A stretch of DNA of 61,873 nucleotides, the filler included, from Candidatus Limnocylindrales bacterium (GTDB taxonomy: Bacteria; Moduliflexota; Moduliflexia; Moduliflexales; JAUQPW01), in the NCBI GenBank assembly GCA_035559535.1. It is 4 parts of 3 records of this genome, joined end to end, with 100 filler letters (N's around TTAATTAATTAA, not from the genome) between each part and the next. Parts side by side here need not be neighbours in the genome. Positions count along the whole stretch, not along the records: positions 1 to 23,676 come from DATMBG010000015.1; 3 more parts are not named here. One strand, written 5' to 3'. The notes under the pieces are model-generated. The model did not search any database. It was not told where the DNA came from and saw nothing but the letters and a program-made list of their open reading frames with translations. Of this stretch, positions 1 through 61,873 are shown in pieces. The position numbers and the translations under genes were made by a program. How positions within the stretch are numbered: position 1 is the stretch's first letter; each line of letters opens with the position of its first letter.

Positions 1-141
1 TACTTTCAGGCTCGTTTGGCTTTTACCATGGCTATGTTCAACGTGCTGGTTCAATGGAATGGCTTGCAAGTTAATGAGGATGGCTTCATACCCCTTTCTA
101 TAGCCAGATTCAGCCTTTAAAATAACTAGCACCATTGGTTA
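1..141 (+). mobile_element. 3' end of a probable IS: C-terminus of a DDE-type transposase (1-120) plus a putative right end
   Basis: Frame 1 reads YFQARLAFTMAMFNVLVQWNGLQVNEDGFIPLSIARFSL*, which I recall as a transposase C-terminus. It is followed by TAACTAGCACCATTGGTTA as a candidate terminal repeat. Family not assigned. Confidence 0.55.
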
Positions 142-206
142 TTACTCTAAAAACTCCTGGAATCGTGCATCGAGGATAGAGGATAGCCCTTCTATTCTCC
201 GGAGCG

Positions 207-1973
207 ATGTCTTTGGGGGGGAATGATAAGGAGATAGGGATGCGGAAGGTTTTTGGGGTGACATTGAAACTAGGGGTCATACTCTTGGTAGTTACTGGAT
301 TTCCCTGTGAAAGGGTTGCAGGTCAACAGGTAGGGATGAAAGGATCGAGGTTCCCGGTGATCTCTCAACCTTCTGCTTCCCTCTCAGGATCTCCGACTGT
401 TTTAATCGGTTTGGGAGACAGCCTGACCCAGGGAACCATGGATGCAACCAATAATTTTATCAATACCTGGAATGCCTATCTTCAAAAAGTTGCCGATTCT
501 TTGGCCCAGGTCATTCCGTTGAATTTTATACAACCCATTTTCGATGAAAGTGAAAATCGCTGGGTACCCAGTCTTGTGCCGACCAATTTAGGGGTAGACG
601 GGGCCGATATTTTTTCCCTCGAGGGGATTCAGTACTATAAACGGGCCGGCACCGGAAAATCCTTTGTTAGTCGGGATTATCTTTGTGATAAATGGTTACC
701 CGGCAACCTGGAAGATAAGTATGATAAGGTATTATATCCCATCAACGTGTTGGCCGGTAAAGCGGTATCTCAAATCGATTCGGCTACCTGGCTTCTTAAC
801 CAAAACCGGTTTACATTCTTAACGAATCGGGCCAAAGGGCTCCTCATTTTTTGGATAGGAAATAACGACTCCAGTACGGCTGCCCTAGGTTCTGGGGGTA
901 AGAATCCAATATTTCTGCCGATTCCTTTGGATCAAATCGAACCTGAAATCACTCCTGAGCTGAGTTTTCTTCTCCGCCTGGGCCAACAGGAAGGGGATTT
1001 ATCCTTTGCTCCCTACACCCAGAGTGCCATCGAACGGAATTTGACCGAGCTTTCAGATTTTGCAAATCAATATAATCACTTGTTGGATCGTTTGAAAATC
1101 GATAAGATCCCGATAACTACCCCGGTAGAGGTCTTTCTTTTGACTCTCCCTTACTACAGTGCGGTAGGTTATTTGATGGACTCTGAAGATCTGGAGTACT
1201 ATTTACAGAAACTCAATTCGGCCTATAGGGTCCCCCCTACGTTCAAGCGGGTAACAATACCGGGAGAGCCTATTACAGACCCCTTTCAGGGAGACCGGAT
1301 TTCCCTGCTAACTTTTGGGTTTATGTATCTATTATTGCAAAGTGGCTATCCGATAGATTATGTTAACCAGATCCTGGAGATAAATGGGCAACAACGGGAT
1401 GAGCTTGTTCTTTCGGAAGAAGAGCAACATTACATCATGTCTCGAATTGATGGCTTTAACGATATCATTAAAACAGCTTCCATGACCCAGGGTCCTCATG
1501 TTCATCTTGTGGATATAGGTCAATATTTAAACGATCTACTTTCCGGTAAAACCTCTCTGATTATTGATCATCGGGTTTTTAGCAGAAAATGGGTTCGGGG
1601 TGGAAGTTTTTCCCTGGATGGGGTTCATCCGGGGTATACGGGACAGGCCCTCATTGCCAATTTTGTATTGACCCGCCTGAATGAAGTTTTGGGCTTAAAG
1701 GCGCCACTTTACGATTTGAGTTATGTCATGGGAATAGATCCCTATCTGGATCGAGATGGGGATGGCTGGGCTCCGGGACCAGACTATAAGGCTTCAGGTC
1801 TGACCGAATTATTATTTTTATTTAAAGACCCGGACGATGGAAATCCGGCGGTACAACCCCAGTTACCCCCCGAAGTTTGGAACCAGATCTCTGATGTACT
1901 GATGAAGGATATTTTAGATCTCCCATCCATAAAAGCAAAGGCAATCCCTTTAGGAAGGGTTCCGGTTAAATAG
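207..1973 (+). CDS. SGNH/GDSL-family hydrolase, probably exported
   Basis: GLGDSLT (block I), WIGNND (block III) and SLDGVHP (block V) motifs; hydrophobic N-terminus. Alternative start at 240. Confidence 0.8.
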   Translation: MSLGGNDKEIGMRKVFGVTLKLGVILLVVTGFPCERVAGQQVGMKGSRFPVISQPSASLSGSPTVLIGLGDSLTQGTMDATNNFINTWNAYLQKVADSLAQVIPLNFIQPIFDESENRWVPSLVPTNLGVDGADIFSLEGIQYYKRAGTGKSFVSRDYLCDKWLPGNLEDKYDKVLYPINVLAGKAVSQIDSATWLLNQNRFTFLTNRAKGLLIFWIGNNDSSTAALGSGGKNPIFLPIPLDQIEPEITPELSFLLRLGQQEGDLSFAPYTQSAIERNLTELSDFANQYNHLLDRLKIDKIPITTPVEVFLLTLPYYSAVGYLMDSEDLEYYLQKLNSAYRVPPTFKRVTIPGEPITDPFQGDRISLLTFGFMYLLLQSGYPIDYVNQILEINGQQRDELVLSEEEQHYIMSRIDGFNDIIKTASMTQGPHVHLVDIGQYLNDLLSGKTSLIIDHRVFSRKWVRGGSFSLDGVHPGYTGQALIANFVLTRLNEVLGLKAPLYDLSYVMGIDPYLDRDGDGWAPGPDYKASGLTELLFLFKDPDDGNPAVQPQLPPEVWNQISDVLMKDILDLPSIKAKAIPLGRVPVK

Positions 1974-2136
1974 TTTGAAATTTTCTATAAAAGAGATAAA
2001 TTCCCTGCAAGGGAAGATTTTATAAAGAACCCAGCTTTTTATTCATGGGTCGACCTGGAGCGGAGTATTTATTTTTATGATTCTTCCTGGTAGGAAATGC
2101 TTCGTTCTCGGCTATTTGATTAAAGCGAGGTGTTAG

Positions 2137-2850
2137 ATGATACCCCTTCAAGATGAGAATCCAACCCGGTCTTTTCCTGTTGTAACTGTAGCGCTTATTG
2201 TACTGAATTGTCTGGTCTTTTTTTATCAATTGTCTCTAGGAAAATTGGGAGAGGCTCTGATTTACAGGTACGGAGCCATTCCCTGTATCATTACTCATAC
2301 CTGTAAGGTGAGCTATGAGGTTGGATTCGATTCAGGAATTCCTTTTTCGGCTCAAACGACCCTTTTAAGCTCCATGTTTTTACACGGCGGTTTTTTCCAT
2401 CTGATCGGAAATATGCTTTACTTATGGATTTTTGGAAATAATGTAGAAGATTCCATGGGACATTTACGCTTTACGGTTTTTTATTTAGTATGTGGGGTGG
2501 TAGCCGCACTTTCTCATATTTTGACTTCTCCCGGTTCGCGAATTCCCATGATTGGAGCCAGTGGGGCCATATCCGGGGTTTTAGGAGCTTATCTGTTCCT
2601 TTATCCCCATGCTCAAATTCTCACCCTCCTTATATTTGGGTTTTTTATTCGAACGGTTCGGATTCCAGCCCTTTTCGTATTGGGGTTTTGGATTATCATT
2701 CAATTTATAAACGGTACGGTCAGTCTTGGGAGTATGGAGCGTGGGGGCACGGCCTGGTTTGCCCATATAGGGGGTTTTATTGCCGGGTTGTTTTTGATCC
2801 ACTTTTTTAAAAAATCGGAGCCTTATGGGGATAGGTGGGAGTGGCGTTGA
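2137..2850 (+). CDS. Rhomboid-family intramembrane serine protease
   Basis: MFLHGG..HL.GNMLYLWIFG, GASGAISG and AHIGGF motifs. Confidence 0.95.
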   Translation: MIPLQDENPTRSFPVVTVALIVLNCLVFFYQLSLGKLGEALIYRYGAIPCIITHTCKVSYEVGFDSGIPFSAQTTLLSSMFLHGGFFHLIGNMLYLWIFGNNVEDSMGHLRFTVFYLVCGVVAALSHILTSPGSRIPMIGASGAISGVLGAYLFLYPHAQILTLLIFGFFIRTVRIPALFVLGFWIIIQFINGTVSLGSMERGGTAWFAHIGGFIAGLFLIHFFKKSEPYGDRWEWR

Positions 2851-2996
2851 GAAGGGGACAGGGGAATGGGAGAGTAGGAAAGCAAGATAGGGGATCGAGG
2901 ATGGAGGATCGAGCCGTTTTAACCCCCTGTTATCTTGCCCTTGGATCTTCAGATTTTTTTCACCCGCTCACCCATCCACCCTTTCAGGCTTTCAGT

Positions 2997-3416
2997 TTAA
3001 GTTTCCTCGTCTATCATCTGGCGTACAGCATGTTGGAAATTCCTGGAGGAAGATTCAGATAGATCTGAGGAATTCATTTCACATCCTCCGCTAAAGATAG
3101 CTCCTTCGTGGATAATTAACTTGTTAGAGCCTGTTTTAATATTTCCGTGGACCTGGGCTGTCGAGTTAATTTCAACGAGTCCTGTTGAGGTAATATTTCC
3201 GCTGACCTTTCCACTGATGATAATTTTTCCAACGACGATTTCGCCATCCACCACGGCATTTTCACCGATGATGAGAGAATCTTTAGAGGTAATATTTCCT
3301 TCGAATCGGCCATCGATTCGAACGGTTCCCTCAAAGCTCAAATCTCCTTTAAAATTGGTTCCTTCGGCTAAAAAAGCTGTCAGTTCTTTTTCGTCAACGT
3401 TTGTAGATTTTACCAT
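2997..3416 (-). CDS. Bactofilin (polymer-forming cytoskeletal protein)
   Basis: GDLSFEGTVRIDGRFEGNI...V.G.I beta-helix repeats; lies downstream of parB. Confidence 0.92.
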   Translation of the reverse strand: MVKSTNVDEKELTAFLAEGTNFKGDLSFEGTVRIDGRFEGNITSKDSLIIGENAVVDGEIVVGKIIISGKVSGNITSTGLVEINSTAQVHGNIKTGSNKLIIHEGAIFSGGCEMNSSDLSESSSRNFQHAVRQMIDEET

Positions 3417-3435
3417 AGGCTAAAACCTCCTTTTA

Positions 3436-4272
3436 TCAGCCATTACAGAGTTTAGAGTAAATTCGGTCTAAATCTTCTTCCGAGTAATACTCGATAATAA
3501 TCTCCCCTTTTCCTTTTTTGGGCAAGATAGAGACTTTTGTTTGAAGGTGTTGTCTCAGTTTCTCTTCAATATTGCGAATATAGACGGACTTGGGTGTACG
3601 TACGGGAGGAGTGTCTGTTTTTGTTTCTCGAACCAGGGCTTCTGTCTGACGGACCGACAGGCCTTTGGTGAGTATTTTTTTATAGAGTTCCAGTTGCTCC
3701 TCCTGGCTTTTCAAACCCAGGATAGCCCGGGCATGTCCCATACTAATTTTCTCATCGACCAGGCCCTGCTGAATTTCTCCGGGCAGTCTGAGCAGGCGAA
3801 GGTAATTCGTCACCGAAGATCTATCTTTTCCGACCTTTTGCGCGATATCTTCCTGGGTTAAATTAAAATCTTCTATGAGCCTTCGAAAAGCTTCGGCTTC
3901 CTCTATAGGGTTAAGATCGTCCCGTTGGAGATTCTCGACCAGAGCCAAAGCGAGCATTTCCTCGGCAGAGGCTTCTTTAAGCACGGCGGGGATAGTGGTC
4001 AGACCGGCCTTCTTGGCTGCACGCAGACGTCTCTCACCGAGTATGAGCTCGTAACCGGAATCTTTTTTACAAACAACAATCGGCTGGAGAACCCCCTGTT
4101 CTCGAATGGATGCTGCCAGCTCTTCCAGCCTGGCATCATCGAAGGTTTTTCTAGGTTGGTATCGGTTAGGAACAATCTGATCGATTTCGATTTCAACCAG
4201 TTTATGTTCCTCCTCCGTCCCAATACTAGGTATCAGAGCTTCCAGACCTCTTCCCAATGCCCTTCTTCTCAT
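3436..4272 (-). CDS. parB: Chromosome partitioning protein ParB/Spo0J
   Basis: LGRGL.ALI N-terminus, YQPRK, GERRLRA, ENLQRDDL, HTH. Confidence 0.97.
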   Translation of the reverse strand: MRRRALGRGLEALIPSIGTEEEHKLVEIEIDQIVPNRYQPRKTFDDARLEELAASIREQGVLQPIVVCKKDSGYELILGERRLRAAKKAGLTTIPAVLKEASAEEMLALALVENLQRDDLNPIEEAEAFRRLIEDFNLTQEDIAQKVGKDRSSVTNYLRLLRLPGEIQQGLVDEKISMGHARAILGLKSQEEQLELYKKILTKGLSVRQTEALVRETKTDTPPVRTPKSVYIRNIEEKLRQHLQTKVSILPKKGKGEIIIEYYSEEDLDRIYSKLCNG

Positions 4273-5026
4273 GTTTCAAAATTTCGACGGTGAGTTGTAC
4301 GTAGGCTTTAGCACCTACGGACTTAGGATCGTAGTGTAGAACGGATTTCCCGTGGCTGGGGGCTTCACTCAGACGAACGTTTCTGGGGATAACCGTCTGA
4401 TAAACTTTATCTTTGAAATGGGCTCGGATTTCTTCGATGACCTGCATAGAAAGATTGGTTCGACTATCATGCATGGTAAGTAAAATGCCTTCGATTTCCA
4501 GGTTTGGATTTAAGGCTTTTTTAATAAGATGAATGGTATTGATCAGTTGAGAGACTCCCTCCAAAGCGAAATATTCACACTGAATCGGAATGAGAACGGA
4601 GTCAGAAGCGGTCAGAGCATTAACGGTTAGAAGTCCGAGGGAGGGGGGGCAGTCGATGATAAGGTAATCATATCGTTCCCGGATTTTCTCCAGGGCCTGT
4701 TTAAGTTTCATCTCCCTGGCAATGGTGCTAACCAACTCAATCTCCGCCCCGGCCAGTTGAATATGGGATGGAAGAAGATCTAAATCTTTAATATAGGTGG
4801 GTACTATCACGGATTCCACGCTTTGTTGGTTAATCAAAACATGGTAAATGCTCGCCGTAACTTTGCTTCGATCAAAACCGATGCCGCTACAGGCATTAGC
4901 CTGGGGATCCATATCGATCAACAGGGTTTTTCGCTTAGCAACGGCCAGACAGGCCGCCAGATTGATCGCAGTGGTCGTTTTACCAACCCCACCTTTTTGA
5001 TTTGCAACTGTAATAACCCGAGACAT
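4226..5026 (-). CDS. parA: Chromosome partitioning ATPase ParA/Soj
   Basis: NQKGGVGKTT deviant Walker A, DPQAN, IDCPPSLG, LSEAPSHG. Confidence 0.97.
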   Translation of the reverse strand: MSRVITVANQKGGVGKTTTAINLAACLAVAKRKTLLIDMDPQANACSGIGFDRSKVTASIYHVLINQQSVESVIVPTYIKDLDLLPSHIQLAGAEIELVSTIAREMKLKQALEKIRERYDYLIIDCPPSLGLLTVNALTASDSVLIPIQCEYFALEGVSQLINTIHLIKKALNPNLEIEGILLTMHDSRTNLSMQVIEEIRAHFKDKVYQTVIPRNVRLSEAPSHGKSVLHYDPKSVGAKAYVQLTVEILKHEKKGIGKRSGSSDT

Positions 5027-5028
5027 AA

Positions 5029-5044
5029 TGTTTCACGTGAAACA
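5029..5044. promoter_or_regulatory. parS centromere site, perfect consensus
   Basis: TGTTTCACGTGAAACA, 2 nt upstream of the parA start codon. Confidence 0.95.
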
Positions 5045-5135
5045 TCTCCCCGGCTTGGGGTCTAACCCTCTACCGGATTCCCTCCCAACTCCTCCACGAA
5101 ACCTCTTCTGGGGAGAAGGATTTCGGTTCATCCAT

Positions 5136-5810
5136 TCAGGTCAAGTTTCTTTCCCTCTTCTGGAGTAAAACCAAAAACCTGGGATGTTTTAAAAAAGAAA
5201 GTTTTACCGGCATGAGTTTCACCAACTCAAACCCTTTCCTTTGAATTTGAGGTAGTGCCTTCAAGGTCTCCTGTTCTCCTTCTCTACCCCTTTGAAGAAG
5301 CAATTTAAAGGGGGCTATGAACACCGAACCGCAGAGATAAACAAGATCTATCAAAGATCCCATGGCCCTCGAGACCACTATATCCATCCGGGTCTCTTCT
5401 TCTCCCCTTAAATCCTCTACCCGCTTTGCCAGACATCTCACATCTAAAAATCCCAGCTTTCGACACACATTCTTCAAGAAAACAATTTTTTTGTGAGAAG
5501 CATCCACTAAAGTCAACCGTAGATGGGGATTATAAAGTTTAAGGGGTATCCCCGGAAAGCCCGCTCCCGTTCCTACATCCATTACCCTCACGGATCCTTC
5601 CAGTTCTCCCGATAGTACACAACTGAGAGAATCTACAAAAAGATGTTGAATTATCATGACCTCATCCTGAAGTCCTGTCAAGTTTATTTTTACATTCCAT
5701 TTCTTAAGTTCTTGAAGGTAAATCAAAGCCTTCTCTACCTGAAGGTCTGAAAGGGTTATTCCCACCTCAGAGGCTCCTTGTCGCAGGTAAGTTTTGAGAA
5801 CTTCATCCAT
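5136..5810 (-). CDS. rsmG: 16S rRNA m7G527 methyltransferase RsmG (GidB)
   Basis: WN.KINLT, DVGTGAGFPGIPL and SRA motifs; typical position upstream of parA. Confidence 0.95.
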   Translation of the reverse strand: MDEVLKTYLRQGASEVGITLSDLQVEKALIYLQELKKWNVKINLTGLQDEVMIIQHLFVDSLSCVLSGELEGSVRVMDVGTGAGFPGIPLKLYNPHLRLTLVDASHKKIVFLKNVCRKLGFLDVRCLAKRVEDLRGEEETRMDIVVSRAMGSLIDLVYLCGSVFIAPFKLLLQRGREGEQETLKALPQIQRKGFELVKLMPVKLSFLKHPRFLVLLQKRERNLT

Positions 5811-6102
5811 TTTAAATTGCTACCCCTTGAATCCGTAGAAGTCCAGAATCCAGATAGGGTGAAGAAATCACCCTGGAAGGATCCCCGGGTAAAATCCAGG
5901 ACCGATTCCCCGGTTGTTCTGGATTCCGGGTTTGGACGCCTGAGTTATTATTATTTTTTCTTAAAACCTTTTAGAAATCAAGGAAAATTATCTTCCAAGG
6001 GTACAAGATACCCCGGCTGGGTTAACTACAAAGGTTGTTCGGCATCTAACCTGTAGGGTTAGATGCCGAATCGAAAAAGGTAGGAAAGGGATAGATGGGA
6101 AT

Positions 6103-7200
6103 TTAGGCAATCCAATCGGCAGGAATCTGGTTTTCTGGGGAAATCTGTACCTCCACGCCGGCTTCGGGATAGCGGAAGATTTTACCCTCATAATTTCTTA
6201 ACAGGTAATCTCCTGTTTGCTCATCATATCCCACGATGGAATCTGGAAGAATAGGGATTTTGCCACCTCCCCCGGGGGCATCGATAACAAAATAAGGTAC
6301 GGCTAATCCGGAAGTATAACCTCGAAGCGCGCTCATGATCTTCAGTCCGACCTCTACTTTGGTCCTGAAATGGTTGGTTCCCTTAGTAATGTCGGCCTGA
6401 TAAATATAGTAAGGCTTCACCCGCATTTTCAAAAGCCCCTTCATCAGGGCACTCATCACTTCCGGGTCATCATTGACCCCTTTTAAGAGGACCGTTTGAT
6501 TTCCCAAAGGAATCCCGGCATCGGCCAGCATCTCGCAGGCTTTTTTGGCCTGAGGCGTCAGCTCCCGGGGATGGTTGAAGTGTACATTGATAAACAGAGG
6601 ATGGTACTTCTTAAGCATATCACAGAGACTTTGGGTGATCCTTTCAGGGAAGGTACAGGGTACTTTTGTACCGATTCGAATAATGTCCAGATGAGGAATT
6701 TCCCTGAGGGGAGCGATAATTCTTTCTAATTTGTCATCGGTCAGTATCAGGGGATCGCCTCCTGAGAGAATGACATCGCGAATTTCCTCGTGCTCGGCAA
6801 TATATTGGATCGCTTTGTCAAAGGCATGCCGGTCTACAAAACCGGGATGGCCTACGCCTCTTTTCCTGGTGCAGAACCGGCAATACATGGTACACTGGAA
6901 CGTAACGAGGAATAAAACCCGATCCGGATATCGATGGACCAGGTTAGGCACAGGACTATCGACATCTTCGTGGAGAGGATCATCGGGACACCCGGTATCT
7001 TGAATTTCCCGAACATCCGGTACTGCTTGAAGCCAGATGGGGTCCCCTGGCTTCTCAATGAGGTTTAAGTAATATTTAGGAATCCTCATGGGATATTCTT
7101 TAATAATTTCCCGGATCTCATCAGGATTAATGTTAAAATATTTAGCCAAATCTTTCTCCGTCACAACGCTTTCAGATAGAGAACGTTGCCAATCTTCCAT
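6103..7200 (-). CDS. kamA: KamA-family radical SAM/PLP aminomutase (lysine 2,3-aminomutase-like)
   Basis: HRYPDRVL, CTMYCRFC (CxxxCxxC), SGGDPL, HFNHPRE, DAPGGGGKIP (PLP lysine). Confidence 0.92.
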   Translation of the reverse strand: MEDWQRSLSESVVTEKDLAKYFNINPDEIREIIKEYPMRIPKYYLNLIEKPGDPIWLQAVPDVREIQDTGCPDDPLHEDVDSPVPNLVHRYPDRVLFLVTFQCTMYCRFCTRKRGVGHPGFVDRHAFDKAIQYIAEHEEIRDVILSGGDPLILTDDKLERIIAPLREIPHLDIIRIGTKVPCTFPERITQSLCDMLKKYHPLFINVHFNHPRELTPQAKKACEMLADAGIPLGNQTVLLKGVNDDPEVMSALMKGLLKMRVKPYYIYQADITKGTNHFRTKVEVGLKIMSALRGYTSGLAVPYFVIDAPGGGGKIPILPDSIVGYDEQTGDYLLRNYEGKIFRYPEAGVEVQISPENQIPADWIA

Positions 7201-7224
7201 GAAATACTCCCCCTCCTGGTGGGG

Positions 7225-7704
7225 TCAAAACGTTTTTTGATATGTCACACGATCATCACCCACAGAGTAAAAATCCCTGATTCGTGAGACCTCGACATAT
7301 CCGTTTTTAAGATAAAAATTTCGAGTTTTTGTATATTTGGGTTGAGAGGAAGTCTCAATAAGAAGCATCCGAGCCTGCTTCTTACTTATTTCTTCCTCAA
7401 CTCGCTTTAGCAATTGACTCCCCAAACCAAGCCCTTGTTGAGCAGGATCCATGACAATCCAGTAAAGATCATAGGTTCCCCTGGTAAGGGGAACAGGACC
7501 AAAACAAGCATACCCCATGACCTGATCCTCTGCATCGACAACGCATATAATGCAATAATCCTTCTGCTCTGGATGAAGAAGGTAAATATCTATCAACTCC
7601 AGAGCACACATCACCTCCTCCGGCGTAAACATGCCGGTTGCTTCCAGTATGTTTACGAGCCTTTCCCTGTCTTTGGGTAATAACTTTCGGATCGTCACCT
7701 TCAT
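7225..7704 (-). CDS. GNAT-family N-acyltransferase
   Basis: YDLYWI, QGLGLGSQL acyl-CoA motif, FYLKNGY. Confidence 0.92.
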   Translation of the reverse strand: MKVTIRKLLPKDRERLVNILEATGMFTPEEVMCALELIDIYLLHPEQKDYCIICVVDAEDQVMGYACFGPVPLTRGTYDLYWIVMDPAQQGLGLGSQLLKRVEEEISKKQARMLLIETSSQPKYTKTRNFYLKNGYVEVSRIRDFYSVGDDRVTYQKTF

Positions 7705-8828
7705 GAAGGAAGAATACCACTTCTCTCAGGAGTGGGAATCCTCGAAGAATCACCGGATCGCTCCAACACAAATCCCAGTAACTCCCTGATAAAATCCGTA
7801 TAGGTACGACCGGATTTTAAAATGGATCGTATGAAGCCGGCTTCTGGAGAAATATCCGGATTGGTGTTCACTTCAATTACATAAGGATTAAGGGTTGCAT
7901 CCAATCGAAGATCAATTCTGGCATAATCTCGACATCCCATTGTGTGATAGGCTTTCAAGGCTATCTCTACAATCTGGGTTTCCACTTCCAGGGGGAGTAT
8001 GGCAGGGCAAATGGGTATTGTATTTTGGAATTCGAAACTTTCTTTTACCCATTTTGCTTCATAGCTACAGATCCTATGGAGGTGGGGAGGAAATCTGGAA
8101 AAATCTACCTCCGATAAGGGGAGCACCCTGGCCGGTGCATTTCCAAAAACGGCGGCATTGATTTCACGCCCCTGGATATATTCTTCGATGATGGCAGGTT
8201 GCCGGTATCGATCTAAAATATAACGAACCCGTTGCCGAAGAGCCTCCAAAGAGTTGACCACCGCCCCATTATCGATCCCTAAACTGGCATCTTCATACAG
8301 GGGTTTTACGATAAGGGGAAACGGCAGTTCTTCCTCCCTGAAAACCTGTGTTTCCTCCCGGGAAGAGGAATTACTTAAACTAAGATCAACTTCAAACTCT
8401 GGGGTAGAAAGGACCTGATATTTTGGAACCGGGATTTTATAGGAGGATAAGATCCCTTTGGTAAGGGCCTTATCCTGGGATAATCCAATGGCTAAAGGTC
8501 CGGAACCTGTGTAAGGAATACGGAGGAGTTCCAGTACACCTGCGATATTCATCTGAGGAAGACTTTCTCCACGAAAGCTCTCACAAAGATTAAAGATCAC
8601 GTCAGGATTAAGATCCTGGATCCGGAGTATCAACTCCCCTACATCCTCTTCTAAGGGAATCCTTATACTGGCATATCCAAGTTCCTTCAGACTTCTTTCA
8701 ACGGCTTCAACTTCTTCCAAGACTCCTTCTTCCGAAATAAAATCCCGGGGTTCTCCCTGGGATGTTCCACGTGGAACGTTAAACAGAATACCTATTTGCA
8801 TGTGCATAAGGGGATTTTCAGAGTACAC
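7701..8828 (-). CDS. D-Ala-D-Ala-ligase-like ATP-grasp protein
   Basis: FNLCE, PYTGS, VKP..ED.SLGI, EEYIQGRE, ARIDLR, EVNTNP. Exact start uncertain. Confidence 0.9.
   Translation of the reverse strand: MYSENPLMHMQIGILFNVPRGTSQGEPRDFISEEGVLEEVEAVERSLKELGYASIRIPLEEDVGELILRIQDLNPDVIFNLCESFRGESLPQMNIAGVLELLRIPYTGSGPLAIGLSQDKALTKGILSSYKIPVPKYQVLSTPEFEVDLSLSNSSSREETQVFREEELPFPLIVKPLYEDASLGIDNGAVVNSLEALRQRVRYILDRYRQPAIIEEYIQGREINAAVFGNAPARVLPLSEVDFSRFPPHLHRICSYEAKWVKESFEFQNTIPICPAILPLEVETQIVEIALKAYHTMGCRDYARIDLRLDATLNPYVIEVNTNPDISPEAGFIRSILKSGRTYTDFIRELLGFVLERSGDSSRIPTPERSGILPS
8763..8778. promoter_or_regulatory. Second parS site, inside the ATP-grasp gene
   Basis: TGTTCCACGTGGAACG is a near-perfect palindrome matching parS; encodes NVPRGT. 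Confidence 0.7.
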
Positions 8829-8872
8829 AGATGGAATTTACAGTATTAAACTGAAAATCTCCGGGCATCCAC

Positions 8873-9856
8873 CTATTTGACCCATCCATACCTCCTTAAA
8901 GCCTGGTTCAGGATATTTCCGATCAAATCCTTATAGCTCATCCCTACCATGGCTGCGATGAGACAAAGATCACTATGATTAGGACTCATCCCTGGAATGG
9001 TATTCATTTCCAGGAAAAACGGTTCACCCCTCTCATTACAACGAATATCCACACGACCCACATCCCGACACTCCAAAACCCTGTAAGCACCCAAAGCCAC
9101 TTCCTCGATGTGGCCTCTCTTTTCGGGGGAAACCTCGGTATATTCCACCAACTGCCTCCATTCTTCCTTGGCACGAAAACTGTAAACCTTTTTTTCAGAC
9201 GGTCCCTTGACCACCACCTGCATCATCCCAAGTACTCGGGCTTCCTCCCCATTTCCCAGAATAGCCACTGTAAACTCATCCCCTGGAAGATATTCTTCTA
9301 ACAGGACCGGTTGTTTATAGGCCTTGAGCAAAAACTCGACCCTGGATTTCAACTGATCCGGATTATAAATGATTGAGTCCGCTGCAACTCCTTTCGCAGA
9401 CCCTTCATGGACCGGCTTGGCGAAGAGGGGATAACTTAAAGCCACAGAATCCAGGGCCTTAAGGGTGGTTATCTTAATCCCCTTGGGGGTCGGAATTCCA
9501 TTATAGGCCACAATTTGTTTAGCTAGATACTTATCGTGGCATAGGGCCAGGGTTAAAGGATCTGAAAAGACATAGGGAATATTCAGCATCTCCAGAATAG
9601 CCGGAATCTGAGCCTCCCGACTTCTTCCATGAAGACCCTCCGCAAGGTTAAAAACAATATCTACGGATTCCTGCCTTAAAACCTCGAAAATTCTCTCCCC
9701 TTCCCCTATTCGTATCACCTGGTGTCCTAATTCCTCAAGAGCGTGAGATAGCTGCTCAATGGTACTTTCCGAATCAAACTCGGCATCTGCATCCAGGGGA
9801 TCATCGACCCGCCATCTATAATTTTTCCGTAAATTGTAAGTCAGCCCTATTTTCAT
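8873..9856 (-). CDS. D-Ala-D-Ala-ligase-like ATP-grasp protein (second paralog)
   Basis: AEFDS..TI, FNLAEG..GRSREAQIP, KPVHEGS.KG, GRVDIR, EMNTIPG. Confidence 0.92.
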   Translation of the reverse strand: MKIGLTYNLRKNYRWRVDDPLDADAEFDSESTIEQLSHALEELGHQVIRIGEGERIFEVLRQESVDIVFNLAEGLHGRSREAQIPAILEMLNIPYVFSDPLTLALCHDKYLAKQIVAYNGIPTPKGIKITTLKALDSVALSYPLFAKPVHEGSAKGVAADSIIYNPDQLKSRVEFLLKAYKQPVLLEEYLPGDEFTVAILGNGEEARVLGMMQVVVKGPSEKKVYSFRAKEEWRQLVEYTEVSPEKRGHIEEVALGAYRVLECRDVGRVDIRCNERGEPFFLEMNTIPGMSPNHSDLCLIAAMVGMSYKDLIGNILNQALRRYGWVK

Positions 9857-9924
9857 ACCTTCTCTTCCTTATAAATACACCAATACATTGTTAACCATTG
9901 TTTTTGAGGTTACCCACGATTTGA

Positions 9925-10281
9925 TTAGATAGATGAGACTATCCTTGTAGAGGGATGGTCCAAAATACCCTTCCCGGCTTTTAGCCCCAGGAAAGGGTTT
10001 GTTACCGGAAGAAACCGTGTATGAGGCTTAGTAAATAAACTGCGTGTGTAGAGAAATAAAGAGATAACCGTCTGGCTATTTTGGGAGTTTATAAGAAAGG
10101 AAATCCTGGATAATAACCGATTAGATTGGATAGTTCCAATCCCATCGGAGTCTTTGGTTGGATGAGAATGTGTAGAAATACTTGGAGGCTTATCTTCTTC
10201 GGAAGCCTCCAAGCCCTGACTTGGAGGTTTGTCTTCGTTCCCTTCCATACTACCCATAGACTTAGGTGTTCGCTGGTTCAT
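9925..10281 (-). CDS. Hypothetical 118-aa ORF heading the ATP-grasp/KamA operon, with two EDKPPS motifs
   Basis: Open frame between a candidate promoter (TTGACA at 10418-10413, minus strand) and the first ATP-grasp gene. The motif copies differ only at synonymous positions. RBS is weak. Confidence 0.5.
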   Translation of the reverse strand: MNQRTPKSMGSMEGNEDKPPSQGLEASEEDKPPSISTHSHPTKDSDGIGTIQSNRLLSRISFLINSQNSQTVISLFLYTRSLFTKPHTRFLPVTNPFLGLKAGKGILDHPSTRIVSSI

Positions 10282-10545
10282 TTTGCTAAAGTATCCAGAA
10301 TTCTATCAAATGGGTAGAAGCTTAACCGATCCGGTTTTTCTAATTAAGCCCCTAACCCAGGGAGAGTTCTTTATCGAAAGCTTTAAGACAAAAATAATAT
10401 CAAAATAAAAATTGTCAACATTAAATTTATGAATAAATCTTGCAAAGGGCTTAAATTTAAATTACCTTAAATAAGCTTTAAGGTTTCGAAACCCCAAGGT
10501 TTATAAAAACTACAACAACAGAAGTTATTTTCAAATATCTTAACT

Positions 10546-11745
10546 ATGCTTTCCCTAAAAGTTACCGAAGAAGGCTTAACGGCTGTTAAAGGAATTCAGG
10601 TCGCCAGCCGAAGGGCTGGATTAAAGACCCAGGGACGGGATCTGGCCATCATTTATAGTGAGCATCCTGCCCACGCCGCCGCCGTCTGGACAACCAGTCA
10701 AATCAAGGCAGCTTCTCTGCTGACGAGTATCAAGCATCTGGAGAGTGGTAAAGTTCAGGCTATTATTATTAACAGCGGTATTGCCAACACCTGCACCGGA
10801 GAGCGGGGCTTAAGAGATGCCGAAGAGATTACCAGGATCGTCGCCGAAGAACTGGAAATACCCCAGGAAAGGGTGCTTATTTTCTCAACGGGTTATATCG
10901 GAAGATATCTTCCCCTGGAAAAAATAAGAGGCGCCCTAAAAGATATCAAATACGACCTGGATAACTCCCCGGCAGCGAGTCTGGAAGCGGTTAAAGCCAT
11001 CATGACCACCGATACCCGACCTAAGAGGATTTCTGTGAAGGTTCCACTGGGAAACGGAAAAGAAATCACCCTCGGAGGGATGGCCAAAGGGTCCGGGATG
11101 ATTTCTCCCAACATGGCTACCATGTTGGGTTTTATCGCTACCGATGTGGATATCCCTCCGGGACCCCTGAGAAGAATGCTTAAAACCTCGGTCGATAAAT
11201 CCTTTAACATGATCAATGTAGACGGCGACATGGGAAGCGACGCCGTAGTCTTACTGGCCAATGGAACGGAAAGTTTAACAGAATCTGAGATGGCCATCTT
11301 CCAGGAAGCATTGGATTATGTCTGTATTTCTTTAGCTAAGATGATCGTTCGAGATGGCGAGGGAGCCTCCAAACTCATGGAGGTTCGGGTGCGAGGGGCT
11401 GAGACTTCGAGAGATGCGCGGGCAGTTGCTCTATCGGTGGTAAAGTCCAATCTGGTCAAATGCGCGATTTATGGAGATGATCCCAATATCGGGCGTGTCA
11501 TGCTGGTTATCGGAGCTTCAGGTGCCAGGCTTCAAGAGCAGAAGCTGGATATCTACCTGGAAAACATTAAAATGGTTGAGAAAGGGGTTGTCATTGAGTT
11601 TGATCGTTACGAAGCAACCCGCGCCATGAGTAAGCCTGAAATTCAATTCTTGATTGACTTGAATATGGGACAAGAAGAGGCCGTTGCCTGGGGATGCGAT
11701 CTAACCCCCGAGTATGTACGAATTAACTCAGAATACCCGACGTAA
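10546..11745 (+). CDS. argJ: Ornithine acetyltransferase ArgJ (divergent)
   Basis: NSG.AN.CTG, AIMTTDT, AKGSGMI.PNMATML autocleavage site, DGEGA.K, WGCDLT..YV.IN..Y. Confidence 0.9.
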   Translation: MLSLKVTEEGLTAVKGIQVASRRAGLKTQGRDLAIIYSEHPAHAAAVWTTSQIKAASLLTSIKHLESGKVQAIIINSGIANTCTGERGLRDAEEITRIVAEELEIPQERVLIFSTGYIGRYLPLEKIRGALKDIKYDLDNSPAASLEAVKAIMTTDTRPKRISVKVPLGNGKEITLGGMAKGSGMISPNMATMLGFIATDVDIPPGPLRRMLKTSVDKSFNMINVDGDMGSDAVVLLANGTESLTESEMAIFQEALDYVCISLAKMIVRDGEGASKLMEVRVRGAETSRDARAVALSVVKSNLVKCAIYGDDPNIGRVMLVIGASGARLQEQKLDIYLENIKMVEKGVVIEFDRYEATRAMSKPEIQFLIDLNMGQEEAVAWGCDLTPEYVRINSEYPT

Positions 11746-11947
11746 AGAGGAAGTATGAAAGTACAGTGGTATGGGAGTAAGGAAGTGTGGAGGGGTGGGT
11801 GGTTAGACAAAGAGTTTTAGAAGTCATTGACGGCCTAGAGGATAGGTTTATGGGTAGGTAGGGGTTGTGTAGAAACCTGAAAGATTCCTTTATACTTCCC
11901 CCCCCCATATTTTCCCCATACTTCCATACTCCTCTACGCTCACAAAC

Positions 11948-13048
11948 ATGGAAAAGGCTAAATTAGTACTGGAGGACGGTTCTACCTATGAAGGCTACTC
12001 TTTTGGAGCCTGGAAATCTGTGGCCGGAGAAGTTGTTTTTAATACCGGAATGGTGGGATATCCGGAATCTTTAACCGATCCTTCTTATCGAGGCCAGATT
12101 TTGGTTTTAACCTATCCGTTGATAGGTAATTATGGGGTTCCTTCAAAGGAGCGAGATGCTGACGGGTTATACAAACATTTTGAATCGGAAAGGGTCCAAA
12201 TCTCGGGGCTGATCGTCTCGGAATATTCAGAGCGCTATCATCACTGGAGTGCCGTGACAAGCTTATCAGATTGGCTCGCCGAATATAACGTTCCCGGAAT
12301 ATATGGGATTGATACCCGAGCTTTAACAAAAAAATTACGAGAAAAGGGAGTCATGCTGGGGAAAATCATCTGTGACCGGGAAGTAGATTTCGAAGACCCA
12401 AATCGGCGAAATCTGGTAGCTGAAGTCAGCATTGAAAAGCCGATCCTATACCCTCGGGGAGAAACCCGACTGGTTTTTGTGGATTGTGGGACAAAAAATA
12501 ACATTATACGCAGCTTTCTCAATCGAAATATTACCCTTATTCGGGTTCCTTGGGACTATAACTTATTCGATCCGGCCCTTCCTTCCTACCAGGGAATTGT
12601 GATTTCCAACGGCCCTGGGGATCCTAAAATGTGCCGGCAGACCATTGAACAAATTCGCAAGGCCATAAGTTTAGAGATTCCCATCTGGGGAATTTGCCTG
12701 GGCAACCAGATCCTGGGACTGGCAGCCGGGGGGGATACTTATAAATTGAAGTACGGGCACCGAAGCCAAAACCAACCGTGCCTCGAAGGAGGAACCTCCC
12801 GCTGTTATATTACCAGTCAGAACCACGGATACGCCCTTAACCATGATCTTCTCCCCGAAGATTGGGAACCCTGGTTTATCAATGCCAATGATGGAACCAA
12901 TGAAGGAATTCGCCATAAAGTGAAACCTTTTATGTCTGTCCAGTTCCATCCTGAAGCGACGCCGGGTCCTGTAGATGCAGGGGTTTTGTTTGATCGATTC
13001 TTGGATAAAATCCACAAGTCAGGCGTTAGAACCCAGCATAATCCCTAA
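11948..13048 (+). CDS. carA: Carbamoyl-phosphate synthase small subunit
   Basis: GEVVFNTGMVGYPE, SNGPGDP, GICLGNQ, QFHPEA. Confidence 0.97.
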   Translation: MEKAKLVLEDGSTYEGYSFGAWKSVAGEVVFNTGMVGYPESLTDPSYRGQILVLTYPLIGNYGVPSKERDADGLYKHFESERVQISGLIVSEYSERYHHWSAVTSLSDWLAEYNVPGIYGIDTRALTKKLREKGVMLGKIICDREVDFEDPNRRNLVAEVSIEKPILYPRGETRLVFVDCGTKNNIIRSFLNRNITLIRVPWDYNLFDPALPSYQGIVISNGPGDPKMCRQTIEQIRKAISLEIPIWGICLGNQILGLAAGGDTYKLKYGHRSQNQPCLEGGTSRCYITSQNHGYALNHDLLPEDWEPWFINANDGTNEGIRHKVKPFMSVQFHPEATPGPVDAGVLFDRFLDKIHKSGVRTQHNP

Positions 13049-13099
13049 CTTCTGGCTTCTGACTCCTGATCTCGGATTCCTGTTTACATTTTTTTAGAT

Positions 13100-16000
13100 A
13101 TGAAGAAAGTTCTTATTCTGGGCTCTGGAGCCCTCCGTATTGGACAAGCAGGTGAGTTTGACTACTCAGGAAGTCAGGCTATTAAAGCCCTTAAAGAAGA
13201 GGGTATTACCGTTATCCTTATCAATCCCAATATTGCCACCATTCAAACTTCTGAACAGATGGCAGATAAAATTTATTTTCTGCCGGTCAACCCCTACTTC
13301 GTTACCCAAGTGATTGAGAAAGAAAGACCCGATGGAATCCTGCTGTCCTTTGGTGGACAGACAGCTTTGAATTGCGGAATAGATCTGGATCGGGAAGGGG
13401 TTCTGGAAAAATATAAAGTCCAGGTTTTGGGGACCCCTATAGAGGCTATCCGTAACACCGAGGACCGGGATCTTTTTGCAAAAAAACTGTCAGAAATTCA
13501 TCTTAAAGTTCCCAGAAGCCTTGCTGCTTGGAATTTGGAAGAAGCTGTTCAGGCGGCCCAAAAAATAGGTTATCCAATTATTATCCGCGCAGCCTATACC
13601 CTGGGCGGAGAAGGCTCTGGAGTTGCCTGGAATCCAGAAGAACTTATAGAACTGGCCCGGCGTGCCTTTACTTCTACTCCTCAAATTCTGATAGAAGAGT
13701 ATCTGAAAGGGTGGCGGGAAATCGAATATGAAGTCGTCCGGGACCGATTTGATAATTGCATCACGGTCTGTAATATGGAAAACTTTGATCCTATGGGAAT
13801 CCATACGGGAGAGAGTATTGTTGTGGCCCCTTCTCAAACCCTCACCAATCTGGAATATCACAAACTGCGAGAAATTGCCATCCGGGCCATTCGTCACCTG
13901 GGGATTATCGGAGAATGTAATATCCAATTTGCGCTGGATTATAAATCCGACGATTATCGGATCATAGAAGTAAATGCCCGATTATCCCGAAGTTCTGCTC
14001 TGGCTTCCAAGGCTACAGGATATCCCCTGGCTTTTATAGCAGCCAAATTAGCCCTGGGTTATGGGCTGCCGGAACTTAAAAATTCGGTTACAAAATCCAC
14101 AACCGCCTGTTTTGAACCCGCTCTGGATTATGTGGTGGTGAAAATTCCACGCTGGGATTTAAATAAATTCAAAGGAGTCTCAGAGAAAATAGGCACTGAA
14201 ATGAAGAGTGTCGGCGAGGTTATGGCCATTGGACGGAAATTTGAAGCAGCCCTCCAAAAAGGTCTTCGAATGTTGGATATTGGTGCTATCGGTTTGGTCG
14301 GAAACGATTTTACCTTTAAAGATATCCGGGAGGAGCTGGAGAAACCTACCGATAAACGTATTTTTGCCATTGTTGAGGCTCTCAGGCAGGGATACACCGT
14401 GGAGGAAATATCTCATCTCACCGGAATCAATGCCTGGTTCCTTTACAAAATCCAGGGGGTTCTTGCCCTTGAAGACAAAATTAAAAAATATGCAACCCTG
14501 GCTAATCTCCCCCGAGAAATTTTGCTAGAAGCTAAACAAAAGGGTTTTTCAGATCTGCAAATCGCCAAGCTACTAAAAACCCAGGAACTAGAAGTTCGAA
14601 AGCGGAGAAAAGAATTACAGGTCCTCCCCGTGGTCAAGCAGATTGATACCCTGGCCGCCGAATATCCTTCCAAAACCAATTATCTCTACCTCACCTATAA
14701 CGGTGAGACCGATGACATCTCCTTCGAAGAGCGTAATAAGGTGATCGTTCTCGGCTCGGGAACTTATCGAATCGGTTCCTCCGTCGAATTTGACTGGTGT
14801 TGCGTTAATACAGTCTTCACGTTGAATAAGTTGAAGTATAATACCATCATGATTAACTATAATCCCGAGACCGTTTCTACCGATTACGACATCTGTGACA
14901 AGCTGTATTTTGAAGAACTTTCCTTTGAGACGGTTATGGATATCTACGAGAAGGAAAACCCCATTGGTCTGATTGTATCCATGGGAGGACAGATGCCTAA
15001 TAATCTGGCCCTTAAGTGTTACAGGCAAGGACTTAATATTTTGGGAACCTCCCCTTTAAGTATAGATCGGGCCGAAGATCGATATAAGTTTTCCAAATTA
15101 CTGGATGAATTAGGAGTCGATCAACCGGAGTGGCGAGAATTGACGAGTTTAGAAGATGCTGAGCAATTCGCCAAATCGGTGGGTTATCCGGTTCTGGTAA
15201 GACCATCTTATGTACTCAGCGGAGCAGCCATGAGTGTTGTCTACGATGAAAGAAACCTGGAAACGTATTTAAGTAAAGCCTCAAAAGTTTCCAGAGAACA
15301 CCCGGTTGTGATCAGCAAGTTTATCGTAAATGCCAAGGAAATAGAAATTGATGCCGTGGCTCAGAATGGAGAAATTCTAACCTGGGCCATCACCGAACAC
15401 GTGGAGAACGCCGGAGTTCATTCCGGCGATGCCACCATGATTTTTCCTCCCCAGAAAATTTACCTGGAAACGGTCCGACGAATCAAAAACATTGCCCAAA
15501 AAATAGCCATGGCCCTAAAGATCACCGGACCGTTTAATATTCAATTCCTTGCTAAAGATAACGACATCAAGGTGATCGAATGTAACCTCCGAGCTTCCCG
15601 ATCTTTCCCGTTTGTATCCAAGGTTTCCAAGGTTAATTTCATCAGTTTAGCAACGCAAGCCATGATGGGAAAACGGATCAAAGAACGCAAACTCAACTTA
15701 GATTTTGATTATGTAGGAGTTAAAGCACCCCAGTTTTCCTTCTCTCGCCTCAAAGGTGCAGATCCTATTCTGGGCGTTGAAATGGCCTCTACAGGAGAAG
15801 TAGCGTGCCTAGGAACCGATCTCTACGATGCTTTTCTCAAATCCCTGATCGCAACAGGATTTAAACTTCCTCAAAAGAATATCCTTCTCAGCATCAATAG
15901 CGAGGAAAATCGATATAAACTCCTGGATTCGATCAAAAAACTGAATAACCTCGGTTTTCACCTCTTTGCGACCGAAGCTACCTCCAGATTTCTCCATGAA

Positions 16001-16276
16001 CATAAAATCCCACATACCCTCCTCGGTAAGATCCAGGAATCGTGTCAACCCAATGTGTTAGACTATCTGGTTCAGCGCAAGCTCGATTTGGTTATCGATA
16101 TCTCCACAGGTCATCCCCAGGAAGATGAGCAGGCTGAATATTTAATCCGGCGAAAGGCGGTAGATTTTGGAATTCCTCTTTTAACCAATTTACAACTCAC
16201 CAGGTTGTTCGTTGAGTCCATTTCGCGGAAAAAGTTAGAAGATCTGGAAGTAAAGGCATGGGATGAATATGTTTAA
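13100..16276 (+). CDS. carB: Carbamoyl-phosphate synthase large subunit
   Basis: IGQAGEFDYSG, two ATP-grasp halves, C-terminal MGS domain. Confidence 0.97.
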   Translation: MKKVLILGSGALRIGQAGEFDYSGSQAIKALKEEGITVILINPNIATIQTSEQMADKIYFLPVNPYFVTQVIEKERPDGILLSFGGQTALNCGIDLDREGVLEKYKVQVLGTPIEAIRNTEDRDLFAKKLSEIHLKVPRSLAAWNLEEAVQAAQKIGYPIIIRAAYTLGGEGSGVAWNPEELIELARRAFTSTPQILIEEYLKGWREIEYEVVRDRFDNCITVCNMENFDPMGIHTGESIVVAPSQTLTNLEYHKLREIAIRAIRHLGIIGECNIQFALDYKSDDYRIIEVNARLSRSSALASKATGYPLAFIAAKLALGYGLPELKNSVTKSTTACFEPALDYVVVKIPRWDLNKFKGVSEKIGTEMKSVGEVMAIGRKFEAALQKGLRMLDIGAIGLVGNDFTFKDIREELEKPTDKRIFAIVEALRQGYTVEEISHLTGINAWFLYKIQGVLALEDKIKKYATLANLPREILLEAKQKGFSDLQIAKLLKTQELEVRKRRKELQVLPVVKQIDTLAAEYPSKTNYLYLTYNGETDDISFEERNKVIVLGSGTYRIGSSVEFDWCCVNTVFTLNKLKYNTIMINYNPETVSTDYDICDKLYFEELSFETVMDIYEKENPIGLIVSMGGQMPNNLALKCYRQGLNILGTSPLSIDRAEDRYKFSKLLDELGVDQPEWRELTSLEDAEQFAKSVGYPVLVRPSYVLSGAAMSVVYDERNLETYLSKASKVSREHPVVISKFIVNAKEIEIDAVAQNGEILTWAITEHVENAGVHSGDATMIFPPQKIYLETVRRIKNIAQKIAMALKITGPFNIQFLAKDNDIKVIECNLRASRSFPFVSKVSKVNFISLATQAMMGKRIKERKLNLDFDYVGVKAPQFSFSRLKGADPILGVEMASTGEVACLGTDLYDAFLKSLIATGFKLPQKNILLSINSEENRYKLLDSIKKLNNLGFHLFATEATSRFLHEHKIPHTLLGKIQESCQPNVLDYLVQRKLDLVIDISTGHPQEDEQAEYLIRRKAVDFGIPLLTNLQLTRLFVESISRKKLEDLEVKAWDEYV

Positions 16277-16620
16277 AGGTGTTTGAAGCTCCATTTTTAT
16301 CATGGAAATAGAAAAAAATTTTACAAAACGCCGGGGCCGTCGACCTGAACCCATCTTGAATTACGAAGGATCCTTCATTCCTTCTGGATTCGTAGTCGGA
16401 CTGTATCTTATCTGGAAACTTAAAGTATCTCTCCGGGTAGGGTGTTTTTGACTATCTTAAAAGAAGTCTGACGAACTTACTTGAAAAGGATTCAATGAAA
16501 GGAAGCAGGTCTTGAGATTACGCCAGACCTTATCTTTCAAGTTGCCACCGGTTTTATGGCAGCCAAACACTTGTTTGCAGCTAATGAGATAGGGCTATTT
16601 GAGAAGCTGGCTGAAGGACT

Positions 16621-16651
16621 GTACGGGCGGATGACCATCCGCCCCTACTCT
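16621..16651 (-). repeat. GTAG-type REP-like palindrome, copy 1
   Basis: Exact reverse complement of 16741-16771; GTAG followed by a GGGCGGATG-GT-CATCCGCCC hairpin. Confidence 0.85.
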
Positions 16652-16740
16652 CTTTGCCGCATTGATGGCCGGTGAATTCCTGCTCAATACAGGAGGAAGG
16701 GATATCTATAGTGAGGAAGAAGCTCGTGGATGGCTTCAAC

Positions 16741-16771
16741 AGAGTAGGGGCGGATGGTCATCCGCCCGTAC
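16741..16771 (+). repeat. GTAG-type REP-like palindrome, copy 2
   Basis: AGAGTAGGGGCGGATGGTCATCCGCCCGTAC. Confidence 0.85.
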
Positions 16772-16947
16772 TGGCGGGTATTGGAACATAGATCTTTGGC
16801 CGGTCCATCGAGCTTGATAGTAGCTGAAACGGTAAAATGATAAAACCCTCTGTCAATCGAGACGATTAACCTACTAAAACAGGATAAAAACTAAGAGGAT
16901 CAAACCGCCTTTACAATCTTAGTTTACTTCAGAGGAGGTTTAAGGCC

Positions 16948-18054
16948 ATGAAAATCACCGATGTGGAATGTTCTATTTTATCCGTTCCTTTAAAACGAAC
17001 CTTGGGAAATTCTAGAACAGCCTATAATGTTGTAGACTGGGTTGTTGTACAGATCCATACCGACGAAGGTATTTCGGGAACCGGCCATATGGGTTCCATG
17101 GGTTATCAAAAGGGAAGAGGTTCCCGGGCCATGAAGAGTGTCGTGGATACAGAATTGAAAGAGGTGGTGGTCGGTAAGGATCCTTTCTACATTGAAAAAA
17201 TCAGAAAAGATCTGTGGGCAAAAAGTTATTATTACGGCCAAAAAGGTTTAGCCTATTGGGGAATCTCGGCCATCGATACCGCCCTTTGGGATATTGTAGG
17301 CAAAGCCACCGGAAAACCCCTCTATAAGCTCTTGGGTGGCTGCCAGGATGAGCTCCCGGTCTATGGGAGTGGAATTGATTTATCCTGGTCCCTGGAGGAA
17401 CTCATTCAAGAGGTTACCGACTTTGTTGAACAAGGCTTTAAGGCAGTTAAAATTAAGGTAGGAAAACCGGATTACAGAGAAGATCTTCAACGCGTCAAGG
17501 CGGTTCGGGAAGCTATTGGGGACGATATTCACCTTATGGTCGACGCCAATCAGGCCTGGCGACCTGCAGAAGCTATTCAGATCGGAAAACGACTCGAAGA
17601 GTATAATATTTACTTTCTGGAAGAGCCGGTTTCTAACAATGATATTCCCGGTATGGCTAAAGTCGCCGCGGCTCTGGATGTTCCCATAGCTGCCGGAGAA
17701 ATGGAATTTACCCGGTACGCTTTCAGGGAATTGTTAACCGCCGGTGCTATCGATATCGTCCAACCAGATCCCATGAGAAACGGAGGAATCACCGAATGTA
17801 TGAAAATTTGTACCCTGGCCGATACCTGGAACCTGCCGGTTACCTCGCATTTTTATATTGAATTGATGGCTCATGTTCTGGCTGCCATCCCCAATGCTCT
17901 CTATCTGGAATATATTCAGGTTTTTGTGGAAAGTCTTAATGAAGTAATCGTCCATCCTGTAGAAGTCAAAAATGGGATGATGCAGGTTCCTCAAAGACCT
18001 GGACACGGCGTGGAATTTAGTAAGGAAGGATTCAAAAAGTATCAAATTGCTTAA
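16948..18054 (+). CDS. Mandelate racemase/muconate lactonizing enzyme family protein
   Basis: SAIDTALWDI.GK, KIKVG, MVDANQ, LEEPV, AAGE, QPD. Confidence 0.93.
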   Translation: MKITDVECSILSVPLKRTLGNSRTAYNVVDWVVVQIHTDEGISGTGHMGSMGYQKGRGSRAMKSVVDTELKEVVVGKDPFYIEKIRKDLWAKSYYYGQKGLAYWGISAIDTALWDIVGKATGKPLYKLLGGCQDELPVYGSGIDLSWSLEELIQEVTDFVEQGFKAVKIKVGKPDYREDLQRVKAVREAIGDDIHLMVDANQAWRPAEAIQIGKRLEEYNIYFLEEPVSNNDIPGMAKVAAALDVPIAAGEMEFTRYAFRELLTAGAIDIVQPDPMRNGGITECMKICTLADTWNLPVTSHFYIELMAHVLAAIPNALYLEYIQVFVESLNEVIVHPVEVKNGMMQVPQRPGHGVEFSKEGFKKYQIA

Positions 18055-18070
18055 AAGGAGGAAAAACAGG

Positions 18071-18571
18071 ATGAACCGTTCTCCCTATGTTCTCCATGAA
18101 GAGGATCTTCCATGGACCGAACAATCCCATGGCCTTAGTTATGGCCTTCGTCGTAAACAACTGGGTGCGGCTGCAGGTAACCGTAAACTCGGCTGCAGTC
18201 TGTATGAAGTCTTTCCAGGATGTAAATCCTTTCCTTATCATTATCACTGTGCCAACGAAGAAGCTATTTATGTCCTGGAAGGCTCGGGGACTCTCCGGAT
18301 CGGTGGAAAAGAGGTAACCCTTTCAAAGGGGGATTATATTGCCTTACCTGGTACTGTGGAGGGAGCTCACCAGGTTATCAATACCTCCGATCGACCTTTA
18401 CGCTATTTGTGCTTTTCGACGATGATCGAGCCTGATGTCATCATCTATCCAGATTCCGGTAAGGTCGGCATTCTTGCAGGCTCTGCTCCGGGGGGGCCCA
18501 AAGAGCAGAGAACTCTCCATATGTTTCTAAGAACTGATACCAAAGTGGATTACTGGGATGGGGAAACATAA
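18071..18571 (+). CDS. Cupin domain protein
   Basis: PYHYH.ANEEAIYVLEG, AHQV.N, YPDSGK, DYWDGE; ATG at 18071 preferred to the TTG start. Confidence 0.9.
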   Translation: MNRSPYVLHEEDLPWTEQSHGLSYGLRRKQLGAAAGNRKLGCSLYEVFPGCKSFPYHYHCANEEAIYVLEGSGTLRIGGKEVTLSKGDYIALPGTVEGAHQVINTSDRPLRYLCFSTMIEPDVIIYPDSGKVGILAGSAPGGPKEQRTLHMFLRTDTKVDYWDGET

Positions 18572-18580
18572 GTTTTGGAC

Positions 18581-19000
18581 TTATTCCCCTACGACTTGTA
18601 CGAGGATTTCTCGGTGACGAGGCCGATTATCAAAATCGATCAAAATAATCTGTTGCCAGGTTCCGAGTTGAAGCTTCCCCTGGGTAAAGGGTATAGTTAG
18701 AGAAGGACCTAAAAGGGCTGCGCGAACATGGGAAAATCCATTCCCATCTCCCCAGCGTGCATCGTGGTCATAATGAATATTTTGGGGCGCTATCCGTTCA
18801 ATTGCCCTTTTAAGATCTTCGATAACCCCCCTTTCAAACTCAATGGTTGTGATGCCGGCCGTTGATCCAGGAACAAACACGGTTACAATTCCCTGGGTGA
18901 GTCCCGAGCTTTTAAGTAAATCTCGAACTTTAGAAGTCAGGTCATGAACGTCACTGAACCCTCGGGTTTTAAGCTGAAAAGAAAAAGATTGAACGGGCAT
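18581..19000 (-). CDS. yjbQ: YjbQ/UPF0047 family protein
   Basis: GSTAGITTIE.E, GNGFSHVRA, LGTWQQI...DFD. Confidence 0.9.
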   Translation of the reverse strand: MPVQSFSFQLKTRGFSDVHDLTSKVRDLLKSSGLTQGIVTVFVPGSTAGITTIEFERGVIEDLKRAIERIAPQNIHYDHDARWGDGNGFSHVRAALLGPSLTIPFTQGKLQLGTWQQIILIDFDNRPRHREILVQVVGE

Positions 19001-19289
19001 ACTTTTAAAAGCCGTTGTAATACTTTGTAATTCGACGATAAAACTGCCATGGCGAGTCCTTGGATACTTCAGGGTAAACTTTGGGAGGCCCTCTCTTCTG
19101 GCATATTCCTGGTCCCCATCACCCTCTCCCTCGCCATGACAGATTACCCTCCACCCTACAAGTTCGTATAACCTACCAGGGCCAGAGGTTTCAGGGAACT
19201 GTTTAACGCCGGGAACCTCCGGTTCCCTGGCCGTAAAACCTCGGGGGTTAGGGAGATTACTTTTCCTTCAATCGTATCAAACCACCTAT

Positions 19290-19318
19290 AAAATAACCGG
19301 ATTATGGGGGAGAGTCAA
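19290..19318 (-). promoter_or_regulatory. Candidate sigma70 promoter upstream of yjbQ
   Basis: TTGACT-17 nt-TATTTT on the minus strand. Confidence 0.45.
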
Positions 19319-19404
19319 GGAGATAAATCTTAGAAGATTTGCTAATAGAGAAATTTCGCAATTATTTGATATTTCGCAACAAGCTAAATTCGAAAAAATC
19401 CAAA

Positions 19405-22400
19405 CTACTCCCAAGATTCAAAAACCTCTGCCAGGTCTTCCAGTTTCTGAAGCACCTTTTCTCGTTTCTTCTCAAAAAAACCCGCTAAAAGTAGAATGAG
19501 AAGACCCGTCAGGAGAATACAAAGCCACTTAAAGAGAGAACTTTGGTAGCTCTGGATCACAACTTGAGCCAGGAGATCCATGACCAGGAAGATCGTGCCC
19601 AGATACAGAAAAACCCGAATACGTAAAGCCATACCTATCCCAATGCCCAGGAAACTCAGTACGGCTAAGCTTAAAGCGTGGGCATCACTACCACTGGTTA
19701 CAACGGACCAGGCCGGTGAGGCATAAATAATCAGGGAGCCGAAAGAGCGAAGGTGCGAAAGATTTTCCCGACCCAGTGAATCCCTATGGATCTGCGCAAT
19801 GAAAAGGATGGTCAATCCGATGGGAATAAAATAAAATTGGAGATCGGAGAGCTGAAGATCAGTCCAGAGTAGAAACATGGCTCCATCGTAAAGAATCGCA
19901 GCCAGATAAGCGAATTCTCTATTCTTTTTCTGGAAAGCAAGCAAGGCATAGTAGGAAGCTGCACAGGCGATGATAAAGGGATTCACGCCGGTAATTTGAT
20001 CATAAAAGCTCTCTTCAGAAAAGGAATGCCAAACGGCTAAAGCCACCGATAGACCCGGCAGAATCACAGAAGTAACATAAGTGGGCCGTTGAAAGATTCT
20101 AAATCGATACTGTTGGGTTTTTATAGTCACCCACAACAGAAAGAAACTTAAACCGATCAGCATGACTTTACCCCAGAAAAGGGTTTGAATCACCTGGATG
20201 ACCTTTAGATACTCGTAAAGACCCAGCAGGGTGAGTTCCCCTAAATAAACGATCCATTCTTGTTGGAAAAGGTAGGCTAACCAGAAATGAAGGACGGCTA
20301 TAGAACCCAGGATAACGACCCCCAGAATCAGATCGAAAAGAGCCTTCTCCGGAGAAAGGGTGGACAGTCCCACGCAGAGACCGGCCGCAAGAGAGAGAAA
20401 TAAGGAGACCCCATAGAAGAATCCGGGGGTCCACCCCAAGGTCTTAAACTTCTCCATACTTTTACCCAGATGCAGCCAGAAATAAGATAACATAAGGGAT
20501 AAAAATCCCAGGGGAACCAGAACAGGAAGTAGCTCATTCAATGATATCTGATCAAGGGTATGAATTTGCGGGGTCATCCAGGTTATCAGCAAGTAATAAA
20601 AGCTTAGAGTGAATTCCAGGGTAGCCGTGTAGATCCAGCCCTTTTGATTAACCTGTATTCCCCACAAGAGATGGAGGACTCCGGTTAGAAGGAGGAGAAG
20701 TACCGAGGTAAGATGAAAGGTCCACAGACTCCCTAACAGGGCTACCAGGGATAAAAAAACAGAAAATTCAAAAAAAGGTGACAGGATCCACCCAGGAATC
20801 TCGGACCCCTCCTTCTCCGGAAGGGAGAAAAGGGGGGAAAGAAAAAGATGACCTACCTGCGCCCTATCCCTATAGGATAAGGCCCGGTGAACTCCCAGCC
20901 AAATAAAGGCAATTAAGAGAAGGGTACCTCCATGGACCCTGGTCAGCACTTCCGGAGTCCCCTCCCATAAGGAAACGGCCCATAGAGGAAGTAAAGTAAA
21001 AGCCCATAGGGACAGATACAGAAGAGCAAGCGAAGGTAAAAGAAGAAGATAAACAAGATAAGCAATACCCAGCAACCCGGTGGCAAATAGCTGTGCTCCC
21101 CAGGAAAACATGTTCATAGGGGCAGATAAAAAGAGAGCCCTCACCGTCCAGAAGGTCTGCACGATTAATAAAATCAACATTAAGCCGAGAGAAATATGAT
21201 AAAAAGGCTTATAGGGAAACGAGAAGGCAGAAGAACGGGAAATTGAGAGAAGAGAGATGGAAAGTTCCCTGGGTGCGCCTTCAACTCCCCACCTATGGGC
21301 CCATATGCCCACAAAACCCCAGAAATAAGCCAGCAGGGTTAGCAGGAGAAAATGGAATTCAACGGGCCATCGATCTATCCAACCCAGGTAAATACCTGTT
21401 GAAAAAATCAGTACGGCCGGATAGAATAAAACCCCTTTTTGGAAGAAAACGGCCATGAGCAGAAAAGAGAAACCTATAGAAAAGGCGGTTATAAGGTGGT
21501 TATTCATCAGAGAAGGAGGAACTTCAAATCCTGGACCCTGCAGAGATCTAACTCCGAAGATCTGATTTATATAGAGGAAGGTTGCATAACCAGTCAGAAC
21601 GAGCAAAGTATTAAAGAGAGGACGTAGAGAGTCTGGATACCCCTCAGGTTTCTTCAAAAGGAGATTTAACTTACCCAGTCCGTACCCGATGATCATCCAG
21701 CTTATGCTCAGAACTGAAAATTCCAGAGCCCGGTAGCTTACGGGAAGTTTATGAATCCCCCCCAAATAAGCGGCCAGATTTGCTGCCCCTATGGCGAGGT
21801 ACCACCAAAGAGAATTCTTAAATTGAAGAGCCGCAAAGACATAAAGTAAGGCAACTCCCAGTAAAGCGAGAACGGATAGAAAAGACTCCTCTCCCCAGGT
21901 AATGGATAAGGCAATGGTAAGGGGAGATAAAACCAGGGCCGAGTAATCGAGGACCAAGATTATTTGAGAAATAAAAGAATCTAAGGAACGTGGATTGGTT
22001 TTTGAGGCATCGGTCCCGAGTCTGGAAACAGGCTGAAAGATATGGGGCAACAACTCACCCATACCCCAAAAAATAAGGCTATAGAAAGATAAAAACAAGC
22101 TGAGTAGAACGGGCGGGACCTGTAAAACAAAAAAAGTAGAAAAGAAGGATAGGATCAGACACAGGGAAGAGATATAGAGAAAGAAAGGACTTCTCAAACT
22201 ATAAGAGACCTGTCCATATAGAATGGATAGAAGAAACGCAGTTACCGCAAGCTGGGATGAAGCCAGGGATGAAGAAGGGGCCGAATTCACCAACTGAAAA
22301 GTGCTGGAGATCTGAAAGAAGAGGGCTAACAGCGAAGTAGTCACGGCCATGACAGGAAAAGGATCGATCTGGGAAAGTTTAGAGAGGACCATCTCAAGGC

Positions 22401-23676
22401 CTTGAACTGGGTTGGACTGATCCTCTGGAATACCGGCAGAAGAAATAGAAGACGACAGGCTGTTCCGAAAGAAAAATCCCATAACCAACCAGATCAACCC
22501 CAGCAGAGCAAAGGTCATTCCCCGATAAGGAAGAGATATGGGGAGGAGTTCTGAAAGGGACAGAACCCAAAGAATTACACAGAAAAGGGAAAGACAAATG
22601 AGAGATCTCTGGTTAAAGAGATAACTTGCCACTCCATAGAGTAAGGCATATAGGATCGAAACCATAACCACGGCCTTCAGTTCAAAACAAGAAATTAGGA
22701 TCAATACCACCGAAAGGGGAGTTCCTACCTGGTAGAAACAGTCAGCGAGTCTTTCTTCCCCCCTTTGACTCAACCACCGGGCTATTCCGATAAGGATAAT
22801 ATTAAAAGGAATGAAGGTTAGACCGTAGAAAGGATAAGGGAGTCGTTGGTATCCTAACTGAACGGCTGCGGTATCTCTCACCTTGAGGGCTATTTCCTGA
22901 AAGAAAATCGGTGAATAGAAGTAAGCGATACCCAACGAAAGGATAGTTAAGTAAGCAAAAAGTTTTCGTTTATATTGAAAAGCCGATACCCCATAAAGCT
23001 CCAACCCGATTAAGGCCGTAAAGAAGAGAGCATAGGGATTCTGGAGGGCAAAGATATAGGCTATAAATGAAAGTCCATAGCCGATCAGATAAGGAATAAG
23101 TGTCGTGATAGGCGGAGGTTCTTCAGGACCATGGCTTTGTCGGAAAATTCTTAACAAACCGTGGGCCGTTTGTATAAAGGGAATACCCACCATCATTAAG
23201 ATCAATCCAGACCAGGAAAAGGGAATTTCTAGAGTCATCAGAAGTACCAGAACGTAAACATACAAAACGATGGCAACAACGAAAAAGGTATAACGTTTCT
23301 GGAAAAGGACCGATTCTTTTAAGTAAAATCCAATAGCATTATGAATTCCTATAAAAGCTATTAGCCAAAGCAAAAAGGCTACAAAAACGCTTGCGGGAGG
23401 ATGTTGTAAGTGCAGGGTTGGAAGGAGGATATTCGCCACGGATAGGAACAGAAAGACCAAAAGATGATAGGGATGAATCCGATTTAAGAGTTCTTTAAGG
23501 GTTAGATGAGAAAGAAGAGCCGGTATTCCGGCCCCTAGGATAAAAATCAAGATACCCTTTAACTCGTTCAACAGCCTCAAGCGCTCCAGGTAAATAAAAT
23601 TAAGAGGAAGTAAGAAGGCTGTAACCGTGAGAAGGATTTGGCCTGTTTTCTCCAATTCCAGTTTTCGGATAGCCAG
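19405..23676 (-). CDS. Very large polytopic membrane protein (DUF2157-like), 5'-truncated by the assembly gap
   Basis: More than 1400 codons of nearly continuous TM helices; LLPLNF near the start and FE.KRE at the C-terminus; frame open up to the gap. Confidence 0.75.
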   Translation of the reverse strand: MAIRKLELEKTGQILLTVTAFLLPLNFIYLERLRLLNELKGILIFILGAGIPALLSHLTLKELLNRIHPYHLLVFLFLSVANILLPTLHLQHPPASVFVAFLLWLIAFIGIHNAIGFYLKESVLFQKRYTFFVVAIVLYVYVLVLLMTLEIPFSWSGLILMMVGIPFIQTAHGLLRIFRQSHGPEEPPPITTLIPYLIGYGLSFIAYIFALQNPYALFFTALIGLELYGVSAFQYKRKLFAYLTILSLGIAYFYSPIFFQEIALKVRDTAAVQLGYQRLPYPFYGLTFIPFNIILIGIARWLSQRGEERLADCFYQVGTPLSVVLILISCFELKAVVMVSILYALLYGVASYLFNQRSLICLSLFCVILWVLSLSELLPISLPYRGMTFALLGLIWLVMGFFFRNSLSSSISSAGIPEDQSNPVQGLEMVLSKLSQIDPFPVMAVTTSLLALFFQISSTFQLVNSAPSSSLASSQLAVTAFLLSILYGQVSYSLRSPFFLYISSLCLILSFFSTFFVLQVPPVLLSLFLSFYSLIFWGMGELLPHIFQPVSRLGTDASKTNPRSLDSFISQIILVLDYSALVLSPLTIALSITWGEESFLSVLALLGVALLYVFAALQFKNSLWWYLAIGAANLAAYLGGIHKLPVSYRALEFSVLSISWMIIGYGLGKLNLLLKKPEGYPDSLRPLFNTLLVLTGYATFLYINQIFGVRSLQGPGFEVPPSLMNNHLITAFSIGFSFLLMAVFFQKGVLFYPAVLIFSTGIYLGWIDRWPVEFHFLLLTLLAYFWGFVGIWAHRWGVEGAPRELSISLLSISRSSAFSFPYKPFYHISLGLMLILLIVQTFWTVRALFLSAPMNMFSWGAQLFATGLLGIAYLVYLLLLPSLALLYLSLWAFTLLPLWAVSLWEGTPEVLTRVHGGTLLLIAFIWLGVHRALSYRDRAQVGHLFLSPLFSLPEKEGSEIPGWILSPFFEFSVFLSLVALLGSLWTFHLTSVLLLLLTGVLHLLWGIQVNQKGWIYTATLEFTLSFYYLLITWMTPQIHTLDQISLNELLPVLVPLGFLSLMLSYFWLHLGKSMEKFKTLGWTPGFFYGVSLFLSLAAGLCVGLSTLSPEKALFDLILGVVILGSIAVLHFWLAYLFQQEWIVYLGELTLLGLYEYLKVIQVIQTLFWGKVMLIGLSFFLLWVTIKTQQYRFRIFQRPTYVTSVILPGLSVALAVWHSFSEESFYDQITGVNPFIIACAASYYALLAFQKKNREFAYLAAILYDGAMFLLWTDLQLSDLQFYFIPIGLTILFIAQIHRDSLGRENLSHLRSFGSLIIYASPAWSVVTSGSDAHALSLAVLSFLGIGIGMALRIRVFLYLGTIFLVMDLLAQVVIQSYQSSLFKWLCILLTGLLILLLAGFFEKKREKVLQKLEDLAEVFESWE

Positions 23677-23776
23677 NNNNNNNNNNNNNNNNNNNNNNNN
23701 NNNNNNNNNNNNNNNNNNNNTTAATTAATTAANNNNNNNNNNNNNNNNNNNNNNNNNNNNNNNNNNNNNNNNNNNN
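23677..23776. other. Artificial contig linker
   Basis: N44-TTAATTAATTAA-N44, with stops in all six frames. Confidence 0.97.
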
Positions 23777-24016
23777 ATTCTGGAAGCCGGTAAGAAAGGC
23801 CTTAATGTTCAGAGATATAAAGGATTAGGAGAAATGAATCCAGAACAATTGTGGGAGACAACCATGAATCCAGAGGCCAGAAGCCTGCTCCAGGTTACCA
23901 TCGAAGACGTAGTGGAAGCCGATGAAATCTTTACCATCCTCATGGGGGATCAGGTAGAGCCTCGACGGCAATTTATTGAGAAATACGCTTCAGAAGTCAA
24001 AAATTTAGATATTTAA
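23777..24016 (+). CDS. gyrB: DNA gyrase subunit B, C-terminal fragment
   Basis: [19 protein letters not shown]...LMGD.VEPRR.FI...NLDI. Confidence 0.95.
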
Positions 24017-24082
24017 CGGTGAGGCGATGAGGGGGTGAGGTGGTGTCTCACAACCCCACAACCCCATAACCTCCCAGAAAAC

Positions 24083-26542
24083 ATGGCCCTTCAAGCTCAG
24101 ACCGTACCCATCAGCATCAAAGAGGAGATGCGAACCTCTTATCTGGATTATGCCATGAGCGTCATCATCAGCCGGGCTTTGCCGGATGTTCGAGATGGGC
24201 TTAAGCCGGTTCACCGGCGCATTCTCTATACCATGTATGAAATGGGACTCCACTGGAACCGGCCTTACAAGAAATCGGCCCGGGTCGTCGGTGAGGTAAT
24301 GGGAAAATACCACCCCCATGGGGATGCTCCTATCTATGAAGCCATAGTTCGAATGGCCCAGGACTTCTCCATGCGATACCCTTTGGTGGATGGGCAGGGG
24401 AATTTCGGTAGCCTGGATGGAGACCCCCCGGCAGCTATGAGATACACAGAGTGCCGTCTGGCGAAAATCACCGAAGAGATGCTGGCAGATATCGATAAAA
24501 ACACGGTGGATTTTAACCCAAACTATGATGAGTCTCTCACCGAACCGGCCCTTATTCCCTCCAAACTTCCTAATCTGATCGTTAACGGCTCTTCTGGAAT
24601 TGCCGTAGGTATGGCTACCAATATTCCCCCTCATAATCTAACCGAAACCATCGACGCACTCACAGCCCTCATTGAAAACCCGGACCTGGATGTGGAAGAA
24701 TTGTGTAAAATCATTCAAGGCCCTGATTTTCCTACCGGCGGCGTTATCTATGGACGAAAAGGGATTTATGAAGCTTACGCTACGGGGCGAGGTAAAATCC
24801 AGGTAAGGGCTAAAGCTTATATTGAGCGGGAAAGAACGGGTAAAGAAAATATCATCATTACCGAGATTCCTTATCAGGTGAATAAAGCCAAACTCATCGA
24901 AAAAATCGCTGAACTCGTTCGATTAAAAAAAATCGATGGAATCTCCGACATCCGGGATGAATCCGACCGGAATGGGGTTCGGGTGGTCGTTGAGTTAAAA
25001 CGGGGTGAGGTCGCTGCGGTGATTTTAAACCAGCTGTTTAAGCATACCCAGATGCAAATTACCTTTGGGGTGATTATGCTGGCTCTGGTTAATAATCAAC
25101 CCCGTATCTTGAATCTCAAAGAGATTCTGGAAGCCTTCATCGAGCATCGGCGAGAAGTCATCCTTCGTCGCACCCGATACGAGCTGGAGAAAGCTGAAGA
25201 GAGGGCTCATATCCTGGAGGGCCTCAGAATTGCTCTGGATCATCTGGATGCCGTTATCACCCTGATTCGATCTTCCCGGACTGTGGAAGATGCTAAAAAT
25301 AGCCTTATAAATAGATTCCAGCTTACTGAAACACAGGCCGGAGCCATTCTGGAGATGCGGCTCCAAAGACTCACCGGGCTTGAGCGAAAGAAGATTAATG
25401 AGGAATACGAAGAAGTGATTAAGGAAATTGAAAGACTCCGGGCAATCCTGGGAAGCCCGGCTTTGGTCATGAGCGTGATCAAAAAGGAGCTCAAGGAGCT
25501 CAAAGAAGCTTATGGAGATGACCGACGGACAGAGATTATAGAAGAAGAAGCCGAGATCGACCTGGAAGATATGATCGCCGAGGAAGACATGGTGGTTCTT
25601 ATTACCCGGGATGGGTATATCAAACGAAGCCCTTTAACCCTTTATCGTAGTCAGAAACGCCGGGGGAAAGGTGTCGTCGGAATTGTAGCCAAAGAAGAAG
25701 ACCTGGTCGAACATTTATTTATTGCCTCTACCCATGACAATATCCTGGTGTTTTCCGATAAGGGTAAAGTATACTGGTTGAAAGTTCATGAAATCCCGGA
25801 AGCCGGACGACAGGCTAAGGGGAAGGCAATTGTTAATATGATCCAGATGGCTTCTGATGAGAAGGTCGCAACGATCCTTGCCGTAAAGGAATTTAGAGAG
25901 GATAGATATGTCATTCAGGTTACCAAGAAAGGAATTATTAAAAAAACCCCTCTTTCTGCTTACAGTAATCCCCGAGCAGCCGGAATCATCGCTTTGATAA
26001 TCGACGAGGGCGATGAACTGGTCGCCGTAAGATTGACCGACGGAAATCAGGATATTTTTCTAGGCACTAAGAAGGGAATCGCCATCCGTTTTAACGAACG
26101 GGAAGTACGGACTGTAGGAAGAGTGGCCCGTGGGGTCATCGGTATTAATCTGGATGAAGGAGATGCCGTGGTTGGGATGGAGATTGTAAAGGATGGTTTT
26201 ACCATGCTGGTTGTATCGGAGAAGGGATGTGGAAAACGAACGGAAGTTTCTGAATATCGCGTCCAGGGAAGAGGAGGAAGAGGTATCATTAATATGAAAT
26301 GTACTCCTAAAACAGGGGACGTAGTAGGAATTTTACAGGTAGCCCAAGATGACGAAGTGGTAATGATTACTCAATCCGGTAAGATTATCCGGTTAAGTGT
26401 AAGCAACATCCGGGTCGTCGGTCGGAATACCCAGGGTGTAACCCTACAATCCCTGGAAGGGGAGGATAAAGTGGTGGCTATTGCCAGGGTGGTAGAAAAA
26501 GATCAACTTCCTTCTTCTGAAGAGGAACCTGCACAATCCTAG
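24083..26542 (+). CDS. gyrA: DNA gyrase subunit A
   Basis: [30 protein letters not shown]-terminal pinwheel with GyrA-box-like QKRRGKG; ATG at 24083 preferred. Confidence 0.97.
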
Positions 26543-26834
26543 ATGCAACTCCGCCAGGAGACCGAGGATGAAAATACGACTCTCTAAAACGCAGGGATGG
26601 GGGAATATGATAGAGAGATGCAGGGAATAGTCCGGGGATCCTATGCCGTAAACCCCGCGTCCTTGTATTTTTTGGTGGAACCATAACATGACCCGTAAGG
26701 GTCATCCCTATATAACCTACCTGCTAAAGGATGGCTCCCTGGGATGATCATCGGATCTCTTCAGACAACCTTTTCATGGGGAATGGGTAAAGACAAACTA
26801 TCCAGACTTAAATAATGAAAATTTTTTATCGGAG

Positions 26835-27608
26835 GTGAAAATGGAAGGGATTGATAAAGAAGTTTTGAAAGATATCCAGTCTCATGAGATAGACGAAAAA
26901 AAGATGCCGTTTACGGCCCACCTGGCGGAATTAAGGATGCGTCTCATCTGGATTTGTCTGAGTTTGGGGATTTGTTTCGCTGTTGTATATCCCAACTCTG
27001 AAAGGCTCCTTCTATTTCTTCAAAGGCCCCTGGGGCAGAAGCTTATAATGATTTCTCCTACCGAGAGTTTTATGGTTTATCTAAAACTCTCTTTTTTTGG
27101 AGCCCTCATTTTATCCGTACCCATGATCCTTTATCAACTCTGGGCTTTCGTTGCACCTGGTTTATATCCCAGTGAAAAAAGATTAGCCCTTCCCTTTGTT
27201 ATTTTTACCACCTTTTGTTTTGCTTTAGGAGCAGTCTTCGCCTATGAACTTGCTCTCCCGATTGGTTTAAAGTTTCTATTAAAATTTGGAGGGGATCTGG
27301 TAACACCGATGATCTCTGTAGCCAACTATGTCTCTTTTGTGGGAATGCTCCTGCTGGCTTTCGGTTTTGTCTTTGAATTCCCGGTTCTTATCGTCCTTTT
27401 TGTTAAGTTAGGACTGGTAACTTCGGCATTCCTTAGGAAAAATAGAAAATACGTTATCCTGGGTATTTTCATTATTGCCGCCGTACTAACCCCGGGACCC
27501 GATGTCTTTTCGCAGTTTTTAATGGCTCTACCTTTGTGGTTTTTATATGAAATATCTCTTCTGATTGCTATCTTTTTTGAAAGAAGTAAGAGAAAGGATG
27601 AGTTATGA
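26835..27608 (+). CDS. tatC: Twin-arginine translocase subunit TatC
   Basis: HLAELR.RL, F.APGLY..EK, FEFP, TPGPD, LYEIS. Confidence 0.95.
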   Translation: MKMEGIDKEVLKDIQSHEIDEKKMPFTAHLAELRMRLIWICLSLGICFAVVYPNSERLLLFLQRPLGQKLIMISPTESFMVYLKLSFFGALILSVPMILYQLWAFVAPGLYPSEKRLALPFVIFTTFCFALGAVFAYELALPIGLKFLLKFGGDLVTPMISVANYVSFVGMLLLAFGFVFEFPVLIVLFVKLGLVTSAFLRKNRKYVILGIFIIAAVLTPGPDVFSQFLMALPLWFLYEISLLIAIFFERSKRKDEL

Positions 27609-27646
27609 AGGATGAAGGATGAATTTTACTTTTCATCCTTCATCAA

Positions 27647-27862
27647 CTAACCTTTAGTCTTTGCCTCTTTACCGTATTTCTTTTGGAATCTCTCCACACG
27701 ACCTGCTGTGTCTACCAGTTTTTGTTTTCCGGTATAATAAGGATGGCAATTAGAGCAGATTTCCACGTGGATGTTTTCCTTGGTTGAGCGCGTTTCAATC
27801 ACATTACCACAGGCGCAGACGATGGTGGCAGGAACATATTTAGGGTGAATATTCTTTTTCAT
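27647..27862 (-). CDS. rpmE: 50S ribosomal protein L31 (Zn-binding type)
   Basis: [32 protein letters not shown]; start trimmed to 27862. Confidence 0.97.
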
Positions 27863-27933
27863 GGCTGGTGAATCGTCCATTGTTGGTTGTTTGTTATTTC
27901 TAACAGACAACAGGCAACAAGCAACGAGCAAAA

Positions 27934-29229
27934 TTATTTACTGGTACTTGTCATCATTAAATCTAAAAAGTCTCGATTGGTTTTAGTAGCTTTCAGCTTT
28001 TCCAGAAGGAGTTCCATAGCTTCCACGACATTGAGGGAATGGAGAACCTTATGAAGGATCCAAATCTTATTCAAATCATTGGGATCTAAGAGAAGCTCAT
28101 CTTTCCGGGTTCCGGATTTATTAATATCAATGGCCGGAAACACCCGTTTCTCCACTAATTTCCTATCCAGATGAAGCTCCATATTTCCGGTTCCTTTAAA
28201 TTCCTCGAAAATAACATCATCCATTCTGCTTCCGGTATCAATAAGGGCCGTAGCAATAATCGTTAAGCTTCCTCCTTCTTCGATGTTTCTGGCTGCACCA
28301 AAAAATCGTTTAGGTTTCTGGAGAGCGTTGGCATCCAATCCTCCGGTTAATACTTTGCCACTGGGTGGGGTTACCGTATTATAAGCCCGGGCCAGTCGGG
28401 TTATGCTATCTAATAAAATCACCACATCTCGCTTATGCTCTACCAGACGTTTGGCTTTTTGGATGACCATTTCAGCTACCTGGACATGGCGTTGAGCAGG
28501 TTCATCAAAGGTTGAACTGATCACTTCCCCATCCACAGAACGCTGCATATCTGTGACTTCTTCAGGTCGTTCGTCGATGAGAAGTACAATGAGAATAACC
28601 TCTGGATGATTAATGGCCAGAGCTCTGGCAATAGCCTGCAACAACATGGTTTTTCCCGTTCTGGGTGGAGCTACGATCAGCCCCCTCTGACCCTTTCCTA
28701 TAGGAGTAATAAGGTCCATAACCCGCGTGGAAAGATCGGCAGGATCATGTTCCAAGATTAATCGCTCAATGGGGTATAGAGGTGTTAAGTTATCAAATAA
28801 AATTTTATCCTTGGAAAGTTCCGGGTCTTCAAAGTTGATAGCTTCTACTTTTAGCAGAGCAAAATACCTTTCATTATCCTTGGGAGGACGAACCTGACCG
28901 GCTACAGTATCCCCGGTCTGGAGATTAAATTTCCGAATCTGAGAGGGGGAAATATAGATATCATCCGGGCTGGGAAGATAGTTATAATTGGGAGCTCTTA
29001 GAAAACCAAATCCATCCGGTAGCGTCTCTAAGACTCCTTCAGAGAAAATTAATCCATTCCGCTCTGTTTGAGCTTGAAGGATTTTGAAGATGAGTTCTTG
29101 TTTTCGTAAACCACTAATTCCGGTAATTTTAAACTCTTTGGCCAAGGCATTCAACTCGGCCATAGTTTTGTTTTGTAGATCAACGATGTTCAATGTGTTG
29201 TGATTGTTTGATTTAACTTGAACTGACAT
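27934..29229 (-). CDS. rho: Transcription termination factor Rho
   Basis: [47 protein letters not shown]. Confidence 0.98.
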
Positions 29230-29689
29230 GAATATACCTCCTGACTATCCTTTCGACTTTTTGGGTTTAGTTGAGGAGAGCAGCATTAAGCTCGAACTAA
29301 ATCCCAAAAATTAGTGCTCACAAATCCTCACCTACACCAAATCCTACCATCCTTACTTGTTTTGGGGATTTCTTTTCCTGTTTAGCAAGGAGAGGCTTCG
29401 AACTGAGAGAGAAGAATAAACATCACTTGAGGCAAAACCTAGCGGACTTCTCACTATTCATTCAAGAACCGCTTTTTCAAAGAAAAAGGTTGTGATGTTA
29501 ACTGCTTTGGGTATTGTTTTTCTTGTATCTCCTGAAGTCACCTTCCAAAAAATATTTTCTAGCTAATTTATTCCCTTTATTTTTGGAGATACTTTCGACC
29601 GAAGTGAACCATTCTCAGAAATATTTATTAAGGTCGGGGTTTTTGAAGCATACCTAGAAGTGATTAATCGTCCTTGTAGTTCCTTTTTT

Positions 29690-29718
29690 AAAATAAAAAT
29701 TTGTAACACATTTGTCAA
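29690..29718 (-). promoter_or_regulatory. Candidate sigma70 promoter of rho, implying a ~450-nt leader
   Basis: TTGACA-17 nt-TATTTT on the minus strand. Confidence 0.5.
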
Positions 29719-29744
29719 GAAATTTTAAAATAACCGGTAGATAT

Positions 29745-30185
29745 TTAAGATTTCTCCTGATAACTTCGTAAAAGTCCTCTACCAGAGGTTTCAATGGCCA
29801 TATGGACATCCTCTTCAGCACAATCCATCATTTCAACAGTATAACTGACAGCTTTCTTAAAATCTCCATTACATAATTTATAATTATAACGAAATTCAGC
29901 AAGAATATTATCATAATATCTACTACTTCTTTGGAGATCTACTTTCTCATAAAATTCCTTCTCCGTTTCGGTAATGGTTCTTTTCAACGCTTCAATGGCT
30001 TCCTCTTTGGTCGATTTTCCATCTAAAATCAACTGGGCATACTTATAAATCGCCGATTGATAAAGACCACCGGATTTGTTAATCAAGGAGGGAATGTCCT
30101 TAATTTGAAAGGGTTTAATCTCACAGGCCGCAGCCAGTTCATCAATAACTTCCTGAAGCTGAACAAGATCTTGATCTATGTTCAT
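29745..30185 (-). CDS. Hypothetical protein (146 aa, probably helical)
   Basis: Isolated ORF with protein-like composition; no motif recognised. Confidence 0.65.
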   Translation of the reverse strand: MNIDQDLVQLQEVIDELAAACEIKPFQIKDIPSLINKSGGLYQSAIYKYAQLILDGKSTKEEAIEALKRTITETEKEFYEKVDLQRSSRYYDNILAEFRYNYKLCNGDFKKAVSYTVEMMDCAEEDVHMAIETSGRGLLRSYQEKS

Positions 30186-30565
30186 TTACGTAAGTTGTTC
30201 TTTAATCTGCGGATAAAAAATAAGGAGTGAAAAGGTCTCTCTAGCCGGGCGTTGGTCTCTACTTACCTGTGAATATTTATCAATAAAAGTAGATGCAAGT
30301 TGTTCATCTGTCAATCAAAATTTGAGTTAATCATGGAGAAGGGTATTTTTCCCTTGACAAAATAGCCTAGAATAATGTAACTATTATAGCTGGGCAGTTA
30401 TATTTCATACATAATTGAAATTAAGAACCTACAAGAAGTCCAGAATTTCTAAAGCTAAGCTCACACACAGAAGAAGCTATTCTGGGTAAATAGATTTATT
30501 TCAAATTATTCAAACCTGACTTAATCGAGAAAAATCACAAATTTCATAATAATTTTAATAAGGGC

Positions 30566-30594
30566 TTGAAGAAAATCCAGATAGGTAGTACTAT
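30566..30594 (+). promoter_or_regulatory. Candidate sigma70 promoter of the tRNA-tuf operon
   Basis: TTGAAG-17 nt-TACTAT with an AT-rich upstream region. Confidence 0.45.
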
Positions 30595-30710
30595 ACTCTG
30601 TACACTTTACTCATCTGAAATGCCAGATGAGGAGAAATTTTATAAGCATAAGCGAAGCCCAGAAAGTTAAGAGAATAAAGAATTATTTACTTTAAAAGAG
30701 GATGTGGTAT

Positions 30711-30783
30711 GCTGGCGTAGCTCAACAGGTAGAGCGGCTGATTTGTAATCAGCGGGTCGGGGGTTCAAATCCCTTCGCCAGCT
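30711..30783 (+). tRNA. tRNA-Thr(UGU)
   Basis: GCTGGCG/CGCCAGC acceptor stem, CTGAT-TTGTAA-TCAG anticodon arm, GGTTCAAATCC. Confidence 0.95.
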
Positions 30784-30809
30784 TTGTTTCATCCCTTGGT
30801 TTTATATAA

Positions 30810-30892
30810 GGGGAGATACCCAAGCGGCCAACGGGGGCAGACTGTAAATCTGCTGGTGTAATCCTTCGGAGGTTCGAATCCTCCTCTCCCCA
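30810..30892 (+). tRNA. tRNA-Tyr(GUA)
   Basis: GGGGAGA/TCTCCCC acceptor stem, GCAGA-CTGTAAA-TCTGC, long variable arm, GGTTCGAATCC. Confidence 0.95.
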
Positions 30893-31000
30893 TATCTCCT
30901 CAGAACCCAGAAGTCAAAGTAAAGAGCAATTAAGAGCGGATAGTTGCGGATAGTTAAAAAATTTCCCTTGTCAGCCTGGTTTCTGGGTTCTTGGACCAGG

Positions 31001-31077
31001 GCGGGAATAGCTCAGTTGGCTAGAGCGCCAGCCTTCCAAGCTGGGGGTCGCGGGTTCGAATCCCGTTTCCCGCTCCA
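31001..31077 (+). tRNA. tRNA-Gly(UCC), CCA encoded
   Basis: GCGGGAA/TTCCCGC, CCAGC-CTTCCAA-GCTGG, GGTTCGAATCC. Confidence 0.95.
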
Positions 31078-31095
31078 AATCTATCTTATAAGCCT

Positions 31096-31168
<73 letters not shown>

Positions 31169-31304
31169 TTATACCTTAAAGAAAGAATAATCATCACAGC
31201 CTTTAATACAGAATAAAGGATGCGCAGGAACACGTAGAATGTAAGATGAGTCCAAACACTATCTTAACGTTTTACGTTTTATATTTTGCGCCTTTAGGAT
31301 AGCG

Positions 31305-31444
31305 ATGAGCAAAGCGAAATTTGAGCGGACGAAGCCGCACGTGAATATAGGGACCATTGGGCACGTAGACCACGGCAAGACGACCTTAACCAGTGCGATT
31401 ACCAAGGTATTGGCCTTACAGGGATTGGCCCAGGCGAAGAACTA
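31305..31444 (+). CDS. tuf: Elongation factor Tu, N-terminal fragment cut by the gap
   Basis: [29 protein letters not shown]. Confidence 0.97.
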
Positions 31445-31544
31445 NNNNNNNNNNNNNNNNNNNNNNNNNNNNNNNNNNNNNNNNNNNNTTAATTAATTAA
31501 NNNNNNNNNNNNNNNNNNNNNNNNNNNNNNNNNNNNNNNNNNNN
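31445..31544. other. Artificial contig linker
   Basis: N-run/TTAATTAATTAA/N-run. Confidence 0.97.
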
Positions 31545-34145
31545 AGGAAAGGCTTGCTCGTTGCGATAAACATTGGCTTCTTGTTGGTAGACCAGGGTGA
31601 AGAAGGGAGCCGGTGGGGGGGTCCAGGGGGCCGTGACCAGATATTTGAGGTTAAGAAAGCTGAAGAATCGGTTCTCTACGTTGGGAACGTTATAACCTTC
31701 GAAATAACCAACATAGGGGCGGATGAGCTTCAAAGAAAAGTCAATATACCGGGCATTGAACAAGGCATTCAGGGAACCAATGTCATCCAGACCATAACCA
31801 CTGGCCGTATTGGGATAGAAAAAGCCGTCCAATCCATAAATTCGGAAAACCCCCGGATCTTGTTGAATAAATTTTATATACGGTGCGGGATCTGTAAAGA
31901 GGGATAAATCAGATCTTTTATAATGGGCTTTAGGGAGCCAGATGAAAAGTTCTATGATTAAAAGAAGTCCCAGAAATGTAGCGAGGATTTTATGGGAGGG
32001 CAGAGAACCGAGGGTAGGGAATTTTAATCGATGGGCAAAAAGCCGGGATAGAGGATCGGCCGACCATTTTCTACCCAGCAACCCGGTTCCCACTGTCGCA
32101 AGCAGGCAGAGGATGACAGGTGGAAGAATCTGTCGAACGGCATAGTCCCCTTTATGCTGTTTGAGCAGATCAGGATAATAAAGTCCTAATAACAAGGCTA
32201 AAGAGGCAAGTCCTAAGAGAATCGAGAGGGTCAGATATCGGGTCCGAATACGGCCATCTATAAGTTGTTGCAAAAACAAGCCTGCCAAAGCCGCTGTGGA
32301 AAACATAAACTCGCCAGGAAAATATCGGGTAAAAAAGCTGACCCGAAAGGCCGGGAGGTTACCGATAAAATTATTAAAGGTCGTGGAGAGGTTATATCCT
32401 TTGACGAGGAAAAAGATGACCATTGTTGTGAAGAAAAGGGCCTTTCCCCGGAAAGCAAATCCTTGAAGAAATAAAGTGGCGACCATGATGGCTACGACCA
32501 TTCCCATATATCCCGGTAAATATTGCCAGTTTGCCCCATCCCAGGCGTCATTGATCGGTCCCCAGAAGTAAGGCACCCATAAGTCGAAGATATGGGAAAG
32601 GGGAGCTCCAAGAAGTCCCACACGATACTTGGCTTCATGGAGACCCACATTACCTATTTTTACAAATTCCAAAAAGGGGAGAAGCATAATAGAAGAGAGG
32701 AGAAAGCCAAGGAGGATGGCTACTGTAAACCAGGTACAGGAAACCAGGAATGAAAATCCTGGACTCTCTACCTTTGATTTCCGGCTTCTGATTTCTTGAA
32801 TAATCCGGAACAGGTAATACATTGAACCGTAAAACAGGGCGAAAAAGGTGGACTCTGGATGCCCTCCCAGGATGATAAGTCCGACCAGAATGGCCACTAA
32901 AAGCAGGTTTTTTAACCTAAGGGTCTGCAGCAATCGCTCCGATACGTATAAAAGACCCGGTAAAAGGACGACGGCATTGATATAAACCATATTGAGGTTA
33001 AGGATGAGATGCCCACAGAGCATAAAGGCCGATGCGCCGAAGAAGGCCGGGAGCTTTTGGAGGTTAAGGAATTTACGAAAGAAAGCATAAGACAGAACAC
33101 CCGCAGAGAGAATTCGGAGGATCATAAAGGCATCCCAGGTTTTAGCGGTGGGATTTAGAAAGAGAGGTAAGTGAAAGGGAAAGAACACCCCGGTATGCAT
33201 ATCTGCATTTAAAGGAGATCCTGTGGCAGAATGGGGATTCCAAAGGGGAATCCAGCCGCTTTTATAGGTTTGAGAAGCCACTTTAATAAAAGGTTCATGT
33301 TGAAGGGCCGAGGCGGCCGGGTCGATCACATGATGGGGCTTAAGGGCTGTTCCACCGGTGAGCAGACTGTAATCCAGGAAGACGACATCGTAAAAAAACA
33401 AAATCAGCAGAAAACCCAATAGCAGCGTTATCCCTCCCAACTCATAAAGAAAAGAACGGGCCAGGGTCTGGTGATAACTCTTTACAAATCGGGAAATCCA
33501 TTTAAATGGATAAAGCCAGAATAAATATGCGGCCGTTCCCAGCCAGATAAATTTGATCAGGGTGACAAGCTGTGTGGCTATTCGATTGAGTTTATAATTC
33601 CGGTAGGTAACAGGTTGAGGGGTTAGAACATAGGAGGGTAAGCTTTCTAGAGGTTGATCCTGCCGGGCCCAAAAAAGGTCCATCCGATAATGGCCTCCGG
33701 CCTGAAAGTATCGAATTCGAATGGGATAAATTCCGGCCTCCAGATAGATCTGACCCCTCACCTCTTCCAACCCGTGTTCACCACCGTTATCGACCACACG
33801 TTGGTCGTTGATAAACAAATCAGAGCCATCGTCGGAAGCCGTAGCAAAGGTATACAACCCGGGTCTCTCTATGGCAATAAATCCTTTCCATAGAATACTA
33901 AATCGATTTTCTGAGAACCGACTTCGTCGCTCTTTTAACTGCTCCGTCGAGATCTCCGGATCTAAGACCTCAAATTGGGGAGTTCCCTGCCACCTTGGAT
34001 TAGCATAGTACTTCCCTTCCAGTCCATAAGGAATCCTAAACCGCCTCTCTAACCCATAAGCTCCAAGGGAGATAAGAATTAAACAAAGCAGATAGAACCC
34101 CAGTTCCTTTTTGGAGGGGAGAATTTTTAAAATCTTAACCTGCAT
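31545..34145 (-). CDS. PA14-domain YfhO-like (GT-C) membrane glycosyltransferase, 3'-truncated
   Basis: N-terminal PA14 (YTFATASDDGS, DNGGEHG), PLWNPH..TG.PL.AD, GGHPE, many TM helices. Confidence 0.8.
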
Positions 34146-34188
34146 ATTTGCTTACGAGTAGAAGTAATCCTTATCCCACCGGCTAATG

Positions 34189-37100
34189 CTATTCTAAGGA
34201 GGAAGTGTTGGTTTGCCTTACAAAACCAGCGATGAGGGTGGCTATCACCGATCCTAATCCTGTAAGGGTCATCCACGCACCTATTTTATAGGAAGCAGGT
34301 AGGTAACGAAACTCTACCCGGTGATCTCCCTTTTCCAGAAAGACCGCACGGAGAAAATAATCGGCCAGATAGATTTTTCTCTCCTGGCCATTTACATAAG
34401 CCTTCCAACCTGGGTAATAAGGGTCTGCCAGTACCAAAAATCCGGGTTGATCGAGTCGAGTTTTTAGGGTAATTCGCGTCGACTCGTATTGAAGAATCTC
34501 TACTGAGTCTTTAGCCTGTGAAGCGGGGAGGGTAAGCCTATTTTCTTGCCCCTCACCCCCTAGTTCCCCCTCTCCTGAAGCTTCAGGAGAGGGGGACAGG
34601 AGGTGAGGGGGTTCTTCTTCTAAAATAACCGTAGAGCGAAGATCAAAGCTGTCATCGGCCAGTCGATCCAGGATTTTTTCCTTATCCGGGAGGACCTGGG
34701 TTCGATGGGCGACAAAGGCCCGTGGAAAGGCGTTATTATTCTTGTAAATTTTGACCTCTCCCTCATAAATCTTGGTAAAGGAAGCATGGGAACTCAAGGA
34801 GTAGGTAGCAAATCCCAGGTCTCCTGGAATTGGCTTCCCATCCACATAGGCCTGCCCATCGGGATAGATATCCCGTTCGTTGACCCAGATGGTAGGAACC
34901 TGACCCGATAGTCCTGTTGATCCGGATACTTCAAAGTAAAAAGAACGTCCTTTGGAATTGGCAATGGGAGGGAAAGTAATCCAATAATAAGCCCCCCGGA
35001 TCTGACTCATATCCATGGGGATTCTGTAAAGGTCTGTGGAAGCTTCCGGCGTTTCTTTAAGCTTAAAAACGGCTTCTCCCTGAAAGGTCTGGGGGAATCG
35101 AGAAAGAAAGATACGGATTGCGGTTAAACGATCTTCCCGGGCTGTGAAAGTTTGCCCAAAGGATCGACCTGGCGTCAATTCCCCACGACCGGTTAAGCCA
35201 AAAGTATAGGCATTGGAGAAGCTATCCAGATGATACTTAGGATCTTCTCCATCTGGAGCCGTGATGACATAGGTGAGATTGAGCAGGTCCCAGGTCCGAC
35301 TCCCCAAATTCCGTGTTCCACCGTAAGGACTATATCCCGTAAAAAACCATCTGGATAAATTTTTATCGATCAGGCGCTCTGAAAACTCCTGGAACCGATG
35401 AATGACGAGTCCATTCACATAGCCGATATCGTTTAACTCATAGGCACTGGCTGTATTGGGATACAAATATCCGTCCAGACCATAAACCCGGAAAATGCCG
35501 GGATCGTTTTTGAGGAATCGGATATAGGGGGCTTCGACAAAGGGGTCGTATCGGTCATAATGGGTACGTGGTATCCACCAGAACAGTTCGATCCCCAGAC
35601 CCAGGCAAAGCAACCCGGCCAGACTTCGCGGGGATAAAACACCCTTAAAGCTCAACCAGCCTGCGATTCCAAGCAGGAGGCAGAGGATGGCCGGGGGAAT
35701 AACCTGCCAGAAGGCTTTTAAAGGAAAGTTGAAAAAAGTTAATTGAAAATGACCTGCTAAAAAAAAGGCCATAGATCCCAGTCCGACTACCGCCAGAAAA
35801 GCTAACCCGGCCAGCAATTTAGCGGAACTCTTCCCCTGCTCCATCCGATAAATCTGGAATCCGGCCAGAGCGGCTATGGAAAATAGAAATTCCGGAGCAA
35901 AGTATCGGGTAAAGTAGCTCACCTTAAAAAAGGGAAGATTTCCTACCATCTGGCTAAAAACAGGCGGAATGCCATAACCCTTCAAGATAAAAAACAGGGC
36001 CATCCCTGTGAAAAAGACCTGCCGCTTTGTAAAGGCAGTTTTTTCTAAAACGGCCATTAAGACCAACAGCAGGCCCATGATCCCTGCATAACCCGGCTGC
36101 ATCTGCCAGTCTATTTCCCGAATAGAATCGTTGACAGGACCCCAAAAGTAAGGGATAACCAGTAAAACCATATCCCGTAAAGGCAGGTGGGTGGTTCCGA
36201 TCTTAAACCCGGGATCATGGGGACCCAGGGGGGATAGCTTTACCAGCTCCAAAAATGGTAGAACCATGATGGCGGAAAGAACCAAGCCAAAGGCTACAGC
36301 GGCTACCCAGTAGAGGAGGGGGAGGAGGAAAGAGCAAAATGACAGGAGAAGGGAAGGGGTCCCGTTTTCCCTTCTGCCCATTTTTCCACTTACCCCTATT
36401 TCCATCCGCCCCTTTTCCCACCATCGGACCAGATAATAAACCGAAGCGTAGAACAGGGCGAAAAAGCTGGGCTCAGGGTGTCCACCCAGAATCAACAACC
36501 CAATCATCAAACCGGTAAAGCAGAGATTCCACCAGTTTCTCTGGCAGGCAAGCCTCTCTGTGAAATACAGAAGGCCTGGGAGAAGCATCGCTGCATGGAT
36601 GAAGACAATGTTGATCTGCCAGATGAGGTGCCCACAAAACATATACCCGATGGCTCCGGCCAGAGAGCTTAACGGACTAAGCTCCAAAGACTTTCGGAAG
36701 AAGAAGTAACTTAAAAGACCGGCGATGAAAATCCGTAAGAGCATGAATAAATCCCACATCCAGGCCCTGGGGTCCCAGTACAGGAGAAAACTCAAAGGAA
36801 AGAAAACCGCCGAGATCATATCGGCATTGAGAGGGATTCCGGTGGCCGCATGGGGATTCCAAAGGGGAATAATTCCCTTTTTATAGAGCAACGAAGTTAA
36901 CCGGGTACTCGGTTCGTGGATTTGGGCAGAGGCCGCCGGATCGATAACATGGATGGCAGAAGGTTGATGGCCTTTATAATTATAGGCCCCTACATTCATG
37001 GTCCCTGGAACCGAGTTGGTGGTCATCAAGGTTTTACCCTGAAAGACTATATCATAAAAGAACAGGAGAATCAAGAAGGTCAGTATGAGAATAACCAGAA

Positions 37101-37800
37101 CGATTTCATAAAGAAAAGGATAGCCCCCTATGCCGGAGGAGGGTTTAAGATTTTTGATCCTTCGATACAGATAGATCCCTGCGAAATAAAGGAGTGTTCC
37201 CCACCAGATTCCTCTCAGCAGAATTCCCAGTTGGCCTAATCTTTGGCTTAGTTGATACTCGGAATAGGTTATGGCCCGGGGGGATAACACCCGAGAGGGA
37301 AGATTTTCTAAGGGCCGGGCTCCCAGCGCCCAGGAAAGATCCATGCGGTAATACCCTCCCCCCTGAAAATATCGGACCTGGATGGGATAAACTCCTGCCT
37401 GCAGGTCAATCTGGCCTTTGACCTCCATCAATCCATGAAAACCCCCGTTGTCCACCACCAACTGATTATTTATATAAAGCCAGGAACCGTCATCTGAAGC
37501 GGTTGCGAAGGTATACTTTCCGGGCTTTTCTATAACCACAAACCCATTCCATTCCACACTGAATCGATTTTCTGAGAATTTCTTCCGTCGCTCCTTCAAA
37601 AGTTCAGTGGAAATTTCCGGATCCAGGGTGATAAATTTGGGACTCCCCTGCCAGTTCAAGTTTGCATAGTACTTTCCTTCTAATCCATGGGGAAGAGACC
37701 CTCGTTGTTCTAACAGATAACTTCCAACGGAGATAAAGAATAAGCCCACAAGATAGAGAATCTCAGGTTTTTTTAACAATACCTTTAACTGTAAGTGCAT
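34189..37800 (-). CDS. PA14-domain YfhO-like (GT-C) membrane glycosyltransferase
   Basis: PA14 domain, PLWNPH, GGHPE, C-terminal YfhO motifs (FPRAF, LADPYYPGWKAYVNG, G.HRVEF.Y.P). Confidence 0.85.
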   Translation of the reverse strand: MHLQLKVLLKKPEILYLVGLFFISVGSYLLEQRGSLPHGLEGKYYANLNWQGSPKFITLDPEISTELLKERRKKFSENRFSVEWNGFVVIEKPGKYTFATASDDGSWLYINNQLVVDNGGFHGLMEVKGQIDLQAGVYPIQVRYFQGGGYYRMDLSWALGARPLENLPSRVLSPRAITYSEYQLSQRLGQLGILLRGIWWGTLLYFAGIYLYRRIKNLKPSSGIGGYPFLYEIVLVILILTFLILLFFYDIVFQGKTLMTTNSVPGTMNVGAYNYKGHQPSAIHVIDPAASAQIHEPSTRLTSLLYKKGIIPLWNPHAATGIPLNADMISAVFFPLSFLLYWDPRAWMWDLFMLLRIFIAGLLSYFFFRKSLELSPLSSLAGAIGYMFCGHLIWQINIVFIHAAMLLPGLLYFTERLACQRNWWNLCFTGLMIGLLILGGHPEPSFFALFYASVYYLVRWWEKGRMEIGVSGKMGRRENGTPSLLLSFCSFLLPLLYWVAAVAFGLVLSAIMVLPFLELVKLSPLGPHDPGFKIGTTHLPLRDMVLLVIPYFWGPVNDSIREIDWQMQPGYAGIMGLLLVLMAVLEKTAFTKRQVFFTGMALFFILKGYGIPPVFSQMVGNLPFFKVSYFTRYFAPEFLFSIAALAGFQIYRMEQGKSSAKLLAGLAFLAVVGLGSMAFFLAGHFQLTFFNFPLKAFWQVIPPAILCLLLGIAGWLSFKGVLSPRSLAGLLCLGLGIELFWWIPRTHYDRYDPFVEAPYIRFLKNDPGIFRVYGLDGYLYPNTASAYELNDIGYVNGLVIHRFQEFSERLIDKNLSRWFFTGYSPYGGTRNLGSRTWDLLNLTYVITAPDGEDPKYHLDSFSNAYTFGLTGRGELTPGRSFGQTFTAREDRLTAIRIFLSRFPQTFQGEAVFKLKETPEASTDLYRIPMDMSQIRGAYYWITFPPIANSKGRSFYFEVSGSTGLSGQVPTIWVNERDIYPDGQAYVDGKPIPGDLGFATYSLSSHASFTKIYEGEVKIYKNNNAFPRAFVAHRTQVLPDKEKILDRLADDSFDLRSTVILEEEPPHLLSPSPEASGEGELGGEGQENRLTLPASQAKDSVEILQYESTRITLKTRLDQPGFLVLADPYYPGWKAYVNGQERKIYLADYFLRAVFLEKGDHRVEFRYLPASYKIGAWMTLTGLGSVIATLIAGFVRQTNTSSLE
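34549..34610. repeat. CCCCTCTCC...GGAGAGGGG-type palindromic element inside a CDS
   Basis: Perfect 32-bp palindrome at 34565-34596 flanked by CCCCTCACC/GGTGAGGGG. Confidence 0.8.
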
Positions 37801-38618
37801 GGAAATTCAAATTGAGAAACGATCCGACGATACTTTTCAGCCTCCTCGGTTTTACCTCGCTTGATACAGCCCTGAATCAGGATACTGCATTTTTTTCTAA
37901 GCTCACCCAAAACCAGATCCCGTTGAGATTCGGTTAAGTTTCCCTCTTTTAGAAGTTTTTCCAATGCCTGAACCCGGAACCGATCATTTCCCCAATATCG
38001 ATGGGAGAGTTGATCCGGGTGCCCTCCTCTTTTAATAATTAAAGGTCTTGGTATGAAATGAATGGGATAATCCTTAGTTATTCGTAACCATAGATCGTAA
38101 TCCTCACAGACGGGTAAGGATTCATCAAACCCGCCAACCTGCTGGAGAAGTTCTCGTCTGATCAGGATGGAAGAAGGGCTGATAATGCAGAGAGGCAGGC
38201 ATTTATCGAAGATCCATCCCGAGTACTTCTGATGTTTCTTCATGGGGTTAACCCGTTTTCCCCCACGAATCCATATTTCATCTGTATAGCAAGCCGGAAT
38301 CTCAGGGTTTGCTTCCATCCAGGCCACCTGAATTTGAAGCTTGTGTCGGGTCCAGAGATCATCGGAATCCAGAAAAGCAATATACTCTCCCCGCGCGATC
38401 TGGATTCCTTTATTTCGAGCAGCACTCACTCCCCGGTTTTCCTGGTAAAGGTAGGTGAGCCCCCGATAGTCTTGAAGAATTTCCCGGGTAGAATCGGTCG
38501 AGCCGTCATCGACTACGATCAGCTCGAAATCTCGATAACTTTGACTTAACACGGAATCTATGGCTTCTTTAAGAAAGGTTGCCCGGTTAAATGTCGGGAT
38601 GATTACACTGACCCTCAT
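37785..38618 (-). CDS. Glycosyltransferase family 2
   Basis: VSVIIPTFNR, VVDDGSTD, AFLDSDD, CEDYDLWLR. Confidence 0.95.
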   Translation of the reverse strand: MRVSVIIPTFNRATFLKEAIDSVLSQSYRDFELIVVDDGSTDSTREILQDYRGLTYLYQENRGVSAARNKGIQIARGEYIAFLDSDDLWTRHKLQIQVAWMEANPEIPACYTDEIWIRGGKRVNPMKKHQKYSGWIFDKCLPLCIISPSSILIRRELLQQVGGFDESLPVCEDYDLWLRITKDYPIHFIPRPLIIKRGGHPDQLSHRYWGNDRFRVQALEKLLKEGNLTESQRDLVLGELRKKCSILIQGCIKRGKTEEAEKYRRIVSQFEFPCTYS

Positions 38619-38937
38619 CCTGAAAAAGGTATATCCAAAATTGGACTTAGAATCAACTTAAATTTTAGGGTTTCTGGAAATTTTTATCTTTCCAAGGGGC
38701 AGGGATATATTGTACTCTTTTTCTCTTGACAGATAAGATGGGCTAAACTAGAGTTTATAGCAATAAAAGGAAAATAAAAATTCAATAAAAGTCGAAATTG
38801 AAACAGGAGGGCCTGTCTTCCCAAAGGGAACGGGTTTTCCACATGGAGTGAACAGGTCTTGAAGGCTTTAAAAACTTTAAGGGTTGTGGTTAAGACCCGA
38901 CCTGAGAAAGGCCGATATGGATAGGCTTTAAAACCTT

Positions 38938-40638
38938 ATGAGTATTCAGGTTCATCAAGTAAAAGGGGACATTATCGAATTAATTTTTAACCCTCGGGAA
39001 GATGATCTTCGGGTAGGAGAGAACCTTTGCATTTTGGAACGGGGAGGACATCGAGGTATTATTGTACAGATCATCGAATTTCGGATGGTTACCTATCCTT
39101 CCCTTATTCAGGAACAGATTCGGCTGGTACTGGAAGATACCGATACGCTGTCGCCAGAGCTTTTACATTCTCTGGCCGAGGCCTCTTCTTTGGAATTGGC
39201 GGCGATGAAGAATTTAAATATCGCAGTGGCTAAAATCCGAAAATTGGCAGGTACTCCCTGGGATCGATGGGATGGTTGGATTCCTACCCGGGATGTAGAA
39301 ATAAGTCGGGTAAATGACCAGGAACTTTTCGCAAACTGCATCTCCAATCAAGGCAATCTTCTCCGTATCGGTCAAACACTCTACGGAGAGCCTTTCTACA
39401 TCGAAGGCCAGGATCTGGAAAAAGTGAATATCATCACGGGTGTTAAAGGCTCCGGTAAGTCTTATCTGTCTAAGGTTTTGCTTCTTCAACTCATTGAGCA
39501 GGGGGCTCCTTGTGTGGTCTTCGACATCAACAAGGAATACATTCACCTTCCCCGGCACGAGGTAGATCCGGTTACGGGACAGGTTTTGAGGCGAGGAATT
39601 ATCCATTTGAAAGCCGGAGGCAACCTTAAACTCGGCATTCGTCAGTTCGGTTTATCCCCTCTGTTGACGATGCTGACAAAATTTGGTCTGCCGGAGGTAT
39701 CGGCCATGTATCTGGAAAACAGAGTTTTTACCATCCTGGAAGAAGCCAAGCAAATGGAAGCAGCCGGAAGAAAACCCCCTTTTTTGAGTATTCGTCACCT
39801 GATTCAAATGGCCGAGGCCGGAGAATTCTCTACCAGTGAAGTGGTAAACGGAGCCATTCGGAGCCGATTGGAATCGGCTCGAAATACCGGTGTGTTTGCC
39901 TCAACTGAGAAAGAAGCTATCTCCCTTCGGCAACAATACCAGGCCATTCGAGAAGGTGGGGCTTTAATTATTGATGTTTCGGATTTGACAAATCTCGCCC
40001 GATTCGGGTTTGTCCAGGCAATTATCGATATGATCAAAGATATCTGCGAAGAAGAAATTGCCTTGGGTACGGAACGATTTCCCTTTGTTTTCTTTGAAGA
40101 AGCTCATCTTTATATCAGTAAAAACACCATCGGATATATTGTAACCCGTTCTCGCCATCTGGGAATCACCAGCTTTTTCGTCACCAACATGATTGCCGGG
40201 CTGGATGAATCGGTTCTCCGCCAGGCCGATAACCTCTTTCTCCTTTATCTTCCCTTTGACGACGATGTTAAACACATCAGTAAGAGTGCCATGACCGATA
40301 AAGAAACCATGGCCTCCTTTGTCCGTCGGCTCCGAAGCCATCATTGTTTGGCTCTGGGAAACGTTACCAGTCAGTATCCTGTTATTTTTAAAGTTCAGTA
40401 TCTGGAAGGAATTCATACGGCGGGGGAAACCAAATATTTCTTCAAGCCAAGAGAGCCAAGAGAAGGAAGACCTCCTTTAAAGAAACCTCAACCCCAACTA
40501 CCTCTGACGATTCCGTTGGGAAGCAGGGAAACCCAATCCAGATCCCGTTTAAAAATCCAGGAGCCAGGACCTAAGGGGAGAGAAGAGTTTCATGATCCTG
40601 GGAAAGAGACGACGCAGCAGGCCACCCTGTTCGAGTAA
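38938..40638 (+). CDS. HerA/FtsK-superfamily ATPase (DUF87-like)
   Basis: Walker A GVKGSGKS, VFDINKEY, Walker B FFEEAH, RSRHLG arginine finger, N-terminal HAS-barrel-like segment. Confidence 0.85.
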   Translation: MSIQVHQVKGDIIELIFNPREDDLRVGENLCILERGGHRGIIVQIIEFRMVTYPSLIQEQIRLVLEDTDTLSPELLHSLAEASSLELAAMKNLNIAVAKIRKLAGTPWDRWDGWIPTRDVEISRVNDQELFANCISNQGNLLRIGQTLYGEPFYIEGQDLEKVNIITGVKGSGKSYLSKVLLLQLIEQGAPCVVFDINKEYIHLPRHEVDPVTGQVLRRGIIHLKAGGNLKLGIRQFGLSPLLTMLTKFGLPEVSAMYLENRVFTILEEAKQMEAAGRKPPFLSIRHLIQMAEAGEFSTSEVVNGAIRSRLESARNTGVFASTEKEAISLRQQYQAIREGGALIIDVSDLTNLARFGFVQAIIDMIKDICEEEIALGTERFPFVFFEEAHLYISKNTIGYIVTRSRHLGITSFFVTNMIAGLDESVLRQADNLFLLYLPFDDDVKHISKSAMTDKETMASFVRRLRSHHCLALGNVTSQYPVIFKVQYLEGIHTAGETKYFFKPREPREGRPPLKKPQPQLPLTIPLGSRETQSRSRLKIQEPGPKGREEFHDPGKETTQQATLFE

Positions 40639-40658
40639 GGTTCCGATCATCTGTTCTT

Positions 40659-41417
40659 CTACTCGGGTAACTCTCCAAAGCGCTCTCGATAACGGGCAAG
40701 TAAAACTTTCAGTTCTTCAGCTTCCCGGATAGCTGCCTCTGCTTTTTGTCTGGCCTCTTCTGCTTTTTGTCGTTCTTGCTCTGCCGCTTCTTCTGAAGTC
40801 GGTAACAACTTCCCTTCCAGGGTAGCCCATCGTAACCAACAGGCTTGAACTCCTTGATATTCTCCTTCCCACTTTGTCAACATCAATCCCAATTGTCGAC
40901 TCAACAGCCGACCTTGGGCATCCGGTTCTATGGGTTCGTATATTCCATCTCGCAAAGCAAATCCGGCCAGTTCCGTAGTAATGGGATGGTACCAAAAATA
41001 TTCGGGTACTCGCAATTGATTCTGATAAACTAATTTCTTCTCCCCTTTGTCTTTCTCGGCCGTACTATCCGATAATAACTCTATGACCACATCAGGACCT
41101 TTTCCCTCTTGCCATACTACCCAACTTTTCCGAGCCCGTCGGGTGGTACCCAGTACAATAAATATATCGGGTCCCCTAAAATCCTGATTTTTTACCTGCT
41201 CCAAACTAAAATAAACGAACATATTACCACCTACAAATACATCTGATCGGTCTTTCCAGTGGAAAAGTAAAGGAAGCCGCAACAAATCGAACTGTAAAAC
41301 ATGCTGATGGGATTCCATAGGCATTCCATCACTGTAAGGAAGCTCGTCCTCGGTCGGTGGCCATTCTATGTCGGTCGGAACGGGATGGGTTACAATTGCT
41401 TCTTCCATGGGTTTCAC
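40659..41417 (-). CDS. Uma2-family (DUF820) endonuclease-like protein
   Basis: SDG.PMES, GPD.F.V, VVIELLS.ST...D...K, VPEYFWY.P, coiled-coil tail. Confidence 0.93.
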   Translation of the reverse strand: MKPMEEAIVTHPVPTDIEWPPTEDELPYSDGMPMESHQHVLQFDLLRLPLLFHWKDRSDVFVGGNMFVYFSLEQVKNQDFRGPDIFIVLGTTRRARKSWVVWQEGKGPDVVIELLSDSTAEKDKGEKKLVYQNQLRVPEYFWYHPITTELAGFALRDGIYEPIEPDAQGRLLSRQLGLMLTKWEGEYQGVQACWLRWATLEGKLLPTSEEAAEQERQKAEEARQKAEAAIREAEELKVLLARYRERFGELPE

Positions 41418-41834
41418 CTACCTGTTTTTATTTAAACCTGCTTATCCCTCAAAAACTCCTTTTTCTTTAAAACCCTCGATTCCTATCATCATCTTATCTT
41501 TTTATTCCTGGCTGTCAATCATTTCTTCAATATAAGTATTTGGATCCCTTTCTCACCAAAATCGCCCGATGATTTTCATGTTTCAGGGTAACCCAACGGG
41601 CCATGACCGTTTAGTAGGAGTCTTTTTTCTGTCTGAACCCCCTTCATTCTCCCTCCAGGGGTAATGCCTTTAACTTAAGAACCCCCACAAACCTTTTTAG
41701 CTCTATCGGCGACGGAGCTTTACAGGAAAGGAACCAGGTAGGGTAACAGGTAGAAGAATTTCTGGTATCCACCGATTAAGAAGGTATTTTCTAGTTTAAA
41801 AAATTGAAAAATCCGTCTTCCCATAATTTCTTAT

Positions 41835-41858
41835 TGACACCCCTTTGGAAAGGTGTCA
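41835..41858. promoter_or_regulatory. Candidate operator palindrome overlapping a TTGACA hexamer
   Basis: TGACACC-N10-GGTGTCA upstream of the serine hydrolase gene. Confidence 0.3.
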
Positions 41859-42049
41859 GCATGTCCCCATCTTGTTAAAAATAAGCACCATTTAGAAAAA
41901 GAGAAACCTAAAAAAACCTCCTGTAGAACTTTATGTAAAAATTTAACTTTCTATAAAACTTTTATTTTACCTTATCTTCAGAAAAAGGTACTGGATTGAA
42001 TTAAAACTTCCGGTAATTACCCTTTTCAACCCTCTAAAGGAGGAAGTTT

Positions 42050-43372
42050 ATGAAAATCTATCGTCAAATTCTATTCCATCTTCTGATCTGGTTTGTATTA
42101 GTCCCGTCAGTTTTTGCTCAACAGCTTCCGATGGCTAAACCTCAGGAACTGGGATTCTCCCCAGAACGTTTAGATCGTATTCATAAGGTACTCCAGGCGC
42201 ATGTGGATCAGAATCATATTCCCGGAGCGGTGGTACTGATTGCGCGCCACGGTAAAGTAGCTTATTTGGAAAGTTTTGGGATGAGGGATAAGGAGGCTAA
42301 TAAACCCATGGAAACCGATACCATCTTTCGTATTGCCTCAATGACCAAACCCATTACAAGCCTTGCGGCCATGATGCTTTACGAGGAGGGCCGTTTTCTT
42401 CTCTCGGACCCTATCTCAAAGTTTATTCCAGAATTTAAAAACCCCAAAGTGGCCGTGCGGTCAACTTCTAATAGCCCTCTGGTACCCACCTATATATTGG
42501 TTCCTGCAAAACGCGAAATCACTATTCGAGATCTCTTAACCCATACATCGGGAATTACTTACCGTTTTTGGGGACGCGAGTATTTTGCAGATCTCTATAA
42601 GAAGACGGGAATATCGGATGGTCTTATCCAAACCGAAGGAACCATTGCCGATGAAGTTAAAAAACTGGCTCAGTTACCCCTCACCAACCAACCCGGGGAA
42701 GCTTACGAGTATGGTTTAAATACCGATGTGCTGGGCTATTTGATTGAGGTGGTCTCGGGTCAGACGTTAGACAAGTTTTTCCAGGAACGGATATTTACCC
42801 CGCTCGGTATGAAAGATACCCACTTCTTCTTACCCGAAGAAAAACTACCCCGCTTGGCCGGTGTTTACGTATCTAATGAGGCAGGAGGAATCAAAAAACT
42901 TTCCGATGAGCCGGTTCAAGAAGGGGAACATACCCTATATTCGGCGAGTTTTCATTATAAAGGACCTCGAACTTATCTATCTGGAGGTGCGGGCCTCGTC
43001 TCCACGGTCACGGATTATTATCGGTTTCTCCAGATGCTACTCAATGGAGGCGAATTAAACGGGATCCGCCTGATAAGTCGGAAAACCATTGAACTCATGC
43101 GAACCAGTCATACCGGAAATCTGGATATGTGGCTCGGGAATCCGGGTGATGGATTTGGACTTGGATTTGGTATTATCAAGGACCTAGGTCAGGCAGGCGA
43201 AATGGCAGGATCTCCCGGCACTTACTACTGGGGCGGCTTTTTTAGTACCACCTTTTGGGTTGATCCTAAAGAGGATTTGATCGGGATTTTTATGACTCAA
43301 TTTCGTCCCTTTAATCCCCATAATATCCTTCAACAATTCCGGGTTTTAACTTATCAGGCAATCGCAGATTGA
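42050..43372 (+). CDS. Exported serine hydrolase (beta-lactamase class C/esterase family)
   Basis: Signal peptide, IASMTK (SxxK), LLTHTSG, WGG. Confidence 0.92.
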   Translation: MKIYRQILFHLLIWFVLVPSVFAQQLPMAKPQELGFSPERLDRIHKVLQAHVDQNHIPGAVVLIARHGKVAYLESFGMRDKEANKPMETDTIFRIASMTKPITSLAAMMLYEEGRFLLSDPISKFIPEFKNPKVAVRSTSNSPLVPTYILVPAKREITIRDLLTHTSGITYRFWGREYFADLYKKTGISDGLIQTEGTIADEVKKLAQLPLTNQPGEAYEYGLNTDVLGYLIEVVSGQTLDKFFQERIFTPLGMKDTHFFLPEEKLPRLAGVYVSNEAGGIKKLSDEPVQEGEHTLYSASFHYKGPRTYLSGGAGLVSTVTDYYRFLQMLLNGGELNGIRLISRKTIELMRTSHTGNLDMWLGNPGDGFGLGFGIIKDLGQAGEMAGSPGTYYWGGFFSTTFWVDPKEDLIGIFMTQFRPFNPHNILQQFRVLTYQAIAD

Positions 43373-43394
43373 AGACCCCCTCCCAGATAAATGA

Positions 43395-43422
43395 TACCCA
43401 TCCTGTGAAAGCAGGATGGGTA
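43395..43422 (+). terminator. Strong hairpin downstream of the serine hydrolase gene
   Basis: TACCCATCCTG-TGAAAG-CAGGATGGGTA; no clear U-tract. Confidence 0.45.
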
Positions 43423-43509
43423 CCTGCCTGAAGGATGAATTAAATTTTTCCTCAAATCCCCTTTTCATCATGCCCTTTTCTCTATCTTATTAATTTTTTC
43501 TAAAAAGTA

Positions 43510-43566
43510 TTGACACCTCTTCCCTTAGCCTTATATTTATGGTTAAATAGTGTAATAAGTACACTA
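43510..43566 (+). promoter_or_regulatory. sigma70 promoter with an NrtR-like operator
   Basis: TTGACA(43510)-16 nt-TATATT, then TAGTGT-N7-ACACTA (43548-43566) matching the GT-N7-AC NrtR core, upstream of an NAD-salvage-type gene. Confidence 0.65.
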
Positions 43567-43728
43567 AACAATTAGGAGTTTAGAAGAGTAATTGTGGAAA
43601 ATCTGGGAGGGTTCAACCCCAGGAGTTCATCTGCTTCGATTTATAAGGATAAAGGTTGGAGTGCGAGATACCTTTAGCCTGAACGAAGGGTGAATCGGCA
43701 TTTCGCACTTAACCGGGAATAAAAACCT

Positions 43729-44781
43729 ATGGAAATCCAGGCTTATCCTCTACCGAAACATTTTAATTCAGCCCATGCTTTCGACAGTGGCTATGAACCC
43801 GATTTGCAAGCATTATTTCCCATGGCTATAGAGTGGAAAAAGAAACTCTCCATTCCGGATAGTGGTACAAAAGGGCATCCCAAAATCCATTTTCTGGGGA
43901 TTGATCTTCAGAAAAGTTTTTGCTTTCCCGATGGAAGTCTTTATGTGGGAGGTCGGAGTGGAAAAGGTGCCATGGAGGATAACGTGCGAATTGCAGAATT
44001 TATCTACCGTTATTTAGGCGTTATCAGCGATATAACCCTGACCCTGGACACCCACTTTGCTTATCAGATCTTCTTTCCGGCGTTTTGGTTGGATCAAAAC
44101 AATCACCATCCCAACCCCATGACCGAAGTGACGGTGGAGGAGGTGCGAACCGGTAAGTATCGTCCCAATCCTGCTATAGCCAGTTGGGTTTGCTCCAGTG
44201 ACTACACCTGGTTACAGCAGTATGTCGAGCACTATTGCTCCGAGCTTGAGAAGACCGGTAAGTACAAACTCATGTTGTGGCCCTATCACTGCTTATTGGG
44301 GAGTAAAGGCCATACACTGGCAGGAGTGATTCTGGAAGCCCATTATTTCCATAGCTTTGTTAAAGGACAACAAAACTGGTGTGAAATGAAAGGTAGCAAT
44401 CCGTTGACCGAGAATTACTCGGTTTTGCGTCCGGAGGTGGTTTTGTCCCACGATGCAAAATCCATCGGGAGTAAAAATACCGGGCTGATTCAAAAGCTAC
44501 TGGCCTCCGATGCCGTTATTATTGGGGGGCAGGCGGCCAGTCACTGTGTTGCCTCAACCATTGATGACCTTCTGACGGAGATCCTGGACCGGGATCCCAA
44601 TCTGGTAAAAAAGGTCTATATCCTGGAAGATTGTATGTCGGCGGTAACCGTTCCCAATCCCCAGGGAGGTTTTTATGTAGACTTTACACCTCAAGCCGAA
44701 GCTTTCCTGAAGAAATTTAAATCTGCCGGTATGCACGTTGTGAAATCCACCGAGCCTCTGGAGAACTGGCTCAACATTTAG
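43729..44781 (+). CDS. Nicotinamidase/isochorismatase-family cysteine hydrolase (long form)
   Basis: IDLQKSF, TLDTH, LWPYHC, GQAASHCV (catalytic Cys), LEDCMS. Confidence 0.85.
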   Translation: MEIQAYPLPKHFNSAHAFDSGYEPDLQALFPMAIEWKKKLSIPDSGTKGHPKIHFLGIDLQKSFCFPDGSLYVGGRSGKGAMEDNVRIAEFIYRYLGVISDITLTLDTHFAYQIFFPAFWLDQNNHHPNPMTEVTVEEVRTGKYRPNPAIASWVCSSDYTWLQQYVEHYCSELEKTGKYKLMLWPYHCLLGSKGHTLAGVILEAHYFHSFVKGQQNWCEMKGSNPLTENYSVLRPEVVLSHDAKSIGSKNTGLIQKLLASDAVIIGGQAASHCVASTIDDLLTEILDRDPNLVKKVYILEDCMSAVTVPNPQGGFYVDFTPQAEAFLKKFKSAGMHVVKSTEPLENWLNI

Positions 44782-44927
44782 TGAAGTGAAAATGTTAAAC
44801 CGAAAGATCTTTTAAAAAAGACTTTGACATCTCCGACTTTATCATATTACCTCTAATAGAGGGGTTTTTAATTAAAGAGGATTTCTTTTGCCCTCAAAAG
44901 TTAAAGTGAAAGGCTCAAGGGGGAGGT

Positions 44928-45347
44928 ATGTTTCAACGAATCATGGTTCCTGTTGATTTAACGGATAAAAACATTGTTGCCTTGAACATTGCAGCCCAGA
45001 TAGCGGCCCAAAATAAGGCAAGTATCACTTTACTTCATGTGATTGAAACCATTCCGGATCTTTCATTTGAAGAACTTCAGGAATTTTATAGAAATTTAGA
45101 AAAGAAAGCCATGAATAAAATGAATGAGCTGGCGGAGAGGCTCCTTGAGAAAGGGTTAACCGTTCATCAGAAGGTTCAGTATGGAAATAGGGCCGAGGAA
45201 ATTGTAAAATATGCGGCAGAGCATCAAATCGATCTTATCATTCTAACCTCCCACAAGGTTAATTTAGAAAATCCAGGCCGGGGTTGGGGGACGATCAGTT
45301 ATAAGGTTGGAATTTTATCCCAATGTCCGGTTTTGCTGGTGAAGTGA
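44928..45347 (+). CDS. Universal stress protein
   Basis: IMVPVD, LLHVIE, IDLIIL.SH, CPVLLVK. Confidence 0.93.
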   Translation: MFQRIMVPVDLTDKNIVALNIAAQIAAQNKASITLLHVIETIPDLSFEELQEFYRNLEKKAMNKMNELAERLLEKGLTVHQKVQYGNRAEEIVKYAAEHQIDLIILTSHKVNLENPGRGWGTISYKVGILSQCPVLLVK

Positions 45348-45459
45348 AGTATGGGTTTATAGAGGTAAAGGATCGGAGTGTACCGGTTTTTGGGTGAGAG
45401 GGGTTAGAGGAGGAGCGAGGCTGGCTCAACCCCTTTTACGATGTTAAGGAGGTTTATTT

Positions 45460-46356
45460 GTGAGAATTCTGGTTACCGGATCCACCGGACTTATTGGTTC
45501 AGCATTGGTTCCTTTTCTTACCTCCCAGGGGCATGAGATAATTCGGCTGGTCCGATCAAAACCGAAGCCCGGGAGCAACGAATTTCAATGGGACCCTCTG
45601 GCGGGTATTGTAGATCCGGCGGCTTTAACCGGCATTGATGGGGTAGTACATCTGGCCGGGGAAAACATCGCTGAAAGATGGACTGCCGAGAAAAAGGCTC
45701 GAATTCGGGATAGTCGGGTTAAAGGGACCCAGACCCTTTGTAAGGCCCTGATCCAGCTAACCCAACCCCCCAGAATAGGTGTGTTTGCCTCGGCGGTAGG
45801 ATACTATGGAAATCGAGGGGATGAGATTCTGCGGGAGGAGAGCCCTCCGGGTTCTGGGTTTTTGGCCGAGGTTTGTCGGGAATGGGAAGCGGCAACCGAG
45901 CCTGCGGTCCAAAAGGGAATTCGGGTTGTCCGTCTTCGTATTGGAATCGTGCTGAGTCCTACAGGAGGTGCCTTAGCCGCCATGCTCCCTGCATTTAAAA
46001 TAGGTGCCGGAGGTCCGATAGGTGGGGGAAAGCAATACGTGAGCTGGATCACTTTGGATGATTTGATTACAGTTATAGATCATGTTATTAAGATGGAAAC
46101 GCTTCAAGGACCTGTGAATGCCGTAACCCCCAATCCAGTGACCAATGCCGAGTTTACCAAGATCCTGGGGAAGGTTCTTGGACGTCCTACAGCATTGCCC
46201 ATGCCTGCCTTTGCGGCGCGCCTGGCCTTTGGAGAAATGGCTAATGAACTGTTACTGGCCAGCACGCGCGTAGAACCGGCTCGACTTCTGGCTTCGGGTT
46301 ATACTTTTCGCTATCCTCACCTGGAGGAAGCACTTCGACATTTACTGGGAAACTAA
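45460..46356 (+). CDS. TIGR01777-family NAD-dependent epimerase/oxidoreductase
   Basis: VTGSTGLIG, HLAGENI, FLAEVCREWE, SWI..DD, GPVNAVTP.PV.N.EF. Confidence 0.93.
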   Translation: MRILVTGSTGLIGSALVPFLTSQGHEIIRLVRSKPKPGSNEFQWDPLAGIVDPAALTGIDGVVHLAGENIAERWTAEKKARIRDSRVKGTQTLCKALIQLTQPPRIGVFASAVGYYGNRGDEILREESPPGSGFLAEVCREWEAATEPAVQKGIRVVRLRIGIVLSPTGGALAAMLPAFKIGAGGPIGGGKQYVSWITLDDLITVIDHVIKMETLQGPVNAVTPNPVTNAEFTKILGKVLGRPTALPMPAFAARLAFGEMANELLLASTRVEPARLLASGYTFRYPHLEEALRHLLGN

Positions 46357-46437
46357 AACTTTTCTATTCTATGCGATTTGCCGGTGCTCAAGAAGGATCA
46401 GGGCAAATCGTGGAAAGGAAGTGGTAGAAAAAAGTAC

Positions 46438-47661
46438 ATGATCAATGAGAAGTGGTATGATATTGCCATTATCGGCGGGGGAATTATCGGTATGGCTACG
46501 GCCATGGAACTGATGTCACGACCGGGCCTTTCTTTAATCGTTTTGGAGGCAGAAGATCGGATAGCAGCCCATCAAACAGGAAACAACAGCGGGGTCATCC
46601 ATTCTGGTCTCTATTACAAACCAGGCTCCTTGAAGGCCCGTAATTGTGTAGAAGGTCGGGAAGCCCTGTATCGTTTCTGTAAGGAGTACGGGATCGCCCA
46701 TCAACGCTGCGGTAAGGTGGTTGTAGCAACCCATAAACGTGAGTTACCTATCCTGGAGGAGCTGGAACGGCGAGGTCTGGCCAATGGTCTTCAAGGACTC
46801 CGAAGACTGAGTCCCGAAGAAATCCGTGAGTATGAGCCCCATGTCGTGGGAATTGCCGGGCTTTTGGTTCAGGAAACCGGCATTGTAGACTATGTTCAGG
46901 TAACCCATAAATTTGCCGACCTGGTAAGGGCTGCAGGAGGGGAAATCCAAACCCGAGCTAAAGTCTATGGGGTTCGACGCCAACCCCAGGGCCTCTTACT
47001 GGAAACCCTTCGTGGAGAAGTCCGGTGTCGTTATTTGATAAATTGTGCCGGTCTCCAATCTGATCGGGTCGCCCGAATGTGCGGGGTTAATCCCCACCTC
47101 CAGATTATCCCCTTTCGGGGCGAGTACTATGAGCTTGTCCCCCAACGCCGTTATCTGATCAAGAACCTGGTTTACCCGGTTCCCGATCCGGCTTTCCCCT
47201 TCCTGGGGGTCCATTTCACCCGCATGATTCACGGAGGGGTTGAAGCAGGACCCAATGCCGTGCTTGCCTTCAAGCGAGAAGGTTACCGTTTGACTAGCTT
47301 CTCCCTTAAAGACATGCTGGAAACCGTTACCTACATAGGATTCTGGCAAATGGCCCGGAGATACTGGAAAACCGGAATTGTAGAACTCTCTCGATCCCTC
47401 AACAAAAAGGCCTTTGTAAAAGCCCTTCAAAAGTTGGTTCCCGAATTACGCCCGGAAGATATTCGCCCGGCCGGAGCCGGAGTCCGGGCACAGGCCGTCG
47501 AACCTAACGGCCTCCTGGTGGATGATTTTCGTATTGTCGAAGCAGAACGAATGATCCATGTTTTGAACGCCCCTTCCCCGGCTGCTACGGCCTCCATCAG
47601 CATCGGTAAAACCATTGCCAGAATGGCCGAGAAGAACTTCGATTTACCAAATGTAAAATGA
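46438..47661 (+). CDS. lhgO: L-2-hydroxyglutarate oxidase
   Basis: IIGGGIIG, HQTGNNSGVIHSGLYY.PGSLKA, PVPDP.FPFLGVHFTR, NAPSPAATAS; ATG at 46438 preferred. Confidence 0.92.
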   Translation: MINEKWYDIAIIGGGIIGMATAMELMSRPGLSLIVLEAEDRIAAHQTGNNSGVIHSGLYYKPGSLKARNCVEGREALYRFCKEYGIAHQRCGKVVVATHKRELPILEELERRGLANGLQGLRRLSPEEIREYEPHVVGIAGLLVQETGIVDYVQVTHKFADLVRAAGGEIQTRAKVYGVRRQPQGLLLETLRGEVRCRYLINCAGLQSDRVARMCGVNPHLQIIPFRGEYYELVPQRRYLIKNLVYPVPDPAFPFLGVHFTRMIHGGVEAGPNAVLAFKREGYRLTSFSLKDMLETVTYIGFWQMARRYWKTGIVELSRSLNKKAFVKALQKLVPELRPEDIRPAGAGVRAQAVEPNGLLVDDFRIVEAERMIHVLNAPSPAATASISIGKTIARMAEKNFDLPNVK

Positions 47662-47829
47662 TTTTATTTATCTACGAAGGACTGTGAAAAGTAGGGAGTA
47701 GGGGAGTGTGGGAGTGTGGGGGTTTAGAAAGTAAAGTATTCATACTCCCCTACTCCCACACTCCCAGACCCTGCTGTTGGCAGAAATAAACATCCAACCG
47801 GACCGTCATAAACTGGAGGTAAAATAAAA

Positions 47830-49359
47830 ATGTCTAAAAAAAGTATGGGGTTCTATGTAACGATTTTTGTTTTGGGTATAACCTTCATGACCTGGGGAGA
47901 AGAATCGCCCCCAGATAGGGAGACTTCTCAAAGATTGATTACTCAGATCGATTTTTCTTCATGGATCAAGGAATCTCTCCAGGTAAGTCCGGATAGCCGG
48001 CGAATGGCCTATGGAGTTGAAGAGAACAATAAAATGTTTGTAATTGTGGATGGAAAAAAGGAGAAGGCCTACGATGAAATTATGGAAGGCACTCCCATCT
48101 TCAGCCCAGACAGCCAGCATGTAGCCTATGGAGCTAAAGAAGGATCCAAAGTACGTGTGATTGTAGACGGAAAAGAAGAAAAAGCTTATGATGGGGTAGG
48201 TACGCCTATCTTCAGTCCCGACAGCAAACGATTAGCTTATGGAGCCAAAGAAAAGGACAAGATATTTATCGTGGTGGATGGAAAGGAAGGGAAAGCTTAC
48301 GAGAGTGTAAGTACTTTCACTTTCAGCCCGGACAGTCAGCGGATGGCCTATCGGGCCCAGCTAGGTGATAAGCGATTGGTAGTGGTAGATGGGAAAGAGG
48401 AAAAACCTTACGATGGGATCGGTACGATCCGCTTCAGCCCGGATAGTAAACGGATTGCCTATCTGGCCAAACAGGACAATCAGTGGTTCGTGGTGATAGA
48501 TGGAAAGGAGGGAAAACCTTACGAAGGCGCCGGAAAGGGAGCCCTCGTCTTTAGTCCGGATAGCCAGCGGGTAGCCTATGTGGTTAAAAAAGGGAACCAA
48601 GCGTTGATCATTGTAGATGAAAAAGAAGAAAAGCCCTATGAAAGCATCTTAGAAGGTAGTCTTCTTTTCAGTCCGGATAGCCAACACCTGGCTTATGTAG
48701 CAAAAGAAGGGGAAAAATGGTTCGTGGTGGTAGATGGAAAAGAAGAGAAAGCTTACGAGGGAGTGGGATTAAACAGCCTCCTGTTCAGTCCGGATAGCCA
48801 ACACCTGGCCTATGTGGCCCGAGAAGGTGGTAAGTGGTTTGTAGTAATAGATGGAAAAGAGGGAAAGCCCTATGAAAGTATTTTAAAAGGTACCCTCCTT
48901 TTTAGCCCGGACAGCCAACGAATCGCCTATGGAGCTAAAGAAAGCAATAAATGGTTGGTGGTAGTGGGTCAAACGTCCTCGTTTGATGGAAAAGAGGAAA
49001 AAGCCTATGAGGAAATTCTAAAAGATACCCTCCTCTTTAGCCCCGACAGCCGACACCTGGCTTATGTGGCCAGAGAAGGCGAAAAATGGTTTGTAGTCGT
49101 CGATGGAAAAGAAGAAAAAGCTTATGACCGTATCCTGGAAGGTACACCCATTTTTAGTCCGGATAGCCGGCGAGTAGCTTATGGAGCCGGGATCGGTAAT
49201 AACTGGTTCGTGGTTGTGGATGGAAAAGAAGGCAAATCCCATGAGGATATCGTTACGATTCGGGGGGGAAGGATTATCTTTGACTCTTCAGATACCCTCC
49301 ATTACCTGGCCGTATTCCGCAATGGTGTTTACCTGGTGGAAGAAAAAATAAAAAATTAG
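47830..49359 (+). CDS. Exported TolB/PD40-like beta-propeller repeat protein
   Basis: Signal peptide plus 11 repeats of ~37-39 aa (FSPDS..LAY.A....WFVVVDGKE.K.Y) and one degenerate copy. Confidence 0.85.
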   Translation: MSKKSMGFYVTIFVLGITFMTWGEESPPDRETSQRLITQIDFSSWIKESLQVSPDSRRMAYGVEENNKMFVIVDGKKEKAYDEIMEGTPIFSPDSQHVAYGAKEGSKVRVIVDGKEEKAYDGVGTPIFSPDSKRLAYGAKEKDKIFIVVDGKEGKAYESVSTFTFSPDSQRMAYRAQLGDKRLVVVDGKEEKPYDGIGTIRFSPDSKRIAYLAKQDNQWFVVIDGKEGKPYEGAGKGALVFSPDSQRVAYVVKKGNQALIIVDEKEEKPYESILEGSLLFSPDSQHLAYVAKEGEKWFVVVDGKEEKAYEGVGLNSLLFSPDSQHLAYVAREGGKWFVVIDGKEGKPYESILKGTLLFSPDSQRIAYGAKESNKWLVVVGQTSSFDGKEEKAYEEILKDTLLFSPDSRHLAYVAREGEKWFVVVDGKEEKAYDRILEGTPIFSPDSRRVAYGAGIGNNWFVVVDGKEGKSHEDIVTIRGGRIIFDSSDTLHYLAVFRNGVYLVEEKIKN

Positions 49360-49612
49360 AAGTCGGAGGTCGGAAACGATTAGACAGGCTTTCCATTCGG
49401 TTCATAATGGGATGATTTTTATTTTCGAATACCGGCCTCTGGAACTCTGGCTTCTGATTTTTGCCTCCGGAAGTTAGGCCGGTTCATAGCATGGATTCTA
49501 TCTTCTTCAGGAATTTGTGGGCACCGAGGGAATACGAACGGTTTTGATGAGAGTCTTTTATACCAGAAGCGGTTGGGGAAGCAGTCTTCTAAAACCGAAG
49601 CGGAAAAGGGTT

Positions 49613-50833
49613 TTATTCCATCTTGTTTTCTTCTAATTCCTCCTCCGGAAGGTCCCCATGGGCGATATCTAATTGATACTTGAACTCCATACTATAAATA
49701 TCCAGAACGGTTAAAAAGAGGACGGCAACAACCGGTCCGATGATGAATCCCATGGCACCGAACATATTAATACCTCCCAGGGTCGAAAAAAAGATCATCA
49801 AATCATGCATACCGGTATCTTGTCCGATCAGGCGCGGGCCCAATACGTTGTCGATATTGATGATCACCACTGTAGTAATTAAAAAAATGGCAATCCCTTG
49901 CCAGATATGCCCGGTAACGATTTGAATAACGGCTGCAGGGTACAGAACCAGCCAGGAACCGATCATGGGTATGATAGACAAAATAACCATGATCACTCCC
50001 CACAGAACCGGTGAACCGACCCCAAATATCCAGAGAATTAATCCGCCCAGAATCCCCTTGATTAACCCGATCAATAAAGTTCCTTTAATTGTAGCCCGGG
50101 AAACGGAAGCAAAGCGAGAAAAAATGGCATCTTCATACTGACTATCCAGAGGGCTCAGGTATTTGAGCCGACTTATCAAGGCTTCCCCATCCATAAAGAA
50201 ATAAAACATGGTAAAGAAGGTGATGAAAACCTGGGCAAGGATTTGGAAAGTTCCTCTGGAGGTTTCATTGATAACCGTGGCTAACAGACTACTCACGGCT
50301 CCAGCAATATCTTGCAGGGTAGATTGCCAGTTTACCTCATCCAGATTGAGCAGTTGAACCCACTTGGAGGTTTTGATCTTACCTAGAATTCCCTCATCAC
50401 CTTTTTGAACAATTTCTCGAATTTGTTGCTGAGCCTTTGGATAAAAGGCAATAGCTTCTTGAGAGACCAAGTCGGCAACAATGTAGACCGGAGAAAGTAA
50501 ACCCAACAACAGAATAATACAACAGACCAAGGAACTTAGAGCTTTACGGTTCCGAAAAAGCCTGAGCAGGTTCTCATAAAGGGGATAAAAGAGGGTGGTA
50601 AACACAGCCGCCAGCAATACCGGTACCAAAAAGATTTTGACCATGTTAAAAAAAACAAACGAGATACCAATGAGAATCGCCAAAAGAAAATAGCGGCTAA
50701 ACTTTTCAGACTGGCGTTTTCGGGAAACCCGGAGACGATCCAGGGTTGAATTTGATTGAGATGGTTTAGAAATCATTTTATCTTTAGAAATCATCTTATT
50801 TAATGAATTAGCAGATAAAGGCGAATTCGTCAA
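49613..50833 (-). CDS. AI-2E family transporter
   Basis: FYFF.DG, IP.IG..LV..P, IDN.L.P.LIG, GG...FG..GFIIGPV; start may be 50794 or 50776. Confidence 0.9.
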   Translation of the reverse strand: MTNSPLSANSLNKMISKDKMISKPSQSNSTLDRLRVSRKRQSEKFSRYFLLAILIGISFVFFNMVKIFLVPVLLAAVFTTLFYPLYENLLRLFRNRKALSSLVCCIILLLGLLSPVYIVADLVSQEAIAFYPKAQQQIREIVQKGDEGILGKIKTSKWVQLLNLDEVNWQSTLQDIAGAVSSLLATVINETSRGTFQILAQVFITFFTMFYFFMDGEALISRLKYLSPLDSQYEDAIFSRFASVSRATIKGTLLIGLIKGILGGLILWIFGVGSPVLWGVIMVILSIIPMIGSWLVLYPAAVIQIVTGHIWQGIAIFLITTVVIINIDNVLGPRLIGQDTGMHDLMIFFSTLGGINMFGAMGFIIGPVVAVLFLTVLDIYSMEFKYQLDIAHGDLPEEELEENKME

Positions 50834-50876
50834 CTTTTTTTATCAACTCGAGAAGCCTGTGAAATATTTTTGTAGC

Positions 50877-51003
50877 TACTGCATTGTTTACTTAATTTTA
50901 GCCTCATAGGGTTGCTTTCACTCCCCAACTCCCCTCTCCCGCAGCGTAGGAGAAGGGCCGGGGGTGAAGGAGAATCCCACAGAATTAACTTTACAAGGTA
51001 TTA
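50877..51003. mobile_element. MITE-like element, copy 1 (degenerate)
   Basis: TA-bounded with imperfect 21-bp TIRs (15/21); 3' tail GGGGTGAAGGAGAATCCCACAG..AACTTTACAA shared with 56355-56516. Confidence 0.6.
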
Positions 51004-51025
51004 CTCCGCGAAAGAAACCTATAAT

Positions 51026-51041
51026 TGGTATAATTATTGCA
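51026..51041 (+). promoter_or_regulatory. sigma54 (-24/-12) promoter
   Basis: TGGTATAATTATTGCA (GG-N10-GC), 26 nt before an ATG that has an AGGAGG RBS. Confidence 0.6.
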
Positions 51042-51067
51042 ATTTTTGAGGGAAGGAGGTTAATTTC

Positions 51068-51511
51068 ATGACATTACAAGATATTCTGACAACCCTGGGT
51101 CTTGTCTCTGTTACGGCTTTGATATTGGCCCTTTTGGGGCTTGCGCTGCTAAAGCATCGGTTACGTCACCTTCGACTTCCGCCTGATGCGGGCTTATTTG
51201 AAACCCTTCGTGCAGTTCCTCTCGGCCTTGTGGTCGTATTGGATCTGTTGGATTTGAGTCTGGATATTTTTTCAGCGCCGATTTCCTGGGCCATTTTGAG
51301 TCGTCTGGGTCTACAAGGCTTACGCCAGGTTACTCTACTTGAAGCCCTCATTCCGGGGACCCAGCTTATCCCTACCATGACACTGGCCTGGCTTCTAGCC
51401 CGTTTCAGTGAACGAGCACGGCCTTCGTCCGCGGTTCAATCTGACCCCGGAGAGGAGGTAAAAATGGACCATAACTTTTTTCCTTCATCGATAAAAAGGA
51501 GGAAACTTTAA
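51068..51511 (+). CDS. Hypothetical membrane protein
   Basis: Strong RBS; hydrophobic; LDLLD...DI.SAP and IPGTQLIPT.T..W segments. Confidence 0.75.
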   Translation: MTLQDILTTLGLVSVTALILALLGLALLKHRLRHLRLPPDAGLFETLRAVPLGLVVVLDLLDLSLDIFSAPISWAILSRLGLQGLRQVTLLEALIPGTQLIPTMTLAWLLARFSERARPSSAVQSDPGEEVKMDHNFFPSSIKRRKL

Positions 51512-51624
51512 TGCTCGTCGATATTAGCTGGACGGTGCTGGATATAGCCATTCTGGTATTGATATTTAAGCTGGTATGGGAGGAAAGAACCCATTCCGGC
51601 CCGGGTTCAAAACTGGAAAAGTAA
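51511..51624 (+). CDS. Small single-TM protein (37 aa)
   Basis: AGGAGG RBS, TAATG stop-start overlap, MLVDISWTVLDIAILVLIFKLVWEERTHSGPGSKLEK. Confidence 0.5.
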   Translation: MLVDISWTVLDIAILVLIFKLVWEERTHSGPGSKLEK

Positions 51625-51667
51625 AAAATTAAGAAACAGATTTTATACCGGAAGAAATCTCACCCCC

Positions 51668-52765
51668 TCAATCCCCAAAGGAGATACCCAGGGCTCTTGC
51701 TGTCGCCACCACATCGTAATCCAGGGGGACCGATTTCATTTGTCGAATGGCTTCAGAAATGGGAATGGCATTAACACGTGGAGGGTTAAGGGCGACCATG
51801 ACATTGACTTTACCTTCCAACAGACAGCGAATTGCTGCAGCTCCGAAGCGAAGACCTAATAACCGATCGAAGGCGGTTGGACTTCCCCCTCTTTGCAGAT
51901 GACCCAGCACCAGAGAGCGGGTTTCTTTTCCGGTTCTCTTACTAACTTCCTGAGCCACATATTCGGCAATACCCCCCAGTATCACACCATGGCCCTCTTC
52001 CCTGGGACCTTTTGTTCGTACTTTGCCTCCACGGGGATAGGCTCCCTCTGCACAGACAATGATTGTAAAATGCCGACCCTTTGCTTCCCGCTCATAAACT
52101 TTCTGGCAGACCTTTTCCAGGTCAAAGGGAATTTCCGGAATCAAAATAACATCTGCAGAACCGGAAACTCCCGAATGTAAAGCAATCCAGCCGACATATC
52201 GCCCCATAACTTCTACCACCATCACCCGCTCATGGGCTTCAGCGGTGGAATGTAATTTATCAATGGCTTCGGTTGCCGTGGTCACAGCCGTATCAAATCC
52301 AAAGGTCGCCATGGTTCCACTTAGATCATTGTCGATGGTTTTAGGTACTCCAATAATCGGAATTCCTTTTTCGATAAACTTTTGAGCCAGGCGCAGGGAA
52401 CCATCCCCCCCAATACAGATGAGTACATCGAGTCCATATTTATGGAAATTCTCCACCACCTGATCAGAAATATCCATACGCTTAATCCCTTCGGCTGTTT
52501 TGACCGGATAATCAAAGGGACTGTTTTTGTTTGCAGTGCCGAGAATCGTCCCACCCAAATGGGTAATCCCTCGAACCTTCTCAGGGGTTAAGCGGATCAG
52601 TTGATGGGGTTCAATGAGACCTCGATAACCGTGGGGTATTCCGTAAACTTCCCAGCCCTGTCCAATAGCTGCCAGAGTAGCGGCTCGAATGACTGCGTTC
52701 AGACCGGGAGCATCACCTCCTCCGGTATTAATGGCAATTCTCTTAATTTTTGAAGGGTCCAGCAT
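51668..52765 (-). CDS. pfkA: 6-phosphofructokinase (PfkA family)
   Basis: TGGGDAPGLNA, GGTILG, GGDGS, PKTIDND, EVMGR, LGHLQRGG. Confidence 0.93.
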   Translation of the reverse strand: MLDPSKIKRIAINTGGGDAPGLNAVIRAATLAAIGQGWEVYGIPHGYRGLIEPHQLIRLTPEKVRGITHLGGTILGTANKNSPFDYPVKTAEGIKRMDISDQVVENFHKYGLDVLICIGGDGSLRLAQKFIEKGIPIIGVPKTIDNDLSGTMATFGFDTAVTTATEAIDKLHSTAEAHERVMVVEVMGRYVGWIALHSGVSGSADVILIPEIPFDLEKVCQKVYEREAKGRHFTIIVCAEGAYPRGGKVRTKGPREEGHGVILGGIAEYVAQEVSKRTGKETRSLVLGHLQRGGSPTAFDRLLGLRFGAAAIRCLLEGKVNVMVALNPPRVNAIPISEAIRQMKSVPLDYDVVATARALGISFGD

Positions 52766-53255
52766 ATCTGCCTCCCATATTTCTAGAGTTTAAGAGATTT
52801 AATCCTCGCTTTGAGACTGTCCTTATTAATTAAAAAGGGTATTCCAGGTTCTAAAAAAATGGACTAAAAACCCACTCCCCTTTGAAAGGGAATAATTTCA
52901 AGATCCATCTAGAAAAGGTATAACTGGAACTAAACTCCTTTAACCCCACCAGAATTATTTTTTTTCCTTCCACTTTTAACTTCAAGTAAAATCTTTGATC
53001 TGCAACTACCTCTTCGTTATAAAACTGTTGCCCCATAAGATAGGGGCAACTTCCAAAGTTTCTACAATGTTTCAAGGGGAAAAGGATCTCAGAGAGTTCG
53101 TCTAAATTTTAGACAGTGAAGGAAGAAAATTGCCTATCTCTCTGTCAATTAACTCCCCCCTGTGATTCCCTTCTATAAGAGCGATATCCTTGGATCCCTT
53201 TATTTTTTAATAACTAATGGTATAAGCAAAAATAAAATGAATCGGTCTCTTTTTA

Positions 53256-53271
53256 TGGCATGAAGGATGCA
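53256..53271 (+). promoter_or_regulatory. sigma54 (-24/-12) promoter
   Basis: TGGCATGAAGGATGCA (GG-N10-GC). Confidence 0.6.
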
Positions 53272-53391
53272 TTGATGCCGGGAATAAAAAGTGACCCAGG
53301 AAGGGCGGATTAACTTTTTATTTTTCGACGCGGGCCCTTCCTGATAGGCTACAGCACCTCCTTGATTCCCTCCTAGAGTAGCCTATAGGTT

Positions 53392-53444
53392 GGTAGGTGA
53401 GACGTCTTCCTAAGTGAGTTAAGATACTCACCTACCTGTTTTTT
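53392..53444 (+). terminator. Intrinsic terminator-like hairpin
   Basis: GGTAGGTGAG/CTCACCTACC 10-bp stem followed by TGTTTTTT. Confidence 0.55.
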
Positions 53445-53461
53445 ACAAAGGAGTAAGCCGT

Positions 53462-53665
53462 ATGATCAAAGCTCAAGGGACTCCACGGGAAAAGCTTATT
53501 AAGTTTTTAGCATTTTATAGCAAAATTCTGAAAAATCCAACTGGTTACTCGTATAAAGAAATTGAGAAAATATGGAGGGAAATTGAAGAAGCTCGGGGTG
53601 AGGAATTAGATGCGGTATGGATAGATTATTTTAAGACCCGGAACCCAACAGGAAAGAAGCCCTGA
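53462..53665 (+). CDS. Hypothetical small protein (67 aa)
   Basis: AAGGAG RBS 8 nt upstream of the ATG; no motif recognised. Confidence 0.6.
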   Translation: MIKAQGTPREKLIKFLAFYSKILKNPTGYSYKEIEKIWREIEEARGEELDAVWIDYFKTRNPTGKKP

Positions 53666-53778
53666 GTTACTTCTTTATTTATCCCTTAACTTTTTTAATC
53701 CCTTGACTTTGGCCGGCTAAGAGGAGGGGTCCTTTGTCCACGATTTACCTTCATAGAGGTTGGACAAAGGACAAAAAA

Positions 53779-54123
<345 letters not shown>

Positions 54124-54255
54124 TTATCTCAACCCATCACAAAGGGCACAAATAAGATCCCTAGAACCCCCTCGTAGAGGGAGACCTGGAGCAAAGCGAG
54201 AATCTCCGGGTCTCCTTTCCGTATCTTCTCTGTACCTTTGCGATGAGAGGAGATT

Positions 54256-54283
54256 GAAGGGGCACGGCGCGCCGTGCCCTTAC
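54256..54283 (-). repeat. REP-like palindrome directly after the amtB stop
   Basis: Minus strand reads GTAAGGGCACGGC-GC-GCCGTGCCCCTTC. Confidence 0.65.
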
Positions 54284-54285
54284 TT

Positions 54286-55890
54286 TTACATCTCGGCCTG
54301 GACTAATTTTTTATTAACGTGGGGGGGGAAATCAGCCACCAGTCTTTTCTTTTCCTCTTCTGTTGGGATAGGGGGTTGGTAATCGGTATACCCTTGAACG
54401 CCCATTTCTGGAACATCCAATCCCTGGATTTCAACTTCTACAGGAACCCGCATCCCCATCACAGTATCCAGAACTTTGAAGAAGGCATAAGCCAAAGAGA
54501 AGACCACGATAAAATTGGTTAAAGTTCCTATGATTTGGGCTATGAACTGGCTGGCATCTCCGTAAAAAAGACCTTTTACAGTCCCGGGAATTCCATTCCA
54601 TCCCTCTCCATAGGTTCCATCGGCAAATAAACCCAAACTTAGAACACCCCAAGCCCCGCAGGTTCCATGGACAGAAACTGCTCCAACCGGATCATCCACT
54701 TTAAGGGTTTTCTCTATAAAGAACACGCTCCACACCACCAGAACTCCGGCAACCAATCCAATAAAGACCGAAGCGATACTATTGACAAAGGCGCAGGGGG
54801 CTGTAATCGCAACCAACCCGGCCAACATGCCATTGGCCATCATGCTGGGATCGGGTTTACCATAGACCCACCACATATAAAGAGTGGCTGAAAACGCCCC
54901 GGCTGCCGACGCCAACATAGTATTCGTCGCAATGACCCCAATTCGGAGATCTGTACCGGCCAAGGTACTTCCAGGGTTGAATCCAAACCAACCGAAAGCC
55001 AGGATGAAGGTTCCGATGATTGCCATAGGGATATTATGGCCCGGAATAGGGTTAGGAGTTCCATCCTTTTTATATTTTCCCAGGCGAGGTCCTAAGATCA
55101 TAGCTCCTGCCAAAGCTGTTACCCCGCCCACCATGTGAACCACAGAAGATCCGGCAAAATCCACATGTCCATGACCCAGTCCAAAGTTAACCCCTAACTG
55201 TGAGAGCCAGCCTCCACCCCAGACCCAATTTCCAAATAAAGGATAGATGACCATGGAAATGAAAAATCCATAAATCACAAAAGGGGCAAATTTCCACCGT
55301 TCTGCCATAGCCCCCGTAGGAATGGTAGCAGCGGTATCCATGAAAACCATCTGAAATAAGAACAGGGTAAAGATACCTACATCATAGGCATCTCCAGAAA
55401 GAAAGAATCCTTTGAGCCCGAAAAGCCCAAAGGGTTTGCCAAACAGGTTGATCGTCACCTCATGGTCCAGGGCCGAGGCTCCTCCCAGGGTCGCCAGAGG
55501 TCCCAGTCCTCCGAACATGAAGGCAAATCCGGCAATCCAGTAACCTAGCATGCCTATGGCATAGATGAGAAAATTCATGGCCATGGTATGGGCAACATTT
55601 TTCTCCCGGGTAAATCCTGTTTCAACCATGGCAAATCCGGCCTGCATGAACATAACCAGAAAACCGGTAATCAGGGTCCACACGATATTAATAGCTATTT
55701 TGTTATGTCCCACAACGGCTCCAATTTCCTCTAGAGTGGGTTTCCCGGGTTCTTTGGCCGGAATATCTTGAATGGTTCCCGTAGCGGTCCCGGCCGGGTC
55801 CCCAGCCCAACCTAAAATAGGAAAGACCAGAACCCCCAGGAGTAATAAAAAACTCAGGTAGATGACCTTTCTCTTTCTAGATTCTTTCAT
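54286..55890 (-). CDS. amtB: Ammonium transporter
   Basis: FMQAGFA..E.G, GAMAER, DFAGSSVVH, FGWFGFN.GS, DDPVGAVSVHG. Confidence 0.97.
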   Translation of the reverse strand: MKESRKRKVIYLSFLLLLGVLVFPILGWAGDPAGTATGTIQDIPAKEPGKPTLEEIGAVVGHNKIAINIVWTLITGFLVMFMQAGFAMVETGFTREKNVAHTMAMNFLIYAIGMLGYWIAGFAFMFGGLGPLATLGGASALDHEVTINLFGKPFGLFGLKGFFLSGDAYDVGIFTLFLFQMVFMDTAATIPTGAMAERWKFAPFVIYGFFISMVIYPLFGNWVWGGGWLSQLGVNFGLGHGHVDFAGSSVVHMVGGVTALAGAMILGPRLGKYKKDGTPNPIPGHNIPMAIIGTFILAFGWFGFNPGSTLAGTDLRIGVIATNTMLASAAGAFSATLYMWWVYGKPDPSMMANGMLAGLVAITAPCAFVNSIASVFIGLVAGVLVVWSVFFIEKTLKVDDPVGAVSVHGTCGAWGVLSLGLFADGTYGEGWNGIPGTVKGLFYGDASQFIAQIIGTLTNFIVVFSLAYAFFKVLDTVMGMRVPVEVEIQGLDVPEMGVQGYTDYQPPIPTEEEKKRLVADFPPHVNKKLVQAEM

Positions 55891-56354
55891 AATTCTTCTT
55901 CATGATTATTTTCTGCTCATGGCTTCTGAATACCTTTTCTGATGAAAAATGAGGCAAAGCTATCATTTGATGAGTAATAGAAGCCGAAACCCACAACAAA
56001 ACCACAGGAACGAATCGTCACCCGCAATGACATCCCTGACAGATTATTCTCAATTCGAAAAGGTATTATCAGGTCTGCCAGCCATCAGCATGGGATAATC
56101 TATGATAATACTTTGACCCGTTACTTAATCTCCCACCGAGTAAACAAGAAATACATTCTTCAGTTATTACATGTTATGTACCAATTCAAAGATTTATCCG
56201 ACCAGACAAATAACCTTAAATTTTACAATTACTTCCATAGGTTCCAGGGATTTTAGGAGGGGAGTAAATGATAAGGAATCTGGTTAGAATCTATGCAAAC
56301 CTAAAAATAGATGATAAAAATTTAACCAACTTCAGAAGGGAAATAAGAGGAAGT

Positions 56355-56516
56355 TATTGCTTTGTTAAGTTAATCCTGTATAATGGTCTGCCCTCACCCC
56401 CATCCCCTTTTCTCTTCCCCGCCCCCACCCCTTCCCTCCCCGTCCACGGGGAGGGAGAAGAGGGAGGGGGCCAGGGGTGAAGGAGAATCCCACAGGATCA
56501 ACTTTACAAAGTACTA
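56355..56516. mobile_element. MITE-like element, copy 2 (162 bp)
   Basis: 25-bp TIRs matching at 21/25 (TATTGCTTTGTTAAGTTAATCCTGT / ACAGGATCAACTTTACAAAGTACTA), TA ends, GC-rich internal palindrome. Confidence 0.7.
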
Positions 56517-57314
56517 AATCATTACCGTACCTCCGTCAACATGGAGGGCCTGCCCGGTGATATTCCTGGCTTCTTCTGAGGCTAGAAAGACGGCTGCATA
56601 GCCGATATCTTCCGGGGTTTGTTCCCGTTGAAGAGGGACCAGGGCTTTGACCCGACTTTCAAAGATTTCCCTGGCACTCATTCCTGCCAGGGACGGATTC
56701 ATTTTACCGATAATCGGGGCCAGTCTCTCCCAGAAGGAAGTATAAAGGAATCCCGGACAAATGGCATTTACATTGATATTGTACTTGGCCAGATCCTTCG
56801 CCATAATCTGAGTAAACGTCACAACGCCGGCTTTAGCCACACTGTAAGGAGGATTTGTTTGACTGGCAAATCGACCTGCAACTGAAGAAAGATTGATGAT
56901 TTTTCCATATTGGCGTTCGATCATATGCGGAACTATGGCCTTACAAACCAGAAAAACTGATTTTACATTCACGGCAAAAGCCACATCCCAATCCTCTTCC
57001 TCATTATTGAGAAAAGGCATACCGAGCCGATCTCCCATCATTCCGGCATTGTTAACCAAAATATCGATACGGCCGAAGGTATCCAGCGTTTTTTTGACCA
57101 TATCTTCCACCTCTTGCTTCTTGGTCACATCTACTTTCAAGGCCAAAGATTTCCGTCCAAGGCTTTGAACTTCTCCGGCCACTTTGCTGGCACTATCTAG
57201 ATTTAAATCCGGTATGACCACATCTGCTCCTTCCCGGGCCATGCACAAGACAATCCCTCTTCCAATACCCATCCCTCCACCTGTAACGAGCGCAACTTTG
57301 TTCTCTAATCTCAT
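56514..57314 (-). CDS. Short-chain dehydrogenase/reductase
   Basis: TGGGMGIG, NNAG, YSVAK (YxxxK), VDGG. Confidence 0.95.
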   Translation of the reverse strand: MRLENKVALVTGGGMGIGRGIVLCMAREGADVVIPDLNLDSASKVAGEVQSLGRKSLALKVDVTKKQEVEDMVKKTLDTFGRIDILVNNAGMMGDRLGMPFLNNEEEDWDVAFAVNVKSVFLVCKAIVPHMIERQYGKIINLSSVAGRFASQTNPPYSVAKAGVVTFTQIMAKDLAKYNINVNAICPGFLYTSFWERLAPIIGKMNPSLAGMSAREIFESRVKALVPLQREQTPEDIGYAAVFLASEEARNITGQALHVDGGTVMI

Positions 57315-57535
57315 GGTTGATAAACAAGTCAGTCACACTGAGTTTGACAGAAGAAACAAACGACCTGAGGATATTGGAAATTCTATCCCCACGGAACTGC
57401 CGTTATAATTTCTGTTAAACCCATTGCGATTAAAATCATCTTGAATAACTTTTGAAAAAAACTATAATAAGCTTATTCTCATCTGTTTTGTTAACACGAC
57501 TTCCTAAACCCTGTCAAGTAAAAGGAGGATAGGAT

Positions 57536-58000
57536 ATGCCTATTAAAAATATTTCTCCCAGGGAAGCCAAAGAACTCCTGGACTCTGGAGAGGGATACAT
57601 CTATTTAGATGTTCGATCGGTTCCGGAATTTATTTCAGGACATCCCCAAGGTGCCGTAAACATCCCTCTGCTGGATATAGATCCTGTCCTACGACAAATG
57701 GTACCAAATCCAGATTTTCTGGCCGTCGTAGAGGCTAATTTCCCGAAAGATACCAAATTGATCGTAGGATGTCAATCCGGGATGCGGTCTGCCAGGGCAG
57801 TAGAAATTTTACAACAGGCCGGGTATACGCACATCGTCCACATGCAGGCCGGATTTGGAGGAATGAGAGATCCCTTCGGACGTGTCAGCCAACCCGGCTG
57901 GTCCCAATTACAACTTCCCATCAGTACAGACAATGGGGAGGGGGTCAGCTACGAATCTTTAGCGGCAAAGGCACAGGAAAAGAATAAAAAGACTAAATAA
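57536..58000 (+). CDS. Rhodanese-like domain protein
   Basis: LDVRS..EF..GH..GAVNIP, CQSGMRS active-site loop. Confidence 0.93.
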   Translation: MPIKNISPREAKELLDSGEGYIYLDVRSVPEFISGHPQGAVNIPLLDIDPVLRQMVPNPDFLAVVEANFPKDTKLIVGCQSGMRSARAVEILQQAGYTHIVHMQAGFGGMRDPFGRVSQPGWSQLQLPISTDNGEGVSYESLAAKAQEKNKKTK

Positions 58001-58007
58001 AATAAGA

Positions 58008-58060
58008 TGCGTAATACGTCCTGCACGCCGGGTGCCTGACGTATTACGCACGACTTTTTT
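58008..58060 (+). terminator. Terminator-like hairpin between convergent genes
   Basis: 13-bp perfect stem TGCGTAATACGTC/GACGTATTACGCA, then a T6 run. Confidence 0.6.
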
Positions 58061-58143
58061 GCTTGTATGGGAAGGGAGGTAGAGAAGAAAAGGATTTCCG
58101 TCCTCCTGAGGGCAGGTTAAAACTTCTTATCTCTACCTTGATT

Positions 58144-58479
58144 TTATTCTGTACTGCCTGTAGTTCCAAGTTTTGGTTTGATGGCTTCTGCCGGTTTAGC
58201 GGCAAAGGCAGAGCTCATACTGGCCGAGACCGATTCTCCATACCCTGCCAAACCAAAGGCATAGGCACTCTCGTTGTGTTGACTTAAATCCAACCCCATC
58301 TCCTCTTCCTCCTCACTGACCCTTAACCCCACAATCCTATCCACAACCTTCAGCAATATCAAAGACCCAAAAAACGCCAACACCCACGAAGCTAATACCC
58401 CTATTGCCTGCACCTTGAGCTGATTGGGATTACCAAAGAAAAGTCCATCACTCCCTGCTCCATTGATCGCCTTCGATGC
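58144..58479 (-). CDS. Second ammonium transporter, C-terminal fragment
   Basis: GLFFGNPNQL..Q, GLRVSEEEEEMGLDLSQHNESAY; open to the gap. Confidence 0.9.
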   Translation of the reverse strand, partial: ASKAINGAGSDGLFFGNPNQLKVQAIGVLASWVLAFFGSLILLKVVDRIVGLRVSEEEEEMGLDLSQHNESAYAFGLAGYGESVSASMSSAFAAKPAEAIKPKLGTTGSTE

Positions 58480-58579
58480 NNNNNNNNNNNNNNNNNNNNN
58501 NNNNNNNNNNNNNNNNNNNNNNNTTAATTAATTAANNNNNNNNNNNNNNNNNNNNNNNNNNNNNNNNNNNNNNNNNNNN
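58480..58579. other. Artificial contig linker
   Basis: N-run/TTAATTAATTAA/N-run. Confidence 0.97.
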
Positions 58580-58580
58580 G

Positions 58581-59636
58581 GCGAATTTAAAAACCGCCAA
58601 AGCCAATGTGGAAAAGGCCCAGGTAGCCGTTAAAGACGCTGCCCAAAACTTACAGCGTCGTCTGGAGCTTTTCAAAGCAGCTTTAATTTCAGCCAGTGAT
58701 CGGGATACGGCCCAAACTGCTTACGATTCAGCGGTTGCACAATTGAAAGCGGCTCAGGCGCAGGAAGATTCTGCGGAAGCCCAACTTAAGTCTACTCAGG
58801 CCCAATACCGATCGGCTCTTGCAAAGCGAGATGCAGCAGTGGCTGCCATCAAACAGGCTGAAGCTGCCCTTGAACAGGCTAAGGTCAACCTGGAACATAC
58901 CACCATTCGTTCTCCTATAGATGGAATCGTCATTTCCAGGAGTGTCGATGTGGGTCAGACTGTGGCCGCCAGCCTGCAGGCCCCCACTTTATTTACCATT
59001 GCCCAAGATCTGACCAGAATGCAGGTAAATGCCAGTATAGATGAAACCGATATTGGGAAAGTTCGAGTAGGCCAGGAAGTTATTTTTACCGTCAGTGCTT
59101 ATCCTGGAGAGAGTTTCAGTGGGAAAGTGACCCAGATTCGAAATCAGCCCATTACCACCCAGAATGTGGTGACCTATGATACAATTATTGAGGTGGACAA
59201 TCCAGAATTAAAGTTGAAGCCTGGGATGACGGCTACGGTAAGTATTATTACGGCCAAACGGGAGGGTGTGAAGAGAGTTTTAAATGCCGCTCTCAATTTT
59301 AAACCTGATTTTCTACAAGCCGGGAAAAACCCCATCAAGTCTTCCTCCCAGGAAGGAAATTCCGATGGATCCGGTACGGCCTATGGGTCGGAAAAAAGAG
59401 ATAAAAACTCCGGATCCTCCAAATCATCTCCACGGGGTACCCGTAGAGTCTGGGTATTAAGTGAGTCGGGCCCCCGCCCGGTTAGTGTGGAAGTCGGTCT
59501 CACCGATGGAACTTATACAGAAATTAAAGGGGATTCCCTTCAGGAAGGTCAGGAAGTTATCATAGGCACCGAAGGACTTAAAACGGCGAGTCCGCAGCAG
59601 AGCGGAAGACCGCCTGGCTTTGGACGACCTTTCTAA
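58581..59636 (+). CDS. MacA-like periplasmic adaptor subunit, 5'-truncated
   Basis: Coiled coil, IRSPIDG.V..R.VDVGQTVAASLQAPTLF, LKPGMTA. Confidence 0.92.
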   Translation, partial: ANLKTAKANVEKAQVAVKDAAQNLQRRLELFKAALISASDRDTAQTAYDSAVAQLKAAQAQEDSAEAQLKSTQAQYRSALAKRDAAVAAIKQAEAALEQAKVNLEHTTIRSPIDGIVISRSVDVGQTVAASLQAPTLFTIAQDLTRMQVNASIDETDIGKVRVGQEVIFTVSAYPGESFSGKVTQIRNQPITTQNVVTYDTIIEVDNPELKLKPGMTATVSIITAKREGVKRVLNAALNFKPDFLQAGKNPIKSSSQEGNSDGSGTAYGSEKRDKNSGSSKSSPRGTRRVWVLSESGPRPVSVEVGLTDGTYTEIKGDSLQEGQEVIIGTEGLKTASPQQSGRPPGFGRPF

Positions 59637-59730
59637 AAGAGTCATCCCTCTATCAGCTATCCATTCTCTTTCAGGAACCCCCGGATTGAGAAGGATGGCT
59701 GATAAAGGACGATGATAGATAGATAACCCT

Positions 59731-60510
59731 TTGCTAGATAGCCCTTTGATTCAAATCGAGCGTCTTTCTAAGATTTATTCCATGGGGGATATTCGAGTTC
59801 TGGCCCTTAGGGAAGTCTCTTTGTCCATACAAAGGGGGGAGTTTGTATCCATTATGGGACCTTCCGGCTCGGGGAAAAGCACCTTTATGAATATTCTGGG
59901 ATGCCTGGATAAACCCACCAGTGGAACTTATCTCTTAGATGGAATCGAAGTAACCCGCCTCAATAAAAAAGAACTGGCCCAATTGCGAAATAAAAAACTG
60001 GGATTTGTGTTTCAAAACTTCAACCTTCTTCCCAGAACCTCGGCCCTTGAAAATGTAGAGCTTCCTTTATTGTATAGCCAGGTTCCTTCCAGGGAACGAA
60101 AAGCCCGGGCCCTGGAGGTTTTAAGAAAAGTAGGTCTGGAAGGGCGGGAGTTTCATTATCCAAACCAGCTTTCTGGAGGTCAACAACAAAGGGTTGCCAT
60201 TGCCCGGGCTTTGATCAATAAGCCCTCTATTCTCTTGGCCGATGAACCTACAGGTAACCTGGATAGCCTCATGAGTGTAGAAATCATGCGGGTTTTCCAG
60301 CAACTCAATGAAGAGGGAATGACTCTGGTTTTGGTAACCCATGAACCGGATATCGCGGCCTATACCAAAAGGATTGTGACCTTTCGGGATGGAAAAATTG
60401 TCCAGGACAGATGGGTTGAGAAACCTCTCCGGGCAGAGGAAGAACTCAAACTGCTCCTGGAACAGAAACAGGTAGAAAATTATGCTGTCAATTTTTCGAA
60501 TAGCCTTTAA
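59731..60510 (+). CDS. MacB/LolD-type ABC ATPase
   Basis: GPSGSGKST, LSGGQQQRVAIARAL, LADEPTGNLD, VTHE. Confidence 0.95.
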   Translation: MLDSPLIQIERLSKIYSMGDIRVLALREVSLSIQRGEFVSIMGPSGSGKSTFMNILGCLDKPTSGTYLLDGIEVTRLNKKELAQLRNKKLGFVFQNFNLLPRTSALENVELPLLYSQVPSRERKARALEVLRKVGLEGREFHYPNQLSGGQQQRVAIARALINKPSILLADEPTGNLDSLMSVEIMRVFQQLNEEGMTLVLVTHEPDIAAYTKRIVTFRDGKIVQDRWVEKPLRAEEELKLLLEQKQVENYAVNFSNSL

Positions 60511-61690
60511 GGCTTTGAATCGTAATAAAATGCGTTCAGCCCTAACCATGCTTGGGGTCATCATTGGCGTAGGAGCCGTCATTGCCATGATCGGTATCGC
60601 TCAGGGGGCTAAAGCTTCTACGGAGGAGGCTATCAAGAAACTGGGGACTAACTCCCTGATTGTATTTCCCGGGAGTGTAACTCGGGGGGGCGTTCGAACC
60701 GGTTTTGGAAGTACCATAACCCTCACGGCCGATGATGCCAAAGCCATCGAGAAAGAATGTCCGGCCGTTGCTCTGGTATCCCCGGGGACCCGGACAACCG
60801 CTCAGGTGGTTTATAATAACCAGAACTGGTTTACTGCCATCAATGGGGTTGGTCCGGCTTATCAGGAGATCCGTGCCTGGCCCTTAGAATCCGGACGATT
60901 CATCACGTCTCAAGATGTAGACGCCATGACCAAGGTCGCAGTGGTGGGCAAAACAGTCGTAGAAAACTTGTTTAATGGAGATGACCCTATCGGTCAAACC
61001 ATCCGGATTAAGAAGGTTCCCTTTACAGTGATAGGAGTTCTAAGTTCCAAAGGGCAGGTCATGGGACAGGATCAGGATGATGTGATTCTGATCCCTTATA
61101 CTACCGCACAGAGTCGGATCATGGGAATTACCTATGTTAACAATATTTCCGTTTCTGCAATCAGCGAGCAGGCCTCTTCGGAGGCTCAGGCCCAGATTAC
61201 CGAACTTTTACGCAAGCGCCACCGTTTGCAACCTGGCCAAGAGAATGATTTTTCCATCCGAAGTCAATTGGAAACAGCCGCTGCTGCCGAGGAATCCAGT
61301 CGAGTCATGACGATGTTATTGGGTAGTGTGGCTTCGGTATCCCTCATCGTAGGAGGGATCGGAATCATGAATATTATGTTGGTCTCTGTGACGGAGCGAA
61401 CCCGTGAGATAGGAATCCGGATGGCTGTAGGGGCCCAGGAAAAGGATATTCTGCTTCAGTTTTTGATTGAAGCCTTTGTACTTAGCTTGATTGGAGGCAT
61501 TATCGGTATCGGTGCAGGGATTTTATCTGCCAGATTAATTTCCTATCTGGCCGGCTGGCCTACCCTGATTTCTCCCTCCTCTATTGTCATTTCCTTTGTA
61601 TTTGCTGGGCTGGTAGGGGTCTTTTTCGGGCTATATCCAGCTAAAAAAGCCTCCCGCTTAGATCCCATAGAAGCCTTACGCTATGAGTAA
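60482..61690 (+). CDS. MacB-type ABC permease
   Basis: RS.LTMLG.IIGV, GGIGIMNIMLVSVTERTREIGIR.AVGA, LDPIEALRYE. Confidence 0.95.
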   Translation: MLSIFRIAFKALNRNKMRSALTMLGVIIGVGAVIAMIGIAQGAKASTEEAIKKLGTNSLIVFPGSVTRGGVRTGFGSTITLTADDAKAIEKECPAVALVSPGTRTTAQVVYNNQNWFTAINGVGPAYQEIRAWPLESGRFITSQDVDAMTKVAVVGKTVVENLFNGDDPIGQTIRIKKVPFTVIGVLSSKGQVMGQDQDDVILIPYTTAQSRIMGITYVNNISVSAISEQASSEAQAQITELLRKRHRLQPGQENDFSIRSQLETAAAAEESSRVMTMLLGSVASVSLIVGGIGIMNIMLVSVTERTREIGIRMAVGAQEKDILLQFLIEAFVLSLIGGIIGIGAGILSARLISYLAGWPTLISPSSIVISFVFAGLVGVFFGLYPAKKASRLDPIEALRYE

Positions 61691-61772
61691 AGAAATCCCC
61701 CTTCCTGTCTACTCAGCTTTTAGGGGGGAATTAACCTACTGATCTTTGCATAAATTGCTAATAATCTCTAGC

Positions 61773-61873
61773 TATAAGTTAGACAGGGAAGTAAAATAAA
61801 TTTTATGAAACTGACCCTGTCAAACCAAACTAAGGATTGGCGCGAAGGCCGCCGTCTTCGCGCCTTGGAACTC
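61773..61873 (+). mobile_element. 5' end of an IS630-like element; transposase starts at 61805 and is cut by the window end
   Basis: MKLTLSNQTKDWREGRRLRALEL resembles IS630 winged-HTH N-termini; the left end at a TA is approximate. Confidence 0.65.

Follow-up and report, generated by a model that had tools for sequence, protein, structure and literature searches.

A Small ORF with Two Acidic Pro-Pro Motifs ahead of a Ligase-First kamA Operon: a Candidate Translational Pause Element

What could a small open reading frame contribute when it encodes the same six residues twice and stands between a promoter-like site and an operon of biosynthetic genes? The frame in question, ORF118 (P0001), was placed by ORF calling at 9925 to 10281 on the minus strand of the window, the whole 61.9-kb stretch of DNA analyzed here. 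The original prediction offered two answers: a precursor or acceptor peptide for the ATP-grasp ligases encoded downstream, or a stalling leader that ties expression of the operon to EF-P or beta-lysine status.

The leader ORF and its operon

Downstream of ORF118, on the same strand, lie four enzyme genes. The first encodes ATP-grasp ligase 1 (8873 to 9856) and the second ATP-grasp ligase 2 (7701 to 8828), both assigned as D-Ala-D-Ala-ligase-like by Pfam and structure matches. They are followed by a GNAT acetyltransferase (7225 to 7704; Pfam) and a short-form KamA of the lysine 2,3-aminomutase family (6103 to 7200; Pfam and a match to 2a5h). With the ligases first and the short KamA last, the operon is of a rearranged type. 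The argJ-carA-carB genes diverge from the leader and the ligase operon on the plus strand. A consensus scan gave a promoter-like site where the promoter had been proposed, at about 10391 to 10418: TTGACA-16-TATTTT is present there on the minus strand and would serve both the leader and the operon. No clear Shine-Dalgarno site was found before the ORF118 ATG; about 12 of the 33 genes in the window have one. ORF118 matched no Pfam family, and an Rfam scan of positions 9000 to 11000 at E values up to 1 returned only a chance-level sRNA match inside a ligase gene.

Between argJ and the leader, the promoter-like site sits in a block (about 10375 to 10480) with ~3 differences in ~115 aligned columns relative to G001, a metagenome-assembled genome of a related species. 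The block is far better conserved in this comparison than the coding flanks. A palindrome (repeat I1, 10471 to 10504) lies inside it, and the block may act as an operator common to divergent promoters of argJ and the leader. Upstream of ORF118, the leader stretch from 10322 to 10364 matches G001:C130:39146-39186 (L083) at 86% over 41 to 43 nt and may be a short dispersed repeat.

The duplicated motif proved to be as described. The two 18-nt copies that encode E-D-K-P-P-S lie exactly at 10219 to 10236 (copy 1, codons 16 to 21) and 10180 to 10197 (copy 2, codons 29 to 34) on the minus strand, and they differ at two sites, GAC/GAT and AAA/AAG, both synonymous. As a direct repeat (D1), they are 89% identical. 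Pro-Pro falls at residues 19-20 and 32-33, and both copies read CCU CCA AGU. Absent from the original prediction was the finding that the 8-mer CCTCCAAG is also present inverted between the two copies. It occurs four times in the window, compared with 3.7 occurrences expected, and three of the four are found within 47 nt. Among 540 background ORFs of at least 150 aa, the strict motif, acidic-PP-[SGP], was present in the first 40 residues of one, and the loose acidic-PP motif in the first 40 residues of 12. Both the clustering of the 8-mer and the occurrence of the motif exceed chance.

The inverted copy allows two hairpins to be drawn. Its arm (10203 to 10213, minus strand; RNA CUUGGAGGCUU) can pair with copy 2 to give hairpin I4 (arms 10181 to 10191 and 10203 to 10213, 11 nt, 100% complementary, loop of 11) or with copy 1 to give hairpin I6 (arms 10203 to 10213 and 10220 to 10230, 11 nt, 91% complementary, loop of 6). 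Since this central arm is common to both, I4 and I6 are mutually exclusive. Pairing with copy 2 appears in minimum-free-energy folds of the leader, which folds better than shuffled sequences (z = -3.4), and a C-to-U change in G001 renders the pairing with copy 1 perfect. A consensus scan of the minus strand found no terminator-like site after the hairpins. Another hairpin, I2, in the tail of the ORF (10117 to 10148, 14-nt arms, loop of 4), also appears in the predicted fold.

A protein search with ORF118 returned a single relative, P0002, at 88% amino acid identity, and a metagenome scan gave no match. The comparison below covers three sequences of one lineage: those of the window, G001, and P0002. 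The leader is also present in G001, with 90% nucleotide identity; no stop codon or indel interrupts the ORF there or in P0002. The contigs of X2, X3, X7, and X10 include at least one that is G001-like and give partial cover by a third variant.

Substitutions between the window and G001 were spread evenly over the three codon positions of ORF118 (12/12/13), whereas the pooled counts for six neighboring genes were 74/35/266 (p = 2e-7 versus ORF118). Thus, ORF118 as a whole is not under purifying selection at the protein level. The two parts of the ORF differ, however. Codons 1 to 37 (10171 to 10281), which hold both acidic-KPPS motifs and end just past the second one, have eight nucleotide differences from G001 (2/1/5 by codon position), with five synonymous and three nonsynonymous codon changes. 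In codons 38 to 118 (9925 to 10170), the counts were 10/11/8, with 5 synonymous and 21 nonsynonymous changes. When G001 and P0002 were taken together, 5 of 74 amino acids were changed in the first part and 33 of 162 in the drifting tail (Fisher p = 0.0075). No indels separate the 357-nt ORF from its G001 counterpart, compared with five events in 332 nt of flanking noncoding DNA. Within the tail, a 37-nt block (10007 to 10043) is identical in G001 and encodes a stretch that weakly resembles the conserved pre-core block of KamA.

The Pro-Pro motif in long-form KamA proteins

The original prediction placed acidic-PP motifs in the N-terminal extensions of related KamA proteins and proposed a search for such motifs, which bore this out. 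A search with one long-extension KamA from a relative of G001 returned 120 long forms, 118 of which carry the motif. So do 73 of the 74 metagenome loci with a readable N terminus, out of 80 loci with DNA. The motif reads acidic-PP-[S/G]; its first Pro is residue 13 in 67 proteins and residue 20 in 25 others. Across 44 diverse KamA sequences, P13 and P14 do not vary; the residue preceding Pro-Pro varies (E, D, K, H, Q, or A), and Ser alternates with Gly. Some long KamAs contain two to four heptad copies, which are in tandem in P0070, P0077, and P0113. In P0009, Pro-Pro is found at residues 20 and 33, matching residues 19 and 32 of ORF118 in both position and 13-residue spacing. In nearly all operons, the motif sits inside an enzyme of ~440 aa rather than in a small peptide.

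In the relatives of G001, which include Candidatus Vecturithrix and Candidatus Moduliflexus (names on identical proteins), kamA comes first in the operon and is followed by two ATP-grasp genes and then GNAT. Named matches of the long KamA came from candidate division KSB3, Omnitrophota, Acidobacteriota, and Deltaproteobacteria. An ATP-grasp homologue follows long kamA at 66 of the 67 loci with room for one; this count includes 15 of 16 rows that a script had tagged as lacking the gene and that were found on reinspection to have it. At 54 of 56 loci, no same-strand ORF ends within 100 nt upstream of long kamA, making it the first gene. Loci L160 to L239 and L085 to L091 show the four-gene operon conserved over many phyla, and L200, L203, L205, and L206 have a single ATP-grasp gene only. 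The papers listed by our searches of open full text included none on a kamA and ATP-grasp operon or on a Pro-Pro motif at the KamA N terminus.

The acidic-PP-[S/G] motif of ORF118 lies near residue 20 and opens its Pro pair with CCU. The ORF stops after 118 codons and has no continuity into the pre-core block, the W-N-D-W-R-W-Q block, or the radical-SAM core. A profile of the 118 KamA extensions matched ORF118 only at an E value of 0.77, with the G001 copy not listed, so that homology between ORF118 and the extensions rests on motif, position, and codons.

The KamA of the window, for its part, lacks an N-terminal extension: its start coincides exactly with the position of the W-N-D-W-R-W-Q block. 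It matches the solved lysine 2,3-aminomutase 2a5h at an E value of 3e-116 in an alignment that sets in at chain residue 18. The residues corresponding to D293 and D330, which we take to have a lysine-binding role, are retained. In an unrooted tree with some long branches, it groups with short KamAs (support 100/99), apart from 17 long forms. The suggestion that ORF118 and KamA are a split form therefore holds in part: the motif does stand apart from KamA, but the KamA core belongs to a separate, short-form clade, and ORF118 therefore did not arise by a simple recent split of the present kamA. It appears instead to be a motif-bearing 5' module that was kept or reused ahead of a ligase-first operon.

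Detached motifs were also sought upstream of homologous operons, with a divided outcome. In G030, a 38-codon upstream ORF (L110, 407 to 523, minus strand) encodes EEPPG (CCU CCG GGU), has its own Shine-Dalgarno site, and stops 8 nt short of a long kamA, which itself has two more acidic-PP motifs. A strict DNA pattern, on the other hand, found no motif upstream of seven ligase-first operons (L002, L003, L011, L015, L086, L092, and L093). We also examined 21 ligase-first loci of Planctomycetota. A conserved block was found in 15 ligases, 11 of which have Pro-Pro in an N-terminal loop; E-PP with CCT as its first Pro codon was present at 5 of 14 Pro-Pro sites, despite a GC content of 64 to 70%. 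The block reads PP-D-[FY]-[FY]-A-E-C-D near residues 25 to 35 of the first ligase at L119 to L133, and the corresponding region of the window ligase is without Pro-Pro.

The motif is constrained at the level of synonymous codons. Over 54 nonredundant loci, the first Pro was encoded by CCT in 39 (8.2 expected; p = 1e-20) and by CCG in 2 (23.5 expected), and the second Pro by CCA in 19 (5.0 expected; p = 2e-7). The next codon was GGT in 19 of 24 loci with Gly (3.9 expected; p = 2e-11) and AGT in 14 of 24 loci with Ser (1.6 expected; p = 2e-11). Glu codons at positions -1 and -4, an internal control, showed no bias. Neighboring synonymous sites are thus saturated, and the constraint is specific to the Pro-Pro-Ser/Gly codons. 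Both copies in the window use the codons preferred by the family.

The position of the motif is also constrained. At 35 of the 54 loci, the first Pro lies at codon 11 to 14 from the nearest in-frame ATG (codon 13 in 19 of them). The stretch between the motif and the catalytic core spans anywhere between 27 and 81 codons. It is the start codon, not the enzyme core, that anchors the motif. A productive +1 frameshift at the motif was considered and rejected: after the motif, the +1 frame runs a median of 22 codons before it closes, compared with 20 elsewhere.

A candidate pause element and its alternatives

Two papers (PMC8129111; PMC12856214) bear on how such a sequence may be read. According to these, no Pro codons are slower than CCC and CCU, the CCC/U-C sequon is counterselected and prone to frameshifting, CCA is used for tuning of pausing, and rare Pro codons limit the copy number of CadC. 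PMC12856214 adds that Pro and acidic residues in MgtL pause or destabilize ribosomes, thereby controlling mgtA, and that acidic N-terminal motifs destabilize early-elongating ribosomes. ORF118 has consecutive Pro codons in an acidic context early in the frame, with slow Pro codons chosen and CCG avoided, where slowness takes its kinetic meaning from E. coli. Judged by its sequence, the element of the window and of KamA has all of these hallmarks of pausing.

We put the chances at about even that ORF118 works in cis as a translational pause element that became detached as a leader ORF before a rearranged operon. It would be a free-standing copy of a conserved acidic Pro-Pro-Ser/Gly element that, in most relatives, forms roughly codons 9 to 15 (or 16 to 22) of long-form KamA, the first gene of the operon. 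The codons of the element, CCU-CCR-RGU, would make up a slow, frameshift-prone Pro pair of a kind normally avoided by bacteria. Since the codons and the fixed distance from the start define the element as much as its residues do, it most likely acts in cis during translation. From these patterns, we infer that ribosomes pause or become destabilized on reaching the Pro-Pro codons near the beginning of the first cistron. How readily they get past would depend on EF-P activity, Pro-tRNA supply, and the ionic or Mg2+ state, and the operon's output would be set accordingly. The window would preserve the element as a leader ORF, with the first 37 codons kept and the other 81 left to drift. The relay to the downstream genes could consist of the two alternative hairpins, formed by the Pro codons and the intervening GGAGG, or of polarity.

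The family-wide occurrence of the motif, the codon selection, the literature, the position relative to the start codon, the place in the first cistron, the detached copies, and the conservation of 37 codons together suggest a pause element. Against it stand the lack of selection on the whole ORF, its confinement to a single lineage, the missing Shine-Dalgarno and terminator-like sites, the profile E value of 0.77, and the seven ligase-first operons without the motif. The codon bias could, moreover, reflect an RNA motif, CCUCCRRGU. In the common arrangement, with the motif inside the enzyme, pausing would act to reduce expression, not to induce it. The idea of a stalling leader, then, gained indirectly from the Pro-Pro-Ser/Gly codon constraint, the anchoring to the start codon, and the upstream ORF of G030, but a specific link to beta-lysylated EF-P found no support.

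EF-P genes are present in the related genomes, but no EpmA/GenX scored over the cutoff in any of five of them (G001, G006, G007, G008, and G041), the best matches being frames of ~500 aa that are probably lysyl-tRNA synthetase. Because no EpmA was found in these genomes, the loop through beta-lysyl-EF-P is unsupported. The EF-P tip loop reads HITPGNWRG in G001 (L156) and in the Planctomycetota genome G041 (L157) and VKPGKGG in the KSB3 genomes G007, G008, and G006 (L154, L155, and L158). As two D-Ala-D-Ala-ligase-like genes are conserved in the operon, its product is probably a ligated beta-lysine compound. It would be a long shot to go further and see acidic/CCU-CCR-RGU as a multiphylum ribosome-arrest sensor that couples synthesis of beta-lysine compounds to the translation state (EF-P, Pro-tRNA charging, Mg2+ or polycation), with the cationic product or a derived EF-P modification feeding back.

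The RNA motif could also be the whole of the element. In that case, CCUCCRRGU, with its anti-Shine-Dalgarno-like core, would pair with sequences of the GGAGG type, located internally or in the ribosome-binding site of the gene itself, and the pairing would govern how ribosomes gain access or what becomes of the RNA; the peptide would be incidental. In the window, the three copies of the 8-mer, two direct and one inverted, do give alternative hairpins of 11 to 12 bp, and the folding score of the leader, the pairing perfected by the C-to-U change in G001, and the constraint on synonymous sites all fit this reading. At 6 of the 54 loci, moreover, the downstream complement fell in the lowest 5% of the locus's own synonymous resamples (the outliers include L174 and L184, where CCCCC is paired with GGGG), and at 14 of 54 the best partner within 160 nt on either side lay where a ribosome-binding site is expected, at -60 to -21 nt. 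Across the family, however, no excess of pairing emerged. The local minimum free energy was -8.09, compared with -8.18 in resamples; the downstream duplex measured -8.95 versus -8.5 (p = 0.25); and upstream GGAGG was present at 15 loci, with 12.9 expected. The partner has no conserved position, the reading frame through the motif always gives Pro-Pro, the acidic residues are conserved although their codons show no bias, and no Rfam family matched. We consider an RNA element of this kind unlikely. A local GGAGG-loop-CCUCC hairpin was rejected as a family feature, its pairing energies being equal to those of synonymous resamples.

ORF118 might instead be a decaying relic, a 5' stub that remained from an ancestral long kamA, functionless after the operon was rearranged and open by chance. 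The uniform 12/12/13 substitutions and the 21 nonsynonymous versus 5 synonymous codon changes in the tail are what such a stub would display. By our estimate, it is not unlikely to stay open by chance through 37 substitutions (roughly one in five), its tail weakly resembles the pre-core block of KamA, and it has no relatives outside one lineage. A relic does not readily account, however, for the better amino acid conservation of the first 37 codons, for the lack of indels next to flanks that have five, or for the retention of CCU CCA AGU in both copies. In addition, the KamA core of the window comes from another clade; a stub would therefore have to be old, and decay would be expected by now. 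These points make a relic distinctly unlikely.

Least credible, and in our judgment improbable, is a motif that works at the protein level, as a substrate, a carrier-like acceptor, or a docking peptide for the ATP-grasp ligases: the strict linkage to ATP-grasp genes (66 of 67 loci), the acidic residues, the tandem heptads of P0070, P0077, and P0113, and weak Pfam matches of ligase 2 to the TTL and RimK families speak for it, but synonymous-codon constraint is unexpected for a purely protein-level motif, the residue before Pro-Pro varies and is not invariably acidic, Ser alternates with Gly, the anchor is the start codon rather than the enzyme core, and the motif nearly always lies within a ~440-aa enzyme. 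The precursor-peptide half of the original prediction is likewise unsupported because both ligases look like D-Ala-D-Ala ligases; among solved structures, they match only D-Ala-D-Ala ligase, VanA, and L-amino-acid ligase.

Throughout a large KamA family, this candidate pause element shows conservation of its sequence, its codon choice, and its position alike. To our knowledge, programmed proline pauses that regulate genes are confined to a few cases in model organisms (MgtL, MgtP, and CadC). The window offers a natural dissection, in which the element stands apart from the enzyme and lends itself to a simple reporter test. This separation argues for a role at the 5' end of the operon and not in KamA catalysis.

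Comparison with known systems

Graspetide precursors and LysW-type carriers are small acidic peptides encoded beside ATP-grasp ligases, and ORF118 resembles them in its small size, acidic motif, and neighborhood. Unlike theirs, its ligases are of the D-Ala-D-Ala type, there are no fixed ring-forming residues, and ORF118 matches no Pfam family. Neither a dedicated peptide-modifying ATP-grasp enzyme nor a fixed core of Ser/Thr/Lys and Asp/Glu, as in graspetides and other RiPP precursors, was found at this locus. The AblA/AblB pathway makes N-epsilon-acetyl-beta-lysine with a KamA-family aminomutase and a GNAT enzyme. The window likewise encodes a KamA-family enzyme beside a GNAT but, unlike AblA/AblB, its operon has two conserved D-Ala-D-Ala-ligase-like ATP-grasp genes.

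MgtL of Salmonella and E. coli, as outlined in PMC12856214, is a short leader ORF with Pro and acidic residues early in the frame, as is ORF118. The two are unrelated in sequence, and ORF118 has 118 codons with a drifting tail and no identified Rho site or attenuator. In most relatives of ORF118, the element is the N terminus of the first enzyme and not a separate leader.

The E. coli protein CadC shares with the KamA element an in-ORF Pro-Pro(-Pro) motif, the slow codons CCU/CCC, and the avoidance of CCG. In CadC, as PMC8129111 has it, the motif keeps the number of protein copies low, and the system becomes deregulated once the codons are changed to CCG. The CadC motif is located at residues 120 to 122, whereas the KamA element lies ~13 codons from the start. 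Finally, the motif of CadC is a feature of a single gene, whereas the one described here is a family-wide element that heads an operon.
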